Shown: in pieces, positions 1 through 64,000 of the stretch | Position numbering within the stretch: position 1 is the first letter of the stretch | Layout of the letters: the number at the start of each line of letters is the position of its first letter | Assembly (NCBI GenBank): GCA_963799845.1 | Contig: CAWCYI010000006.1 | Coordinates: forward strand, 32,001 to 96,000 | Length of the DNA stretch: 64,000 bases | Source: an uncultured Nitrososphaerota archaeon | GTDB taxonomy: Archaea > Thermoproteota > Nitrososphaeria > Nitrososphaerales > CADDZS01 | Reading direction: 5' to 3' | Notes under the pieces: model-generated | The model's input: the letters and a program-made list of their open reading frames with translations, nothing else | Told to the model about the DNA's origin: nothing | Database searches by the model: none | Translations under genes and position numbers: made by a program

Positions 1-1548
1 TTCAAACCAGACCTCGGCCTCGACCCTCGCGTCAACTCTAGGACTCTTCGCGGGGATCTTGTAATTGTCTACTGCCTTGCTAATACTCTCCAAATCTAGA
101 TCTGAGAAACCGGTCCCAACCTTGGTCGTGGTTCGAAAGATGTCAGGGCCTTCATCATAGGCCGCAAGAAGAAACGCCCCGTAGACGCCGGCCCGCCTGC
201 CCATGCCGTGATTTGCTCCCACCACAACGAGATCGATTGTGTCTCTCATGTTAGGGCGATATTCTGGCTTGAATTTGATCCACGCATAGCCTCTTGCGCC
301 TGCCTTGTAGGGGCTCGCAAGATCCTTCACCACGAGCCCTTCGCAACCCGTCGCGAGCGACTCTTCCATCAGGGCGTCAATTTCAGCTCCATTCTTTACG
401 ACACTTGCCGGAACTAGCATCATGTTGTGCTTGGTTTTCGCTCCTCGGAACAACTTTTCGAGGGCCGAGCGTCTTTCATCGTACCTTTTATCGATCATCG
501 GTTCTTTCTCGATGAGAAGAATGTCGAACAGGTTCAGCACCACAGGGTACTTTTCCTGAGCCTCCTTGAGATCATATTTGCGCCTTCGGTGCATCAGTTC
601 TTGAAAAGGGAGATATTTTCCATTTGGATCTATCGCGACAGCTTCTCCCTCCACGATGAACTGCTTTGCCGGCAGGCTTTCGAGGGCCTCGACGACATCC
701 GAATATTGATCTGTGATCCTTTCTAATCTTCTCGAAAAAAGCGTCACGTTTCCTTCTGCAGTTTTATGTGCCTGGACCCGCTCGCCGTCCAACTTGTATT
801 CCGCAGAAGCTTTGCCATTCATCTGATCGATTATCAATTCGGCGCTTTCCATTCGTTCCGCGAGCATCGGCCGCACAGGTTTGTCCGCGGTGACTTTCAC
901 TTCCTCGACGGCCTTCATTCCTCGATTTGCCAAAAGGTCGGCGACGAAACCGAGATCACTCGTCAAATTATAAGCAAGCTCCAGTTTTATCCGGTTTTCC
1001 TTGCTCCCGGTAAATGCGATGGAAAGAGCATCCAGAACCGTAAAGTCGGCAACGCCGAGCCGCAATTTTCCAGTAACAAATCGTATCAAGAACTTAGCTT
1101 CGAGGCTCGAAGCGGAATTTAAAAGCGTGGAAAGCATCTTCAGTCTGGTTAGAGCAGAGCCGGAACCAGAAGTCTTCGCGATTAGCTCCAATGCGGAGTA
1201 GACATTTTCGACGGTGAGTTTTCCCGAAGAAAACGACTGCTGCTCTCTCGAAATTAACAGCTCAGCCGCGACGTCCCCAAGATCGCCAGTTTTTCTCATT
1301 AATTCTTGAATCTTCTTGGGATCTGCACCGTACGCTTTCTCGATAGCCTTTCCGGCAGTTTTTTCGGCCATGCCGATCTCGATTCCAACAAAGTCAGGAT
1401 ACAACTTTCCTTGGGTTAGATAGGAAACGCGAGAGACGAGCTTGTTCGGGGTCTTTTTCAAAACGTCGACCAAGATTGCGGTTAGTTCCGTCCTCGAAGA
1501 GGTTTTGGTCATCTTGTCAAATGCATTCGCCAATACCGCAAAGTCCAT
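1..1548 (-). CDS. lig: ATP-dependent DNA ligase (3' end runs off the window)
   Basis: Not in the ORF track because no stop lies in the window. Manual translation from ATG at 1548 gives MDFAVLANAFDKMTKTSSR..., active-site AEYKLDGERVQAH at about 770-803, and VDARVEAEVWFE at the window edge, all in one frame. Confidence 0.95.
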   Translation of the reverse strand, partial: MDFAVLANAFDKMTKTSSRTELTAILVDVLKKTPNKLVSRVSYLTQGKLYPDFVGIEIGMAEKTAGKAIEKAYGADPKKIQELMRKTGDLGDVAAELLISREQQSFSSGKLTVENVYSALELIAKTSGSGSALTRLKMLSTLLNSASSLEAKFLIRFVTGKLRLGVADFTVLDALSIAFTGSKENRIKLELAYNLTSDLGFVADLLANRGMKAVEEVKVTADKPVRPMLAERMESAELIIDQMNGKASAEYKLDGERVQAHKTAEGNVTLFSRRLERITDQYSDVVEALESLPAKQFIVEGEAVAIDPNGKYLPFQELMHRRRKYDLKEAQEKYPVVLNLFDILLIEKEPMIDKRYDERRSALEKLFRGAKTKHNMMLVPASVVKNGAEIDALMEESLATGCEGLVVKDLASPYKAGARGYAWIKFKPEYRPNMRDTIDLVVVGANHGMGRRAGVYGAFLLAAYDEGPDIFRTTTKVGTGFSDLDLESISKAVDNYKIPAKSPRVDARVEAEVWFE

Positions 1549-1653
1549 TCTCGATCAACCTTCACTGTTTAGAGATGAATTATGTCTTGAGTCCTGAACA
1601 AGAATGTTTAATACTGTTTTTGGAAGATATCACTCTATTCGAAGTGTTTGGAC

Positions 1654-2016
1654 ATGGGCGGAACCAAGAAAAAATCAATCTCATCAGCTGACAAATCTCA
1701 GAGCGCGCAAGATAGCGCTCAACAATCCGGGCCGAAGAAACCGGAAAAGAAATCTGCGAAGGAATCGAAGCTGGCTGCTCAGCAAGCGAAACAGCAGGCT
1801 CTGATCGCTCCGAAACTAGACGAAAAGCAGCTTGTCAAATCGCTCACTCCTCTAAAGGCAATTACAGTTTATGGCACAGCCAGGACATTGGGTCTGAATG
1901 CTGCTATCGCAGCTCAGACTTTAAGAAATCTGGAAGCAAAGAACGCCATCAGAAGAGTCGGTGGCTACAGTGGCCATTATATTTACGCAATTAATGCCCC
2001 AACATCAACTGCCTAA
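1654..2016 (+). CDS. rps25e: 30S ribosomal protein eS25
   Basis: MGGTKKKS N-terminus, Lys-rich, C-terminal winged helix (AITVYGTARTLGLNAAIAAQTLRNLEAK...GGYSGHYIY). Confidence 0.9.
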   Translation: MGGTKKKSISSADKSQSAQDSAQQSGPKKPEKKSAKESKLAAQQAKQQALIAPKLDEKQLVKSLTPLKAITVYGTARTLGLNAAIAAQTLRNLEAKNAIRRVGGYSGHYIYAINAPTSTA

Positions 2017-2401
2017 TTGCGCTATGCTTTCGATCTGAATAGAATCTCCCCGTTTGCAAGATTCTAGCACGCTCATTCCCTCGGTTACTTCTCCCAGCGG
2101 ATTCATGGGTTTGTAACTCCTGGTGTCTTGAAGGAAAAAGCAGATCATAGATCCCGCCGGCATGAATGCTATGTCGCCACGCTTCATTTCCTTTCTGGAT
2201 TTCTCCTCGCCAGTAATCACGTTGGTCAGAATATAGGCAAAGTTTCGTTCGTACAAATTTACTCGGCCAATCAATGGAACAGCTCGCAGAATTTTTGTGA
2301 GCGTCACAGGGGAGAGATGTTTGTAGAGATTTCCAATTATCTCACCTTTTCCAAGCACTCTCAGCTCGCATTTCCATCGCTGAAATTGAAGTTGATGCCA
2401 A
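2005..2401 (-). CDS. Cyclophilin-like fold protein (TM1367/DUF369-like); probable +1 indel near 2372
   Basis: HLSPVT...GEEKSRKEMKRGDIAFMP...PMNPLG pattern. Removing one A extends the ORF to TTG at 2401 (MASTSISAMECELRVLGKG). Confidence 0.7.
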
Positions 2402-2519
2402 GAAAAAATTGCCGCCCGACATCAAGATTCGCAAAATCTTTAAGATTTCTCTTTTACTTCTAGAAAGGTTTAATTGGCAACCCAAAACCGATCTACGTAT
2501 TCCGGTGTTTTTTGCGCTT

Positions 2520-2846
2520 TTGCCTACGATTCCTCGTACCAGAGTATCTTCGCCTCAAAAAATTAAACGAAAGAAAGCGAAAACCCCTGAACAGGAAAGT
2601 AGCGAGACCTTTCAAGTGACGATTGGTCCACCTCAATTAACTCGATTTGAAAAAGCGCGCATCATCGGCGCGAGATCTCTTCAGCTTGCTTTAGGCGCTC
2701 CGCCGTTCATCAAGATTCCATCAACTATGCGCAGCCCGATTGATATTGCGATTTCTGAATTAGAGCAAAAGGTTCTACCAATTAACATCCGAAGAACTCT
2801 TCCGGATGGGCAATACGAAGATATTCCGCTGGATATTCTCACCTAA
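2520..2846 (+). CDS. rpoK: RNA polymerase subunit Rpo6/K
   Basis: IGPPQLTRFEKARIIGARSLQLALGAP...IAISEL...LPINIRRTLP signature. Start uncertain (TTG at 2520 chosen). Confidence 0.93.
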   Translation: MPTIPRTRVSSPQKIKRKKAKTPEQESSETFQVTIGPPQLTRFEKARIIGARSLQLALGAPPFIKIPSTMRSPIDIAISELEQKVLPINIRRTLPDGQYEDIPLDILT

Positions 2847-2915
2847 TTGATTTTGCATGCGGTCATCCTTTTATCGAACGAACGCCCCAATTTTTGTGGA
2901 GCTGAGTGATTACCT

Positions 2916-3077
2916 TTGAAATGCTATGTTTGTGGCAAGACGTCAAAAGCTGAATGCCAGATGTGCAAACGACCCGTTTGTAGAATACACTTCAACATGT
3001 ACTACGATCCTTCCACTCGTATCATGACTCCACTCTGCGGAAATTGTGCACAAATAAAGCGTCGAGAATTAGGCTAG
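2916..3077 (+). CDS. 53-aa Cys/His zinc-finger protein
   Basis: Manual translation MKCYVCGKTSKAECQMCKRPVCRIHFNMYYDPSTRIMTPLCGNCAQIKRRELG. It has 7 Cys plus His in CxxC/CxxC/CxxH/CxxC pairs and is below the ORF-track size cutoff. Confidence 0.75.
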   Translation: MKCYVCGKTSKAECQMCKRPVCRIHFNMYYDPSTRIMTPLCGNCAQIKRRELG

Positions 3078-3131
3078 AAAAATCTCGGTAGGCTTAAATA
3101 CAATATTAGCACATTTCGTTTTTGCGTCCAA

Positions 3132-3500
3132 ATGGCTATCAGAAATCCCAGCCCAGACAACAAATCGGCAGCAGATTCAATCCGAGAGACTGCTCCACGT
3201 CCGCAGGAAAGGCCTCCAAGAACTTCACCGCCTAACCACATTTTCGTCGGTAAGAAACCGGTCATGAGCTACGCAATGTCAGCGATGGTGCAACTTGCAC
3301 AAAGCGGAGACATCGTTCTCAAAGCTAGAGGGATGGTCATCTCCCGTGCAGTCGACGTGGCGGAGATCGTGACAAAGAGATTGGGAAACAACTCGTTCGA
3401 AATTCGAAACATCAAGATCGATACCGAGAAGCTCGGCGAAGGAGAAGACATCCGGAATGTTTCGACGATCGAAATAATCATCGCCAAAAAGCCTTCCTAA
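3132..3500 (+). CDS. albA: DNA/RNA-binding protein Alba with N-terminal extension
   Basis: HIFVGKKPVMSY...LKARG..ISRAVDVAEI...RNVSTIEI. Confidence 0.95.
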   Translation: MAIRNPSPDNKSAADSIRETAPRPQERPPRTSPPNHIFVGKKPVMSYAMSAMVQLAQSGDIVLKARGMVISRAVDVAEIVTKRLGNNSFEIRNIKIDTEKLGEGEDIRNVSTIEIIIAKKPS

Positions 3501-3614
3501 GCAAAGTACCTTCGGTTCCTTTTTGCCGCAGGGATCCGATTCGTTCTTCTTTCGTTTGTTTTATCCCTAAAGCCATTAATCGTCTTCTAGGACTTTAGAA
3601 CGGAGTTTTGAATC

Positions 3615-4442
3615 TTGTCAGCGAACGGAGGCGAACTAATCTCTCTTGGGGACAGAGTCCTCCTCTACCTTGATTCCCGCAGAACGTGGCTCGTTCAACT
3701 GAAAGAAGGAGTGGAAACTTTCCACACGCATGCGGGCATCGTAGACTTGAAGAAAATACCAGGGATGAAATTTGGCGACGTCATCCAGACCACTCTCGAT
3801 GAAACAATTTGCCTCCTCAAACCCACGGTTCTAGATTTCATCATGAAATCCGAGCGGCGAACGCAAATCGTCTATCCTAAGGACTTCGCTTACATCGCGG
3901 CGAGATGCGGTCTTCATTCCGGAGATCATGTGATAGAATGCGGTACGGGTTCTGGAGCTCTGACATCCTTTTTTGCAAACATCGTAGCGCCGACGGGTTT
4001 CGTTCGGACGTTTGAACAGAGGGAAGATTTTTTCGAAATAGCGGGGAAGAATATCGAAAAAGCAGGGATGCGACCTTTTGTCAAAATGGAGATGGCAAAT
4101 CTCCTCGGTTCATCGCTAGAAGCTCAATTTTATGATCTAGCTATGCTCGATACAGGTGACCCGTGGACCCTTCTCGAGACCGCTCACGCATCTCTCAAAG
4201 GTTCGGGATTCGTATTTTGCATCTGCCCAACGACAAATCAGCTTGAGAACGTTGCCTTCGCGATGGAGGGCAAGTTTGTGGATATCGAGTGCATTGAGAT
4301 CATGTTTCGACGAATTGAAGCGCGAGTCGGGAAAACGAGGCCCTCAACTAGGATGATAGGACATACATGCTATTTGGCCTCGGGGCGGAAAGTCAACAGC
4401 CGCGTTGAAAATGTTATATCATCTGATAAAATGGAAGAATAA
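3615..4442 (+). CDS. trmI: tRNA (adenine-N1)-methyltransferase TrmI/Gcd14
   Basis: FHTHAG, RRTQIVYPKD, ECGTGSGALT, TRPSTRMIGHT motifs. Confidence 0.93.
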   Translation: MSANGGELISLGDRVLLYLDSRRTWLVQLKEGVETFHTHAGIVDLKKIPGMKFGDVIQTTLDETICLLKPTVLDFIMKSERRTQIVYPKDFAYIAARCGLHSGDHVIECGTGSGALTSFFANIVAPTGFVRTFEQREDFFEIAGKNIEKAGMRPFVKMEMANLLGSSLEAQFYDLAMLDTGDPWTLLETAHASLKGSGFVFCICPTTNQLENVAFAMEGKFVDIECIEIMFRRIEARVGKTRPSTRMIGHTCYLASGRKVNSRVENVISSDKMEE

Positions 4443-4450
4443 TTTGTAAG

Positions 4451-5119
4451 ATGTCCTCCAAAGACTTTGGAGAAGATTCCGCCTTTCTCCTCTACCTTGT
4501 GCCCGTTGTCGCTAGCATCATCTATGGTGCGTATGAATGGGCGATAACAGCAAAGACTTCCACGATGCCTCCGACTGCCTATCTGGTGGTTTCGAAAAGC
4601 CCCTACCTTTTTCTGATTTCCATAGTCGCTGTTTGCTTGGCACTAATCCTTGAAGTAAGGACGGCTAACGCGAACGAGCGAAACGGCATCATCCAGGCAA
4701 ACACGACCAGACTGCAGATACTTGCGGTAGTAGTTCTGGTTATCTCATTTTTGGCTGCTTTGAGCACTGCGAGTTATGATTTTGGAAATGCCTTTTCGTA
4801 CTTCGTGAACGGCAGATATGCTTTGATCTATGCCTTCTTTTTGATCGGCATCTCGTTGCTGTTGTCGCCGAAACAGGTCCTCGGAAACGTCAAGATGGCT
4901 TCGATTCCGGACATTCTCGGATTGCTCCTGGTTGTTGTTTCGCCGGTGCTTTTCTATTTTGGTCTGAAGGTTCATCTTGGGTTCACGGCGAGCGCGGTAG
5001 GTAGTTTTATTGTCGCGATAATCGGATTTGTCTTGCTGGTCGGCGGATCAAAGTTGTTTGGCAAAAAGGCGCAAAAACCAGCGACATCTCCTCAGGTCGC
5101 TTCTCCCGCCCCAAGTTAG
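4451..5119 (+). CDS. Multi-pass membrane protein of unknown function
   Basis: 222-aa ORF with about six hydrophobic segments, 8 bp after trmI. Confidence 0.75.
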   Translation: MSSKDFGEDSAFLLYLVPVVASIIYGAYEWAITAKTSTMPPTAYLVVSKSPYLFLISIVAVCLALILEVRTANANERNGIIQANTTRLQILAVVVLVISFLAALSTASYDFGNAFSYFVNGRYALIYAFFLIGISLLLSPKQVLGNVKMASIPDILGLLLVVVSPVLFYFGLKVHLGFTASAVGSFIVAIIGFVLLVGGSKLFGKKAQKPATSPQVASPAPS

Positions 5120-5620
5120 TACAGCAAAAAACCTAGGCCCTGAGGTATTCATATCCTTACGGCCTAAAATCCTAAGGTCGAACGCTAGATACTTGCCATG
5201 GTTGAACTTTGTTAGGGCGGGCCGTCGTTCATTTTGTTCGAGATATATTTCGCCAAACTTTTCCTCAAAATCGCATAGCTCCGGGGTTTGAAATATGCTT
5301 GCATCCATCCTATTCTGATCGCGAGCGGTGGTGTAGGTTAGGCAAATACCGGGAGCTCACGGTGAGAGCAGTGTCAGCAAGACATGCCTACTAGTTTTTC
5401 TGCCAACACGGGCGTAGTGTCAGCCTTTGAGCTAAAAGCGACAACGAGATCGAAAGATCTAATGCTCCTGAGGGACCCTACAAGGCTAGCTCCAGATGAT
5501 AGTGATGCTCAGAGGGCGGGTGATAATTCCGCCATGGCTTGTGGAATCTTTGCCGAAAACAAGTCCTACTATCCAACCCCGTAGAAAGCCGATCAACGTC
5601 AAGGTAGATGGAGCAACAGA

Positions 5621-5803
5621 TCAGTGATGAGCTGAACTAACAGTAATTGCAGTGGAGGCGCTCGAAGAGAGGTAATTCGTGTCTCCCGAATACATCGCAG
5701 ATATTTGCTGCGATCCAGTACTGGACCGTTTGAAGGAAACTGTGCACGTTAGCGTGTTTGAACTAACGAAGCAATGCTGCGAACTAAAAGTCCCGGTGCC
5801 TCC
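5621..5803 (-). pseudogene. 5'-truncated Ig-like surface-protein fragment
   Basis: GGTGTFSSQHCFVSSNTLTCTVSFKRSSTGSQQISAMYSGDTNYLSSSASTAITVS*. YSGDTNY is typical of bacterial Ig-like (Big_3-type) repeats. An in-frame TAA lies directly upstream and there is no start codon before the domain. Confidence 0.6.
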
Positions 5804-5917
5804 TTAATTACTAAAGCTAATCGTGCCGGCAGGCGGATTGCCAGCTATCGCGGTTGCACTGCAAAATGTACTCCGACCGACACCGAGCTTGGAGGGGAGG
5901 CAGAATATGGAACGTTA

Positions 5918-6061
5918 TGGGCCCGGAGGGATTTGAACCCTCGACCGACCGGTTTCTCTATCTCATCAGCGCACCCAGAATTCAGTGGAGATTTATGAGC
6001 CGGTCGCTTTCGGCAAGCCGCATCATGCTTCGCATTTTCTACCAAGCTGAGCTACGGGCCC
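5918..6061 (-). tRNA. tRNA-Ile2 (CAU) with two introns (about 30 nt in the D-arm, 40 nt at 37/38)
   Basis: Spliced form GGGCCCG TA GCTC AGCTTGGTA GAGC G ACCGG CTCATAA CCGGT CGGTC GAGGG TTCAAAT CCCTC CGGGCCC A folds as a 74-nt cloverleaf. The GGGCCC acceptor stem favours Ile over Met. Confidence 0.88.
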
Positions 6062-6382
6062 ATCCAAGCGATCAGAACTGTTTCAAGGTCTCGTTATTTG
6101 CTTTTTGCCTCTTTAAGGTCACATTATTACTCTTCTGAAGTCCGTTTTCGATTTCAGTTTTTTTCAAGAATTTCGATTCTTACAGTGGTTTGAATCCTAT
6201 CAAAACAAGTTAATCGAGATGGCTTGTATGAACCATATCGGCCCTTAGTCTACTCGTTGATCGAGAGAAGAAAGAAGCTCGCGGAGCTGGTTATCGAAGT
6301 AGAAAGAATATGAATTATGTAATGCACTTATTCGAAATGGGTGATTCTTATTTATCTCTAAGTCACGAAGCGTTAAAACAAG

Positions 6383-7064
6383 TTGAAAGTGGAAAAGAAG
6401 ACAAAATCTCTGACAAACAGTCAGAAAATTAGTCGGCTATCACTACCCATAATTGTTCTTGTAATCTTTGTATTGTTCATCACCTCATACGGAAGAGAAC
6501 CCAGTTTCTTGGCCACCATCTCCGCTGATCGTTCAAATTTCGTTTCGTTCCTGCAAATGATCGTCACAATTATGGCGCTGATAATTTCGTTTGACGGCGT
6601 TATTTTTGTAGAGATAACAAAATCATTATCCGAACAGACACGGCATCTTAAGGAAGTAGCAAAGCAAAAGGAGAAATTGCTTGATACAATCAAAGTGAGC
6701 TTGTCATCAATATCGGAACCAGAACCTATCGCGAAAACAGAAGAGGAAAAACTCAGGTCGCAAGACGAACCTACGGAACGGTCGAAGCTTCAGCCTTCAA
6801 AAGCAGACCTCTTGGGCGATGAAACAATTTATTCTGTGGTAAGCGTCTTTAATTCCGAAGCAGATCTGTTTCTGCCTGTCTTTGATCGCATCTTTCGGAT
6901 CAATTATTTCTGCTTTGTACTTGATGATTGTCTTGCCACCTGACTTAGCATTCTTTTTATCGTGCTTGGGGTTTGCTGTTTTAGGGATTGCAGCATTCGG
7001 TACGCTAATCCAGACATATGCGATATTCGCAAGATCTTCCATCATCAACCTTCGTTCTACATAG
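6383..7064 (+). pseudogene. AT-rich membrane protein split by a frameshift near 6860-6890
   Basis: ORFs 6383-6943 and 6882-7064 each contribute hydrophobic helices. The gene lies between two divergent tRNAs. Confidence 0.5.
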
Positions 7065-7182
7065 ATCTGGTTACGGTCGTGTTCCTGACCTCGTTGTACA
7101 ACAATTGTTGTACAGGATTGCCTGTATGTTCGTATATTGTCAAGAAAGCACTTAAATCACGCTCGGCCGAGGATGGTTACGA

Positions 7183-7316
7183 GCTCCGGTGGTGTAGTCC
7201 GGTCAAGCATACTGCCCTTTCGAGGCAGTGATCGCGGGTTCAAATTTTTTCAAGGCTAGATTCACGTCTCGTGAAAGAATGAATGACTTGAAGAACTGAA
7301 ACTCCCGCCCGGAGCA
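7183..7316 (+). tRNA. tRNA-Glu (UUC) with a 58-nt intron in the T-loop (59/60)
   Basis: GCTCCGG...CTGCC CTTTCGA GGCAG...GCGGG TTCAAA[intron]T CCCGC CCGGAGC A. BHB with TTCA:TGAA central helix and AAT/ACT bulges. TATA-like CTTAAAT at 7151. Confidence 0.92.
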
Positions 7317-7450
7317 TCCTTACTTTCCAACACGATTGACTTTTTCTGATCTAGTTGTACGACAGCAGAATCCATTCGTCGGAGTGGCGCAAAAATGGAT
7401 AAATAGACTTGAAGGATGCGATTAATTATTTCCTGAGGCAATCTACCTAA

Positions 7451-8299
7451 TTGGAACTTAGCGATGGAGAGTTCGCGACCTACTTCAGGTCGAAAACTCT
7501 ACAATACCACACCCGAATAGAGCACGCTATTTCCGATGTCCTCGCCAGATTCTCCAATTCTAAATTCTATCAACCGCTGAACTACTCAATCAAGGGAGGC
7601 AAGAGGATCCGTCCCCTAATCGTTCTCCTATGCTACGATGCCGTGGGTACGGGGAACCCGCTTACAGATGATCCGATGCCCGCCGCCATCGGAGTCGAGC
7701 TGCTCCATACAGAATCGATAATTCACGATGACATCATAGATGGAGACCTAGTTCGGCGCGACAGAGAAACATTTCACGCCCGTTATGGCTTGAATCCTTC
7801 GATACTGTCCGCGGACTACGTGTTAGGCATAGTCTTGGACATTGCCTCGCTCTATTCTGACCTGCGCGTGGGCAGAGAATTGTCAAGATCAGTTCTTCGA
7901 ATGAGCGAGGGAGAATACGCAGAGCACATCGTTCAGAGCCAAGATTCGAGAATAAAGCCGCCCGAGTACGTCGAAATTATCATGAACAAAACCGCGGCGC
8001 TGTTTCAAACTTCGGCTAGGATTGGGGCGATGATCGCCGGAGCGAAGCAGCAGACGATAGAATCGCTATCGGATTTCGGGTTGAACCTCGGAGTCGCCTA
8101 CCAGATGCAGGACGACATTTTGGACTGGAATCAAAAGGCGAGCCTAGAGCGGGCCCTAGGAGCCGAGAAGAACGAGCTGAAGAAAATGTCTTATGATTTC
8201 GCGCTAAAGGCGAAGGATTCGTTATCTCACCTTCAGAAATCCGACGCAAGGCAGCGACTGGAAGAACTGGCAGAGTTTGCTGTTCGACGAAGATTTTAG
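7451..8299 (+). CDS. Polyprenyl (geranylgeranyl) diphosphate synthase
   Basis: GGKRIRP, HDDIIDGDLVRR, NKTA, YQMQDDILD motifs. Confidence 0.92.
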   Translation: MELSDGEFATYFRSKTLQYHTRIEHAISDVLARFSNSKFYQPLNYSIKGGKRIRPLIVLLCYDAVGTGNPLTDDPMPAAIGVELLHTESIIHDDIIDGDLVRRDRETFHARYGLNPSILSADYVLGIVLDIASLYSDLRVGRELSRSVLRMSEGEYAEHIVQSQDSRIKPPEYVEIIMNKTAALFQTSARIGAMIAGAKQQTIESLSDFGLNLGVAYQMQDDILDWNQKASLERALGAEKNELKKMSYDFALKAKDSLSHLQKSDARQRLEELAEFAVRRRF

Positions 8300-9761
8300 G
8301 GCGGAAGAATTTCGTGCAGGAATGAAGTCGCCGTCGTGCTGGCGAACTGGATGAATGGGTATGGATAGATTCCCACAAACACGATTATCACTGAAGCTAC
8401 GATCAGCGCGAACTTGAAACTGTTTGACTCAAACAGCTTACCCAAGCTGGGGGATCATCGACATACATGTGTTTGACGATCCTTACGTAGAACGCTATCG
8501 ACACGAAACTGTTGATGATCGCAATGATTGCGAGCCAACCGAGATTTGCGTTGATTGCGGAATAAAATATCACTAGCTTGCTCCAAAAACCGTTGAGGGG
8601 CGGAAACCCGCCCAGCGCGAGGAGAGAAAGGGTAAGCGCCAGGGGAGCGACAGTCATTCTTTTTCCGACTCCGTCGAAGGCATCAAGGTCATCAGATCCC
8701 AGCGCCCTGATTATCACCGCAGCGGCGAGGAATGCGCCCGACTGCATAATCGCGTAATTCAGGATGTGGAAAAACGATCCTGTAAGACCAGCTGCACCGC
8801 CGGCGGCAAAACCGACGAGGATGTATCCGGCCTGTCCGATGCTGGAATACGCGAGAATTCTCGTGATGCTTCTCGAGGTCAACGCGGCAAAGTTCCCCAG
8901 AGTCATCGAGAGAACCGCCAACACGGCGAAGGTCAGGCTCCAGTCGACTTGAAACATGTGAGCGGCAAACAGGATGAAAAATATCCTTGCGACTGGGGCG
9001 AACGTAGCAACCTTCGTCCCGGCAGACAGGAGCGAACTAACGATTGTTGGAGCTCCCTGATAGGCATCAGGTATCCACATGTGGAACGGTACTGCGGCGA
9101 GCTTTATTCCAAATCCGGCGAGAACAAAAGTCAGAGCGAGGATTGCTACTGGCTGGACGTTCGTTGCATTTTGAATGACGGTATAGATGCTTGTCGTACC
9201 TGTCACCAAGTATACCAACGAGATCCCGTACAGCAGAACGGCAGAAGAAAAGGCGCTGATGATGAAATATTTCACTGAAGCTTCGTTGGAATTCGGATCT
9301 TTCTTACGGAATCCCGTCAGGACATAACTTGGGATGCTCATTAGCTCCCATGCGATGAACACCATGATCAGGTCTGTCGCAAACGTGAGCAAAACAGCAC
9401 CGATGGTTGTGAAAATCAGCAGAGAGTAAAATGAGGTGACGTTTGGCGAGTCCTTCATGTAGTCAAGCGCGACCAGCCCCACAAGCAAAGACGCGGAAAG
9501 AACGGCGACTCCGAATAGAAGAGAAACCCAATCAGTTGCAAGTATAGTTCCTGGGCCCGGGACGGAGACAGGCTCGAAGTATCCGAGACCTTCGGCGAGT
9601 AATAAGCCGATTCCGATTGCGAATCCTGCAGCCGTGATTACGGCGGCAGTCTTCGCGTATTTGCTTCCCGCAACGGCCAGCAGGACAGTAAACAGAGCTA
9701 TTGCCGAAAGCATCAACGAGAGGTACAGTGGAAATGTCTGGGAGGAAATGTCAATTATCAA
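8296..9761 (-). CDS. nuoN: Complex I subunit N (frameshift in a G5 run at about 8450)
   Basis: WELMS, EASVKYF, PFHMWIPDAYQGAP. The last TM helix (FKFALIVASVIIVFVGIYPYPF...LPP*) continues in another frame to 8296. Confidence 0.92.
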
Positions 9762-9767
9762 AACTTG

Positions 9768-11861
9768 TCAAACCTGGCCGAATATTACAAGCAGTATTAC
9801 TATCAGCGCGATTCCAATCCCGAATCCGAGAACGTACTCTTCCTCGATTCCAGTTTCTAGATCGCGGAAGGCGTCAGAAACGCTAGCGCCGATGTCAACC
9901 GCGCCGATGTTTATGGGCTCTATGATTTTCTGTTCAAAGTTTTTGAATAGCCACACGCTTCCGTTCATCACCGGGTAGACGAATACTTTGTAGTAAATCG
10001 CGTTGAGGTACCACCTGTGCTGGAAGAACGTGTAGAACGAATAGACAAAACCCTTCTCTCCGACTATCTTTACTGGACTGATGCTCCGTCTGAAGTAGGC
10101 AACGTATCCAACCGCAACTCCCAGAACCGAGACGCCCAACCCAATAAGGAGTGGAATGATGTCTGCGAGATAGTTCGCTGAATAGGGAGAAGATAATCCG
10201 AACTGTGAAAGGTAGTTTGAAAACAAGCTTCCGATCTCGCCCTGCAAGTAAAATGGAGCGAGGAGTCCAACTATGACCGTTGCTCCCGCCAGTATGATGT
10301 ATGGAACCATCATTGAATATGGAGCCTCGTGGATTCCATGCTCGGGGTGCTCGGTTTCAATTTTCTGAATGTTTGGGCTCTTTTCACCATAGAAGATCAA
10401 GCCGATAATTCGCATACTGTAAAACGCGGTCATTAGGGCGGTAACTAAACCCAAAATCCAGAGACCAATCCCCACCCCTCCCGCCTGCTCGGCCGCGCCA
10501 AGGACCGCTTCCTTACTCCAAAAGCCGCTTAGGGGGAAGATGCCTGCAAGCGATAGTGCTACGATAAACATTGAAACGAAGGTAATCCGGAGATTTTTCC
10601 TCAGCCCTCCCATGTCCTTCATGAATCTCGATTCTGTTACATGTATCAACCACCCAGCACACATGAAGAGCCCGGCCTTGAACATTGCCTGACTGATGAG
10701 ATGGAAAAACGCGCCCGTGAAGCCGAAAACAAAATTTGTCTGGGTCGAGATACCAGCTACACCCAGTCCGAGCATCATGTAGCCGATTTGCGAAACCGTC
10801 GAGTATGCGAGGACTTTTTTCAGCTCATCCAGAACCATTGCCTGGGACGCGGCAAGGAACGCGGTGAAACCTCCAATCACAGCAACCGTCAGGAAAAACG
10901 GGTAAACAAGGGACACGCTCGATGATGCCGCAAAATAGAGCGGACCAACTGTCCCAATCAGAAAAACTCCCGCGTTGACCATCGTCGCCGCATGTATTAA
11001 CGCAGAAACTGAGGTGGGGCCAGCCATCGCGTCGGGTAGCCATTCGTGAAGCGGGAATTGAGCGGATTTGCCGATGGCTCCTCCAAAAATCAAAATCGCG
11101 CTGGGGATGAATAACCCCGATGACTGCAAATCTGCTGCCCAGTTGCCGGGAGAGGAAAGCATGTTGTAGAGTTGCTCAAAGTTGAAAGTCCTTGCGTAAA
11201 CAAAGATGAGCAGAATCCCGATTAGAAAGGCGATATCTCCAGCTCTCGTCATGATGAACGCTTTAAACCCAGCCTGAGTCGGTGAGTACGCCTCGGGAAC
11301 CCCTAGTGTCTTTTCTCCAATAGTTCCCACCCAGTGTTCGAGTTGGTCCTTGCTCCAGAAGCCAATTAGGGCGTAGCTGCAGTAGCCCACGCCTTCCCAT
11401 CCAAGAAAGAGCTGCAGGAAGTTGTCCGACATTATGATGAGCAGCATGTTCCCGATGAAAAAGTTCATGAGAAAATAGTAGCGGGTTAGATTCTGCTCGC
11501 CTTTCATGTACCCGATGCTGTATACTATGATGAGAAAGCTGATCCATGAAATCGCGCTCGCAAGAATTGCTGTGAGTGGATCAACGAGAACTCCCGCCGA
11601 CAGTGAAAGTCCTGGAATCCATGTAGCATTATGTCCCCCGATTGTCGTAATGTCGAGAATCTTCCCGGTAAGAGTGTAAGGCGTGTAGTCGCCAAGAATC
11701 AGGAGAGAGGTAGAGAGCAGTGAAGTGATAAAGGCGATTGCGACCGCGACCCCGTTTCTGAACCTACCTCCGCCAGCCGCCGCGAGTACGCTCAGGCCTC
11801 CTCCGGCAATCGGCACTATCCAGATGAGGTTTGGAATTAGGTCGAAGTACCAGCTCGTCAT
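9768..11861 (-). CDS. nuoL: Complex I subunit L
   Basis: GWEGVG, GKSAQFPLHEWLPDAMAGPTSVSALIHAATMV. Confidence 0.96.
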   Translation of the reverse strand: MTSWYFDLIPNLIWIVPIAGGGLSVLAAAGGGRFRNGVAVAIAFITSLLSTSLLILGDYTPYTLTGKILDITTIGGHNATWIPGLSLSAGVLVDPLTAILASAISWISFLIIVYSIGYMKGEQNLTRYYFLMNFFIGNMLLIIMSDNFLQLFLGWEGVGYCSYALIGFWSKDQLEHWVGTIGEKTLGVPEAYSPTQAGFKAFIMTRAGDIAFLIGILLIFVYARTFNFEQLYNMLSSPGNWAADLQSSGLFIPSAILIFGGAIGKSAQFPLHEWLPDAMAGPTSVSALIHAATMVNAGVFLIGTVGPLYFAASSSVSLVYPFFLTVAVIGGFTAFLAASQAMVLDELKKVLAYSTVSQIGYMMLGLGVAGISTQTNFVFGFTGAFFHLISQAMFKAGLFMCAGWLIHVTESRFMKDMGGLRKNLRITFVSMFIVALSLAGIFPLSGFWSKEAVLGAAEQAGGVGIGLWILGLVTALMTAFYSMRIIGLIFYGEKSPNIQKIETEHPEHGIHEAPYSMMVPYIILAGATVIVGLLAPFYLQGEIGSLFSNYLSQFGLSSPYSANYLADIIPLLIGLGVSVLGVAVGYVAYFRRSISPVKIVGEKGFVYSFYTFFQHRWYLNAIYYKVFVYPVMNGSVWLFKNFEQKIIEPINIGAVDIGASVSDAFRDLETGIEEEYVLGFGIGIALIVILLVIFGQV

Positions 11862-11870
11862 TTTCTAAGA

Positions 11871-13454
11871 TTACCTCAGTGATAAGAGATGAGTTATGGT
11901 CGCGAAGAGCGGGTTGTCGACTATTCCTGGAACGACGCCCAGTAGTACTGTAATGGCAGCGAGGAAGATTATCGGACCCAGCATGTACGCCGATCCTTCC
12001 TTGACTGCTGAGAGATGTTCCGGCAGTTGCCCGAAGAACACGCGCTTCATCGTCCACAGCGCGTAGCCAGCCGTGATTATCGTTGAAATGACTGCAAGAA
12101 TTGAAAGCAGTAACCACAAATTGCCGACCATGCCGGCCTGACTGCCGAGCTGCAAGCCCCCTCCAAAGATCAGCCACTCGCTCTGGAAACCGTTGGTCTC
12201 GGGGAATCCCAAGAGGCCGAGAAACCCTATCGTCGCACAAACTGCTGTAATTGGAAGTTTCGAGGATAATCCTCCCATTCCCTTGATGCTCCTCAGTCCT
12301 CCAGCCTGGACGATAATCAATCCCGCGACCATGAAAAGAACCGACTTTGCTGTTCCATGGCTCACGAACTGGAATATCGAACCCGCGACGCCTAACTGGG
12401 TCGCTGTCGATAGGCCGAAGATAATGTACCCCATCTGGCTGATGCTCGAGTAAGCGAACAGTCTCTTGATATCGTCCTGGGCCAGCGCCATGATACCCCC
12501 GTAAAACATCGTGATGACGCCCCAGACCGCAAGCCCTAATCCGATTTCGACGTATGCGTTCGGTAGAAGAAGAGTAAACATTCGGATCAGTATGTATGCG
12601 CCGATTCCGATCATCGCCGGAGATAGCAGGGCACTGATTGGCGTCGGAGCTTCCGCGTGTGCGTACGGCAACCAGACGTGCAGACCAAACGCGGCGAGTT
12701 TAATGAACAGCCCGACGACGAGCCCGAAAAGAATCCATGGGATCAGTCCTGCGGCGATATTTACGACGGTCATAGCGTCAGGTCCCAAGAAGACAAAGTT
12801 GCCGGTCTGGCTTCCAATCGCGAGGAAAGCGAGCAACATCAAGAGCGCACCGATGTGAGTCCATAGCAGATACATGAGAGAGATACGCCCGCGAGAGCCG
12901 TATCCGAATTCCGCAATCAGGAAATATGACGGAACGAGCATGAATTCAAAAAAGAAGTAGAGCTCGATCAGATTCGTAGAAAGGACCGTTCCGACCATGC
13001 CCGCGGCGTAAAGCGAGTAGAGTCCAAAGTACAAGCCGAAGCGCTGGTTTGTCCTCGCAGTTTCTTTCGGTTCTGCATCGGGAGTTTCGGCATCGTGAGT
13101 GATGCCTTCCTGCTCAAAGATGCGGTGTTTCATGTACGGGACCGAATAGAGAGCGACCGCGGTCGAAATGATGTATATCGTGATGGAGAAAGGGATGCTT
13201 ACTCCATCAAGGTATAGTCCAAAATGGCCGAGGCTCGATAGTACACCTGATCCGTTCAGACTTTGAGGAAAGAAGCTATAGAACTCGTCCGTGGGGTTTG
13301 TCTGCGCCGAAAGAATTAGAGCGATAGTGGAATACAGCAGAATCGCAAAAACGAACCAGGCAGCCTTGCTCCCGAATTTTTTGCCGAGGTAATAGGCGAG
13401 CGGAGACGCAATAATTGGAATTAAAATCGCTTGTAGTAGTAGCGCATAAGCCAA
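11871..13454 (-). CDS. nuoM: Complex I subunit M
   Basis: FFEFMLVP, HVWLPYAHAEAPTPISALL, KRLFAYSSISQMG. Confidence 0.96.
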   Translation of the reverse strand: MAYALLLQAILIPIIASPLAYYLGKKFGSKAAWFVFAILLYSTIALILSAQTNPTDEFYSFFPQSLNGSGVLSSLGHFGLYLDGVSIPFSITIYIISTAVALYSVPYMKHRIFEQEGITHDAETPDAEPKETARTNQRFGLYFGLYSLYAAGMVGTVLSTNLIELYFFFEFMLVPSYFLIAEFGYGSRGRISLMYLLWTHIGALLMLLAFLAIGSQTGNFVFLGPDAMTVVNIAAGLIPWILFGLVVGLFIKLAAFGLHVWLPYAHAEAPTPISALLSPAMIGIGAYILIRMFTLLLPNAYVEIGLGLAVWGVITMFYGGIMALAQDDIKRLFAYSSISQMGYIIFGLSTATQLGVAGSIFQFVSHGTAKSVLFMVAGLIIVQAGGLRSIKGMGGLSSKLPITAVCATIGFLGLLGFPETNGFQSEWLIFGGGLQLGSQAGMVGNLWLLLSILAVISTIITAGYALWTMKRVFFGQLPEHLSAVKEGSAYMLGPIIFLAAITVLLGVVPGIVDNPLFATITHLLSLR

Positions 13455-13485
13455 AGCTAATCTGTTTCCTCTTTACAAAAAATCG

Positions 13486-13797
13486 TTAATGCTTGAGCTT
13501 TCTCAGCTTGAACACGTCAATTTCCTTGTTCAAGCGAAACGTCACCATGATAATACCGAGTCCTACCGCTGCCTCTGCAGCAGCAACTGCGATCGAAAAC
13601 AAAGCAAATGTCTGTCCCTCGAGATTTGCGGCTGGAGCTGCGTATCGAGAGAATGCAACCAGGTTCAGATTGGCGGAATTTATCACGATTTCAATAGCGA
13701 AAAAAAGACGCAGAGCGTTTCCTTTCGATACGAGGCCGTAGATCCCAATTCCGAACAAAATTATTGAGACGATTACGTAGTCAAGCAGTGGAATCAT
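13486..13797 (-). CDS. nuoK: Complex I subunit K
   Basis: IEIVINSANLN...AVAAAEAAVGLG. Confidence 0.95.
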   Translation of the reverse strand: MIPLLDYVIVSIILFGIGIYGLVSKGNALRLFFAIEIVINSANLNLVAFSRYAAPAANLEGQTFALFSIAVAAAEAAVGLGIIMVTFRLNKEIDVFKLRKLKH

Positions 13798-13803
13798 ATT
13801 CGG

Positions 13804-14307
13804 TTACTCCTTTTCCACCTTCGCAAGAGTCAACGCTCCCACGACAGATGCACCCAGAATGAGCGCCAGTATTTCGAGCGGGACGGCGTATTGATTCGTT
13901 ATCAGTGTACCGATCCCTGCCACGATGTAAGATTCGGTGAAACCCGTTGACGGATACCATGTCGAGAGATTTGAATACAAAGCCACCGCGCCCACGAGAA
14001 CCGCAATCACGATCGCGATAATGATAGCCATCGGCTTTACAACCTCCTTTTCTGGGTTTTCTTCAACGCCCCTCGTCACGAGCATGACTGTGAACAAAAT
14101 AAGGACAGCTATGGCTCCGATGTAGACGATTATCTGAAACAGTGCCACGAAAGTTGCATCCAGGACGATGAACAGTCCGGCTATTCCAAGGAATGAAAAC
14201 GCGAGGGCGATCACGCCGTAGACGACCTGCTTTGCCTCCAGCGAAATTATGGCGGAAACGATCGTTAGGGCAGAAATAACTACGAATGCAATATCCTCTT
14301 CAATCAT
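13804..14307 (-). CDS. nuoJ: Complex I subunit J
   Basis: FQIIVYIGAIAVLILFTVML motif and operon position. Confidence 0.95.
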   Translation of the reverse strand: MIEEDIAFVVISALTIVSAIISLEAKQVVYGVIALAFSFLGIAGLFIVLDATFVALFQIIVYIGAIAVLILFTVMLVTRGVEENPEKEVVKPMAIIIAIVIAVLVGAVALYSNLSTWYPSTGFTESYIVAGIGTLITNQYAVPLEILALILGASVVGALTLAKVEKE

Positions 14308-14806
14308 GAAATGCTTCCCCGTTCTCTATCTTGAATTCAACTTTTTGGCGTGTCACATTCGGAGGAATTGCTAGCCTCTCAGGTGAATATACCAAGGCTT
14401 TCTTCGTAGTGGACACGAGGTTAAAGTCCTCAGTCATGCCTAGTGCGTAAAACGGACAGGCATCGACACAGAGTCCGCAGAACACACATTTCGCATAATC
14501 AACTTGGGGGAAGATCGACTTTTTGTTGTTCGGCTGCGCTCGACCCACCTTGACCATCTCGATTGCCTGGGAGATGTTTTCGCACGCAATGGAGCAGAGC
14601 TGACAACCCGTGCATTTGTCCAGCCAGAGGATGTGCCTTCCCTTGTAGCCTGCTTTCGCAACCCCGAGCTTTGGATCGTATGTGTAGTACCCCTTCATTT
14701 GGGTCTGGACGTCGGGGTAGAGCATCGTCATTCTTTTCTTGGGGAGCTGCTTGACTCCGGCGATTAACGCCTTGAAGGTTCCCGAAACAATATTGGTCAT
14801 TTTCAA
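14300..14806 (-). CDS. nuoI: Complex I subunit I (2x[4Fe-4S])
   Basis: CTGCQLCSIAC and CVFCGLCVDACP. Confidence 0.95.
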   Translation of the reverse strand: MKMTNIVSGTFKALIAGVKQLPKKRMTMLYPDVQTQMKGYYTYDPKLGVAKAGYKGRHILWLDKCTGCQLCSIACENISQAIEMVKVGRAQPNNKKSIFPQVDYAKCVFCGLCVDACPFYALGMTEDFNLVSTTKKALVYSPERLAIPPNVTRQKVEFKIENGEAFHD

Positions 14807-14811
14807 CTACC

Positions 14812-16029
14812 CTAGAACAATCCGCTTGCCCTCAACAGAACGGCGATAAATATGTTCACAAAGGCCAGGCCGATCAACCAAAGCCAACCAAATCCGATGA
14901 GCTGGTCCATTCTAATACGAGGACTGAAACCGCGCGGAAGAATGAACACGGTCATAACAATCAGCGTCTTTATCACAAACCAGACCGCACCTGGCACTGG
15001 GCCAGGACCAGCCCAACCGCCCAGAAAGAGGAGAGTGAAAAGTGCTGAGAGCGCGTACAACTTTATGTAAATCGCGAGGTTGATGACTCCGAAGGTCATG
15101 CTCGTATATTCGGTCAGCCAGCCAGCAACCAGCTCGCTGTCAGCTTCCGGTAAATCAAAGGGAATTCTTTCGACCTCGGCCATCGCTGTGATGTAAAACA
15201 CAACCGCTCCGAGTAGCATCGGCACAAGAAACCAGATTTTGCCTTGTGAGCTAACAATAGACGCGAGGTCCAAAGAGCCGTGCGAAAGAATCACTACTCC
15301 CAGTACTGAGAGAATCAGCGGAATTTCATACGAGATCATCTGATAGAGGGCTCTAATTCCACCGATGAATGAGAACTTGTTCGCACTCGCCCAACCGGCG
15401 AGCACGGTAACAACAGGGAAGAAGTTGATGATCGCGATTGCAATCAACAATGAATACGGGGAGGAAGCGATGAAATTGGTCGAAGAAATTGGAATTACGG
15501 CAAGCAAAGCCCCCGACAGCGCCATCATGGAGAACGGCACTGCAAGGAAAAATGGGGCATCGGCTTTTGCTGGGATCACAATTTCCTTGAATAGCAACTT
15601 GAAAAGATCGGCGAACGATTGGAGAACTCCCTCAATTCTTCCGGCGTAGAGAGGACCAATCCTGTACTGCATTTTCGCGAGCAATTTTCTCTCGTACCAG
15701 ATTACCATCGAGGAGAGCAAAGCCGCGAATGTAAGCCCTGGAAATGTGCTGATTTTGAAAAGTACAGAATTAGCACCCAGACCGAGCTGGCTGATGTACG
15801 AATTGGGATCAAGAGGGTTCATCTTAGTTGGGTCAAACATGTACAGCGCAAGGGACCAATTGATGTGCTGACTGCAGGTCAGCATTGCAAAATTGCAACT
15901 AATCTCGACCGGGAGGACGTAAAAGATGTAGAAGACCGGCAAGATAATCATCGGCAGAATGATTAGAAGCCAGAAGACGATGGTCAGAACTCTTTTGACA
16001 AAGTCCTCGAAATTTGTGATAGCCGCCAA
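14812..16029 (-). CDS. nuoH: Complex I subunit H with N-terminal extension
   Basis: ERKLLAKMQYRIGP, RIPFDLPEADSELVAGW. Confidence 0.96.
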   Translation of the reverse strand: MAAITNFEDFVKRVLTIVFWLLIILPMIILPVFYIFYVLPVEISCNFAMLTCSQHINWSLALYMFDPTKMNPLDPNSYISQLGLGANSVLFKISTFPGLTFAALLSSMVIWYERKLLAKMQYRIGPLYAGRIEGVLQSFADLFKLLFKEIVIPAKADAPFFLAVPFSMMALSGALLAVIPISSTNFIASSPYSLLIAIAIINFFPVVTVLAGWASANKFSFIGGIRALYQMISYEIPLILSVLGVVILSHGSLDLASIVSSQGKIWFLVPMLLGAVVFYITAMAEVERIPFDLPEADSELVAGWLTEYTSMTFGVINLAIYIKLYALSALFTLLFLGGWAGPGPVPGAVWFVIKTLIVMTVFILPRGFSPRIRMDQLIGFGWLWLIGLAFVNIFIAVLLRASGLF

Positions 16030-16038
16030 CTTCTATCT

Positions 16039-17169
16039 CTACCTGTCCGCTTCAACCGGCCAGTAATCCAAGCTCCAGTAAATCGCGGGCATATCCGCGA
16101 CGTGCGAACCAATCAATAATCTCGGGAGTGCTATGAGATTTCTAAAGGATGGAACGCTAATTTTCACCCTGTAGGGCTTCGTCGACCCATCGGATATGAT
16201 GTGAAACGACATCGCTCCCCTCGCCCCCTCGACTCGGGAGTAGGCTTCGCCGACGACTGTTCGCTGCTGCGGAGAGAGTTTCGCCCTAACTGGGCCCTGC
16301 GGCATTTTGTCCAGGCACTGCCGGATGATACGCATGCTCTGGCGCATTTCGACCAGATGAACCATGCAACGAGCCCACGTGTCGCACGTGTCATAAGTAG
16401 GAACTTCAAAATCGACATCCTTGTAGTAATTGTATGGTTCATCTATTCTGACATCTGACTTTACGCCTGATGCTCGAAGGACCTGTCCCACGACTCCGAG
16501 ACTGATTGCCTCGCTCCTCGGCAGAACTCCGACGCCCTGCGTCCTTTTCAGAAAGAGCGGATTCTGGAAGAAGATCCTCTCGTAATCGATGAGGCGCTTT
16601 TCAAAATAATCGAAGACTTTGATCGCTCGGTCTTTGAAATCATCGGGCATGTCGTTTCGAACTCCTCCGGGGATGGCGTATGAGTAAGTGATTCTTGCTC
16701 CCCCGATCATCTGGCCAAGGTCTATGAAGATGTCCCTGTCGCCCATAGGCCACATGAATGAGGTTGAATGCCCTAAGAAAATTCCCTGAATAGCCATCCA
16801 GTACAGATGGCTGATTATCCTCTGGTTCTCCCCCATTATCATCCGGAGATATTTTGCCCTCGGAGGAATTTCGATGCCCATCAGTTCTTCAGCCGCCATC
16901 GAAAAGGGCATTATGATATTCGTGACATCGGTCAGCGACGAGCGCTCTAGCATCGGAATGCTCTGGAGATAAGACCTGTACTCGGTTTGTTTTTCCGCTC
17001 CCCTGTGGACGTATCCGGGATCCGGGACTGCGTCCACGATCTCGTCTCCCTCGACGGTAATTGTAAATCGGAAGTGACCCGCTCCAGGATGCTGGGGGCC
17101 GATACTCACGGTCAGCTTATCATCATCGATAGCCTGGGTCAGCATTCCGGAACCCACGGGAATCGACAC
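16039..17169 (-). CDS. nuoD: Complex I subunit D
   Basis: IGPQHPGAGH, GYVHRGAEK, C-terminal EADR. No Ni-binding CxxC motifs, so not a hydrogenase large subunit. Confidence 0.96.
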   Translation of the reverse strand: MSIPVGSGMLTQAIDDDKLTVSIGPQHPGAGHFRFTITVEGDEIVDAVPDPGYVHRGAEKQTEYRSYLQSIPMLERSSLTDVTNIIMPFSMAAEELMGIEIPPRAKYLRMIMGENQRIISHLYWMAIQGIFLGHSTSFMWPMGDRDIFIDLGQMIGGARITYSYAIPGGVRNDMPDDFKDRAIKVFDYFEKRLIDYERIFFQNPLFLKRTQGVGVLPRSEAISLGVVGQVLRASGVKSDVRIDEPYNYYKDVDFEVPTYDTCDTWARCMVHLVEMRQSMRIIRQCLDKMPQGPVRAKLSPQQRTVVGEAYSRVEGARGAMSFHIISDGSTKPYRVKISVPSFRNLIALPRLLIGSHVADMPAIYWSLDYWPVEADR

Positions 17170-17174
17170 CGGAA

Positions 17175-17681
17175 CTACTCGCTCTCCAGTCGTCCGGGCA
17201 ATCTGTAGGCTTTCAGCATCGGGGGGATGTCATTCCAGTCCTCCGGGAGGAGCAATCGCGTCAAGTTTGGATGCCCCTTGAAGACGCAGCCGAGCATCTC
17301 GGTCGTCTCCCTCTCGTGATAATTTACGCTCGGAAAAATCTCGATCAGCGATGGTAGTTCTGGAGCCGATGTGGAGACGCGACATGCTACGGCGAGAATT
17401 ACTCTTCGGAGGCCGGCGCCGTCGATTGAATTGAAGTGGTATGTGATTTCAAGTTGTTTATCCTTCGGAAAATCCGTCCCGGTAACATTCGCGCATTGGT
17501 CGAAATGAAGTTCATCCCTCACAAATTTGCCGACTTCGACCAGATTATCAGCGGAAACGGAAATCTTGATCCTGTTTGGTTTCGAAAAGGCGACCTTAGC
17601 CTTGTCCCCGAGCTTCGTCAAAGAATCTAGGATTACTTTTTCCTCAGCAGGCAGCTCAACTTTGACGGGCGCAGCAGACAT
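17175..17681 (-). CDS. nuoC: Complex I subunit C
   Basis: YHERETTEMLG..FKGHP..TRLLLPEDW..PPM. Confidence 0.95.
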   Translation of the reverse strand: MSAAPVKVELPAEEKVILDSLTKLGDKAKVAFSKPNRIKISVSADNLVEVGKFVRDELHFDQCANVTGTDFPKDKQLEITYHFNSIDGAGLRRVILAVACRVSTSAPELPSLIEIFPSVNYHERETTEMLGCVFKGHPNLTRLLLPEDWNDIPPMLKAYRLPGRLESE

Positions 17682-17695
17682 GGCTTACTGGATTC

Positions 17696-18241
17696 CTATC
17701 GAATACTCTGCTTTCTTATCTTGTCCTGCAACAGAACAAACGCGTCGATGAGTTCTTCGGGTCTGGGAGGGCATCCCGGCACGTACACGTCAACCGGGAC
17801 AACCTGATCTACGCCCGGAAGAACGTTGTACGAATCAAAATAAACCCCACCAGTTATCGAGCAAGCGCCCATCGCGATGCAGTACTTTGGTTCCGGCATC
17901 TGGTCGTAAATCCAGCGCAGCCGCGGGGCCATCTTGCGCGTTACGGTTCCGTGCACAACCACGAGATCGCACTGTCTCAGTGACCCGAAGGCTTCCAAAA
18001 TTCCATATCTTTCAGCGTCGAAACGAGGACCAGAAACGGCGCCAAATTCAATGCTGCAACAGGCTGTTTCGAGATGAACGGGCCACAGCGAATAAACTCG
18101 GCCCCAGTTTGCAAGGTAGGTGACCGGATCCGTTAGCGCCTGCTGAATTATCTCCTTAGCCTTTCCGACAAGTACGCTCAGTCCAGGGCCATCTCTCGCA
18201 GCTGCAGGCCCCTTCTTGACCTCGACCTGTTCTGCTACCAA
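17696..18241 (-). CDS. nuoB: Complex I subunit B
   Basis: TACCSIE, GACSITGG, YVPGCPPRPE. Start set at the TTG overlapping the end of nuoA. Confidence 0.95.
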   Translation of the reverse strand: MVAEQVEVKKGPAAARDGPGLSVLVGKAKEIIQQALTDPVTYLANWGRVYSLWPVHLETACCSIEFGAVSGPRFDAERYGILEAFGSLRQCDLVVVHGTVTRKMAPRLRWIYDQMPEPKYCIAMGACSITGGVYFDSYNVLPGVDQVVPVDVYVPGCPPRPEELIDAFVLLQDKIRKQSIR

Positions 18242-18597
18242 AGATCTTTCATCCTCGCTAGAAACAGCCCAAATCCAAGCGGTATAAAGATCACGCCGAG
18301 GAACAGCCCGATAACGAGCGCGGTATCGGTCGATATGAAAGTAATCGTCGTTGTCGCCCACGCAAAAAGGAAAATTGAAACAACGTCCATGACGACGAAA
18401 ATTAGCAAATATGGATAATACTGCATCATCAAGTGAGCTCTCGCATCACCCTTTGGAACCTGGCCAGCTTCGAACGTCGCGCGTTTCATTGGCGTTGGAT
18501 TTCGAGGCGCGAATAGGTACGGGACTAGGATAACCGGTAAAGCAAATACAAGCCCAAATCCTGCAGTTAGCAAGATTAGCGTAAAGGCGCCAGCCAT
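18235..18597 (-). CDS. nuoA: Complex I subunit A
   Basis: TFEAGQVP, QYYPYLLIFVVMDV; three TM segments. Confidence 0.93.
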   Translation of the reverse strand: MAGAFTLILLTAGFGLVFALPVILVPYLFAPRNPTPMKRATFEAGQVPKGDARAHLMMQYYPYLLIFVVMDVVSIFLFAWATTTITFISTDTALVIGLFLGVIFIPLGFGLFLARMKDLW

Positions 18598-18725
18598 CTT
18601 GCTTTCGAAGGGTTCAGCTTTTGTGAAGTTTATTTAAACGTTGATTGAGTCGCTAGAAAATTTTTCTGAAAAATTCTTCAGAAGAAAAAAGTTCCTAGAA
18701 AAAAGAAAATGAAAGGAAAGAGAGA

Positions 18726-19136
18726 CTAAGCTCTTCTTCCTCTTCTACCGCCGGCACGTCGCGTGGTATCATGTGGAATGGGCGTGACATCTTCGATCCT
18801 TCCCACTTTGAACCCGCTGCGCGCGATTGCCCTGATCGCTGCCTGAGCTCCAGGTCCCGGAGTCCTGGGACCAGTTCCACCAACCGCCCTTACTTTGATA
18901 TGGACGGATGTAATGCCTTTTGTCCTTGCAACTTCCGCAGCCGCTGATGCGCTCTTCATTGCTGCATATGGAGACGATTCGAAACGATCTGCCTTCACAT
19001 GACGCCCCCCGGAGCTGAACGAAATCGTCTCCGCGCCAGTAAGGTCGGTCATGTGAACGATCGTGTTATTGTAGCTGCTGTAAATGTGGACTACCGCCCA
19101 CCTTTCTTGTGCTTGCTGTGGCTGTGCTGATTCCAT
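18726..19136 (-). CDS. rps11: 30S ribosomal protein uS11
   Basis: [12 protein letters not shown]...[11 protein letters not shown]...DVTPIPHD. Confidence 0.98.
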
Positions 19137-19152
19137 CTCTAATTACACCAAA

Positions 19153-19725
19153 TTACTGCGCTGCTTCCGTTGGCGGAGCTTCTTCAGTTCTCATTTCAGC
19201 TGCTTCCTGAGCGCCCGCCGCAGCCGCTTGTGCCATTCTTGAGAATGTCGAGCCAGGACTGTAGCTCATTGAGCCTTCCTCCGTTGGAGAAACGAGGTAA
19301 GAAGGAATAGTCATCTTTCGCTGATTTAGGGCAATGTGCCCGTGAGAAATTAGTTGCCTCGCCTGGTAAGGAGATTTTGCGAGGCCCCTCTTCCAAACTA
19401 GCGTCTGCAATCTCCTCTCCAGAACGTTCTCTACGGTTAAAGATAGAACATCGTCAAGAGTATCTTGACCGGACTGTATCAATCCAAGTCGTCCCAAGTG
19501 GGTTAGAAGTTTCGGTTCTTCTCTGCCGCGGACATCCGACGATGCCGCCAAAAGATGGCGCGCCTGCTTTCTGTAATTCGAAAGCTTTGTCTGGGCGCGC
19601 CAGAGTTCTTTCTTGTTTCGCAGCCCATAAGTTCCGAGCAAAAACAGTTCCTGCGAAAGCTGGTCGCTGCGCCACGGATTTCTAGGCGATGAGTACTGTC
19701 TTCTCGACTTTTTTGGATCTCCCAT
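19153..19725 (-). CDS. rps4: 30S ribosomal protein uS4
   Basis: MGDPKK, YGLRNKKELW, LERRLQT, ARQLISHGHI. Confidence 0.98.
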   Translation of the reverse strand: MGDPKKSRRQYSSPRNPWRSDQLSQELFLLGTYGLRNKKELWRAQTKLSNYRKQARHLLAASSDVRGREEPKLLTHLGRLGLIQSGQDTLDDVLSLTVENVLERRLQTLVWKRGLAKSPYQARQLISHGHIALNQRKMTIPSYLVSPTEEGSMSYSPGSTFSRMAQAAAAGAQEAAEMRTEEAPPTEAAQ

Positions 19726-19726
19726 C

Positions 19727-20224
19727 TCACTTCTTCTCCGCGTTCGCGGCTGCCTGTTGGGCCGCTTGAGCTGCCTGCAGCGAGGACTTCTTTACACCGA
19801 CGGTTCTTCCCTTCCGACCAGTCGTCCTGGTCCTCTGACCGCGGACCTTCAGTCCCAGACTGTGCCTTATTCCCCTCCAGGAGAACATGTTTTTCTCTCT
19901 GTCGAGATCGCCCTTTATCATGAAGTCAAGATCGCTCCCGATCCTGTGAAGATTAGAACCCGAGTCGATATCCTTTCTTCTGTCTAGCAACCAGGCGGGA
20001 AGGTTCAGAGAGTTCGGATCCTTTAGGGCAGCCTCGATTTGTTGAAGCTGTCTGTCGCTGAGCATACCCAGCCTCGTCCGTGAATCCAACTTCAGGGACA
20101 TTACCATTGCATTAGCATAACTGTCACCCACACCCTTTATTTCGGCAATCGCCGGGATTAGCTTCTTGGTTCCATCCAAGTCACGGCCAGCAATCCTGAC
20201 GATGTATTTGAATTCCTGCGACAT
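19727..20224 (-). CDS. rps13: 30S ribosomal protein uS13
   Basis: IVRIAGRDLDG...WRGIRHSLGLKVRGQRTRTTGR. Confidence 0.98.
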   Translation of the reverse strand: MSQEFKYIVRIAGRDLDGTKKLIPAIAEIKGVGDSYANAMVMSLKLDSRTRLGMLSDRQLQQIEAALKDPNSLNLPAWLLDRRKDIDSGSNLHRIGSDLDFMIKGDLDREKNMFSWRGIRHSLGLKVRGQRTRTTGRKGRTVGVKKSSLQAAQAAQQAAANAEKK

Positions 20225-20420
20225 TAGTAAGGAAGAAGCTTGCGTTTAATCGTGCATAAAAACCTTAATTTTAATATCCGGTACTGCGTCATGCTTTCTC
20301 ACGATAATTGCTCTTCCAATCGTAGAAATCGGAATTCTTTACTAATTTCCGTCAAATGTTTTGAGAAATTATATATAATTGGCAGAGATTCGTGGACAAA
20401 CTAATCGGATCTTTCTTCGC

Positions 20421-20882
20421 TTGACGAAAATTGACGCTATCGATCTAAAGATTCTGGCGGAGCTTCAGAAAGATGCGAATATCAGCGTTCCAAAGCTCTC
20501 GAAGAAAATTAACGTGAATCCTTCTGTGGTTTACAGCAGGATCAAACGACTGACGAAACGGGAGCTGATAAAGAGGTTCACGATTGAAGTCAACGACGAA
20601 GTTCTCGGTTACAACGTCTCTGCGATAATTGGACTCAATATCGACTCCAAAGTTCGCGAACAAATTCTCGAAGAGATGCTCAGGATGGAGGGAATTCGAG
20701 ATGTTTACGAAGTTACCGGGCGGTTCGATTTGCTGGTCAGGGTAAAGGCAAAGTCGCTGGAAGACCTCCACTCTATGGTTTCCGCGAAGATGGGCAAAAT
20801 CAACGGGGTCAACCATACGGAAACGTTCATCGAAATGCGGCGTCGAGAGCCCGAATCGGCCTATCCATCCCAGATCTCATAG
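20421..20882 (+). CDS. Lrp/AsnC family transcriptional regulator
   Basis: IDAIDLKILAELQKDA HTH and VYEVTGRFDL RAM domain. Confidence 0.93.
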   Translation: MTKIDAIDLKILAELQKDANISVPKLSKKINVNPSVVYSRIKRLTKRELIKRFTIEVNDEVLGYNVSAIIGLNIDSKVREQILEEMLRMEGIRDVYEVTGRFDLLVRVKAKSLEDLHSMVSAKMGKINGVNHTETFIEMRRREPESAYPSQIS

Positions 20883-20931
20883 ATCAAAGTTTTAAGGTAG
20901 GAGTTAACTCATTGTCTAAAGGCCGAATAAC

Positions 20932-21249
20932 ATGGTAGAAAGAACTGAGATTATCAAACAGCTCGCTCAAGTCGTGGATCCGGAGGTCGGAGTTGCGATT
21001 ACCGAGATGGACCTGGTGGATGAGATTGGAATTGACGAAAAGACTGGCACCGTTACCGTCGGGTTCCACCTTACTGCACCCTTTTGTCCCCCAATGTTCG
21101 CCCTTGAGATAGCTCAGGACATCAAGAAAAGATTGCTTACGCTCGATGGCGTGAAGGAAGTCAAAGTCTCAATGACGGGACACTTCATGGCGGAGGAGAT
21201 CAACAGAAGAGTCAACTCTTCACCCTCCGTACCGGCTCCTCAGAGCTAA
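20932..21249 (+). CDS. DUF59/SufT (MIP18-like) Fe-S assembly factor
   Basis: VVDPEVGVAITEMDLV...LTAPFCP. Confidence 0.9.
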   Translation: MVERTEIIKQLAQVVDPEVGVAITEMDLVDEIGIDEKTGTVTVGFHLTAPFCPPMFALEIAQDIKKRLLTLDGVKEVKVSMTGHFMAEEINRRVNSSPSVPAPQS

Positions 21250-21257
21250 TCTGGCAT

Positions 21258-21671
21258 CTACGAACTGGCTGAAACTTCCTCGGCACCCATCTTCTCGCCG
21301 AGGTACTCGTAAACCGCAGATTTCATCACCTTTAGCGGCAGCAGGGCACATTTTATCCTCACTGCGCCAAGGTTAGGCGATCCGAGGTTGTCGAGTAGAA
21401 CCGTTTTGTCGATTTTGCGGACATCTTCGATTGACTTGCCCATGACTAGTTCCGTGAGCATGGAAGCCGAGGCCTGTGAGATGGCGCAACCATCGCCGTT
21501 GAATTTAATGTCGGAGACTTTGCCGTCGGAGAATTTCAACTGCATCTCGATGACGTCGCCGCAAAGAGGATTGGAGTCCCTTGATTTCGCGTCGGGAGAT
21601 TCAATCGTTCCCCTGTTTCTCGGATTCTTGTAATAGTCGAGTATGATTTCCTTGTAGATGTCTGAACTCAT
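21258..21671 (-). CDS. sufU: SufU/IscU-type scaffold or sulfur acceptor
   Basis: NPLCGD, GCAISQASAS, RIKCALL. Confidence 0.92.
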   Translation of the reverse strand: MSSDIYKEIILDYYKNPRNRGTIESPDAKSRDSNPLCGDVIEMQLKFSDGKVSDIKFNGDGCAISQASASMLTELVMGKSIEDVRKIDKTVLLDNLGSPNLGAVRIKCALLPLKVMKSAVYEYLGEKMGAEEVSASS

Positions 21672-22978
21672 TAGGACAAAACCTCTTCAACCTTTTTCAG
21701 GGCTTTAATCAAGGCCTCAATATCATCGTAACCGTTGTACAAGTAAAAGCTTGCTCTAGAAGTTGCCGGCACCCCGAGCTTCTCCATCATTATCTGGGCG
21801 CAGTGGTGTCCCGAACGGATTGCAACCCCCTCGGCGTCAAGAATTGAAGCCACATCATGCGCGTGGATCTTCCCCACGTTGAACGAAATAACGGCGCCTC
21901 TCTTCATCGCATTCATCGGACCGTAAATTTGAATCCCCTTTATCCGAGAAATTTCTTCAAGCGTTGCTTTCGTGATTTGCAACTCATGAGAGGCGACATT
22001 TTTCATTCCTAGTTCTTGCAAATAGTCAATTGCAGAACCGAAGCCGATGACGTCGGCGATGTTCGAAGTACCCGCCTCGAATTTCCACGGTAGTTCGTTC
22101 CACTTCGTCTCAGTTCTGTGAACTTCGCGAATCATGTCCCCGCCCAGAAGAAATGGTGGTATTTCTTCGAGCAACTGCTTCTTTCCGTATAGGCAGCCGA
22201 CCCCCGTCGGGCCCAGCATCTTGTGAGCGGAAAACGCAAAGAAATCGCAATCGAGATCCTGGACATCAATCGACATATGCGGAACGGACTGCGCGCCATC
22301 AACGACTGCAATGCTGCCCTGATCATGAGCCATCTTTGTCAGTTTCTTAGCATCGTTTATCGTCCCGAGAACGTTCGACATGTGCGTGAACGCAAAGATC
22401 TTCGCGCCGCGAAGTTTCGATTCGAGGTCTGATTCGTCAATCTCGCCATCGTCGGTAACATTTGCGATTTCAAGTTGAACTCCTTTATGCTTCGCCAGCT
22501 GCTGCCAGGGAACAAAGTTGCTGTGGTGCTCCATCTCGGTAACGACGATCTTGTCGCCCGGTTTTACATACCTGTCAAAAGTGCACTTCGCAACAAGATT
22601 CAGCGCTTCTGTAGCGTTCTTTGTAAAAATGATCTCTTCACGCGACTTCGCGTTTACAAACACTCTGACCTTGTCCCGGGAGGATTCGAATGCTTCTGTG
22701 GCTTCTTCCCCGAGGATGTGCACGGACCTGTGGATGTTCGCATTCATGTTGGTATAATATTCAGAAATAACGTCGATTACCTGCTGGGGTTTTTGAGTCG
22801 TGGCAGCGTTGTCGAGGTAAACGAGTCTCTTGCCGTGGACTCGCCGTTTCAAAATGGGAAAGTCGTTTCGAATCTTCACTAAATCGAGCTTGGGAGCCCC
22901 TTCAACCTCAAGCATATTTTTGACTTCTTTTTTCTTCGGTATTCTTATGGTCGAACGATCTATTTCTGCTTTTTTCAT
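21671..22978 (-). CDS. sufS: Group II cysteine desulfurase
   Basis: YLDNAATTQKP, SAHKMLGPTG, RSGHHCA. Confidence 0.96.
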   Translation of the reverse strand: MKKAEIDRSTIRIPKKKEVKNMLEVEGAPKLDLVKIRNDFPILKRRVHGKRLVYLDNAATTQKPQQVIDVISEYYTNMNANIHRSVHILGEEATEAFESSRDKVRVFVNAKSREEIIFTKNATEALNLVAKCTFDRYVKPGDKIVVTEMEHHSNFVPWQQLAKHKGVQLEIANVTDDGEIDESDLESKLRGAKIFAFTHMSNVLGTINDAKKLTKMAHDQGSIAVVDGAQSVPHMSIDVQDLDCDFFAFSAHKMLGPTGVGCLYGKKQLLEEIPPFLLGGDMIREVHRTETKWNELPWKFEAGTSNIADVIGFGSAIDYLQELGMKNVASHELQITKATLEEISRIKGIQIYGPMNAMKRGAVISFNVGKIHAHDVASILDAEGVAIRSGHHCAQIMMEKLGVPATSRASFYLYNGYDDIEALIKALKKVEEVLS

Positions 22979-22999
22979 TCGGAAATAGAATGCCGGATA

Positions 23000-24400
23000 C
23001 TAGCGGTACTTGTAGTGACCTTCGAAGATGTCTTTCTTCGCCTGCTGGTCTCTGTTTTCCTCTTCGAAGAGAACTTCCCTTTTCTTTCTCTTGATCAAAC
23101 CGGTTTGTCTGTACCATTTTGATTCCACGAGATCGCGCATCGTGTCCCGCAACTCTTCAGAGTTAATTCTTGAAATTGCAGGTTCCAGAAATCCCATGAC
23201 GATAAATTTCTTCGATTCATCCTCCGACAGCCCTCTGGACATCATGTAGAAGATCTGCTCTTCGTCTATCTGGGAGACGGAAGCGGAGTGAGTCGCCTTG
23301 ACGTCGTTCGTGAGAATCTCTAGACCGGGTATAGCATCCGATCGCGCATCAGGGCTGAGCAGAATTGCATGTCCCGCAAGATAGGCGCTCGAATTCTTTG
23401 CCAGTTTTCCTATCCTGATCATCCCCTTGAAGATGGATTCCGACTTGTCCATTAGCACGTTGTTGGAAAGGATTCGCCCTTTGGTGTGCTGTCCAATATG
23501 AGATAGATCAGAAACCAGATCGAATTTCTGAGAATTATTTCCCAGGACGACTTCGACATCCTCAGCCCCTGCGCCGTCTTTGAGAAAGATGCTTTCGGAC
23601 CTGGATCTGTGGAACTTACCACCAAAGTAGCCGAGCGTCCACCTGATCTGGGCGTCCTTCTCGCAGATAGCTTTGCTGTTGGTCAGAACTGTCGTCTGTT
23701 GTGAATAATCCTGAATGTTGGAGTAACTGACGATTGACGAGTCTTTCACGTAAGCCTCGACGAGCTCGCTCGCGAGGCTGGGGATTTCTGCTCCGTAACT
23801 TTCTGTGAGAAGCGACAACTCCGTGTTGGGCTCGGCATATACCCAGGTCTGATTGAAGTAGGGTTTCAGCGAATTGAGGTAGAACCTGATTCTCAGAGGT
23901 TCCTGAAGATGAACATTCTTGGGAATGTATAGCAGCCAGGCCCCTGAGAAAAGAGCAGAATTCAATGCACCGTACTTGTCGTCCGAAGGTTTAATCGCCT
24001 TGTCGGAGAATATTTTTTTCAGAATCTCCTCGTGCTTTTCTAGCGCTTCGTGATAGTCGCAGAATATCACTCCCTTGGACTGGAGGTCCTTAACGTTCTT
24101 CGATGCGATCGTTTCCGTCTGGGTACTGACGTAATACTGTCCGGACTCCATTCCAGAAGCGATCTCGGTGATAGGTGCGGAGCTCGGATCCGCAACTGCT
24201 TGTCCTGAAACCGCGCTGTTGGCGAAATTTACGTTGAGATTTAGCGCGTACTTTGTGTAGAGATTTGATTTTTCTTCAGGAAGAACCTTGAACTGCCTCA
24301 GAGATTCTAGACGAAATTCCCTGAGCCACGATGGTTCGTTGAGAGAGCTTGAAAGTTTCTCGACAAACTCTTCCTCGAAACTCTGAACTTCTTGTTCCAC
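23000..24400 (-). CDS. sufD: SufD
   Basis: SufB paralogue ending PGLEILTNDVKATHSASV...FYMMSRG. Confidence 0.93.
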   Translation of the reverse strand: MEQEVQSFEEEFVEKLSSSLNEPSWLREFRLESLRQFKVLPEEKSNLYTKYALNLNVNFANSAVSGQAVADPSSAPITEIASGMESGQYYVSTQTETIASKNVKDLQSKGVIFCDYHEALEKHEEILKKIFSDKAIKPSDDKYGALNSALFSGAWLLYIPKNVHLQEPLRIRFYLNSLKPYFNQTWVYAEPNTELSLLTESYGAEIPSLASELVEAYVKDSSIVSYSNIQDYSQQTTVLTNSKAICEKDAQIRWTLGYFGGKFHRSRSESIFLKDGAGAEDVEVVLGNNSQKFDLVSDLSHIGQHTKGRILSNNVLMDKSESIFKGMIRIGKLAKNSSAYLAGHAILLSPDARSDAIPGLEILTNDVKATHSASVSQIDEEQIFYMMSRGLSEDESKKFIVMGFLEPAISRINSEELRDTMRDLVESKWYRQTGLIKRKKREVLFEEENRDQQAKKDIFEGHYKYR

Positions 24401-24466
24401 CTAATCAAGCGCCTCACGAAAAAAAATCGGACCCACCTATTGGATGGGCTGATTTGTATCTCAGAT

Positions 24467-25864
24467 CTAGCCGACAGATCCAATCATTTCTAACTGGATG
24501 AGTCTGTTTAACTCTACGGCGTATTCCATCGGAAGTTCTTTGGTGAATGGTTCGAGAAAGCCCATGACTATCATGCTCAGCGCATCGGACTCGTTCAGTC
24601 CTCGGCTCATGAGGTAGAACATTGCTTCCTCGCTGATCTTCCCGACGGTTGCTTCGTGGGTCGTATTCGCAGATTGCTCCTCGATCTCGTTGTATGGATA
24701 GGTATCGGTCCTGGACTTCTCATCGAGCAACAGCGCGTCACACCTGACGCTTGACTTTACTCCCGGCAATCCCTTGTCCACGTGGAGCATCCCCCGGTAG
24801 GTGGTCTGACCGCCGTCCTTGCTGACAGACTTGCTCGTGATCCTCGACGTCGTGTAGGGAGCGCGGTGGTAAATCTTTGCTCCGGCATCCTGGTGCTGAC
24901 CCGCTCCAGAAAACGCAATCGACAAGACCTCGCCCTTTGCTCTCGGTCCGACGAGGTAGATGGACGGATACTTCATCGTCAACCGACTGCCCAGGTTTCC
25001 GTCGACCCATTCGACGGTCGCGTCCTCGTACGCATACGCCCTCTTGGTGACGAGGTTGTAAACGTCCTTCGACCAGTTCTGGATTGTGGTATACCTCACC
25101 TTTGCACCCTTTTTCGCGATAATCTCGACGACGGCCGAGTGCAACGACTCAGATGAGTAGATTGGCGCGGTGCATCCTTCGATATAGTGGACCTCTGATC
25201 CGGGCTCTGCAATGATCAGAGTCCTTTCAAACTGTCCAATGTTTTTGCCGTTGATTCTAAAGTATGCCTGTAAAGGAACGTCTACTTTCACGCCAGCCGG
25301 AATGTGGACGAAACTGCCACCGCTCCAGACTGCAGTGTTCAGTGCTGCAAATTTGTTGTCGTTTGGCGGAATGATCGTTCCAAAATATCGCTTCATGACA
25401 TCCGGATATTCTTTCAGGGCAGAGTCCGTGTCAAGGAATATGACGCCCTTTTTCCCAAGGTCTTCCCTCAGAGAGTGGTAGACAACTTCAGACTCGTACT
25501 GCGCTCCGACTCCCCCGAGGAACTTGCGCTCGGCTTCGGGAATGCCCAGCTTGTCGAAGGTCTTCCTGATGTTTTCCGGGACATCCTTCCAGTCGGTCCC
25601 CATCTTTTCAGTCGGTTTCGAGTAGTAGAAAATGTTGTCAAAGTCGATCTTCGAAAGATCGCCGCCCCAACTAGGCATTGGACGATCCATGAAATAATCG
25701 TAAGCTTTCAGGCGGATGTTCTTCATCCACTCTGGCTCGTTCTTCATCTTCGAGATTTCTTCGACGGTTGCTCGCGTCAGACCTCTCTTGGACTTGAATA
25801 CCAGATCCTCGGGATCCCTGAAGTCGTACTTGCTGTAATCTTCATTGAAAACTTGCGTAGTCAT
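24467..25864 (-). CDS. sufB: SufB
   Basis: [30 protein letters not shown]. Confidence 0.97.
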
Positions 25865-25877
25865 ACCCGATCGGATA

Positions 25878-25893
25878 TATGACGTATGTTATA
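25878..25893. promoter_or_regulatory. Operator-like site upstream of sufB (TATGACGTATGTTATA)
   Basis: Identical 16-mer at 35211-35226 upstream of sufC. Dyad ATRAC-N4-GTYAT, next to a TATA-like TTATTA on the minus strand. Confidence 0.75.
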
Positions 25894-25915
25894 TCTAATA
25901 AGCCTTGTGACGCGA

Positions 25916-26459
25916 GGTTCTGTAACGTCTTAGGTGGGCAGGTAAGGAGAGTGAGCTGAAAAATATGTTGCAAACTACGCCCTTTCTTTTATTTGACGGC
26001 AACTGTGCTGAAGCAATGACATTTTACCACGAATGTCTTGGCGGAGAATTAACCCTGACAAAACTTGGAGACACTCCCATGAAAGATCAATTCCCAAAAG
26101 AAAAGCATGAGAGAATGATTAACGCTCATCTCAAAAGTGGAGCAATTGAAATTTCTGCAACAGATTGGATGGCATCTCCCGCATTTCTGCCTAAGCAGGG
26201 CAACACTTATGCGATCTTTGTTGTTGGCGGAGCGTATGACGAGCTGAAAGCAGTGTTTGATAAGCTGGCAGTAGGAGCAGAAAAGGAAAGGTTTCAAGAA
26301 TTGCATGATTTGCCATTTGGAACGTATGGACAGTTTTATGACAAATATGGTGTTCAGTGGATTTTCAAGGGAGATAAACGACAGTCCTGATCATTAATTA
26401 TCTGCCGATTTGTTACAAGGAGAAGTTTATGCTTGATCAGCCGTGAACGTTACAGAACC
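25916..26459. mobile_element. 544-bp non-autonomous cassette with perfect 13-bp inverted ends and 8-bp flanking duplication, carrying a VOC gene
   Basis: TGACGCGA-[GGTTCTGTAACGT...ACGTTACAGAACC]-TGACGCGA, followed at once by GGTTCTGTATAAT (26468-26480). GGTTCTGT ends and 8-bp duplications resemble the IS6 family. Confidence 0.8.
25965..26390 (+). CDS. VOC/glyoxalase family, PhnB-like protein
   Basis: TPFLLFDGNCAEAMTFYHECLGG...PFGTYGQFYDKYGVQW. Confidence 0.92.
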   Translation: MLQTTPFLLFDGNCAEAMTFYHECLGGELTLTKLGDTPMKDQFPKEKHERMINAHLKSGAIEISATDWMASPAFLPKQGNTYAIFVVGGAYDELKAVFDKLAVGAEKERFQELHDLPFGTYGQFYDKYGVQWIFKGDKRQS

Positions 26460-26534
26460 TGACGCGAGGTTCTGTATAATCTTCGCGGGGTCGAGGTCAA
26501 TTTTGAAGGTGTGTAAAGTCGATGGGTCTTCCCT

Positions 26535-26933
26535 TTAGCAGGTAATGAAAATGCTCTCTTCGCCAGATAAAGAAGTTCCACTCACTGACCATACGAAAAC
26601 ATTGACGCTGTAGTTTCCATACGCCAAGGTTATGACCAGATATGAAGTTACATTTTGTTCTTGTGCCGCGATAATTGTCGAAGTTGAAACTTCAAGCGTC
26701 TGTCCAATCGAATTATGGAATACACCAATCACAATTCCAGCGATTGAAACATTTTCCGTGTATCTAAGCGGTACTGTCATCGTCTTGTATTCACCGAGTG
26801 CCGAGCTGTAAGGTGTTGTTTGAGTAAACATGAATGGGCTGATGTAAGGCTGATCGGAGTTCTCGAAAAGCTGGATACCCATTCCAGAAATTAGTAATAT
26901 CACGAAAATTCTGGCTAAATTTGATAATATCAT
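26535..26933 (-). CDS. Secreted or membrane-anchored beta-rich protein
   Basis: N-terminal hydrophobic stretch and Ig-like C-terminus (GNYSVNVFVWS). Confidence 0.6.
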   Translation of the reverse strand: MILSNLARIFVILLISGMGIQLFENSDQPYISPFMFTQTTPYSSALGEYKTMTVPLRYTENVSIAGIVIGVFHNSIGQTLEVSTSTIIAAQEQNVTSYLVITLAYGNYSVNVFVWSVSGTSLSGEESIFITC

Positions 26934-26991
26934 ATACTCGGCTCTATGATTAACATTGGCCTTTCTCCTTAGCGGTCAGGGATCGGAACCC

Positions 26992-27278
26992 TTAGTCTCC
27001 TAGTAGAATTTCCCAAGGTTCGATCTTAATAGTTTTCAAAACGTCAATTGGAGTCCACGGATCGTCAGCTAACCATGTCTCGAGGGTCTTTTGGTTTTCT
27101 GTATTGAAAATTAGTAAGATCCTTTTGCCGTCGCCAATTGGGCCTCCTAGAATTACAAAACCTTTGCCCAAAGAGTTCCCATGTAATCAGAGTGTTGAGT
27201 AAATTGCTTCTGCTCGTTCATTGGTAGTGACTCATTCCACGCCGAACCATGTTCCCTTGTAACTGCGAAGTACTTCAT
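26992..27278 (-). pseudogene. YciI-family protein with a 1-nt deletion near 27170
   Basis: Manual translation MKYFAVTREHGSAWNESLPMNEQKQFTQHSDYMGTL / GKGFVILGGPIGDGKRILLIF...LADDPW...IEPWEILLGD*. Missed by the ORF track. Confidence 0.8.
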
Positions 27279-27413
27279 GTTGGAATTTCTTACACCTCAT
27301 GGAGCCACAAAAGCTCTTTCGCCAAACTATCCTTTCAGGGATCAGAACCGTTCAGGCATGAAGTACTATCCGGTCGGGAGTAAAAGCCGGTCAGGGATGA
27401 AATGCGATTAACA

Positions 27414-27611
27414 TCATTTTGGTCGAAAGTATGCTCTAATTTGATCGGTTAGATGTGAGGAGGACTTTGAGCGTTGAAAGATTGCGGCCATGATCACGCC
27501 TTGTTCGGAGAGGTACATCAACAAATTTTTCGAGTTCTTTCTTATCAAGACGACCGACACACTTGCTTCGGTGACTTCACCAACGGGTAGGGGTTCCAGT
27601 TTCACTATCAA
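27414..27611 (-). CDS. Possible small hypothetical protein
   Basis: 65-aa ORF only, with no recognisable motif. Confidence 0.25.
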   Translation of the reverse strand: MIVKLEPLPVGEVTEASVSVVLIRKNSKNLLMYLSEQGVIMAAIFQRSKSSSHLTDQIRAYFRPK

Positions 27612-27820
27612 ATACGTTGCTTCAAATTAAGTGGGTCTAGGGTCGCTTTTTCCAATTCAAGCAGTATTCAATACCCAATCGAATTGGAAGAGAAGAACAT
27701 CGTGACCTAGATATTTGACTCTTGGTCAATAGCTCTTGCCAAGATTATTGAGTGAGAAAAAAAGAAGAAAAGATGGATGGAGTCGAGGCCATTCACCCAA
27801 CTCCGATTAAGTTCTGTTAC

Positions 27821-29182
27821 CTAGGCTCCAGAGGTGCTTGTTTCTGACGATGTTGCAGTTGTCGTCGTTGCATCGCTTGAAGTCGTAGTTGATGTCACGG
27901 TAGTGGTCGTCTGACTAGTGGTTGTTGTAGAGCTCGTTTCACTGATCGAAGTCGATGTTGCCGTGTTAGTCGCAGAGGTTGTGGAGATTACTTCGCCGCT
28001 TGTACTCGAGATAGTCAACGATCCACCAGCTGTTAGTGCAGTCTGCGCGTCCCTTCCGCTACCGAGAACTGTGACGATGTATTTCTGTCCCGAAAGTATT
28101 CCCTGAATCGGTGTCTGTCCTTGGTATAGCCGGAAAGCTCCCATGGTAATTTGCCCGTTGTACGTGAATGTTTCGCTAGATCCTGGTGCCAATGTGAATC
28201 CAGAGAGTGCCAGTGTCTGGTAAGCTCCTTGCTTGCTCGAAGCTGACAGCGCAAGGAGGCTTCCGTTCGACGCCGCAATGAAGAACTCTGAATTCCTCGA
28301 GATCGGCCCGATTGCGGAACTAGGTACCCAACCGCCGCTCTTAGTAGAGGTCGAAGTTAGAGCGATCATTCGGAAGACGATTGTCGCGTTTCCGGTGTTT
28401 TGTACCGTTACACTCAGAGAGCCCTGGTTCAAGCTGGCCGAAGTGATCTCGAATTTTGTCGTGTACCATGTTGCAACCGCTATGTTGCTCTTGAGGTCGT
28501 TTCTATCGCCTACGCGCGGATGATTTGCTATTGAGTTTGCTGCAAGAGTGTATCCGTTGGCTGCTGGGATGAAGGCAAATGTTGGGTCAGTAGTGTTTCC
28601 CAATAGAAGGACTGTTGGAGTCATGTCAATCATAGCTCCGGTCGTCTGTCCGTCTGAGACAATTATTCCTCCTGGGATCCAAACGTAGAGGGTGTGATCT
28701 TGGTAGACGAGATCTGCAGTGTAGTTAGTTCCCTGGAAAGTGACAACAGCTGAGGTCACGTTGAATCTCAGTCCGTTGAAATTCCCGGAAGATATGTTTG
28801 CAGAGGCGATCGTCTGGCTCTCATTGACTATGCTCATGAGGTCAATTTCGCCTGATGTTTGGAGATCTGTCCAACCAGTCTGATTTCCTGCTTGGCTGAA
28901 GTGGACTTCCATGCTGCTGTAGTTGATGTAGACTGCTGTTACGCCATCCGGCACTGTTGGTGGGTCCGTCATCAGGACCGCAAGAGTCCCAGATCCGCTT
29001 TGATTTGGCGTGTTTGTGCTTTGACTTGACGGGCTCGCGCTGGAACTGCTGGTACTTATCGTCGTACCAGAAGATGAACTCCCATTCACCAGTCCCGGCG
29101 TGAATACTGCTGCACCTATCAGCGCCACAGCGATTACCGCTGCTAAGACGCCAGATACAAGTACTTTGTTTTTCATATTCAT
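27821..29182 (-). CDS. Secreted DUF4382-like protein with Ser/Thr-rich linkers
   Basis: Signal or anchor helix, LAVLMTDPP...VYINYSSMEVH, many NxS/T sequons, Thr-rich tail. Confidence 0.8.
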   Translation of the reverse strand: MNMKNKVLVSGVLAAVIAVALIGAAVFTPGLVNGSSSSGTTISTSSSSASPSSQSTNTPNQSGSGTLAVLMTDPPTVPDGVTAVYINYSSMEVHFSQAGNQTGWTDLQTSGEIDLMSIVNESQTIASANISSGNFNGLRFNVTSAVVTFQGTNYTADLVYQDHTLYVWIPGGIIVSDGQTTGAMIDMTPTVLLLGNTTDPTFAFIPAANGYTLAANSIANHPRVGDRNDLKSNIAVATWYTTKFEITSASLNQGSLSVTVQNTGNATIVFRMIALTSTSTKSGGWVPSSAIGPISRNSEFFIAASNGSLLALSASSKQGAYQTLALSGFTLAPGSSETFTYNGQITMGAFRLYQGQTPIQGILSGQKYIVTVLGSGRDAQTALTAGGSLTISSTSGEVISTTSATNTATSTSISETSSTTTTSQTTTTVTSTTTSSDATTTTATSSETSTSGA

Positions 29183-29761
29183 GTTACTGCGTTCACTTGA
29201 CCCCCATGATTTCCGATGATGATATTAGAAACAGCGTTCTTGAACAGCACGTTTAGGCAAATGACTAGCATGTTCAAATTGTTGAACAGAAAATTCGTTA
29301 GCGATCCCTATCATACAGCTTTTGGATCAAAAAACGACCTGGGAACGCCATCAGTACGGGGGAACCATGTCGATAGATTATTGATTCGAATACTCGAGCT
29401 ATATCGGACTACGATGTATGCCCTAATCTGTATCTGAGCCCTCGAATCCGAAATCATCTGTATCAAAAACCACGAATAATGTTCAATTCGTGATCACCGC
29501 CGAGTCTACTTTTTTCAAAATCCAGGCCCGCGCCTAAATGAAAAGCAGAATTGTCCGCAAGGTGTTTTAGAGCGGTTTGGGACAGACGAATTTCCTCATC
29601 AATACGGTACATCTATGACACGGAATATTCTTACTCGGAGCGTTATTTGATATCCTGTTTTTCGAATTGAGTTTATCCCTGACTAGTACTGCTCTATAGC
29701 AGGGAAGGAAGCAAAAAGAAAAATTTTAACAAAAAAGAAGGGAGGGGAACTAAAAATGTCC

Positions 29762-31000
29762 CTAAGTTACGGTGAAGGAAGTTGTCCCGATTCCGGTAGT
29801 ATAACCTGACGCCGAGGCCGTTATCTGAACGTGATATGTTCCAGCAACTCTTGGAATAACGTAGCTGAAGACGGCTTCGCCATTTGAGCCAGTGTTGACA
29901 TGTCCTGTAGCTTGTTGTCCGTTGGGCAGAGTTACGACTGCTGTGACCGATGCTGCAACTCCACTACCGTCGTAAGATACAGTTACGGATATCAGAGCTT
30001 CTTCACTAGGTCTGTAGGTCTGTTGGTTTGTCGAGACCGTAACGACCAACTGATGAGTGGAGGTTGAGGTAGTCGTACTGGTTATGGTTGTCGTACTTGT
30101 AGCGGTCGTAGTAGTCGAGGGGCTTGTTGTGGTCGAAGAGTGAGTAGTCGTGGTGGTGGATGTCCCTGATTCATAGGTATTTGTGAACGAGGTGCCATCA
30201 CCAGTGAGAGCTGAAGTAAGAGAAATTACATTGTTGTTTGAATTGACCATGTTGATCTGGTTCACGGCCGCCCCAAATTTAGAGATGACGCCACTTGCAC
30301 CGTCTACGGTTGCATAACCCGAACTAGATGAGCTGTGTGTATAATCCTGCCCAAGGTATGCTACCCCAAAGTTAGCGAGAGGTAGGACGCCACCGGAGGA
30401 TGAGGGAGCTTCCACGATCCATTCAGCAGAGCTGTCTGACGCCGAAGGAAGGTTCGCGCCTGTTGAGGATGATGCACCTGTATTCTCGTTAGTAAGAGTC
30501 GTTGTGTAGGTATTTCCCGATTTAGAGACTTGTGCGTAGAAGACTTGACCTGGCGTTACCGTGACAGATCCTATCTCATACATTGGATTGGGATAGAATT
30601 CGTACCAAGCATAATAGTACGCACTGCCGCCGCTGCAGTACGCGAGCGTTCCGGTCTGTTCAACTGTGTCGGAAGAGTAGCCATCGATACCGACCCATGT
30701 TGCGACATAGGCAGTTTGTGATGAACAGGTAACGGCTGGCTGAATCCACGTGCCGACGACATCAGAGACATCTGAACCGACAACAGCATAGCCGGCCCAG
30801 TTCGTGCTTTCGACCGTATTACGGATTCCGAGCGGAGTTTCACTGGAAGTGCTATGAGTACGAATGATCGGATGGCTGTGAGCCTTGGTCGACTGCGCAA
30901 ATGATGGGAATGAGAGATTTAACAAAAGGATAGCCAGAATAAAACACATTATTAATGCTGGAAAAAGGATACGTTTTCGTTTAGGCGGGATGTACATCAA
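29762..31000 (-). CDS. Secreted G1 (eqolisin-type) glutamic endopeptidase with Thr linker and C-terminal Ig-like domain
   Basis: STNWAGY, WVGIDG, VEQTGT (catalytic Q), YAWYE, SAEWIVE (catalytic E). Confidence 0.92.
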   Translation of the reverse strand: MMYIPPKRKRILFPALIMCFILAILLLNLSFPSFAQSTKAHSHPIIRTHSTSSETPLGIRNTVESTNWAGYAVVGSDVSDVVGTWIQPAVTCSSQTAYVATWVGIDGYSSDTVEQTGTLAYCSGGSAYYYAWYEFYPNPMYEIGSVTVTPGQVFYAQVSKSGNTYTTTLTNENTGASSSTGANLPSASDSSAEWIVEAPSSSGGVLPLANFGVAYLGQDYTHSSSSSGYATVDGASGVISKFGAAVNQINMVNSNNNVISLTSALTGDGTSFTNTYESGTSTTTTTHSSTTTSPSTTTTATSTTTITSTTTSTSTHQLVVTVSTNQQTYRPSEEALISVTVSYDGSGVAASVTAVVTLPNGQQATGHVNTGSNGEAVFSYVIPRVAGTYHVQITASASGYTTGIGTTSFTVT

Positions 31001-31342
31001 TACATCAAGGCTAGACCTTGGAAGGAGCTTCTTATTTCTTGTCTATGTAGAATTAGGAAGAAATGTTGTCAAAAGGCGTTTAAGCGACTCATATCTCCAA
31101 GAGGGCCCGTTGGTGATTGAATACTCCTTTAGGCCAATCCATTGCATTAGCATTCTTATAAGAAATTACTGATAGCTTCTCCGAAAGAAATAGGCCCCCG
31201 TTTCGCAACCGAGAGACATAGGCGCTTGAATATTCTACCGTGAGTGGGTCAAACACGATCTTATTTTTGCAATAAGTCGATGGGCAGTATAACAAAATAA
31301 TTCCTGCCATAGAAATTTGTTCATTGGGAATTGGTCTAACAG

Positions 31343-32392
31343 TTGTCCCTGATCGGAAAAATTTCTCTTATCAAACAATTATTTCGCTCCATAGTCAACA
31401 AGGTTAGGCTGGGGGACTATTGGAGGAGCATCTGGAAGAAGCATGGCTATGGGTCAAGAAAGCTTTCAGAGGAAAAGGTGGTGTGGGTGGTCAAGGCTAG
31501 AGAGAGCGGCCTTGCAGCCAGGGATATCGCATCAACCCAGAACATCACCGTGAGAAGAGTGGAGCAGCTTTATGCCCAATACAGGGAATCCGGAGAGATA
31601 CCATCTCTCAAGAAGGCAGGCAGAAAAAGAATCGAGATCCCAATTGAGGAGAGGAATGCGATCATCGAAGCTTCAAGGAAGTTTGGCGTCGGAGCCTGCT
31701 ACCTCGTTTCAATCCTCAAGAGAGATTACGGCATCGATGAAACAAACCACATGCGAGTCTATAGCGTATTGAAGGAGGAAGGATTGTTGTACAATACAGC
31801 AAGGACGCGCTTCAAGCGCAAGTGGATCAGATATGAAAGGGAGCATTCCAATTCGTTGTGGCACGTCGATTGGCACGAGATGAAATCGTCAGTATACAGG
31901 GGCAAGTGGCTGGTAATCTACGAGGATGACGCATCGAGGTACATCCTGGGTTATGGCGTGTTTGACTCTCCGTCGTCTGAAAATGCAGTGAGCGTCCTGA
32001 AGGAAGCGATCAGGGAACATGGCAGACCAGCATCAATCCTCTCAGACAGAGGTACATCCTTCTATGCGGTCGAAGCTGAAACAAAAACGAAAGGTCTCAC
32101 TGAATTCGAGCTCTATCTGATGAGGAATCACATCAAACATATTCTTTCAAGAGTGAGACATCCCCAAACCAATGGAAAATTGGAGAAGCTCTTTGATACG
32201 GTTGAAAGAGGACTCGCGAAGGGATTCTCTCCGATTGAGGAGTGCGTACGCTGGTACAACTGCATCAAGCCCCACGGAGCCCTTGATCTGGAGAGAGCTG
32301 AAACTCCACTGGAAGCCTACTACAGGAAGATGGAAATAAAAGAGGAACTCATAGATCCTTCAATCATGTGGGAGAGCGAAATGATTCTTTGA
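31343..32392 (+). CDS. IS481/rve-type DDE transposase (true start lies inside the element)
   Basis: HTH, then RYEREHSNSLWHVDW, EDDASR, SDRG, HPQTNGKLEK. Confidence 0.92.
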   Translation: MSLIGKISLIKQLFRSIVNKVRLGDYWRSIWKKHGYGSRKLSEEKVVWVVKARESGLAARDIASTQNITVRRVEQLYAQYRESGEIPSLKKAGRKRIEIPIEERNAIIEASRKFGVGACYLVSILKRDYGIDETNHMRVYSVLKEEGLLYNTARTRFKRKWIRYEREHSNSLWHVDWHEMKSSVYRGKWLVIYEDDASRYILGYGVFDSPSSENAVSVLKEAIREHGRPASILSDRGTSFYAVEAETKTKGLTEFELYLMRNHIKHILSRVRHPQTNGKLEKLFDTVERGLAKGFSPIEECVRWYNCIKPHGALDLERAETPLEAYYRKMEIKEELIDPSIMWESEMIL

Positions 32393-32399
32393 TAGAACA
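31364..32399 (+). mobile_element. IS481-family insertion sequence, 1036 bp, 15-bp target duplication
   Basis: Imperfect ~27-bp TIRs (TCTCTTATCAAACAATTATTTCGCTC versus TGTTCTATCAAAGAATCATTTCGCTC). CTGATCGGAAAAATT occurs at 31349-31363 and 32400-32414. Confidence 0.92.
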
Positions 32400-32451
32400 C
32401 TGATCGGAAAAATTCGTAAAACCTAATAGATAGCCGATCGAGAAACTCTTC

Positions 32452-32742
32452 ATGCCGTTATATGTAACCCTCTTCAAATTCACCGAGCAAGGAAGAAAGA
32501 CGATCAAGGATTCTCCAAAGCGCGTCCGCGAAGCCTCTGCCGCGATTGAAAAAATGGGAGGCAAAGTCTTGCGAGTCGTGTATACTACAGGGCAGTATGA
32601 TCTAGTCGCATTTGTAGAGGGAAGCGAGGAGTTGGCTCTTACATTTGCCGCAGGAACGGCTTCGTTAGGGAACGTCGTCGGTGAAACCCTCCACGCATAT
32701 TCGATCGAAGAGTTTGAAAAGGCGCTGAGCAAAATCTCCTAG
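32452..32742 (+). CDS. GYD domain protein
   Basis: YVTLFKFTEQG...SPKR...GQYDLV...GNV..ETL. Confidence 0.88.
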   Translation: MPLYVTLFKFTEQGRKTIKDSPKRVREASAAIEKMGGKVLRVVYTTGQYDLVAFVEGSEELALTFAAGTASLGNVVGETLHAYSIEEFEKALSKIS

Positions 32743-32864
32743 CGCAACGAGAGTACCAATTTTCGATCCCTGACCACATCAATATTTCATTCCCGATCGA
32801 ATCCGGTAGAAAACAATTCTTTCCTGATGTCTAATTCCGGAGAATGCGCGGGATAAGTTAGTAG

Positions 32865-33254
32865 TTGAAAGCAAGTCGAGTTTTGCTCTCAATCCTTTTC
32901 GTATATATTTTCGCAGAAGTTTTTTTGAACTTCTCGCTCCTGGGAAGTGTGTTTGATATCGTCCATCAAGCCCCATTTTTTCAGGGAGTAATTCTAAATT
33001 TCTTTTACTGGAATCTAGGAAATGTTATCCTTGTCGTGATTACGGTATCTGTAATGTTTGTCGAGAAAGAACAGACCCTCTGGCGGAAAAAGACGATTTC
33101 ATCAGTCGAAAACTGGCCACGGAGAAGTACTACCGCGGAGCAGAGAATCTCTCTTTTATTAGATCATCTCGGTGAAGTCATTTTTTCTCCTCGTGAATGT
33201 TCATTCACCCTTCGAGAAATTTTCAATGATGGTAGTTTTGATGCTTATTCCTAG
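32865..33254 (+). CDS. Possible small membrane protein
   Basis: Two hydrophobic segments; the 3' end overlaps the convergent gene. Confidence 0.35.
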   Translation: MKASRVLLSILFVYIFAEVFLNFSLLGSVFDIVHQAPFFQGVILNFFYWNLGNVILVVITVSVMFVEKEQTLWRKKTISSVENWPRRSTTAEQRISLLLDHLGEVIFSPRECSFTLREIFNDGSFDAYS

Positions 33255-33959
33255 AACAATTTCTGACCTGTGGATCCGCATCTTGACCAGATCCCTATAT
33301 TTTTCCATGATTCTCCTTTCATTTTCGTTCTGGATCAAGAAAAATATCTCGATCACCCCAAGCTCGCTCACCGCGATCTCTATGTCGTCGAGCAATTCAA
33401 CGCTGTATCCCAAAATCGCGTAGGTCGAATATCGTTCTGTCCCGGCTCGGTCAAAGAAAGATTTGTAGCCACCGAAGACGGGCTTCGAAACGATCAGGTA
33501 ATACCCTGCTTTCCGCTGCTCCATCATCATTGGGAGTATCCCAAGAGTGCGCAGTTTGAGCATTTCAGAGTAAACCTTCGTTCCTTTGGCCATCCCCTCC
33601 ATCCTTTCCTTCTCGAGTTTCTCATTTACAGAGTCGAGCTCGACGGCAGTCTGTACTCTATTTTCAAATTGCCTTACAAGATGGACGTAGATGTTTGGGG
33701 CGACTCTTTTCATTTCAAATAAATGATCGGTGACCAGTTTCATTGCCCCGCAATTGTCATGAGTGATAATTCTAATTTCTGCAAAATTATTCTCAAGCAA
33801 CAATCTGTCAATTGTGTTTTTCAATCCGAACACGTTCGCGCCGGCGTTAGAAATGATGACGGTTTCTACATTGTCGAATTCCTTCAGCTTCTCCACTAGG
33901 CGTCTATCCATACAAGTTACGATCAACCTTTTCGACAAACAGTTAGCTTGCTCTTTCAT
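33201..33959 (-). CDS. Divergent beta-carbonic-anhydrase-like protein with C-terminal extension
   Basis: TCMDRR (CxDxR), SNAG, THDNCGA (HxxC) zinc ligands. Confidence 0.7.
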   Translation of the reverse strand: MKEQANCLSKRLIVTCMDRRLVEKLKEFDNVETVIISNAGANVFGLKNTIDRLLLENNFAEIRIITHDNCGAMKLVTDHLFEMKRVAPNIYVHLVRQFENRVQTAVELDSVNEKLEKERMEGMAKGTKVYSEMLKLRTLGILPMMMEQRKAGYYLIVSKPVFGGYKSFFDRAGTERYSTYAILGYSVELLDDIEIAVSELGVIEIFFLIQNENERRIMEKYRDLVKMRIHRSEIVLGISIKTTIIENFSKGE

Positions 33960-34043
33960 CGTCCTTGTAAAATCTGCGATAGAATAGGCTTGAGTTGAAA
34001 AGTTCTGAAAAGTTGCTTCCTTCGGAAGCTAATGAGATTATCA

Positions 34044-34313
34044 TTATTGAGCAGGAATTTGAGGTGTTCCGCACTCGGGGCAGTAGCCAGCAAAACGTGG
34101 CATACTCGTCCCGCATCTCGCGCAGGATTTTGATTGAGTATTCTGAGTTCCAGCTTGAACAGGAATAGCCGCTTGATTCTGAATCTTGCTCTTTGGGGCT
34201 TTCCTTCTTTCAAGAAACTGAAGACTGCCGTAAATTAGCAGGAAAAAGACCGAAAAGAATAGAACGAACAGAATCAGGATAGTTACAATGGGATGAGTCC
34301 CTATTACAGCCAT
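34044..34313 (-). CDS. Membrane-anchored zinc-ribbon protein
   Basis: TM helix then CARCG...YCPECG. Confidence 0.75.
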   Translation of the reverse strand: MAVIGTHPIVTILILFVLFFSVFFLLIYGSLQFLERRKAPKSKIQNQAAIPVQAGTQNTQSKSCARCGTSMPRFAGYCPECGTPQIPAQ

Positions 34314-34387
34314 GGGGAAATGTCAATAGACGAATTTGCGATTTAAGTTTTCATCGCGTACGACGAACAAGTTCGTAATTTTGGAGC

Positions 34388-35161
34388 TTACGCCATCGGG
34401 ATTGGCTCGGGCTCCTCGTCCGCGCCCTGAATCCAGCTGTAACCCAGCTCCTCAAGTTTGCTGGCCAGTTCCGGTCCACCAGATACAGCAATCTTTCCCT
34501 TTACGAGGACGTGCACAAACTGGGGCTTTACGTATCGCAAAATCCTCTGGTAGTGAGTAATCAAAAGGATTCCAATGTCGGAACTCTTGACCGAGTTTAT
34601 TCCATCGGAGACGAGCTTTAGGGCGTCGATGTCAAGCCCTGAGTCGGTTTCATCCAGAACCGCAAACTTGGGTCTCAGAACTGACAGCTGCACTACTTCC
34701 GCTTTCTTCTTTTCTCCGCCCGAAAATCCTTCATTGAGATATCTGGTGGCAAAGCTCCTCTCCATTCCGACGACCTCGAACTTGTCCTCTAAGAGTTTCC
34801 TGAAATCGCGGACGAGCATCGGTTCGTCCTTCCTCACCGCGTTGTAAGAAATTCTAAGAAAATTGGAAAGGCTGACCCCTGGTATCTCAAGGGGATACTG
34901 GAAGCCGAGAAACAGACCGTCTAGAGCCCTCTTGTTGGGAGGCAGGTCCTTGATGCTCTTTCCGTCGATTCTGATGTCTCCGGAAATCAACTTGTACTTC
35001 GGATGACCCATCAGAGTGTAGGCAAGCGTGCTCTTGCCAGATCCGTTCGGTCCCATGAAGGCGTGAATTTCGCCTGTCTTGACAGTCAGTGAGACTCCCT
35101 TCAGAATCTCCTTGTCCGCAATTCCCGCGTGAAGGTCGATAATTTCTAAACTGTGAACCAT
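34388..35161 (-). CDS. sufC: SufC ATPase
   Basis: MGPNGSGKSTL, FQYP, NEGFSGGEKK, DETDSGLDIDAL, ITHYQR. Confidence 0.97.
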   Translation of the reverse strand: MVHSLEIIDLHAGIADKEILKGVSLTVKTGEIHAFMGPNGSGKSTLAYTLMGHPKYKLISGDIRIDGKSIKDLPPNKRALDGLFLGFQYPLEIPGVSLSNFLRISYNAVRKDEPMLVRDFRKLLEDKFEVVGMERSFATRYLNEGFSGGEKKKAEVVQLSVLRPKFAVLDETDSGLDIDALKLVSDGINSVKSSDIGILLITHYQRILRYVKPQFVHVLVKGKIAVSGGPELASKLEELGYSWIQGADEEPEPIPMA

Positions 35162-35210
35162 TTTCTAAGACCAAAATCCGTGAAACCCCGCCGGTCTCAA
35201 AGGGAAAGAT

Positions 35211-35226
35211 TATGACGTATGTTATA
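35211..35226. promoter_or_regulatory. Operator-like site upstream of sufC, overlapping a TTTATAA TATA box (minus strand)
   Basis: Identical to 25878-25893. Confidence 0.75.
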
Positions 35227-35277
35227 AAGCCTTTTTGGGTCGCAACGGGCGAAAGTCTTCTTTCCTGAGAACCGGGA

Positions 35278-36135
35278 CTAGATGAATTCTTGGAATAGTT
35301 GCTGCGGATTCGCGACGCCGAGCTGTGCCTTGACGGGGTTTCCAAACTTCAGCGCTGGATCCTGTTCCTCGTATGTGGGCTTTTGGATCTCGTAAAACAG
35401 GCCAAGCGGAATCTTCGGATCCCACTCCCTCGACTTCGCAATCGCCAAGTCCATGCTAGAAGTGTTGTAATCAGGTCCGTTAAACTTGTAGCATTTCTGC
35501 CTGAAATAGTCGTAAGTGTCTAACTTATTCCATGTTACGCAGGGGCTAAAAACATCGACCAGGGAAAAGCCCTTGTGCTTTATCCCGTTCTCGATGAGTT
35601 CCGTCAGATGCTTCGGATCTCCCGAGAAACCGCGGGACACGTAAGAGGCACCAGCCGCCAGTGCCAGAGCGATAGGATTGATTGGCTCCTCGATAGTACC
35701 TTGAGGCGAGGATTTCGTCACGAAACCCCTCTGGCTCGTCGGCGAAGCCTGTCCCGTAGTCAGTCCATAGGTCTGGTTGTCCATCACGATGTAAGTAATG
35801 TCGAGATTTCTGCGCATCGCGTGTATGAAATGCCCCAAGCCGATTCCATAACCGTCGCCGTCCCCTCCGGTCACAACGACGTTCAAATCGGGATTGGCGA
35901 GTCTCGCTCCCGTCGCGATCGGCATTGCACGACCGTGAAGGCTGTGAAAACCGTACGCGTGGATGAATCCCGGAAGATTGCTCGAGCAACCGATTCCGGA
36001 AACGACGAAAAGATCCTTAGGATCGATGTTCAGGTTTGCAACGGCTTGGATGAGCGCGTTAAGCACTCCAAAGTCTCCACAACCCGGACACCAGTCAGGC
36101 CTCGTCTCACTCTTGTACTTTGATAATTCCATCAT
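35278..36135 (-). CDS. 2-oxoacid:ferredoxin oxidoreductase beta subunit
   Basis: WCPGCGD, SGIGCS, GGDGDG..IG, YGLTTGQASPT. Confidence 0.96.
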   Translation of the reverse strand: MMELSKYKSETRPDWCPGCGDFGVLNALIQAVANLNIDPKDLFVVSGIGCSSNLPGFIHAYGFHSLHGRAMPIATGARLANPDLNVVVTGGDGDGYGIGLGHFIHAMRRNLDITYIVMDNQTYGLTTGQASPTSQRGFVTKSSPQGTIEEPINPIALALAAGASYVSRGFSGDPKHLTELIENGIKHKGFSLVDVFSPCVTWNKLDTYDYFRQKCYKFNGPDYNTSSMDLAIAKSREWDPKIPLGLFYEIQKPTYEEQDPALKFGNPVKAQLGVANPQQLFQEFI

Positions 36136-37886
36136 TTTTTACCAACAACCGCTTTTGCTTTGTTCACAATTTCATAGACGTAAATCGGCTCGCCGTCATA
36201 CTTTACGAATTTGTCCTTTATTTCAAATCCGGTTTCAGCTCGGATCATCCTCGCCATCTGCGAGGTGTAGTTACACTCCACGTTAAGCAGCTTCTTTGCG
36301 CTTTTCAGTGTTGCCAATACTTCATCTGATTTGAACGGCATGATGTTACGGATAGCGAATACATTAGTCGGGATTCCCTCTTTCGTGAGTGTATCAGCTG
36401 CTTCGAGAGCCACGCCGAAGGTAGATCCCCAGCAGACGAGTGTTAACTCGGCATCAGGCGCGCCGTAAATCTTGGGGGCAGCAATTTCGTTTCTCGCGAC
36501 TTCCATCTTTTTCATCCTCTTCTCCATCTGTCTTTCTCTCTCCTTCACGTACTTTGGAAGACCGGATAGAACGTCGCTCACCACCACTCCGCTTTCCATG
36601 TGTTCGTCGCTAGCGGCGACAAAGACTGTACCTGCCATGCCAGGGATCGCCCTGGGAGAGACTCCGGTTTCAGTAATTTTGAATCGCTGGTACGGCTCGG
36701 ATGGTGCAGTAGTAAGAAGGTCTCCTCGATCAATTACGATGTTGGGATTGAGGTCGTCAACTGTCTCAATGTGCTCCGATAGCAGCAGATCGCTCGCAAC
36801 TATTACCGGGCACTGGAATCTTTCGGCGAGATTGAACGCCTCGATCATGGCGTAATACGCGTCTTCCACGTTAAACGGAGCAAGCACTATCCTCGGAAAA
36901 TCTCCCTGTGATGCGCCCGTGATCATGTTGAGGTCCCCCTGCTCAGTTTTCGTCGGAAGACCGGTAGAAGGTCCGGCTCTTTGCGATTCGATGATAACGA
37001 TTGGCGTCTCCGTCATTCCCGCCAATCCAAGAGCCTCGACCATCAGCGAAAAGCCCCCGCCTGAAGTTCCGACCATCGACCTGACTCCAGCGTGTGCAGC
37101 CCCGATGCCCATATTGATAACAGCGAGTTCATCCTCCGCCTGCTTAACGACCACTTTTTGCGATGCCGCGTGTGCTGCCATCCAGTGAAGAATTCCTGAA
37201 GCCGGAGTCATGGGGTACGCCGCGTAAAACTTGCATCCGGCCATAACTGCTCCGAGAGAGATTGCCTGATTGCCGGTCATCAAAAGTTTGGGACGCGGGT
37301 TTGCAGGAAGAACAAGCTTGACGTCGAGCTGGCCGTAGTTTGCTTTCGCAAAATCGAGCCCCGAACTAGCAGCCTTCGTATTGGCATCTATCACCGCCTG
37401 CTTTTTCTTGCCGAAAACGTCGGCAAGCACCTGCGAAAATACTTCAAAATTCAGGTCAAGCAGGAAAATGGTCGCCCCCAGCGCGACGGTGTTTTGCATG
37501 ATGGGATTCTTGTCGAACTTGCGCGCCATGTCGGCGAGAGGCATCGCCAGAAGTTTGACGCCTTCGGGCACGAGATTTGCATTAAACTTCACCTTGTCCT
37601 TATCGTAGATGATAACTCCTCCCTTCGTAACAAACGGGGCGTGGACCTCTGCGGTCTCGGAATTCAGCGCGATAAGAACGTCCAGATTGTCTCCCTGGCT
37701 TGTGACTTTATCCAGACTTGCACGAACCTGAAACCAGACGTGCCCCCCGCGGATCGCGGACTGGTAGCTATTCATACCGTAAACATGGAGACCGCTCCTT
37801 GAGCAGGTCCTAGCGAAGATTTCGCCGGTGGATGAGATACCGTCTCCCGCGGCGCCACCGATTCTAACGTTAAAGTCATTCCTCAA
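36132..37886 (-). CDS. 2-oxoacid:ferredoxin oxidoreductase alpha subunit (gamma-alpha fusion)
   Basis: GGAAGDG, IRGGH, YPMTP, QAEDE, RAGPSTGLPT. Confidence 0.96.
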   Translation of the reverse strand: MRNDFNVRIGGAAGDGISSTGEIFARTCSRSGLHVYGMNSYQSAIRGGHVWFQVRASLDKVTSQGDNLDVLIALNSETAEVHAPFVTKGGVIIYDKDKVKFNANLVPEGVKLLAMPLADMARKFDKNPIMQNTVALGATIFLLDLNFEVFSQVLADVFGKKKQAVIDANTKAASSGLDFAKANYGQLDVKLVLPANPRPKLLMTGNQAISLGAVMAGCKFYAAYPMTPASGILHWMAAHAASQKVVVKQAEDELAVINMGIGAAHAGVRSMVGTSGGGFSLMVEALGLAGMTETPIVIIESQRAGPSTGLPTKTEQGDLNMITGASQGDFPRIVLAPFNVEDAYYAMIEAFNLAERFQCPVIVASDLLLSEHIETVDDLNPNIVIDRGDLLTTAPSEPYQRFKITETGVSPRAIPGMAGTVFVAASDEHMESGVVVSDVLSGLPKYVKERERQMEKRMKKMEVARNEIAAPKIYGAPDAELTLVCWGSTFGVALEAADTLTKEGIPTNVFAIRNIMPFKSDEVLATLKSAKKLLNVECNYTSQMARMIRAETGFEIKDKFVKYDGEPIYVYEIVNKAKAVVGKK

Positions 37887-38227
37887 AATCGAATTTCTCC
37901 TCGGTTCGATACTATCGGAAAATTTCTCGCCTATAATCCTAACTGCATGATTTGGAGTTTATTGAAAAGAGAAAGAAAGATGACGTTTCGGAGAAGCACT
38001 GTCCTTGACTGGAAACCCATCGGAGCTATCCCAGATCAAACTATCCCCTTGTTGAAATCCGAGACTCGATAAAACACTCCTGGCGCTGCAATTTTTTTTC
38101 GAAGTCAATAGCTGTTGTCTTACGGAAAACTACGCTCTATAATATTGCAAATCGGAAAAATTCCATAAATGAAATCTCTGACAACGGCTAACTCGTCGTT
38201 CGCAACTCCCAGAGGAATTTAGCCGAA

Positions 38228-39143
38228 ATGATATTCAGCTCAAAGACCAAAACTTCGTCTCAGGATAGCCAGTACGTTCCGAACAGACTTGGCATGCCAA
38301 GAAACTCTACTATTCATAACGTTAGCGAATTTTTCGTTTACGGATCGAGAAGAGGGGATGATGACAATCCAGAGAGGATCTTGCAGATCTTCCGGGCTCA
38401 CAGAGCTAAGCTGCTATCCGCGTCGATCTATCCAGGGAACGACCCCGCATCCGAGTTTGTCGTCGATTGTGTTGTCGATACTTCAAAGATTGACTGTCAG
38501 CTCGACGATCAGAAAACACAGATTTGTAAAGAGGGCAGATAAGGTAAAGATGAGCGGAAGGACTTTTAGTAGCTTCCTCTTCCCTCTCCTTGTTTCAAAT
38601 AGCAGGCGCGCGGTAATCCTTGATGCAGATAGTCTTTTGGCAATGGAAATTTCCTTGACCATTATTGACGGTTCCCAGGCGAAGTCAGTCCAATCGATTC
38701 TTTTCGAACAGGGTCGCACGCAGGGACACAAAATAACTGAGGACCTGAAATCCGACGCGGTTCCGAAGGAAAAGCAAAACGAGTACATGACAGAGGCGAT
38801 AAAGGCGTACATGCGTGCATCGGGCTGGGGTATCTTTGGTTCAAACCTAGACAGAGACGTCTACCAAGTAAACGTGACCGAGCCACCGTTCATAGAGACA
38901 AAAGGCTCATATTACGCAGGAGGAATCTATCTTAAGGGGTTGATTGCAGGATTGTTAGAATCAAAATCCGACACCGGATTCAGACTGGCAGTCAATCACG
39001 AATCATACAGCAAGGAAAAAAAGATTCTCTCGCTTTACTTCGCAAAAGAATCAGCTGTAAGCGAGTCAGTTTCTGCGAAAGCAGTTGAATCTGAAGAGAT
39101 GCAGTTGCGGGAGACGAATGAAGCAATTCTCGCGGAAGGCTAG
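38228..39143 (+). pseudogene. ACT-like plus V4R-like ligand-binding protein, frameshifted near 38510
   Basis: ORF 38228-38542 resembles an ACT fold. ORF to 39143 has LFP...RAVIL, LFEQG, ASGWG and YLKGLIAG, as in V4R-type domains. Confidence 0.55.
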
Positions 39144-39405
39144 TTGCAGGACGAGCTTACTGATTCAAAGCCGTTCACGATTACGGGAGTAAATCACTAG
39201 AGAATCAGCCACTTGTCTCAAAACTCTCTACAAAATTTAAGAAAGCATCAGATGGAGACACTCTAAGTCTCTTGAGTTCGCCTCCTTGCTTCAGGTCTGA
39301 TCCAAGATGTCCTTCAGCGATGGAAATTTGTAAAACGATTGAACCCGAGTTCGTTGGCGTCGGCAATGTCCTACTAGCCAACGGCCTTTTTGGAAAAGGA
39401 GACAA

Positions 39406-39861
39406 ATGAGCGAATTAGAGTTGGTCGTAAGACCAACGGTCCAAAAATCACTAGTCAAGGGGCTCACTGCAATAGGGATCTTTTCTCTTTTCTTGCAAGT
39501 TAATATTTCCAACCTCGGAAATTATTTCATTTTTGTCGCAATCTCGTTGACTCTGGTCCTCGGATACATGGGAATGAAACGGTCAACGCGGTACATGATA
39601 AACGATAAGGGGGTTTCAATTATTCCATTTTTTCGGGCAGAGAAAACCATCTCCTACACCGATATCGTTGAAATGTCAGTTTCACAAGGAATCCTCGCGA
39701 AAAGATTTGGATGCGGAACAATTTTCTTACAGTTAGGTCAAAAGAAGGGTAGCTACATCGCAATTGGTCGTGGGATGGCAGAGGTATTGAAGGACGTCAA
39801 GAATCCAACGGGGATATACGACCGCATCACGTCCGCGATGAGTCCGTACTATATGTCTTGA
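39406..39861 (+). CDS. Membrane protein with bacterial PH (bPH_2-like) domain
   Basis: Two TMs, then TRYMI...SQGILAKRFGCGTI...LKDVKNP. Confidence 0.75.
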   Translation: MSELELVVRPTVQKSLVKGLTAIGIFSLFLQVNISNLGNYFIFVAISLTLVLGYMGMKRSTRYMINDKGVSIIPFFRAEKTISYTDIVEMSVSQGILAKRFGCGTIFLQLGQKKGSYIAIGRGMAEVLKDVKNPTGIYDRITSAMSPYYMS

Positions 39862-39956
39862 AAGAAGCGTCTGTTCCCTGCGGTTGAGGAAAAAATGGAA
39901 AAGGATATTAGTCGTGCGAACCCTCCGTTCAAATTCAAAGTAGTCATCATGTCCCC

Positions 39957-41021
39957 TTGCGTTCCCGTTCGTCCCTACTTAGATTCATAATAAAGCGGAT
40001 ACTCCTCAGCATTCCCGTTCTGCTGGGAGTAGTTTTACTTACTTTCATAATTTCGAGAGTCGTTGTGCCAAATCCTGCTCGCACTTGGGCGGGGATCAAG
40101 GCATCTCAAAGTTACGTGAACGAGCTTACCATAAGATACCATTTCAATGATCCTCTCTGGGTCCAGTTCTATTACTATGTTCGTGGTTACCTCTCCGGAG
40201 ACTGGGGCATCTCTCCCACCTCCCAGCAGCCCGTGCTTCCGCAAATAGAGGCTTTCCTTCCAGCGACAATTGAGCTAACGCTCGTCGCGATAGTACTCAT
40301 CATCATATTTGGAATAACTCTCGGAGTGGTTGCTGCGATCAAGAAGGACAAATGGCCGGATCAGTTATCTAGACTCAGTGCTCTCGCCGGTGTATCCTCT
40401 CCACCGTTTTTAGGGGCGATCATTATTCTTCTGATTTTCTTTTTTTATCTTCACTGGTTTCCAGACGGGAGCAGACTCGATCCTGGATTGAGTCCTCCTT
40501 CCGGGATATCGTTTGCTCTCTTTGGCGCACATGTTTCACTTCCGCCTACCGGACTGTACGTTTTCGACAGCCTAGTGACCGGTAACTGGGTAGATCTTGT
40601 GAGCGCGATCCACCACATAATCCTGCCCGCTTTTGCGCTTGCAGTCACTTATTTCGGAATCACGACCAGGCTCGTGCGATCCGATATGCTTCGGGTACTG
40701 GGGGAGGACTACGTGAGGACAGCGAAGAGTAAAGGGTTGAGTCAGTCCGTTGTGATTTTCAAACACGCTCTTCGCAACGCGCTAATCCCCGCCACGACCA
40801 TCATTGCCCTGAACTTCGCAACTCTCCTAGGTGGAACCGTCGTGATTGAAGACATATTCAACTGGCCCGGAATAGGCAGGTTCACCGTCCAGGCTCTTGA
40901 GAATCTCGATTATCCGACAATAATCGGAACCACGCTCGTGTTCGCCGTCGGAGTCGTCGCGGTGAATCTCATTGCGGACGTACTGTATGCGGTCTTTGAC
41001 CCGAGAATAGAACCGGAGTAG
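39957..41021 (+). CDS. Dpp/Opp-family ABC permease B
   Basis: PATIEL, DYVRTAKSKGL, HALRNA, IFNWPGIG. Confidence 0.95.
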   Translation: MRSRSSLLRFIIKRILLSIPVLLGVVLLTFIISRVVVPNPARTWAGIKASQSYVNELTIRYHFNDPLWVQFYYYVRGYLSGDWGISPTSQQPVLPQIEAFLPATIELTLVAIVLIIIFGITLGVVAAIKKDKWPDQLSRLSALAGVSSPPFLGAIIILLIFFFYLHWFPDGSRLDPGLSPPSGISFALFGAHVSLPPTGLYVFDSLVTGNWVDLVSAIHHIILPAFALAVTYFGITTRLVRSDMLRVLGEDYVRTAKSKGLSQSVVIFKHALRNALIPATTIIALNFATLLGGTVVIEDIFNWPGIGRFTVQALENLDYPTIIGTTLVFAVGVVAVNLIADVLYAVFDPRIEPE

Positions 41022-41028
41022 TGAACCC

Positions 41029-42055
41029 ATGGAAAAAAATGACGATGCTTCGAAGCTAAGCACTAGACTAGGGAAGTTGATTCCCTATGCGGTACGTCAG
41101 TGGTTATCGACGATGGCTCTCATTCGCAAGCGGAAGCTCTCTCTTATCGGAGCTTTGCTCGTATCTGGTTTTCTGATACTCGCACTTCTAGAAGGAATCT
41201 TCAAGAACGCCATTCTCCCGTATTCTCTGAAAGCACGGACAACTCCGAACCTTCCACCGAGCATCATTGCTTGGCCTCCTAATTTTTCTCACATTTTCGG
41301 GACTGATCCGTTGGGACGCGATCTTTTCTCCCAGATTATCGCTGCGCTTCCTCTTGACGCAGAGGTTGCCCTCCTCGTGATTATATCAGTCTGTGGCCAT
41401 CGGTGTAGCGTTGGGGATTCTTGCAGGGTTCTTAGGCGGAAAAACAAATCAGCTCATAATGAGGATCACTGACGTATTCATTGCATTCCCAGGTCTCATA
41501 CTGGCAATTGCGATCGCTGCTTCTCTTGGACCAGGTCTCATACATGCGATGGAGGCTCTTATCGTGATCTGGTGGCCTACTTACACTAGACTCGCCAGGG
41601 GAGAGTCCCTCGCGTTGAAAGATAGGCTCTACATCGATGCGGCTAGAGCGGCGGGACTTTCAAATTTGAAAATTATGATCAAACACATCGCGCCCAACAT
41701 CGTTTCTCCCTTGATAGTATACGCCACACTCGACATTGGTAACGTAATCCTTCAGACCTCTGTGCTCGCCTACGTGGGCTTGGGGGCGCAACCTCCCACA
41801 CCGGAATTGGGAAGGTTTGTTTTCGATTATCAGGTATACCTTTTCGTATACCCGTGGCTTTCACTCATACCAGGGGCGACAATCTTCTTTATCGTGCTTG
41901 GATTCAATCTCTTAGGAGATGGCCTCAGGGATGTGTTGGATCCTCGTCTGCGACGGATGATAGCACTCAGTCCGCGTAAGAAGAAGGAATCCGAACAGGC
42001 TTCGAAGGTTTCAATCCCTCAGATATCAAGCTCTACCGAGAAAACTGTCAGTTAG
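41029..42055 (+). CDS. Dpp/Opp-family ABC permease C (+1 indel near 41390)
   Basis: HIFGTDPLGRD in the first ORF; YIDAARAAG, GLGAQPP, FNLLGDGLRD in the second. Confidence 0.9.
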
Positions 42056-42192
42056 AGACGGTCTCATAAGAGTATTTCAATTATGGCATTGTTGAAAGGG
42101 TCAAAAGATGATGATTCAGTGTATTCACCCCGGACAGGGATCAGAATCCGGCGATAGGTCCAGAAACGGAGAATATTAGTCGAAACAATCAA

Positions 42193-43311
42193 ATGGATAA
42201 CTCTCTCGTCACGATAAGAAATCTCAGGCTTTCCTTCGACACTCAAGAGGGATTGGTTAGGGCACTTAACGGTGTTGATCTTGAAATCCGCAGAGAAGAA
42301 ATTCTCGGAATCGTAGGCGAGTCTGGATCTGGGAAGACCGTACTCGGGCTTTCAATGCTTGGTCTCGTACCCACTCCTCCGGGAAAGTATTCCAGTGGCA
42401 GTGAGATAATTTTTCAAGGCGAAAACATTCTGAAGATCGGTGGTAGGAGCCTCGAACTGATCAGAGGAACTGGAATCGCGATGATCTTCCAGGAACCCAT
42501 GAGCTCCCTCAACCCGGTATTCAAAATAGGAGATCAGATTGCGGAGGCAGTGAGAACGAGGATAATTAGGAAGGAACTGGGAAGAAACAAATCACTCTCG
42601 CTCGCTGAGTCGATTCGAGGGGTAAGAGGGGTTGACGAAAAGAGAGTGCAGGAGGAGGTCGTCGAATCATTGAAAAAAGTTAGAATCTCAGACCCGGTCG
42701 AAACAAGTCAAAGGTACCCACATGAGCTGTCTGGAGGTATGAGGCAAAGAGTCATGATTGCGATGGCTCTTGCTGCCAGGCCTTCGTTGTTGATTGCTGA
42801 CGAGCCGACGACAGCGCTCGATGTTTCGATTCAGGCACAGATTCTAGACTTGATTAAGGACCTTGTGAAAGAATTCGGAATGTCGGTGATGTTCATCACC
42901 CACGATCTGAGCGTAGTTGCAGAGATTGCAGACCGGATCGGTGTAATGTATGCCGGTGGCATAGTAGAACAAGCTTCAACTGATTTACTTTTTGAATCTC
43001 CAAAGCACCCCTATACTCAGGGACTTCTCAAGGCTCAGCCTAAGCTTGGCGAGAAAAGAGAGCAGCTCGAATCTTTGAAGGGAAGTGTTCCCAGCCTGAT
43101 TAGTCTCCCTTCGGGCTGTACCTTTCATCCAAGATGTCCTTTCGTTTTCAACCGATGCCTGATCGAAGTTCCCAAGTTGACTTCGCTTTCAGGACAGGAC
43201 GAACGAGAGAGATTGGTCGCTTGCTATCTGTATAGCGGGAAAACTGTTTCGAATCGTCCTGATCTCCCTAGCTCTAGCGGGGATTCTTCAGGTGAGAGGA
43301 AAGAAGATTGA
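42193..43311 (+). CDS. Dpp/Opp-family ABC ATPase D
   Basis: [28 protein letters not shown]. Confidence 0.95.
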
Positions 43312-44374
43312 CAGAATTCACAGACAGTGGTGAAAGTCTGTCGAGTCTTGGCAACAACTTCTCTGAGCTAGTCCAAATTAGTCATCTCATCAAGTACTAT
43401 GATGTCGGGAGCTCGTTTTCATTTCGTGGTTTGTTTAGCGGAAAAAAGGGAAAACAGAGATTCGTCCACGCGGTCGATGATGTCAATCTGAACATTAGCC
43501 GAAGAGAGACTTTGGGACTCGTGGGGGAAAGCGGATCGGGTAAGAGTACGCTCGGGCGGTGCATCCTCCGACTGGTTCAGCCCACGTCGGGAACCGTGTT
43601 ATTCGACGGAGAGGATTTGCTAACTCTAAGGGGTAGTGCAATGCGAAAGATGAGGAGCAGAATGCAGGTAGTGTTCCAAGACCCTTATTCTTCGCTCGAC
43701 CCCTCAATGAGGGTGGGTGACATCATCGCCGAACCGCTATCCGCGAGAGGGGGCACCTCAAGGCAAGAGACGGAGAAGCTGTTCAACAGATTATGGAGGT
43801 AGTTGGACTGAACGAAGAATACTCGAAAAGATTTCCTCACGAATTTTCTGGAGGCCAGAGACAAAGAATCGGAATTGCCAGAGCCATCGTCACCTCGCCC
43901 GAATTCGTAGTGTTCGATGAGCCAACAAGTGCATTGGATGCCTCGATTCAGGCTCAGGTTCTTAATCTTCTGAAACAGCTTAAGAAACAATTCAATCTAA
44001 CAAGTCTGTTCATTACTCACAACATGAAAGTGGTAAGTTTCATGAGTGATAGAATCGCTGTGATGTATGTAGGTAAGATAGTAGAGGTCGGAACGTCCGA
44101 CGAAATAATCCAGGACCCTCTCCATCCCTATACCAAAATGCTGATCTCTTCAATACCGAAGGATTACGGGCCAGGATCGGTCCAGTTAAAGGAGAAAGCG
44201 GGGGAACCTTCAAGATCAGCCGGCGAGATACCCAGTCCCGTCGATCCTCCGTCTGGATGCAGGTTCCACCCCAGGTGTCCTTACGCGATGGAAAAGTGTG
44301 CCAATCAAGAGCCAGGTGATGTGAGAGTTTCATCCACAAGGACAGTTGCATGTTTTCTGTATGGTGAAGGGTGA
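43308..44374 (+). CDS. Dpp/Opp-family ABC ATPase F (-1 indel near 43780)
   Basis: GESGSGKST in the first ORF; FSGGQRQR and CRFHPRCP in the second. Confidence 0.9.
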
Positions 44375-44408
44375 TTTCTCGAAAGGGAAGAAATTCCTCT
44401 AGACATTG

Positions 44409-45851
44409 TCACAGTACAATTGCGATCGATGAAAAGTATTCCAGTTTTTTCACTGTTCGTTTTGTCTTCTTAGTGACACCATAGGCGACAACTTTCTCGT
44501 CTCTTTTCGCAAGCTCTCCAAGGCAGATATAAACCGTCACACTGTCTGTCTCTTGTTTTAGGGCGAACCAGGAATACGGTTTAAGCTGCTCTATTCTGTC
44601 TACTCTTTCCAAGTCAACCAATCTGTTTTCGTTCGTTCGTTCATCCGAGGCTAGTGAGATCTTACTTGGAATTGAATCCATCTCCAAGCTGAAAGTGAAA
44701 TCCTTGCATCCAAACGGGCTCGAGATATCTATGATAAAATGTTCTTTCTTATCTTGGTTTAGAGCAAAACGATTCCGGAAAAATACGCTTGAAGTACAAG
44801 CGATATAATCTGCGATTTCGCTGCACTTCATCCAGAGGATTTTGTCTTGCAATTGAAGATTTATTCTCGAAACGAGCTCGTCTAACCCCTTTAGTCCATA
44901 CCGCGACCCATTCGAGTAAAGTGACTGCCAGTGGGTGACGACTGTGACGTAGCTGCCACTGAGCACCTGGCTGACAATTCTGCCGCTCTTCCCGTCTTTT
45001 GCTAGCATCGGGTCTATCCTCTCTTTAATCCAAGACTCATAATCGAGATCGGTTAGCTGTGACGTCCAGAGGGGATCGTTCATCGAACCGATGAGACTGA
45101 TGACGGCATCGCTGCCCTCTCTGTTGAGGTACATCAGCCTGTGATCGACATTGTTCGATTCTGAGTCTACATTCAGAAAATACCAGACAACCTTAAGGCC
45201 GAGAACTTTTTTCGAAGCCTCGAGTATGGCCTTCACGTATTCTTCTTCAACGTAAATTCCGAAGTTACAAGGCGAGGTGACTCCGGTCGGGTTCAACCCG
45301 GCGTTCTTGAGTATCTCGAGTGCGAAACCAATATACTTTGCAAGTTTCTTGGAATTCTGTTTTTGCGACCAGTCATGCTCACTGATTCCATTCATCAGTT
45401 TCCCGGTCTTGAGATTGAGAGCTCTTGTGTGTGTCAGGAGTTCGGGACCGACGTCGAATTTTGGCGTAATTTTGCTCCTGACAGTCGTTAGAAAGTCATT
45501 GACCATTTCGTTGGAGTATCCCGTCAGGCTCCGATCCACCCGGCCGAGACCGGCTGGGTATGGAACCACGGAAATTTTTCCCTTTACCTCAGCCGAATTG
45601 ACCCAATTGGCAAACTGGTGAACGAATTCCTGATCGACGGTTTCTGATAGCGGATGCTTGAACTCAGATTCCGAATCAAAGTACCACTTTCCATCTCTCA
45701 TAGTATAATGGTAATCAACGGCATCCTTCGGGACCTGACTTGCGAAGTAATAGATGGGATTTATGCAGGGCGATGGGTCGTCTACCAAAAGGACGATCGG
45801 ACATCGTTTCCTAGGTTTTTCGGTTCTGATATTCCGGACATAGGTTTGCAA
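44409..45851 (-). CDS. Uncharacterised 480-aa soluble protein, possibly a NodB/deacetylase-like barrel
   Basis: Long intact ORF with LLVDD...ELLTHT...GVTSP...VTHWQ...WMKCSEIA, divergent from the GH4 gene. Confidence 0.7.
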   Translation of the reverse strand: MQTYVRNIRTEKPRKRCPIVLLVDDPSPCINPIYYFASQVPKDAVDYHYTMRDGKWYFDSESEFKHPLSETVDQEFVHQFANWVNSAEVKGKISVVPYPAGLGRVDRSLTGYSNEMVNDFLTTVRSKITPKFDVGPELLTHTRALNLKTGKLMNGISEHDWSQKQNSKKLAKYIGFALEILKNAGLNPTGVTSPCNFGIYVEEEYVKAILEASKKVLGLKVVWYFLNVDSESNNVDHRLMYLNREGSDAVISLIGSMNDPLWTSQLTDLDYESWIKERIDPMLAKDGKSGRIVSQVLSGSYVTVVTHWQSLYSNGSRYGLKGLDELVSRINLQLQDKILWMKCSEIADYIACTSSVFFRNRFALNQDKKEHFIIDISSPFGCKDFTFSLEMDSIPSKISLASDERTNENRLVDLERVDRIEQLKPYSWFALKQETDSVTVYICLGELAKRDEKVVAYGVTKKTKRTVKKLEYFSSIAIVL

Positions 45852-46019
45852 AATCGTGTCTAAACTTGGAGAAGTCTAGTCACATATTTCAGATTTGCAA
45901 AAAGGTAGTACATGGACAGTCAAGAGAGGAAAGAATGCAATGTAGTAGGGAAACGATTCTCAGAGATATTCGCTGTCTTCCTCAATATGGTTTTAACAAC
46001 AACTAAACAAAAGTGGGGC

Positions 46020-47385
46020 ATGGTTAAGATATGTTTCATCGGAGCAGGTAGCGCGGCCTTCTCGATGAACGTCATGAAAGACATCTGCCTAACTGAAGGG
46101 CTTTCAGGGAGCCTTGTCATGTTGATGGATCTGAACGACGATCGGCTCAACGCGGTCTACTCGATGGCGAAAACATATGCCACCGGAATCCACGCAAATC
46201 TCCGATTAGAGAGAAGCACGAATAGAAAAGATGCTTTGAGAGATGCTGATTTTGTAATAGACACTGTCCTCGCCGGCGGACACGAGCAGCAGGAAATAGT
46301 TAGGCGCGTTGGGGAAAAGCACGGGTATTACAGAGGAGTTGAATCTGCGGAATTCAACATGATATCGGACTATTCAACGACTTTCCAAGGCTATTATCAA
46401 TTGAAATTCTTTTTGGACCTTGCCCGAGATATGGAGGAAGTTTGTCCGGACGCCTTGCTGATCGATGTTGCAAATCCCGAGTGCGAAGCAGGAACGCTCC
46501 TGACTAGGGAGACCAAGATCAAGGTTGCTGGTTACTGTCACGGCTACCTTGGCTATGCTGATATCGCTACTGAATTGGGCATTGATCCGGAAGATGTAGA
46601 TTTTGACATGGCTGGATTTAACCACAACATCTGGCTCACGAGGTTTCGCAACAATGAGCAGGATGGTTATCCATTGATAGACGACTGGATTGAAAATAAG
46701 TCTCAAGATTACTGGAGTAACCACAAGCAGAGAAATGAATTCGATATTGACATGAGCAGAGCTGCGGTGGACATGTATCAGCTCTACGGACTCTACCCCG
46801 TGGGCGATACAATCAGAAGTGGTAGTTGGAAATATCACTACAATCTGAAAACAAAGCAGTACCTGGTACGGTGAATTTGGTGGGCCAGACAGCGAGATAG
46901 GCTGGCTGATGTATCTAAAAAAGGTCGAAGAAAGGACTCAAAAGATCTTCAAACTCGGTCGGGATCAAGGCCCACTTCTCTTCGCTGAGTTCCCACCCGT
47001 CAAGAGTCGAGAAAAAATAGTACCTCTTATCGACTCAATCGTTAACGACAGAAATGATCGATTTGTCCTAGACGTGAGGAATGACGGGGCGATACGGAAT
47101 TTACCTGACGACGTGGCGGTTGAGATTCCCGCGCGCGCGGACAGCAGGGGTATCCATCAAGATAAATTTGGAAGTTTGACAGATGCAGTTGTAAAAATGG
47201 TTCTTGTACCAAGGCTTGCAAGACTCGAAATAGCCCTAGAAGCTTTCCTTTCTGGTGACAGATCGTTGCTACTTGAATTATTGTATAGAGATCCGAGGAC
47301 ACGGTCAGACGAGCAGGCCAGAGAAGTACTCGATGAAATACTTGCTCTGCCTTTTAACGAAGGCATGAGAAATCACTACAAATGA
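46020..47385 (+). CDS. GH4 NAD+/Mn2+-dependent glycosidase, AglA-like (+1 indel near 46862)
   Basis: IGAGSAAFS, GYYRG..S.EFNMISDY, ANP, GYCHG, GFNHNIWL, WYGEFGGPDSEIGW, VAVEIP. By recognition it resembles the Thermotoga maritima alpha-glucosidase AglA. Confidence 0.92.
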
Positions 47386-47548
47386 ATCTGCACATGCATT
47401 CCGATCTTAGTTTATTCTGCGTTATGGGGTCACAGTGTAAAGCTTTCGGAAAAACCTATACTTATCGCATTTCAGGAATCAAGTCAATCGCTTCGGAAAT
47501 TGACACACAATTAAAATAGTGGCAACTCGGCCTGTCTGTTTGTTTGCT

Positions 47549-49430
47549 TTGAAACAAATTTCGAAAAGCAGAGTTGCCGTCTCGACTACTATCGTTGCAG
47601 TAATCGTAGTTATAATAATAATAGTAGCTGCTGCCGGAGCGTACCTTGCTCTGGCAAAACCCTCTTCCTCTTCTACTTCCACTTCCACATCTTCTTCCTC
47701 GTCTTCGGTGTCCTCTTCATCTTCTACGTCTTCGCCGTCAAGCTCTTCATCTAGTACTTCATCAAGTGCTAGTGTTTCCTCCACTAGTCAGCTCTTCCAG
47801 CTCGACCTCTCCTCCGACTAGTACCAGCTCGAGTACGTCGACCTCGACGTCCACCACACCCACCTCCACTTCTCCTGTCTATGGTGGAACTCTCCTCGCA
47901 GACGAGTATTTCGAGCCCGCCAATATCGACCCCGCGACCACCAATACGGTGTCAGGACTAGCAATCGACGCCAATGTCATGGACACTCTTCTCACCTACA
48001 ACTTGACTACAAACCAGATAATTCCCGATCTCGCTACGAACTGGACCGCTTCTTCCGATGGTCTGATGTACACTTTCTCGTTGCGACAGGGTGTTTACTA
48101 CGTCGATCCGACCACTAACGCGACACTGAACGAATTCAACGCAACCGACGTCCAGTATTCTTGGCAGCGGGTTACTTACATGATGAACGGCTACGTGTTT
48201 GATGGTGCTGGTTTGAACATGTCCACCTTCAAGATAATTAACCCGTACGAATTTTCAGTTAATCTGACTGCTCCGTACTCAGCATTTCCGTCATGTGTTG
48301 CCGATTTCTATAACGGTATCATTGATCCGAACGTTGATCTCGCCCACGGAGGATATAATGGGACCGCCGCAACGATCAACTCGTTCATGGCGAACAATCT
48401 AGTCGGCACCGGGCCCTACATGCTGACCCAATGGGTAAAGGGAGATCACATGACCCTCGTCAGGAACCCGTACTACTGGGGACCAAAGCCATACTTGAAT
48501 GAGATAATCATCAACTACAAGGAGGATGTCAGCACTCGCTTTTTGGACATAAAGAGCCAATCAGTTCAGGTCGCCAACATTGATCCCGATCTCCTCTCGC
48601 AACTCCAGGGGACTCCTGGCATCGTCGTGAAGACCATCGGTCTCTCGCTGAACGTCGGCCCGATTGGATTGGACACCCAGTTATTCCCGACGAATATCAC
48701 GGATGTGCGGCTTGCTATCGCGCACGCGATCAACTACAGCTTCATAGACAATAGCATATTCGACGGGTACGCCGCCTCTTTCGCCGGGCCGATTCCTATG
48801 GGGATGTTCGGTTACAACAGCAGCATTCCGCCATACCAGACAAATATAACGCTCGCGAATCAGGAAATGACCGCTGCCGGCTTTCACAAAGATTCCAGCG
48901 GGAATCTTGCATTCTCGAACGGAACGGAGCTGCCTTCCTACAACTTCGTCTATCCTGAGGATTGGCCCTCCGCTGGGCTTTTAGCTACGGCGATTCAGAG
49001 CGATCTCGCAACTATCGGACTTCAGATAAACCTCATAGGGGCTTCTGATGCGGCATACGGAACATACGTGGGCAATGGAGTATCCGGTTTCAATTCGACC
49101 TCACATCCGACGATGCTAGCCTACTACTGGACTCCGGACTTCAACGACCCTGTAGACTACACTGCTGCGCCTTTTCCCTATACATTCACGGATGGTTATG
49201 TCAACGCGACGATAACTGCACTTTACAATGAGGCTGCCAGCTCAAACAACCAGACTCTTAGGGCACATCTTTACAGCGAGATAACCGTAGACACGATGCA
49301 AGCTGCGATTGAAATTTGGACGTTCCAATCGGTAGGATATGCGGTCTATACGTCAAGTGTGCACGGACTGCTGTACAGTTCGTTGCTCGACGGGTACGGA
49401 TTTATCTGGAACACCGTCTGGCTGAGTTAG
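47549..49430 (+). CDS. Family 5 ABC solute-binding protein with class III-like signal peptide and Ser/Thr linker (indel near 47787)
   Basis: KSRVA/VSTTIVAVIVVIIIIVAAAG, poly-Ser/Thr, PDLATNW, GTGPYML, RNPYYWG, VRLAIAHAIN, WTPDFNDP. Confidence 0.9.
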
Positions 49431-49827
49431 ATTTTCCGTAAGCTGATTGAACTTTCTGACGAGTTTGCGTTATCGTAAGATCAGCGCGCTAACTCATACT
49501 GGATCAAAGGAAGGCCTTTGCGTCCACGTACTTTAGCCGCAATCAGAAAAACTATCGGAGAAGGCAAGATGTTGGTCGGTAGACTCTCTGCTTTAATCTA
49601 AGATCCATTTCACAAATAACGAAATTACTTTGATCGAGATTTCTGGACGCGAGTAATTATTCGCGCACTTTGAAAAGTGAAAATCTGACTCTCTAGCTTC
49701 TTATCAGTCCTTGAACTCACTTATCGGAGTACCTCGCAATAGGAGATCGATTGAGTCAGTCTTATTAGTTGAGCAAAATCGGATTTAGGATTCACGCTGA
49801 AGAGACGATCTTCAGTCTTACTGACCT

Positions 49828-49923
49828 GCCGCCGTAGCTCAGCCTGGTAGAAGCGTGATCTTGAACGCCAATAGCAGCGGACTGTTAATCCGTTGGTCGA
49901 AGGTCCAAGTCCTTCCGGCGGCG
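49828..49923 (+). tRNA. tRNA-Asn (GUU) with a 22-nt D-arm intron
   Basis: GCCGCCG TA GCTC AGCCTGGTA GA[AGCGTGATCTTGAACGCCAATA]GC A GCGGA CTGTTAA TCCGT TGGTC GAAGG TCCAAGT CCTTC CGGCGGC G. Confidence 0.9.
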
Positions 49924-49965
49924 CATTTTTTCTTTAGGGAGTGATTCTCCGACTTTCTTCAAATA

Positions 49966-50294
49966 GAAGTTTTCATTGATTCATAAAGAAAAACTGCGTT
50001 TCACACACGTGAGCACTTTTTGGCCGAAGAGCTACGTTCAAGCTCTGTAAACTCAGAAGAGCTCGTTTCAAGCTGAACGGAGCTTAGAGAGCTCAGAACG
50101 AATTGAATGGACGCGTTCTCAACAATCGTCGAGTTGCTCATTTCGTACCGGATTTTCGAGTTTTCGAGGATGTTCGGGAAATTTCAACTGGATATACCAG
50201 ATCTTTGCTCGAGAGCTTTAACCCGCAGATCTGAATTTTCTCTTTGTGTTTCGCACGCGCGCGCGTGTTTTGACGGAAGAGCTCGTTTCAAGCT
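49966..50294 (+). repeat. Dispersed AGCT-phased non-coding element, copy A (with a second internal module at 50245-50294)
   Basis: 50003-50048 is a perfect 46-bp reverse complement of 61613-61658. GAAGAGCT-N7-AGCT units at 30-bp period. Confidence 0.85.
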
Positions 50295-50445
50295 ATTATA
50301 CAGAGAGGGGCCCCCTAGAGGAGTTCTGCAACCGTATGTAAACAAACCGGATCATCTAATTTGGTTGCGAGAAGTTGATCGTTAGGAATCCCCGATCTTG
50401 CCGAGATTAGTTTTTTAGCCGAGGACCTTTCCCGTTTCCGATCAA

Positions 50446-51583
50446 ATGAGCCGCGAGGAAAAATCTTCACGCGTGAATTTCAAGTACTTTGAGAGCAAGG
50501 CGAGCGAGATCGACCTCTCAGAGGAGGTCGAGGCCGAGAGGAAGGAGGTCCTCTCGACCCCCGTGAATCAACTGGACCTGAGCAGAGCGACGAGCATCCG
50601 TGCGCTTGTGGATGCGTGGTCGAGGACGAGCATCCAGAGCCGTTCGGTTTCGGAGTGCGCGCACGTTTACGAAAACATGATCTCGGACGAGGATCGGCCG
50701 ACGATTTTTCTCGGGCTCTCCGGCGCGCTGATCGCCGGCGGCCTGCGCAAAGTTATCAGAGATCTGGTCGAGGCGGGATTCGTGGACGTAATCGTCTCGA
50801 CCGGCGCGATAGTTTACCAGGACGTGTATCAGGCGCAGGGGTACAAGCACTACATGGGTACGCCGAAAGCCGACGACGCGGTTTTGCACGATCTCTACAT
50901 CGATAGAATCTACGATGCTTACGTTGACGAGGTGGGATTTGTTAAGACGGACGACGTGATCGCCCAGATCGCGGCCTCCCTGCCGCCGAGAAAATACTCC
51001 ACGAGGGAGTTCATGCGTGAGATCGGCACGCTCGCAGACTTCCGACCCCGATTCAATTGTCGGAACTGCTGCAAAAAGGGGAGTGCCGATTTTCGTCCCG
51101 GCGATTGCAGATTCTTCTATCGGGATCGGACTTGCGGGACTCTACCGCGCGGCGAAAAAGGCAGACGAGAAACTGATGCAACTCGACACGATCCAGGACA
51201 ATTATGAAATCGCTCAGATCGTGCTGAAATCCAAGAAGACCGGCACCATTTACATCGGTGGGGGAGTTCCCAAAAACTACATCAACGATGCTGCCGTGAT
51301 GCTGGACTATACTCCGGGCCACACTTACGTTTTCCAGATAACCACGGATGCACCCCACTGGGGCGGCCTGACCGGAAGCACTCTCGACGAGGCGAAATCG
51401 TGGGGGAAGGTTTCTAAAAAAGCGACGCGTGCGACTGCTTACGTCGAAGCTACAATCGGATTACCGCTGGTTGCGGGATACGTTCTCGAGTCGAGTGAAT
51501 TAACGAAAAATCGCAGGCGTCTCGAATTTGTCTGGGACGCAGACGAGCTGAAGCAAATCAAACAAATCGAAATGAAAAGCTGA
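50446..51583 (+). CDS. Deoxyhypusine-synthase-family protein (+1 indel near 51037)
   Basis: GLSGALIAGGLR, IVSTGA, DRIYD, PAIADSSIG, GGGVPKNY, GGLTGSTLDEAKSWGK. Confidence 0.9.
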
Positions 51584-51683
51584 TCCTGGCAAATTCTGGA
51601 AAGTTGCTCTAACCCTTTCAACCGAACGTCGCTTGAAAAGCTAAAACAAATAAAGCCCGGTTGGGAAGGGGCGGTGCTGGTAA

Positions 51684-52352
51684 ATGTCTGAAGCTACGCT
51701 GGCACAGAAGGCTTCGATTGAAGCGGTCGGAACTTTCATCCTCACATTCATCGGGGCGGGTTCAATTATCGCAACACAAGGAAATACTCTGATAGTCATC
51801 GCGTTCGCGCACGGTATTGCGCTTGCGATTGCGGTATCTGCGGCGATGAACATCTCCGGCGGCCACATCAACCCCGCTGTGACTCTGGGAATGCTTGCGA
51901 CCAAAAGAATTTCCGTAAGGCACGCGATCGTCTACATCGTCTTCCAGCTTATCGGTGCGACTATTGGCGGATACCTGTTGTTCAGCGTTTACCCAAACTC
52001 ACTCGGAAATAACGTTCACTGGGGAGCTCCTGGTTTGAGCCAGGTGAACGTCGGACAGGGCATTTTGTTCGAAGCGATAATGACATTCATTCTAGTCTTT
52101 GCGGTGTTCGGCACTGCTGTTGACTCCAGAGCTCCCAAGATCGGTGGCTTCGGAATAGGACTCGCGATCGCGATCGACATCATGGCGGGCGGTCCGTTTA
52201 CGGGGGCGGCTATGAACCCCGCGAGAGCGATGGGCCCGATGATAGCTTCTCTCTACTTCACCAACTGGTACGTCTACTGGATAGGTCCGGTTGCCGGCGC
52301 CATCATCGCAGCGCTTCTCTACCATCACGTGATATTGAAGAACCAGAATTAG
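51684..52352 (+). CDS. MIP-family aquaporin
   Basis: SGGHINPAVT and AAMNPAR; six TMs. Confidence 0.95.
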   Translation: MSEATLAQKASIEAVGTFILTFIGAGSIIATQGNTLIVIAFAHGIALAIAVSAAMNISGGHINPAVTLGMLATKRISVRHAIVYIVFQLIGATIGGYLLFSVYPNSLGNNVHWGAPGLSQVNVGQGILFEAIMTFILVFAVFGTAVDSRAPKIGGFGIGLAIAIDIMAGGPFTGAAMNPARAMGPMIASLYFTNWYVYWIGPVAGAIIAALLYHHVILKNQN

Positions 52353-53059
52353 TGGCTGTGAGCGTCAGATCCTATCAGAGGGACGAACATGCAATCCACG
52401 AGCTTTCTTTGATCGAATTCGTCCTTCGAACTCTTTCTCAGAATCATCAGTTTCTGGTAAGAGCTACCGCCGACGGGGACCTCCAGAATGCCTCCGGGCC
52501 TCAGCTGTTTTTTCAAGAATACTGGAATATGCGGAGCTCCGGCGGTAACCATTATCCGGTCGTACAGTTCGTCGCTTGATTCCTGTGGATAACCGAGCGA
52601 GCCGTCGCCTTCAACCACCTTGCAGAATTCCGAAAGTTTGGCTCGCTCGATATTTTGTCTCGCAAAAGCTACGAGAGATGGATCTCGCTCAACCGATACG
52701 ACAAGGGGCTCGACACTCTTCGGGACGCCGCGCGAGACAATGTGTGAAATCAGTGCGGCGTTGTATCCGCTGCCGCATCCTATCTCGAGAACCTTCAGCC
52801 CGGTGGAAAGATCAAACTCTTCGAGCATCATCACTATCATGTGCGGCGCCGATATGGTCTGACCGGTCTCGTCGAGCAAAATCGGTTCATCTTGATAGGC
52901 GATTGAAGCGGGAGTTCCGGGCCAGATGAATTCCTCTCTGGGAACGGCGAGGAGCGCTTCTTCGACAGATTTTGATTTCAGAATCCCTTCGTCTCTCAGC
53001 GACTCGATCAGCATCAGCTTGGATTCTTTCAGAAATTCACCAAGATTGTCTGAAGACAT
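52349..53059 (-). CDS. pcm: Protein-L-isoaspartate O-methyltransferase
   Basis: VPREEF, QTISAPHM, LEIGCGSGY, YDRIMVTA, FVPLIG. Confidence 0.95.
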   Translation of the reverse strand: MSSDNLGEFLKESKLMLIESLRDEGILKSKSVEEALLAVPREEFIWPGTPASIAYQDEPILLDETGQTISAPHMIVMMLEEFDLSTGLKVLEIGCGSGYNAALISHIVSRGVPKSVEPLVVSVERDPSLVAFARQNIERAKLSEFCKVVEGDGSLGYPQESSDELYDRIMVTAGAPHIPVFLKKQLRPGGILEVPVGGSSYQKLMILRKSSKDEFDQRKLVDCMFVPLIGSDAHSH

Positions 53060-53089
53060 GTAAGAAGAACTTGATTTTGGTGCGGAATA

Positions 53090-54118
53090 TTACTTGAACC
53101 ACTGCTCGAGAGACTGGCTCTCGACCCTCTTTCTTGTGTCGAGCCTCAGGAGGGCCGCGTCGATCCTCTCCTTAGAAAAATCGTGCTCAGAGACGAGAAA
53201 GCTTCGCAACCCCTCGTAATCTGCTGGTTTTTGTTCGAGATCAAGGTCATCGCGAGTCGAGACCTGAGGGCGCAGGAAGATCTCGCGGATCTCGTTCGGG
53301 TCGAAGTTAACCTTTCCCTTCAATTCGGGCATGTTTTCGATCCTTGAATATTTCTTGATGAGTTTTAGAGCAGTAGCCGGGCCGATGCCCTCGAACCCGT
53401 CGGGATTAAAGTCCGTCCCGAGAAGTATCCCGATATCTATCAACTGCTCCCGGGTAATTCTGTTCTTAGACAAGACTTCTGAGAGGGAAACCGTTTCAGG
53501 AATGACGTCAACCCGCGTATTGCGGTTCGGCAGTTTTCGCTTGCCGGATATCGTTAAGTTTCGGACAAGTCTGGTAGCGCCAAAAAGCAGACTGTCATAG
53601 TCCTGGCTGCCCGCGAAATCCGCCTTTCCTACGACTGTGAGGTATGCGGCGGTCGCCTCTCCCTCGGAAACGGCCTGAATCCACGGAATTCCCATGAGGT
53701 CGAGGAGCCTCTTTGATTCTTCCACCATCTGGTTGTCGAGATACGCCGTGGCGGATGCGTACTTTTTTGCTGCTTCGAAGTCCTTTCGCTCGAGCGCTTC
53801 CTTGTACATCTCGCCTGCGACTTCTTTCACCTCGCGCCGCCGCTGGATTTCAAGGCTCTTCAACTTGGGCGGTATGCCGTCAAAAACGTAGATCAGTTTC
53901 AAGCCGGTCTCGAGGAGATTCATGTTCCTGTAAAATAGTCCGCTGAGATGGCTGGTGACGCGGCCCTTGCTGTCCCTGAGAAGCTCGCCTGTCATCCCCC
54001 GAATTATGGACAAAAACTGGTATAACGTGTTGAAAGCGTCGATCGCGACGGTCTTTCCGCCGAGGTCTTCGAGTTCGATCTTCTTGGGATCGGCGATGTT
54101 GCGAAGGTTTACTCCCAT
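53090..54118 (-). CDS. fen: Flap endonuclease 1
   Basis: MGV, DAFNTLYQFL, EGEA, SQDYDSLLFG, GTDFN, PIP box QSLEQWF. Confidence 0.97.
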   Translation of the reverse strand: MGVNLRNIADPKKIELEDLGGKTVAIDAFNTLYQFLSIIRGMTGELLRDSKGRVTSHLSGLFYRNMNLLETGLKLIYVFDGIPPKLKSLEIQRRREVKEVAGEMYKEALERKDFEAAKKYASATAYLDNQMVEESKRLLDLMGIPWIQAVSEGEATAAYLTVVGKADFAGSQDYDSLLFGATRLVRNLTISGKRKLPNRNTRVDVIPETVSLSEVLSKNRITREQLIDIGILLGTDFNPDGFEGIGPATALKLIKKYSRIENMPELKGKVNFDPNEIREIFLRPQVSTRDDLDLEQKPADYEGLRSFLVSEHDFSKERIDAALLRLDTRKRVESQSLEQWFK

Positions 54119-54169
54119 GATGTGACTGTTGAGACATACAGCGGCGCGTATAATTCAGCGTTTTGCAAT

Positions 54170-54412
54170 TTATTCTCCAGGCATTCTCTGGAGCTGGGAC
54201 TGGGCCTTGACCGTCTCGATTCTTCGAGTGTCCTTGGTCTGCCAGCGTAACGTGATGAGTCCGAGAATCTCAAGTTGCATCAACACTTTGTTAAGATCTC
54301 TCATTGAGACATCCTCGCCGTCCCGTTGAAGCTCGGCCAAAAGCTCCTTGTCGGTCATGTTGTCGTGAGCTTTCATTTTTTCATTGACGATGTTTCGCAG
54401 TGGATATTTCAT
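54170..54412 (-). CDS. Small winged-helix protein
   Basis: 80 aa, TDKELLAEL...DLNKVLMQLEILGLI; lies between cdc48 and fen. Confidence 0.8.
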   Translation of the reverse strand: MKYPLRNIVNEKMKAHDNMTDKELLAELQRDGEDVSMRDLNKVLMQLEILGLITLRWQTKDTRRIETVKAQSQLQRMPGE

Positions 54413-54441
54413 TCTAGGAAGATCACAAAAACCGGAAAAAA

Positions 54442-56626
54442 TTAACCGATGAAACCTTCAGGCGCGGAAGCCCCTTTTAACTTCTTTTGTACGCCTGAAA
54501 ACCAGCTCTCGATGTCGGCTGGGAGTGCGGGTTTTATCCTTAATAGCGCGAGCGTAAAATCATCCTGCGTTATGAGCGGTGATTGAGAGTTCCTTCTTAT
54601 TGCCTCTATCGCCGCCTCTCTGGCGAGTGACTGCAAATCGGCTCCGGTGTAGCCCTTTGTCTTTGATGCAATCGAGGAAAACGAGATCTCGGGAGAGAGC
54701 GGCATCGCTTGGGTCTGAATTTTGAGGATTTCCTCCCTGGCCTCGTCATCAGGCTGGGTTACATATACCAGGAGTTCGAGCCTACCCGGTCTCATAAGCG
54801 AAACATCGATCAGGTCTGGGCGGTTTGTCGCACCGACCACAAAGACGTCACCGACCGAGCTGATCGTGTCGATTTCTGTGAGAAGCTGACTCAAGACCCT
54901 GTCAGTGTGCTGGATAGACCCAGATCTGGGCACTGCGATCGAGTCGAACTCATCAAGAAATATTATGCATGGTGACGATGTCTTCGCTTTCTTGAAAATT
55001 TCCCTGATAGCCTTCTCGGATTCGCCGAGCCACTTTGAAAGAACTTCGGGCCCCCTGACAGTGATCAGATTGGCTCCGCTCTCGGTTGCTAGCGCTCTAA
55101 CCAGCATCGATTTTCCGCAACCCGGCGGGCCGTAGAGCATTATCCCTCTCGCGGGAGAAATACCTGCTTTCTGAAATCTCGACGGATCTTTGATCGCCCA
55201 GACGATGTTCTCAACCAGGGTTTGTTTCACGTCCTGAAGGCCGCCGACCTCGTTCCAGTAGACCTTGGGAGTCTCGGTGAAAAACTCTCTCATCGCGGTC
55301 GGGACGATCTCCTTCGATGCCTCTTTGAAATCTTTGAAGGTCACCTGGATCTTTTCGATAAGATCAGAAGGAATCTGATCGCTTTCCACATCGATATCGG
55401 GAACGTACCTTCTGAGCGCCTTCAGGGCTGCTTCGCGGCACAACGCACGCAGATCTGCCCCGGTGTAACCGTACTGCTCCCGTGCCATCCTCTCAAGGTC
55501 CACGTCGGATGAGAGCGGCATACCGCGAGTATGAATTTGCAAAATCTCAAGCCTCGCTTCTGTGTTCGGCACTCCAATCTGAACCTCCCTGTCAAAGCGG
55601 CCGGGCCTTCTCAATGCCGGATCGATGCTCTCCGGGCGGTTCGTCGCGCCGATAACGACGACGTCTCCCCTCTCCGAGACGCCGTCCATCAGAGCGAGCA
55701 GTCTGTCCAACGACCCTTTTCTCCACGTCTCCAAAAGCTTCCTCGCGCCGAGGAGCCAGCGCGTCAATCTCGTCGATGAAAATGATGCTGGGAGAGTTTT
55801 CCCGGGCTTCCCGGAAGAGATCACGAAGCTTCGCTTCTGTTTCCCCGTAATACTTGTTCATTATTTCAGGCCCGTTCATCGTGAAAAAATTTGCCTCGCA
55901 CTCGTTCGCAAGAGCTCTCGCTAGAAGCGTTTTACCGCAGCCGGGTGGGCCGTAAAGTAGAATGCCGTTTGGCGGTTCGACTCCCAGCTTCTGGAATATT
56001 TCCGGGTGTCGCAGAGGCACTTCGATGATTTCTCGTAGTCCCCTGATTTCCTCCTCCAGGCCGCCAATTTCCTCGTAGGTCGCGGCCTGAATTTTCTTCC
56101 GGCTCGTTGCGGCTTCCGGAAGAATCGTTATCGCAGTTGAATGCTCGATCTTGACACAGCCTTTCGGCCGTACCTTCTGAACTTTGAAAGCGATCGGGTT
56201 TCCAAGTACAATTACGGAGAGCTCATCACCGACTATTAGTGGAGTTCCCGCCAGGCGGTTTCTGACAAACTCTGCAAACTCCTTGTCCATGGCTCCCTTA
56301 GTTCCGATGGGTGTCAGCGAAACAGATTTCGCAGTCGCGCATTCGATTTTTCTGATTATCGCGTTTTCGTTCGTGACCGCGCCGGCATTTTTTCTAGTCA
56401 GCCCATCGATCCGGACAACGCCAAGGAAACCCTCCTCCGGATCAATCGGCACTGCGACAGCAACTGTAGATTTCTTTGTCCCGCTTACCTCGATTATCTC
56501 GCCGGCAGAAATTTCAAGACTCTCGATCGTCTCGACATCAAGTCGAGCTCGAGACTTGCCGACATCCCTGAGCTTCGCTTCTGCGACACGAAGCTGGACC
56601 CCGGGATGCTTACGCGGCTTTGTCAT
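54442..56626 (-). CDS. cdc48: CDC48/VAT AAA+ ATPase (+1 indel near 55703)
   Basis: N-domain and two GPPGCGK Walker A motifs. Removing one A restores RVVGQLLALMDG. Confidence 0.95.
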
Positions 56627-56707
56627 TAGATCGCGCTGAAAGGAAATAATTTTAGATTATTTCTTCCTTTCCGGAAAAGAGAAATTCCAGCTCGAAGGTG
56701 AAAGCAG

Positions 56708-56989
56708 TTACTTTTTGACCTGAGCTGAGATTCTGCTTGCGCCGAGAACTTCGAACTCGCCCACGAGTTCAGACTTTCTTATCGACTCTTCAATTGAATC
56801 CATCGCACCGGCAATGTCATCCGTCAAAAAATCAGCGACTAGCGCAACCAGCCCGAACGCGATAGGTTCTTCTTTGGTAGATCGAATTTCAATCGAAGGA
56901 TTGAGTCTCTTAATGTCATCAACGATCTGCTGAGGTTTTATCTCGGCTTCCTTCGGCATTATCCTTAGTCGGACAAGTAAGTTCGAAAT
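56708..56989 (-). CDS. ef1b: Elongation factor 1-beta (probable ATT start)
   Basis: EEPIAFGLVAL signature. The frame extends to (I)SNLLVRLRIMP, preceded by GGTGAT. Confidence 0.9.
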   Translation of the reverse strand: MSNLLVRLRIMPKEAEIKPQQIVDDIKRLNPSIEIRSTKEEPIAFGLVALVADFLTDDIAGAMDSIEESIRKSELVGEFEVLGASRISAQVKK

Positions 56990-57008
56990 AACCCATCACC
57001 CAAAAAAA

Positions 57009-57194
57009 TCAAGGGCCTTCGTAGCTGCAATTGACGCATCTGTAAGGGCGGGAAAAACCGCGACACTTTTCATTTCTCCAGATCAAAACTTCACCGCATT
57101 GAGGGCAGAGGAACTTCACCGCTCGCTCGCCTGGCATAATCGGCCTATTGCAAGAGGTGCAAACCGGCAGCTGTATTTGTTTCTCGATCGACAT
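57009..57194 (-). CDS. DUF1610 zinc-ribbon protein
   Basis: CTSC...FLCPQCG...YRCVNCSYEGP, in its usual position upstream of EF-1beta. Confidence 0.9.
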   Translation of the reverse strand: MSIEKQIQLPVCTSCNRPIMPGERAVKFLCPQCGEVLIWRNEKCRGFSRPYRCVNCSYEGP

Positions 57195-57281
57195 TGTGTA
57201 AGGGAATGCATTGGTCGATTATTCGTAATATAGTTAACGGTCAGCATTTGGTTCTCCTTGAGAAATTCCGATATCAAATTG

Positions 57282-58424
57282 TCAGGATATCAAGTTCTTG
57301 ATCTCATTCGATATCACAATCCCGAGTGTAGAGAACAAGTTGCCTATCCCAAACGTCTTAACAATCGCAATCGAGTGCCTATCAAAATCTCCTTGCTCAG
57401 AGATCTTCTTCGCAATGCCGGATGAATTTATCATCTCCGCCAGCTGGTCTAGTTGTCGGGCGTTCATCTTGGCAAAGACATTCCGTGCATACAATTGAGT
57501 CCTGAATTCGTCACCGAATTTGGACCGCCATTCCGTTTCATATTCGCGAAGCTCATCCAAGTCATTTGAATTTAGAGCGCTGGAGATTGCCTTCGCAGCT
57601 AGCAGACCGCCGTATCCTCCAGTGTAAATTCCTCCGCCGGTGGTTGGTTTGGGCTGACCGCAGGAATCGCCGGCTTTTACGATTCTGCCGTCAACGAATT
57701 TTTTCGACGTGCCGGCACAGATGATCGGGGCAGCTGCTTTGCGAATCGGAACCGCGTTTTTTTCCTTCACAAAAGAGTCTAGTACCGAAAAAGTGTTTAT
57801 TCCCAGACCGGCTACGCCGATCTTGGCAACGTCCGAAGAGATGGGGATGACCCACTTGAAGAATCCGGGCGCCTCTACCGGATCGAGATAGACTTCAACG
57901 GTCGATTTCTCAAACCAGGTACCGTAGACGAGGTACTGCCCTGCTTGGAGGACCAGACCACCACCCCTGATGTATGACTCGTATCCAGAGCAGTCCAACA
58001 GTACATCGGAACTGACCCTACCGGAATCGATCTTGATGTGAGCAGCTTCTTTTGTTTGCGAATAATTTGAGACCCTGCTCCCCAGTTCAATCTTTGCCCC
58101 TTCCCTCGCCGCGTTTTCAGCAAGATACTTGTCAAATCTGGATCTATCGAGCACGATTACATTCTGTTTTCTCGCGTCGATCCTGACTTCCTTCATCGAG
58201 GGAGAAAAAAAGCGGGCCGCAATCAGCCGATTTTGAACAGTGTACGAAGGCGGAACTATACCAAGCTCGTGTATTCCACTGGCGCTTACAAGTCCATCGC
58301 ATTTTTCAGGAATGCCAATCTCGCGATGTTCCTCGTAAACGGTAGTATTGATCCCTCGCGAAGCAAGTTCCCTCGCCCCGATCAATCCTGCGATGCTGGC
58401 GCCGATGATGTTGACTCGCGACAT
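57282..58424 (-). CDS. Geranylgeranyl-reductase-family FAD oxidoreductase
   Basis: IIGASIAG, PEKCDG, DRSRFDKYLA, WVIP, GDSCGQPKPTTGGGI. Confidence 0.9.
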   Translation of the reverse strand: MSRVNIIGASIAGLIGARELASRGINTTVYEEHREIGIPEKCDGLVSASGIHELGIVPPSYTVQNRLIAARFFSPSMKEVRIDARKQNVIVLDRSRFDKYLAENAAREGAKIELGSRVSNYSQTKEAAHIKIDSGRVSSDVLLDCSGYESYIRGGGLVLQAGQYLVYGTWFEKSTVEVYLDPVEAPGFFKWVIPISSDVAKIGVAGLGINTFSVLDSFVKEKNAVPIRKAAAPIICAGTSKKFVDGRIVKAGDSCGQPKPTTGGGIYTGGYGGLLAAKAISSALNSNDLDELREYETEWRSKFGDEFRTQLYARNVFAKMNARQLDQLAEMINSSGIAKKISEQGDFDRHSIAIVKTFGIGNLFSTLGIVISNEIKNLIS

Positions 58425-58536
58425 TCTTGGCCTCTTTTGAAACCAATTTTCACTGAGAAACTAATAAGGTTGGGTCTAGATCATGTTTGAGAACCTCTTC
58501 TACCGAATCCCTAGAGTCAGGCGTGAGTAAACGAGA

Positions 58537-58893
58537 ATGAGCGAATACAAGCAGGTCATCGTAGTGAGAAATGACCTCAAGATGGGAAAGGGTAAACTCG
58601 CCGTCCAGGTCGCGCACGCTGCGGTTTCTTCAGCTGAACAGGCTAGAAAATACAAGAGGGAGTGGTACGATGCGTGGATCGCGGGAAATCAAGCAAAGAT
58701 CTGCGTAAAGGTCGACAGCGAAAAAGAGTTGCGGCTTTTGAAAGGAAGGGTCGACGAGGCCGGGATTCCAAACTCTCTCATCCAGGACGCAGGGCTGACT
58801 CAACTTGAACCCGGAACCACAACATGTCTCGGAATAGGTCCGCTTCCCTCTCAACTCGCTGACAGGTACACTGGAGAACTAAAACTGCTCTAG
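58537..58893 (+). CDS. pth2: Peptidyl-tRNA hydrolase Pth2
   Basis: KQVIVVRNDLKMGKGKLAVQVAHA, DAGLTQ. Confidence 0.97.
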   Translation: MSEYKQVIVVRNDLKMGKGKLAVQVAHAAVSSAEQARKYKREWYDAWIAGNQAKICVKVDSEKELRLLKGRVDEAGIPNSLIQDAGLTQLEPGTTTCLGIGPLPSQLADRYTGELKLL

Positions 58894-58953
58894 ACTACTC
58901 ATATTTTATATCCGATAAAAAACCAAATTTTTCCTTACAGGGACGTGGTTTTC

Positions 58954-59979
58954 ATGTCGCAGGCAATTGTTCAGGAATCACCCGAGACTACTGTTTTTGA
59001 TCTTGCTATAATCGGCGCCGGTCCTGCCGGATTGTTTGCAGCATATTATGCGGGATTCAGGGAAATGAAAACTGTGGTGCTGGATGCCCTGCCGGAAGCC
59101 GGAGGTCAGCTCGCGGTCCTCTATCCGGAGAAGACGATATTTGATGTTCCTGGTTTTCCCCAGATTCTCGCGCGCGATCTTGTCACGTCTCTCGTCGAGC
59201 AAGCAAAGCGCTACGATCCACTTATGCTTCTCGGGGAAAGAGCAACCGACCTAAAGAAGGGAGATGACAGCCTGTTTACTCTTACGACAGATAAACGGCA
59301 AGTAAAAACAAGATCGATCATCATCACCGCCGGCGTGGGGTCATTTTCACCAAACAAGCTGAACATCATCAATCAGGAAAAATACGAAGGGAACGGCATT
59401 TACTATTTTGTAAAGCAAAAAGAGTTTTTCAGAAACAAGAACCTCCTGATTGTTGGGGGAGGTGATTCGGCGGTCGACTGGGCGCTGAACCTGAAGGAGG
59501 TCACAAAGTCAATCATGCTGATTCACAGGCGCGATCAATTTAGAGCGCACGAACAGAGCGTGACCGAACTTTACAGCAGCCCGGGCGTCACGGTCAGAAC
59601 GTGCACCGAACTAAAGTCAGTCGACGGCGAGCCAAACACTCTGAAGAGCGCGATCATCTTTGAGAACAGAACCGGAAAGGAAGAGACCCTCCCGGTCGAT
59701 TGCATCCTGATCAATATCGGGTTCAAGGCAAACTTGGGGCCGATAGCTAACTGGGGATTGACGATGGAGAACAGGGCGATCAAGATCAACGGCAAAATGG
59801 AAACAAACATTCCCGGCGTCTACGCGGCGGGCGACATTGCTTCTCCGACCGACTCTGTCAAACTCAACCTCATTACGACGGCATTCGCGCAATCGGCCCT
59901 CGCGGTGAACGTCGCGAAGAAGTACGTGGATCCGAAGGCCCAGTTGTTCCCCGGACACAGCAGCGAAAAATCTGCTTAG
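58954..59979 (+). CDS. TrxB-fold ferredoxin-NADP+ reductase (YumC-type)
   Basis: GAGPAG, GGQL..LYPEK.IFDVPG, GGGDSAVDWA, C-terminal HSS; no CxxC. Confidence 0.88.
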   Translation: MSQAIVQESPETTVFDLAIIGAGPAGLFAAYYAGFREMKTVVLDALPEAGGQLAVLYPEKTIFDVPGFPQILARDLVTSLVEQAKRYDPLMLLGERATDLKKGDDSLFTLTTDKRQVKTRSIIITAGVGSFSPNKLNIINQEKYEGNGIYYFVKQKEFFRNKNLLIVGGGDSAVDWALNLKEVTKSIMLIHRRDQFRAHEQSVTELYSSPGVTVRTCTELKSVDGEPNTLKSAIIFENRTGKEETLPVDCILINIGFKANLGPIANWGLTMENRAIKINGKMETNIPGVYAAGDIASPTDSVKLNLITTAFAQSALAVNVAKKYVDPKAQLFPGHSSEKSA

Positions 59980-60476
59980 CTCGCTGCTCTAGCTTCGGGA
60001 TAGCGTTTTCTGATATCGTAAGATCCGGAGAGAACCGGGTGGTGGACATCCGCGAGAACGACTTCAAACCAGAAGAAGCGCCCGTCCTGATAGACAGGGT
60101 ACGAACCTACGAGTTCGGTGTTCGGGAATTTCTCCAGAACTCTCCTCTCGGCAGTATCCTGCGAGGAAAAGTGCCCCTTTATCTTCAACACACCCATGTG
60201 CTTCGGCCGTCTACCCGAAGTCGGCCTTTTCTGCCTCATGCCGCCTCTGGTAATCTTTATTCTAACAATAACATAGCCCTGCTTTGCCTTGTAACCCAGC
60301 GAACGAGCTCGATCCAGTCTAGTCGGCCTTTCCAATCTCACGAGCGTCGGACCACGCCTCCAAAGAATGGCCCTCTTTTTTATCTCGGGCGAACCTGTCT
60401 TTACGAGCGTTCGCCAGGCCTTAGAAATCTCCCTGTACATACGTAGCAGCTTCACGACTTGCCTTTCCAAAGCCAA
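59976..60476 (-). CDS. rpl15e: 50S ribosomal protein eL15 (alternative ATG start at 60440)
   Basis: PTRLDRARSLGYKAKQG, GRRPKHMG. Confidence 0.96.
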   Translation of the reverse strand: MALERQVVKLLRMYREISKAWRTLVKTGSPEIKKRAILWRRGPTLVRLERPTRLDRARSLGYKAKQGYVIVRIKITRGGMRQKRPTSGRRPKHMGVLKIKGHFSSQDTAERRVLEKFPNTELVGSYPVYQDGRFFWFEVVLADVHHPVLSGSYDIRKRYPEARAAS

Positions 60477-60545
60477 ATAAGACTTGTGGTAGCAGCGATC
60501 GGACTCTCCTTTATTTCGCGTTCTTGAACTTCGAGTAAAATGATT

Positions 60546-61463
60546 TTAGGGCGAAGCCAGAGCTTTCAAAACGAGCTCAACTATCTGCACGCCCGCCATC
60601 GACTGAGCCTCGGCGGTCTGGCCGGCAATGTGCGGGGTTGCTATCACATTGTCGAGTTTCAGTAGACCAAAAGAAGTCGGCGGTTCCACATCGAACACGT
60701 CCAGCGCTGCACCCGCAATTAACTTCTCGTTGAGAGCTCGGAGAAGGTCTTTTTCGTTAACGACCCTTCCTCTCGATGTATTAATCAGAAAAGCAGTCTT
60801 TTTCATGGTTTTGAGTTTGTCATAGTTTGCGAGGTTTTCAGTTTCAGGAGTGAGCGGAACGTGGATATCGACAAAATCAGAAATGGAGAAGACTTCCTCC
60901 TGAGTCGAAACTTGAATTCCGAGCCTCTTCACAAGTTCCCCGGGGATCGGGATGACGTCGTTTGCAACGATTTTCATGCCAAAGGCGGAGGCAAGTTCTG
61001 CGACGCGCTGACCAATTTTCCCGATGCCGATCGTGCCGTACGTTTTGCCCTTCAGCTCAATTCCCTGGAATTTTGATTTTTCCCATCTTCCACTTTTGGT
61101 TGACGCGTCGGCTGAAGGAATTTTCCTCGCCAGCCCGATCATGAGACCAAGGGTAAATTCCGCTACCGCGTTTGTTAGAGCATTTGGAGTATTCAGTATC
61201 ATAATATTTCTTGCCTTCGCGGCTTCCAGATCGATGTTGTCAACACCGACACCCGCCCGTCCGATCACTTTCAAGAGGGGCGCTGATGAGATAACTTCTC
61301 TTGTCACTTTTGTTCTACTTCTGACGATCAGCGCATCAAAAGATCCGATGGCTGAAAGCAGTACTTGAGAAGAAATGTCGGGCTTGTATTCGAACTCAAC
61401 TCCCGAAGAATCGAGCAGTTTTATTGCGTCCCCTGAAACGGCATCGCTGACAAGTATGCGCAA
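60546..61463 (-). CDS. D-2-hydroxyacid / D-3-phosphoglycerate dehydrogenase (short type)
   Basis: IVRSRT, RAGVGVDNID, GIGKIG, INTSRG, LDVF..EP, TPHIAG. Start at TTG 61463; the ORF-track extension only runs through the repeat. Confidence 0.92.
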   Translation of the reverse strand: MRILVSDAVSGDAIKLLDSSGVEFEYKPDISSQVLLSAIGSFDALIVRSRTKVTREVISSAPLLKVIGRAGVGVDNIDLEAAKARNIMILNTPNALTNAVAEFTLGLMIGLARKIPSADASTKSGRWEKSKFQGIELKGKTYGTIGIGKIGQRVAELASAFGMKIVANDVIPIPGELVKRLGIQVSTQEEVFSISDFVDIHVPLTPETENLANYDKLKTMKKTAFLINTSRGRVVNEKDLLRALNEKLIAGAALDVFDVEPPTSFGLLKLDNVIATPHIAGQTAEAQSMAGVQIVELVLKALASP

Positions 61464-61551
61464 GATTTCTCGAAGCTCCGATTTTGGAAATTGCGCTTTA
61501 TTGTTTACAGAAGGTCTGTAAAGATTCGTCATTTCTAAGGACTCTTGTACA

Positions 61552-61702
61552 CGTTCAGCTTGTTTTGAGCTCTTCTGAGCTAACAGAGCTGGAAACGAGC
61601 TGTCCGAATTGAACAGAGCTTGAACGTAGCTCTTCGGCCAAAAAGTGCTCACGTGTGTAGAAACGCAGAAAATTTTTTTCTTAATGAATCAATGGCAACT
61701 TC
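61552..61702 (-). repeat. Dispersed AGCT-phased non-coding element, copy B (inverted)
   Basis: Matches 49966-50080. AGCT at 61557, 61568, 61578, 61587, 61598, 61617 and 61628. Confidence 0.85.
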
Positions 61703-61810
61703 AATATAAAGACCGAGAAACGAGTAGGGAGCATCAAGTCAAAAGAGAGCATTTCGTAATATGTGTGAGTTTTCCAATTTCGGCTATATTCACGGAACAA
61801 AGGAGGATCA

Positions 61811-63037
61811 GTGACGATGCTCACAGGGATTATCGGGAAGCCTAACGTCGGCAAGTCCACTTTTTTCAATTCTGCAACTTTGCTGAACGTCGCCGTTGCA
61901 AACTATCCTTTTACCACGATAAATCCCAACATGGGGAACGCGTACATCAGAGTAAAATGCATTCATGAAGAGCTCGGCGTAAAGGACAATCCTGTAAACT
62001 CTGCTTGCGTCGATGGTACGCGGTTAATCCCGGTCAGACTGGTTGATGTTGCAGGTCTCGTCCCGGGAGCTTCTTCTGGAAGAGGGCTCGGAAACAAATT
62101 CCTGGACGACCTTAGACAGGCCGATGCCCTAATTCATGTAATCGATGCTTCAGGATCTACCGACGAAGAAGGTAGAGTTGTAAAAGTCGGTACCCGCGAT
62201 CCAGCGGAGGATGTTGAATTCATCCGAAGGGAGGTCGTTCTCTGGGTAAAATCTCTCCTAGACAAAGATTGGCCAAAGATTACGAGAGCAGTAGAATCCG
62301 GCGCGGCAAATCCTGTGAAACTCCCCTTCGCGCTCATGGATAAGTTGTCAGGCCTCTCAATCGATGAGGAAGCAATTGAGGTGGCAATTCACAAACGGGG
62401 TCTAAAGATCGACAAACCGTCCGGGTGGAGCGATTCGGATCTCTGCGGTTTTTGCGAGACGCTGCTAGAAATTTCGAAGCCAATTCTGATCGCGGCAAAC
62501 AAGTGCGATCTACCGACCGCCAAAGAAACGATCAATAGGCTATCAAGGGAGCTCAGCGAATATGTGATGGTTCCCTGCGCGGCGGAAGCTGAACTGTTGC
62601 TCCGCAGAGCGTCACAGGCAAATCTGATTTTATATCTGCCAGGAGATGTGAGCTTCAAAATAAAAGATGAATCAAAAATTTCTCCGGCGCAGAGAAAAGC
62701 TCTTGATCTGGTCAAAAGCCACGTACTTGATGTCTGGCATGGGACGGGCGTTCAAAACGCGATCAACGATGCATATCTTCGCCTCTTGAAGGGAATTGTA
62801 GTCTATCCCGTCGAAGACGAGACAAAGTATTCCGACAAGAAAGGCAATGTGCTTCCTGACGCGAGAATAATGCATCGGGGGGATACCGCACGAGATCTTG
62901 CGTTCAAGGTCCATACTGACCTGGGAAATACATTCCTTTACGCGATCGATGCAAGAAGCGGACTTCGAGTCGGGGCGGATTACCAGCTTAAGGACAACGA
63001 CGTTCTGAAGATAGTCTCTTCTGCCAGAAAAGGCTAG
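61811..63037 (+). CDS. ychF: YchF/Obg-like NTPase
   Basis: GKPNVGKSTFF, NYPFTTI, DVAGLVPGA..GRGLGNKFL, C-terminal TGS domain. Confidence 0.95.
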   Translation: MTMLTGIIGKPNVGKSTFFNSATLLNVAVANYPFTTINPNMGNAYIRVKCIHEELGVKDNPVNSACVDGTRLIPVRLVDVAGLVPGASSGRGLGNKFLDDLRQADALIHVIDASGSTDEEGRVVKVGTRDPAEDVEFIRREVVLWVKSLLDKDWPKITRAVESGAANPVKLPFALMDKLSGLSIDEEAIEVAIHKRGLKIDKPSGWSDSDLCGFCETLLEISKPILIAANKCDLPTAKETINRLSRELSEYVMVPCAAEAELLLRRASQANLILYLPGDVSFKIKDESKISPAQRKALDLVKSHVLDVWHGTGVQNAINDAYLRLLKGIVVYPVEDETKYSDKKGNVLPDARIMHRGDTARDLAFKVHTDLGNTFLYAIDARSGLRVGADYQLKDNDVLKIVSSARKG

Positions 63038-63729
63038 GCAGCAGCAGCGATTGGCTTTTCGATCTCTTCGTCCATTTCCGCGAGATCTCCCTCCTCTTCT
63101 TCCTCAGTCGTCGGAGTTGGGACATAGGGCATTCCGTCTCCAGCCTTGATCAATTTGATCTTGCGAATTCCGAGGTGTCTGATTTTTGCGATCTCCTTCG
63201 TGTTGTCGTACAGTTCCCTTGCAAGGTTTTGCTTCACAGCTTCCTGGGCAAACTGCTCATAGAACATTGAAAGAGCACGTTCCTTGAGAATCTTGTCCGC
63301 CGCCAACCTAATTTCGTGCTTTCTGGACGAGTTTATTCTGCCAATGGTGAAAGCGACGACGTAAACTCTCACGATTGCGTTGTCTTTGGTCTTGTAGTCT
63401 CTGATGAAATTAACCATTGACGCGCCCCGCCTGACGAGGCTTCTCAGGTACTCTCTAGAGTACTCGTGTCCCTTCAGCACCGTCGTGGCGGTATTACCTT
63501 CAATACCCGTAATCTGAAAGTGAAGCTTGATCAACATGTTTTGCTGGGGATCCTGCTTAATAATATCAAAAAGCGTCGTTTCAATTACCCGTCCCATCGC
63601 AATTTCGTTGCTCGTAATCGGGACGTAGGCAATCGGAGCCCGGTCAAATCCGGGCGAAGCAAGGACAGTGACCCATTTTTTCTCGCGCCACTTGTCTTTG
63701 ACCTTTCCAGCTCTCTTCGGCTTTGGCAT
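63034..63729 (-). CDS. rps3ae: 30S ribosomal protein eS1 (S3ae)
   Basis: KDKWREKKW, GRVIETTL, EYLRSLVRRG. Confidence 0.96.
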   Translation of the reverse strand: MPKPKRAGKVKDKWREKKWVTVLASPGFDRAPIAYVPITSNEIAMGRVIETTLFDIIKQDPQQNMLIKLHFQITGIEGNTATTVLKGHEYSREYLRSLVRRGASMVNFIRDYKTKDNAIVRVYVVAFTIGRINSSRKHEIRLAADKILKERALSMFYEQFAQEAVKQNLARELYDNTKEIAKIRHLGIRKIKLIKAGDGMPYVPTPTTEEEEEGDLAEMDEEIEKPIAAAA

Positions 63730-63791
63730 ACTACGCAGACGGCCTTTCAGTTTTTAAGCGAATATAAGCTAAGCTGTGAAATCGGTTTGGT

Positions 63792-64000
63792 TCACTTCTC
63801 CACAGGAGTAATCTCGGTCTGCGAATTCATGTACGGGACTAGCAGTTTGGGTACCTCAATAACTCTCGCATCCTGTCTGTAATAGTTCTCAATCATTGCG
63901 GCCATAGTTCTTTCAGTTGCGACAAGCGTACTGTTTAGAGTATGCAGAAATCGAGATTCCTCGTGAGCTTTTTCCCGATATTTGATACCGAGAGCTCTTG
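63792..64000 (-). CDS. serS: Seryl-tRNA synthetase, C-terminal part
   Basis: Manual translation RALGIKYRE...FLHTLNSTLVATERTMAAMIENY...VPKLLVPYM. Confidence 0.93.
   Translation of the reverse strand, partial: RALGIKYREKAHEESRFLHTLNSTLVATERTMAAMIENYYRQDARVIEVPKLLVPYMNSQTEITPVEK

What the first reader, a model, noticed from the sequence alone, without database searches (positions are those of the whole stretch)
25908..26480. Transposase-free single-gene cassette stacked against a second related end: possible archaeal cassette-capture system
Seen: TGACGCGA|GGTTCTGTAACGT - VOC gene - ACGTTACAGAACC|TGACGCGA|GGTTCTGTATAAT. The 544-bp unit holds only the passenger gene, and its 8-bp target lay flush against a pre-existing GGTTCTGTA end. 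Known: IS6-family ends (e.g. IS257, GGTTCTGT...) make 8-bp duplications, and transposase-less mobile insertion cassettes are described mainly in bacteria. Inference: insertion was targeted or iterative, building an array at the island edge. Alternatively, an excised circle would carry a perfect 14-6-14 dyad (ACGTTACAGAACCT-GACGCG-AGGTTCTGTAACGT), like a tyrosine-recombinase site in an integron-like system. The cassette shows no obvious TATA box, while TTATAT at 25889 just outside it could drive it. No cognate enzyme lies in this window.
Basis: partly seen in the sequence, partly recalled or inferred. Interest (0 to 1): 0.75.

Follow-up and report, generated by a model that had tools for sequence, protein, structure and literature searches.

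The report
VOC gene between insertion-sequence ends
A single bacterial-type gene in this soil archaeon sits between the two ends of an IS6-type jumping element that has lost its own transposase, so it is an ordinary, though rarely seen in archaea, hitch-hiking cassette and not a new gene-capture system.

Summary
A 544-bp unit (25916-26459) has perfect 13-bp inverted ends, is flanked by the 8-bp repeat TGACGCGA, holds only a 141-aa VOC/PhnB gene, and abuts a third GGTTCTGTA end.

The integron-like, enzyme-less reading is not supported. The ends are those of an IS6-family insertion sequence with a SWIM + DDE_Tnp_IS240 transposase.
- Relatives of that transposase were found in 118 of 251 genomes of the order.
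- All 10 intact copies examined have perfect 8-bp target duplications.
- A profile of 20 ends from public genomes picks the cassette's right end as the best hit in the whole 4.6-Mb genome.

Stacking against another end is typical of this group. Of 18 back-to-back end pairs in 15 genomes, 16 have an exactly 8-bp spacer.

The cargo looks bacterial: its nearest relatives are Chloroflexota, at 84-90% aa identity.

No second copy, empty site or circle junction was found. The host assembly holds only transposase relics.

Best reading: a mobile insertion cassette, that is a non-autonomous IS derivative carrying a passenger gene. It is a new member of a known kind and of moderate interest.

The parts
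24467..25864 (-). sufB, the flanking host gene; its start codon lies 52 bp from the cassette
   Evidence: PF01458 E 9.4e-86. Nearest named sources are Nitrososphaerales archaea.
25878..25902 (.). Conserved suf promoter region: the near-palindrome TATGACGTATGTTATA (25878-25893) and CTAATAAG (25895-25902). I infer CTAATAAG to be the sufB TATA box, read on the - strand.
   Evidence: Conserved upstream of sufB in 8 of 11 relatives' loci read, and upstream of sufC in G000 and G006. Its role as operator or TATA box is inferred, not tested.
25908..25915 (.). Left copy of the 8-bp target-site duplication TGACGCGA
25916..25940 (+). Left IS end of the cassette. It keeps the terminal repeat only (13 nt perfect IR, about 25 nt IS-like); the subterminal repeat is missing.
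   Evidence: The end profile matches model positions 1-25/26 weakly (E 2-3).
25953..26385 (+). Captured segment homologous to bacterial VOC/PhnB loci. It is essentially the ORF (25965-26390) plus 12 nt upstream.
   Evidence: blastn gives 84% nt identity to Ktedonobacteraceae/Chloroflexia MAG loci and 88% to a metagenome contig. Homology stops at these borders in all hits listed.
26393..26459 (-). Right IS end of the cassette, with the full architecture: terminal repeat plus subterminal repeat about 42 nt inside
   Evidence: Best hit in the whole genome of a profile of IS ends from relatives. E 1.8e-6 with 21 ends; E 1.3e-4 with the 20 public ends only. Model positions 1-66/67.
26460..26467 (.). 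Right copy of the target-site duplication TGACGCGA. It is also the 8-bp spacer to the next end.
26468..26530 (+). Truncated end of a second, different IS of the same family (terminal + subterminal repeat). No transposase follows it.
   Evidence: Homologous to G003:C55 and G003:C124 copies. End profile E 0.54-0.77, model positions 1-49/50.
34388..35161 (-). sufC, separated from sufB by about 8.5 kb in this genome
   Evidence: tblastn with G006 sufC gives 88.8% identity. In G006 and in the sister genus, sufC ends directly upstream of the sufB promoter.

Best explanation
The 544-bp unit is a non-autonomous derivative of an archaeal IS6-family insertion sequence, i.e. a mobile insertion cassette. 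It consists of two IS ends (about 25 nt on the left, about 67 nt on the right) around a single passenger gene. That gene is a VOC/PhnB-type protein whose nearest relatives are bacterial (Chloroflexota).

Shown:
- The ends are IS ends of a family whose full-length members encode a SWIM-zinc-finger + DDE_Tnp_IS240 transposase and make 8-bp target duplications.
- The unit is flanked by a perfect 8-bp duplication.
- It lies exactly 8 bp from the end of another, truncated element of the family.

Inferred:
- A transposase supplied in trans by a full-length copy joined both ends of the cassette to staggered cuts 8 bp apart in TGACGCGA. A closely matching full-length IS sits at almost the same spot in a congener.
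- The resident end steered the reaction, as in end-targeted insertion of IS26, IS911 and IS30. That would explain why the target is the 8 bp touching the resident end.
- The assembly now holds only transposase relics, so the cassette is probably stranded.
- VOC expression is not shown. A TATA-like TTATAT/CTAATAAG about 25-30 nt upstream of the left end could drive it.
For: 1. IS identity of the ends.
- In G001 (same genus, UNPUBLISHED) GGTTCTGTAACATCT... is followed by an 83-aa wHTH ORF and a 387-aa ORF. That ORF matches DDE_Tnp_IS240 (E 4.1e-16), SWIM (E 2.3e-7) and NCBIfam IS6 transposase (E 5.4e-33, 114 bits against a cut-off of 125).
- Public copies show the same: the L070 transposase matches DDE_Tnp_IS240 at E 7.1e-15.
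- Relatives of the transposase occur in 118 of 251 genomes of the order.
- All 10 intact copies examined (2.1-3.2 kb) have GGTTCTGT... ends and perfect 8-bp duplications.
- The ends share a terminal plus subterminal repeat.
- A profile of these ends, built without any G000 sequence, finds window 26459-26393 as the best hit in the 4.6-Mb genome (E 1.8e-6; E 1.3e-4 without the unpublished end).

2. Insertion by transposition. The 8-bp duplication is perfect and the 13/14-nt IR is perfect.

3. Stacking is a family habit.
- The pattern ACAGAACC-N(2..14)-GGTTCTGT gives 18 sites in 15 of 251 genomes. The spacer is 8 in 16 of them, 6 in one and 3 in one. The reversed control pattern hit 1 genome.
- In 8 of 16 8-bp junctions, this one included, one partner is a whole element flanked by the same 8 bp.

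4. Passenger of foreign type.
- Homology to VOC loci is confined to 25953-26385.
- The best matches are Chloroflexia/Ktedonobacteraceae MAGs at 84-90% aa and up to 84% nt. Of the 80 best species-representative loci, 77 are bacterial.
- In a quick tree the protein sits among Chloroflexota, apart from the one Nitrososphaerota homologue. Support is weak (SH-aLRT 81-91, no starred branch).

5. Other non-autonomous relatives in the same genome.
- C6:336646-339016: 2371 bp, duplication AAAAAATC, no IS6 transposase, an IS110-type gene inside.
- C6:1582717-1583359: 643 bp.
Against: - Single copy. There is no other copy of these ends or of the cassette in the own genome or in 13 genomes of the family. 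None of 160 VOC loci from genome and metagenome collections has IS ends beside the gene; the 80 metagenome loci held 1 unrelated end-like match and the 80 genome loci none. An exact 22-mer scan of metagenome contigs found nothing. Movement as a cassette is therefore inferred from the duplication alone.
- The left end lacks the subterminal repeat that intact ends carry. The unit may not be a competent substrate in its present form.
- No intact cognate transposase is present in the assembly, which is 86.7% complete. Only relics were found: 23-72% identity over fragments, and PF13610 over cut-off only in a frame with 3 stops.
- The closest full-length IS and the 'same site' comparison rest on an unpublished genome (G001).
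- Expression is not shown. The one RNA run laid covers only sufB (25698-25857).
Confidence: 0.6

Rival explanations
1. A full-length IS of this family inserted here and made the TGACGCGA duplication. Its interior (wHTH, transposase and extra ORFs) was later replaced in place by the VOC segment. On this view the unit never moved as a cassette.
For: - A full-length IS with very similar ends sits 4 bp away from this position in congener G001 (UNPUBLISHED).
- The left end keeps only about 25 nt, without the subterminal repeat, as expected of a decayed copy.
- The cassette is single-copy everywhere searched.
- The genome holds several decayed relics of the family.
Against: - It needs a precise replacement of 2-3 kb by a 440-bp foreign ORF between two short IS ends at one locus. 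No homology that could guide this was seen.
- The insertion point and flanking 8 bp differ between G000 and G001, so the two are not one inherited insertion.
- Other transposase-less elements of the family with an intact duplication exist in the same genome (C6:336646-339016). Trans-mobilisation therefore seems to occur.
Confidence: 0.3
2. An integron-like or other site-specific system: a circular cassette carrying a 13-8-13 (or 14-6-14) dyad was integrated by a tyrosine recombinase at a half-site next to sufB.
For: - The joined ends would give a perfect dyad with an 8-bp spacer, the geometry of loxP/FRT-type sites (geometry recalled, not from a call).
- The direct repeat is 17 nt long.
Against: - The same ends bound DDE-transposase elements with 8-bp duplications of unrelated sequence in 10 of 10 intact copies. 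Spacers at 16 junctions are all different, whereas a recombinase core would be conserved.
- The ends lack the GTTRRRY core of attC (read; the motif itself is recalled).
- The three Phage_integrase matches in the genome are on contigs C4, C7 and C2, none on the window's contig.
Confidence: 0.02
3. The repeats are native cis-elements of the suf locus (an operator or terminator hairpin duplicated locally), and the VOC gene is an ordinary resident gene.
For: - A GGTTCTGTAA motif lies 22 nt from the suf promoter palindrome in three genomes of the genus.
- The right junction can fold as a 10-6-10 hairpin (I16).
Against: - Each of those motifs has the two-repeat architecture of IS ends. The G001 one is followed by the transposase.
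- The sister genus has the promoter without the motif.
- The VOC gene is absent from this position in all 32 relatives with a sufB match.
Confidence: 0.03
4. Assembly chimera: a bacterial VOC read set was joined into an archaeal contig.
For: - The cargo is bacterial-like.
- The genome is a metagenome-type assembly with 4.87% contamination.
Against: - Independent Logan contigs of two runs span both junctions with 0 differences. The runs may be the source sample.
- The junctions are exact IS ends with a target duplication, which a chimera would not create.
Confidence: 0.02

Closest known systems
Mobile insertion cassettes (MICs), e.g. MIC231 of Bacillus cereus, derived from IS231. I saw only the reference and a one-line mention; the definition is recalled.
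   Same: IS-type inverted ends around passenger gene(s), no transposase, flanked by the parent IS's target duplication, presumed to be moved in trans.
   Different: - The parent is an archaeal IS6-type element, not IS4-family.
- The host is a Nitrososphaerales archaeon.
- Only one copy is known and trans-mobilisation is untested.
- The left end is shortened.
IS6 family (IS26, IS257, IS1216), as reviewed by Varani et al. 2021 (PMC7986276; passages read)
   Same: - 8-bp direct repeats.
- GG tips and a cTGTt motif in the IR.
- A DDE transposase matching DDE_Tnp_IS240.
- Two MITEs are listed for the family.
- Strong preference of IS26 for inserting next to a resident copy.
   Different: - The cognate elements here are 2.1-3.2 kb with extra ORFs and a SWIM zinc finger. 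The review places zinc-finger forms in Clostridia (clade h).
- The ends are about 65 nt with a subterminal repeat.
- Stacked elements keep their own duplication and an 8-bp spacer, whereas IS26 targeted integration makes no duplication.
- Harmer and Hall 2019 (PMC6807381; abstract and passages) argue that archaeal and long forms should not be in IS6/IS26 proper.
End-targeted insertion of IS911 and IS30 (mentioned in PMC7986276; abstract of PMC9333248 in the listing)
   Same: One transposon end is joined to the flank of a resident IR, giving abutted ends separated by a fixed few base pairs.
   Different: - Those are copy-out-paste-in IS with 2-3-bp spacers. Here the spacer is 8 bp and the family is IS6-like.
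- No circle junction was seen.
Integron gene cassettes
   Same: A single promoter-less gene bounded by imperfectly palindromic sequence, inserted next to a similar site.
   Different: No attC core, no integrase, DDE-type target duplication, and no conserved crossover sequence.

Membership tests
IS6 family (ISfinder sense), for the parent element | DDE transposase of the IS6/IS240 type | tested here: met
   - G001 387-aa ORF: PF13610 E 4.1e-16; NF033587 E 5.4e-33 over model 1-202/202, but 114 bits against a cut-off of 125.
- Public L070 ORF: PF13610 E 7.1e-15.
IS6 family (ISfinder sense), for the parent element | 8-bp target-site duplication | tested here: met
   10 of 10 intact copies have one. 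The cassette's is TGACGCGA.
IS6 family (ISfinder sense), for the parent element | Short terminal IR with GG tips and a cTGTt motif (PMC7986276, passage) | tested here: met
   Ends read GGTTCTGT[ACT]A... in the cassette and in relatives. The IR region is longer here (about 65 nt, two repeats).
IS6 family (ISfinder sense), for the parent element | Size about 700-900 bp with a single transposase ORF | tested here: not met
   The elements are 2.1-3.2 kb, with a 360-390-aa SWIM-bearing transposase and 1-2 further ORFs without a Pfam match.
IS6/IS26 family in the narrow sense of Harmer and Hall 2019 | Conserved H-HTH and catalytic-domain residues of the short bacterial transposases | not tested
   The authors exclude archaeal and long forms (abstract and passages). 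I did not align the residues.
IS6 family | Transposition through cointegrates (replicative or targeted conservative) | not testable with these tools
Harmer and Hall report no experimental data for archaeal members.
Mobile insertion cassette | IS-type inverted ends at both borders | tested here: met
   13/14-nt perfect IR. The right end is the genome's best match to the end profile. The left end matches only the terminal repeat.
Mobile insertion cassette | No transposase; passenger gene(s) only | tested here: met
   The only ORFs of 50 aa or more are the 141-aa VOC gene and an 85-aa antisense ORF. Pfam finds VOC families only.
Mobile insertion cassette | Flanked by the parent IS's target duplication | tested here: met
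   TGACGCGA on both sides.
Mobile insertion cassette | Moved in trans: several copies at different sites, or shown experimentally | tested here: not met
   No second copy was found in the own genome, in 13 family genomes, beside the gene in 160 VOC loci or in an exact 22-mer scan of metagenome contigs.
Integron cassette / attC | attC with R''/R' core (RYYYAAC...GTTRRRY; recalled) and a linked IntI integrase | tested here: not met
   The ends read GGTTCTGTAACGT, with no GTTRRRY. There are 3 Phage_integrase matches in the genome, none on contig C6.
VOC / PhnB-like proteins (cargo) | Match to PF06983 / PF00903 over cut-off | tested here: met
   PF06983 28.2 bits (cut-off 24); PF00903 23.5 bits (cut-off 20.6). 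Solved relatives are 1u6l (E 2.6e-13) and PhnB 3oms (E 3.2e-4). YjdN equivalog scores 41.8 bits against a cut-off of 122, so the protein is not that equivalog.

The most novel reading that the evidence does not exclude
End-directed stacking is a built-in property of this Nitrososphaerales IS6-like group. An incoming element would be joined exactly 8 bp outside a resident end, so elements, passenger-bearing forms and transposase-less cassettes pile up head to tail at one spot. Such a stack would act as a small gene-accretion site that can fix bacterial genes in archaeal chromosomes next to host promoters. Here the spot is the suf promoter region, where ends lie 22 nt from the promoter palindrome in three genomes.
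Probability: 0.25. Interest if true: 0.6.

Novelty: new member of a known kind. Interest (0 to 1): 0.38.

Why it matters
It settles what looked like an enzyme-less cassette system. The unit is a defective IS6-type element with a passenger gene, and the parent element class is identified.

A 2019 survey of thaumarchaeal mobile elements stated that transposons carrying passenger genes had not been detected in archaea (PMC6563490; discussion passage). On that background this is a concrete, if single, example of a transposon-borne gene of bacterial type in Nitrososphaerales.

The wider pattern found on the way may interest people who study IS26-type targeted insertion. IS6-like elements with a SWIM transposase were found in 118 of 251 genomes of the order. 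They often carry extra ORFs, and their back-to-back ends were 8 bp apart in 16 of 18 cases. I found no description of this 8-bp stacking in the passages I read. That is not a search of the whole literature.

Tried and rejected
- Native-motif idea. I first thought GGTTCTGTAA might be a conserved suf promoter element, because it lies at the same 22-nt distance in G001 and G006. I dropped this once the G001 motif proved to be the end of an IS with a transposase and the ends showed the two-repeat IS architecture.\n- Structured RNA. Rfam on 25700-27300 gave 5 matches, all E 3.5 or worse and below gathering scores.\n- The genome's own IS6-like 221-aa elements (L017, L019) and 355-aa rve elements (L014-L016) have other ends. 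Instead I fetched the 16 junction loci. All complete elements there carry a transposase, so the frequency of transposase-less cassettes in the order is not measured.\n- A possible 422-bp unit in G003:C55 (GGTTCTGTAACGT ... ACGTTAAAGAAGC, 11 of 13, no duplication, 75-aa ORF without a Pfam match) is not convincing.\n- Reads. Only short Logan contigs were available. There were no joints, no empty site and no circle junction; with depth 2-7 this says little. The part 26262-26368 had no cover in the runs laid, which proves nothing. The RNA run covered only sufB.\n- No right-hand IS end was found for the 8.5-kb sufB-sufC insert (end profile).\n- The careful VOC tree did not finish in 290 s. The quick tree is reported.\n- search of earlier findings returned nothing in both look-ups.

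Full report
THE OBSERVATION

The sequence is as described.
- TGACGCGA lies at 25908-25915 and at 26460-26467.
- GGTTCTGTAACGT lies at 25916-25928, and its exact complement at 26447-26459.
- A third GGTTCTGTA lies at 26468-26476.
- The direct repeat is in fact 17 nt perfect, and 31 nt at 81%.

GGTTCTGTA occurs three times in the window against 0.32 expected; 0 of 100 shuffles reach three. The whole 4.6-Mb genome has 23 copies, about background, and only these three are clustered.

The 544-bp unit holds one credible gene, a 141-aa VOC/PhnB-like protein (25965-26390; PF06983 and PF00903 over cut-off). Logan contigs of two soil runs span both junctions without a difference. They may come from the source sample.

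CONTEXT

The host is an archaeon. It has a partial archaeal SSU rRNA, and the nearest named SufB sources are Nitrososphaerales.

The unit lies 52 bp upstream of sufB (24467-25864, minus strand), just beyond a promoter region conserved in the family. That region consists of the near-palindrome TATGACGTATGTTATA (25878-25893) and CTAATAAG.

In a congener (G006) and in the sister genus, sufC ends directly upstream of this promoter. In this genome sufC lies 8.5 kb away at 34388-35161. The cassette therefore sits at the sufB-side edge of an 8.5-kb insert. The insert encodes, among others, two Ser/Thr-rich secreted proteins (DUF4382; Peptidase_A4), an rve-type transposase and a carbonic-anhydrase-like protein.

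WHAT THE ENDS ARE

In congener G001 an end GGTTCTGTAACATCT... lies in the same intergenic spot, 4 bp nearer to CTAATAAG. G001 is UNPUBLISHED, and claims resting on it are marked as such. The end is followed by an 83-aa winged-helix ORF and a 387-aa ORF. That ORF carries a SWIM zinc finger and a DDE_Tnp_IS240 domain (E 4.1e-16). Its best NCBIfam match is the IS6 family transposase (E 5.4e-33, 114 bits against a cut-off of 125).

Relatives of this protein occur in 118 of 251 genomes sampled from the order. In public genomes the elements are 2.1-3.2 kb and begin and end with GGTTCTGT[ACT]A.... All 10 intact copies examined are flanked by perfect 8-bp duplications of unrelated sequence. One of them was checked and carries the same SWIM + DDE_Tnp_IS240 transposase.

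Their ends are composite: a terminal repeat, and a second copy of the motif about 42 nt inside.

A profile of 21 such ends, none from this genome, finds the cassette's right end (26459 down to 26393) as the best hit in the whole genome (E 1.8e-6, model 1-67). Without the unpublished end it is still the best hit (E 1.3e-4). The third end (26468-26518) matches model positions 1-49 weakly (E 0.5-0.8). It is homologous over about 63 nt to two copies in congener G003. The left end matches only the terminal repeat (about 25 nt).

Eight-base duplications, GG tips and a cTGTt motif are the stated marks of IS6-family ends (PMC7986276; passages).

WHAT THE CARGO IS

Similarity to other VOC loci is confined to 25953-26385, that is the ORF plus 12 nt.
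- The protein has more than 4500 relatives at E 0.001 or better, the best at 93% identity.
- Among species-representative genomes the best 80 loci are 77 bacterial and 3 archaeal. They are headed by Chloroflexia/Ktedonobacteraceae MAGs at 84-90% aa and up to 84% nt.
- In metagenome contigs the best is 88% nt.
- A family relative (G011) has only a frameshifted copy at 73% nt, at another locus and without IS ends.
- In a quick tree the window's protein sits among Chloroflexota and apart from the one Nitrososphaerota homologue. Support is weak: SH-aLRT 81-91, 140 columns, and the careful search did not finish.

The cargo is thus a widely exchanged bacterial-type gene. None of the 160 loci has IS ends beside the gene; the only end-like match in them (1 among the 80 metagenome loci) is unrelated.

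WHY IT SITS FLUSH AGAINST ANOTHER END

The pattern ACAGAACC-N(2..14)-GGTTCTGT gives 18 sites in 15 of 251 genomes. Sixteen have a spacer of exactly 8, one of 6 and one of 3. The reversed control pattern hit one genome.

In 8 of the 16 8-bp junctions, this one included, one partner is a complete element flanked on its far side by the same 8 bp. In the other seven that element is 2.1-3.2 kb. Six of these seven were checked for the transposase gene and carry it. Here it is the 544-bp cassette.

Insertion into the 8 bp that touch a resident end is therefore a habit of this group. It recalls the preference of IS26 for resident copies, and the end-targeted insertion of IS911 and IS30, in which one end is transferred to the flank of a resident end (PMC7986276; passages). 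It differs from the IS26 targeted conservative route, which makes no duplication.

MECHANISM, WITH WHAT IS SHOWN AND WHAT IS INFERRED

Shown:
- IS-type ends and a perfect target duplication.
- The family's 8-bp stacking.
- A foreign-type cargo.
- The absence of an intact cognate transposase in the assembly. Only relics are present, and completeness is 86.7%.

Inferred:
- A transposase from a full-length copy acted in trans on the two ends and joined them to cuts 8 bp apart in TGACGCGA, guided by the resident end at 26468.

Open:
- Whether VOC was already inside when the element landed (a true mobile insertion cassette; my estimate 0.6), or replaced the interior of a full-length copy in place (0.3).
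- For the first: the same genome has another transposase-less element of the family with an intact duplication (C6:336646-339016, with an IS110-type gene inside) and a 643-bp miniature.
- For the second: the cassette is single-copy wherever I looked, and its left end has lost the subterminal repeat.

REJECTED READINGS

- Integron-like or tyrosine-recombinase site. The spacers differ at every junction, the duplications are of the DDE type, no attC core is present, and the three integrase-type genes lie on other contigs.
- Native suf cis-element. The motifs have IS-end architecture, and one is followed by the transposase.
- Structured RNA. Rfam finds nothing near threshold.
- Assembly chimera. 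Contigs from an independent assembler span both junctions.

COMPARISON AND NOVELTY

The unit works like a mobile insertion cassette. It meets three of that kind's four features and fails the fourth, evidence of movement in trans.

The parent element meets the IS6 marks for enzyme, duplication and tips. It does not meet the family's size and single-ORF organisation, and archaeal and long forms are disputed members (PMC6807381).

A survey of thaumarchaeal mobile elements counted 244 IS in 13 families. It wrote that transposons with passenger genes had not been detected in archaea (PMC6563490; passages; supplements not opened).

I rate this a new member of a known kind, with interest 0.38. The 8-bp stacking of a widespread SWIM-bearing IS6-like group is the more interesting by-product.

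Noticed in passing
window 25878-25915; L023 (G001) about 2360-2400; L003 (G006) about 634-672: IS6-like ends lie exactly 22 nt from the suf promoter palindrome TATGACRTATGTTATA in three genomes: G000 and G001 upstream of sufB, G006 upstream of sufC. The spacers and the end types differ between them. This may reflect target choice steered from the palindrome, or chance (n=3, and the genomes are kin). G001 is unpublished.
   Followed up: partly
251 genomes of the order: A SWIM + DDE_Tnp_IS240 (IS6-like) element of 2.1-3.2 kb has relatives in 118 of 251 genomes. It carries 1-2 extra ORFs without a Pfam match and has roughly 65-nt two-repeat ends. Back-to-back ends are 8 bp apart in 16 of 18 cases.
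   Followed up: partly
window 26480-34388: An insert of about 8.5 kb separates sufB from sufC, which are adjacent in relatives. It encodes Ser/Thr-rich secreted proteins (DUF4382 at 27821-29182; Peptidase_A4 at 29762-31000), an rve-type transposase (31343-32392) and a carbonic-anhydrase-like ORF (33201-33959). No IS end was found at its sufC side.
   Followed up: partly
G000:C6:336646-339016 (outside the window; L254 647-3017): A 2371-bp element with IS6-like two-repeat ends and a perfect 8-bp duplication AAAAAATC. It has no IS6 transposase. It holds an IS110-family transposase gene (PF02371 E 2.1e-16) and a 205-aa ORF of no known family.
   Followed up: partly
G000:C6:1582717-1583359 (outside the window; L255): A 643-bp miniature element with both two-repeat ends (tips AGTTCTGTC) and no target duplication. 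It contains a 67-aa ORF without a Pfam match.
   Followed up: no
window 25878-25893 and 35211-35226; loci L003-L008: The near-palindrome TATGAC(A/G)TATGT(T/C)ATA is conserved upstream of sufB and sufC across the family. It is probably an operator of the suf genes.
   Followed up: no
L024 (G011:C101) 1677-2120: The family relative's VOC homologue is a pseudogene. The reading frame shifts several times, and it is 73% nt identical to the window's gene.
   Followed up: partly
window 27335-27400: A short repeat with copies in G000 C2:19409-19473 (80%) and C4:1249406-1249444 (85%). The latter lies near solo IS ends at C4:1249329 and C4:1249857.
   Followed up: no
L090 (G151:C1) 3572-3643: Two IS ends facing each other only 72 bp apart, directly beside an 8-bp junction. 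This may be a minimal end-to-end remnant.
   Followed up: no
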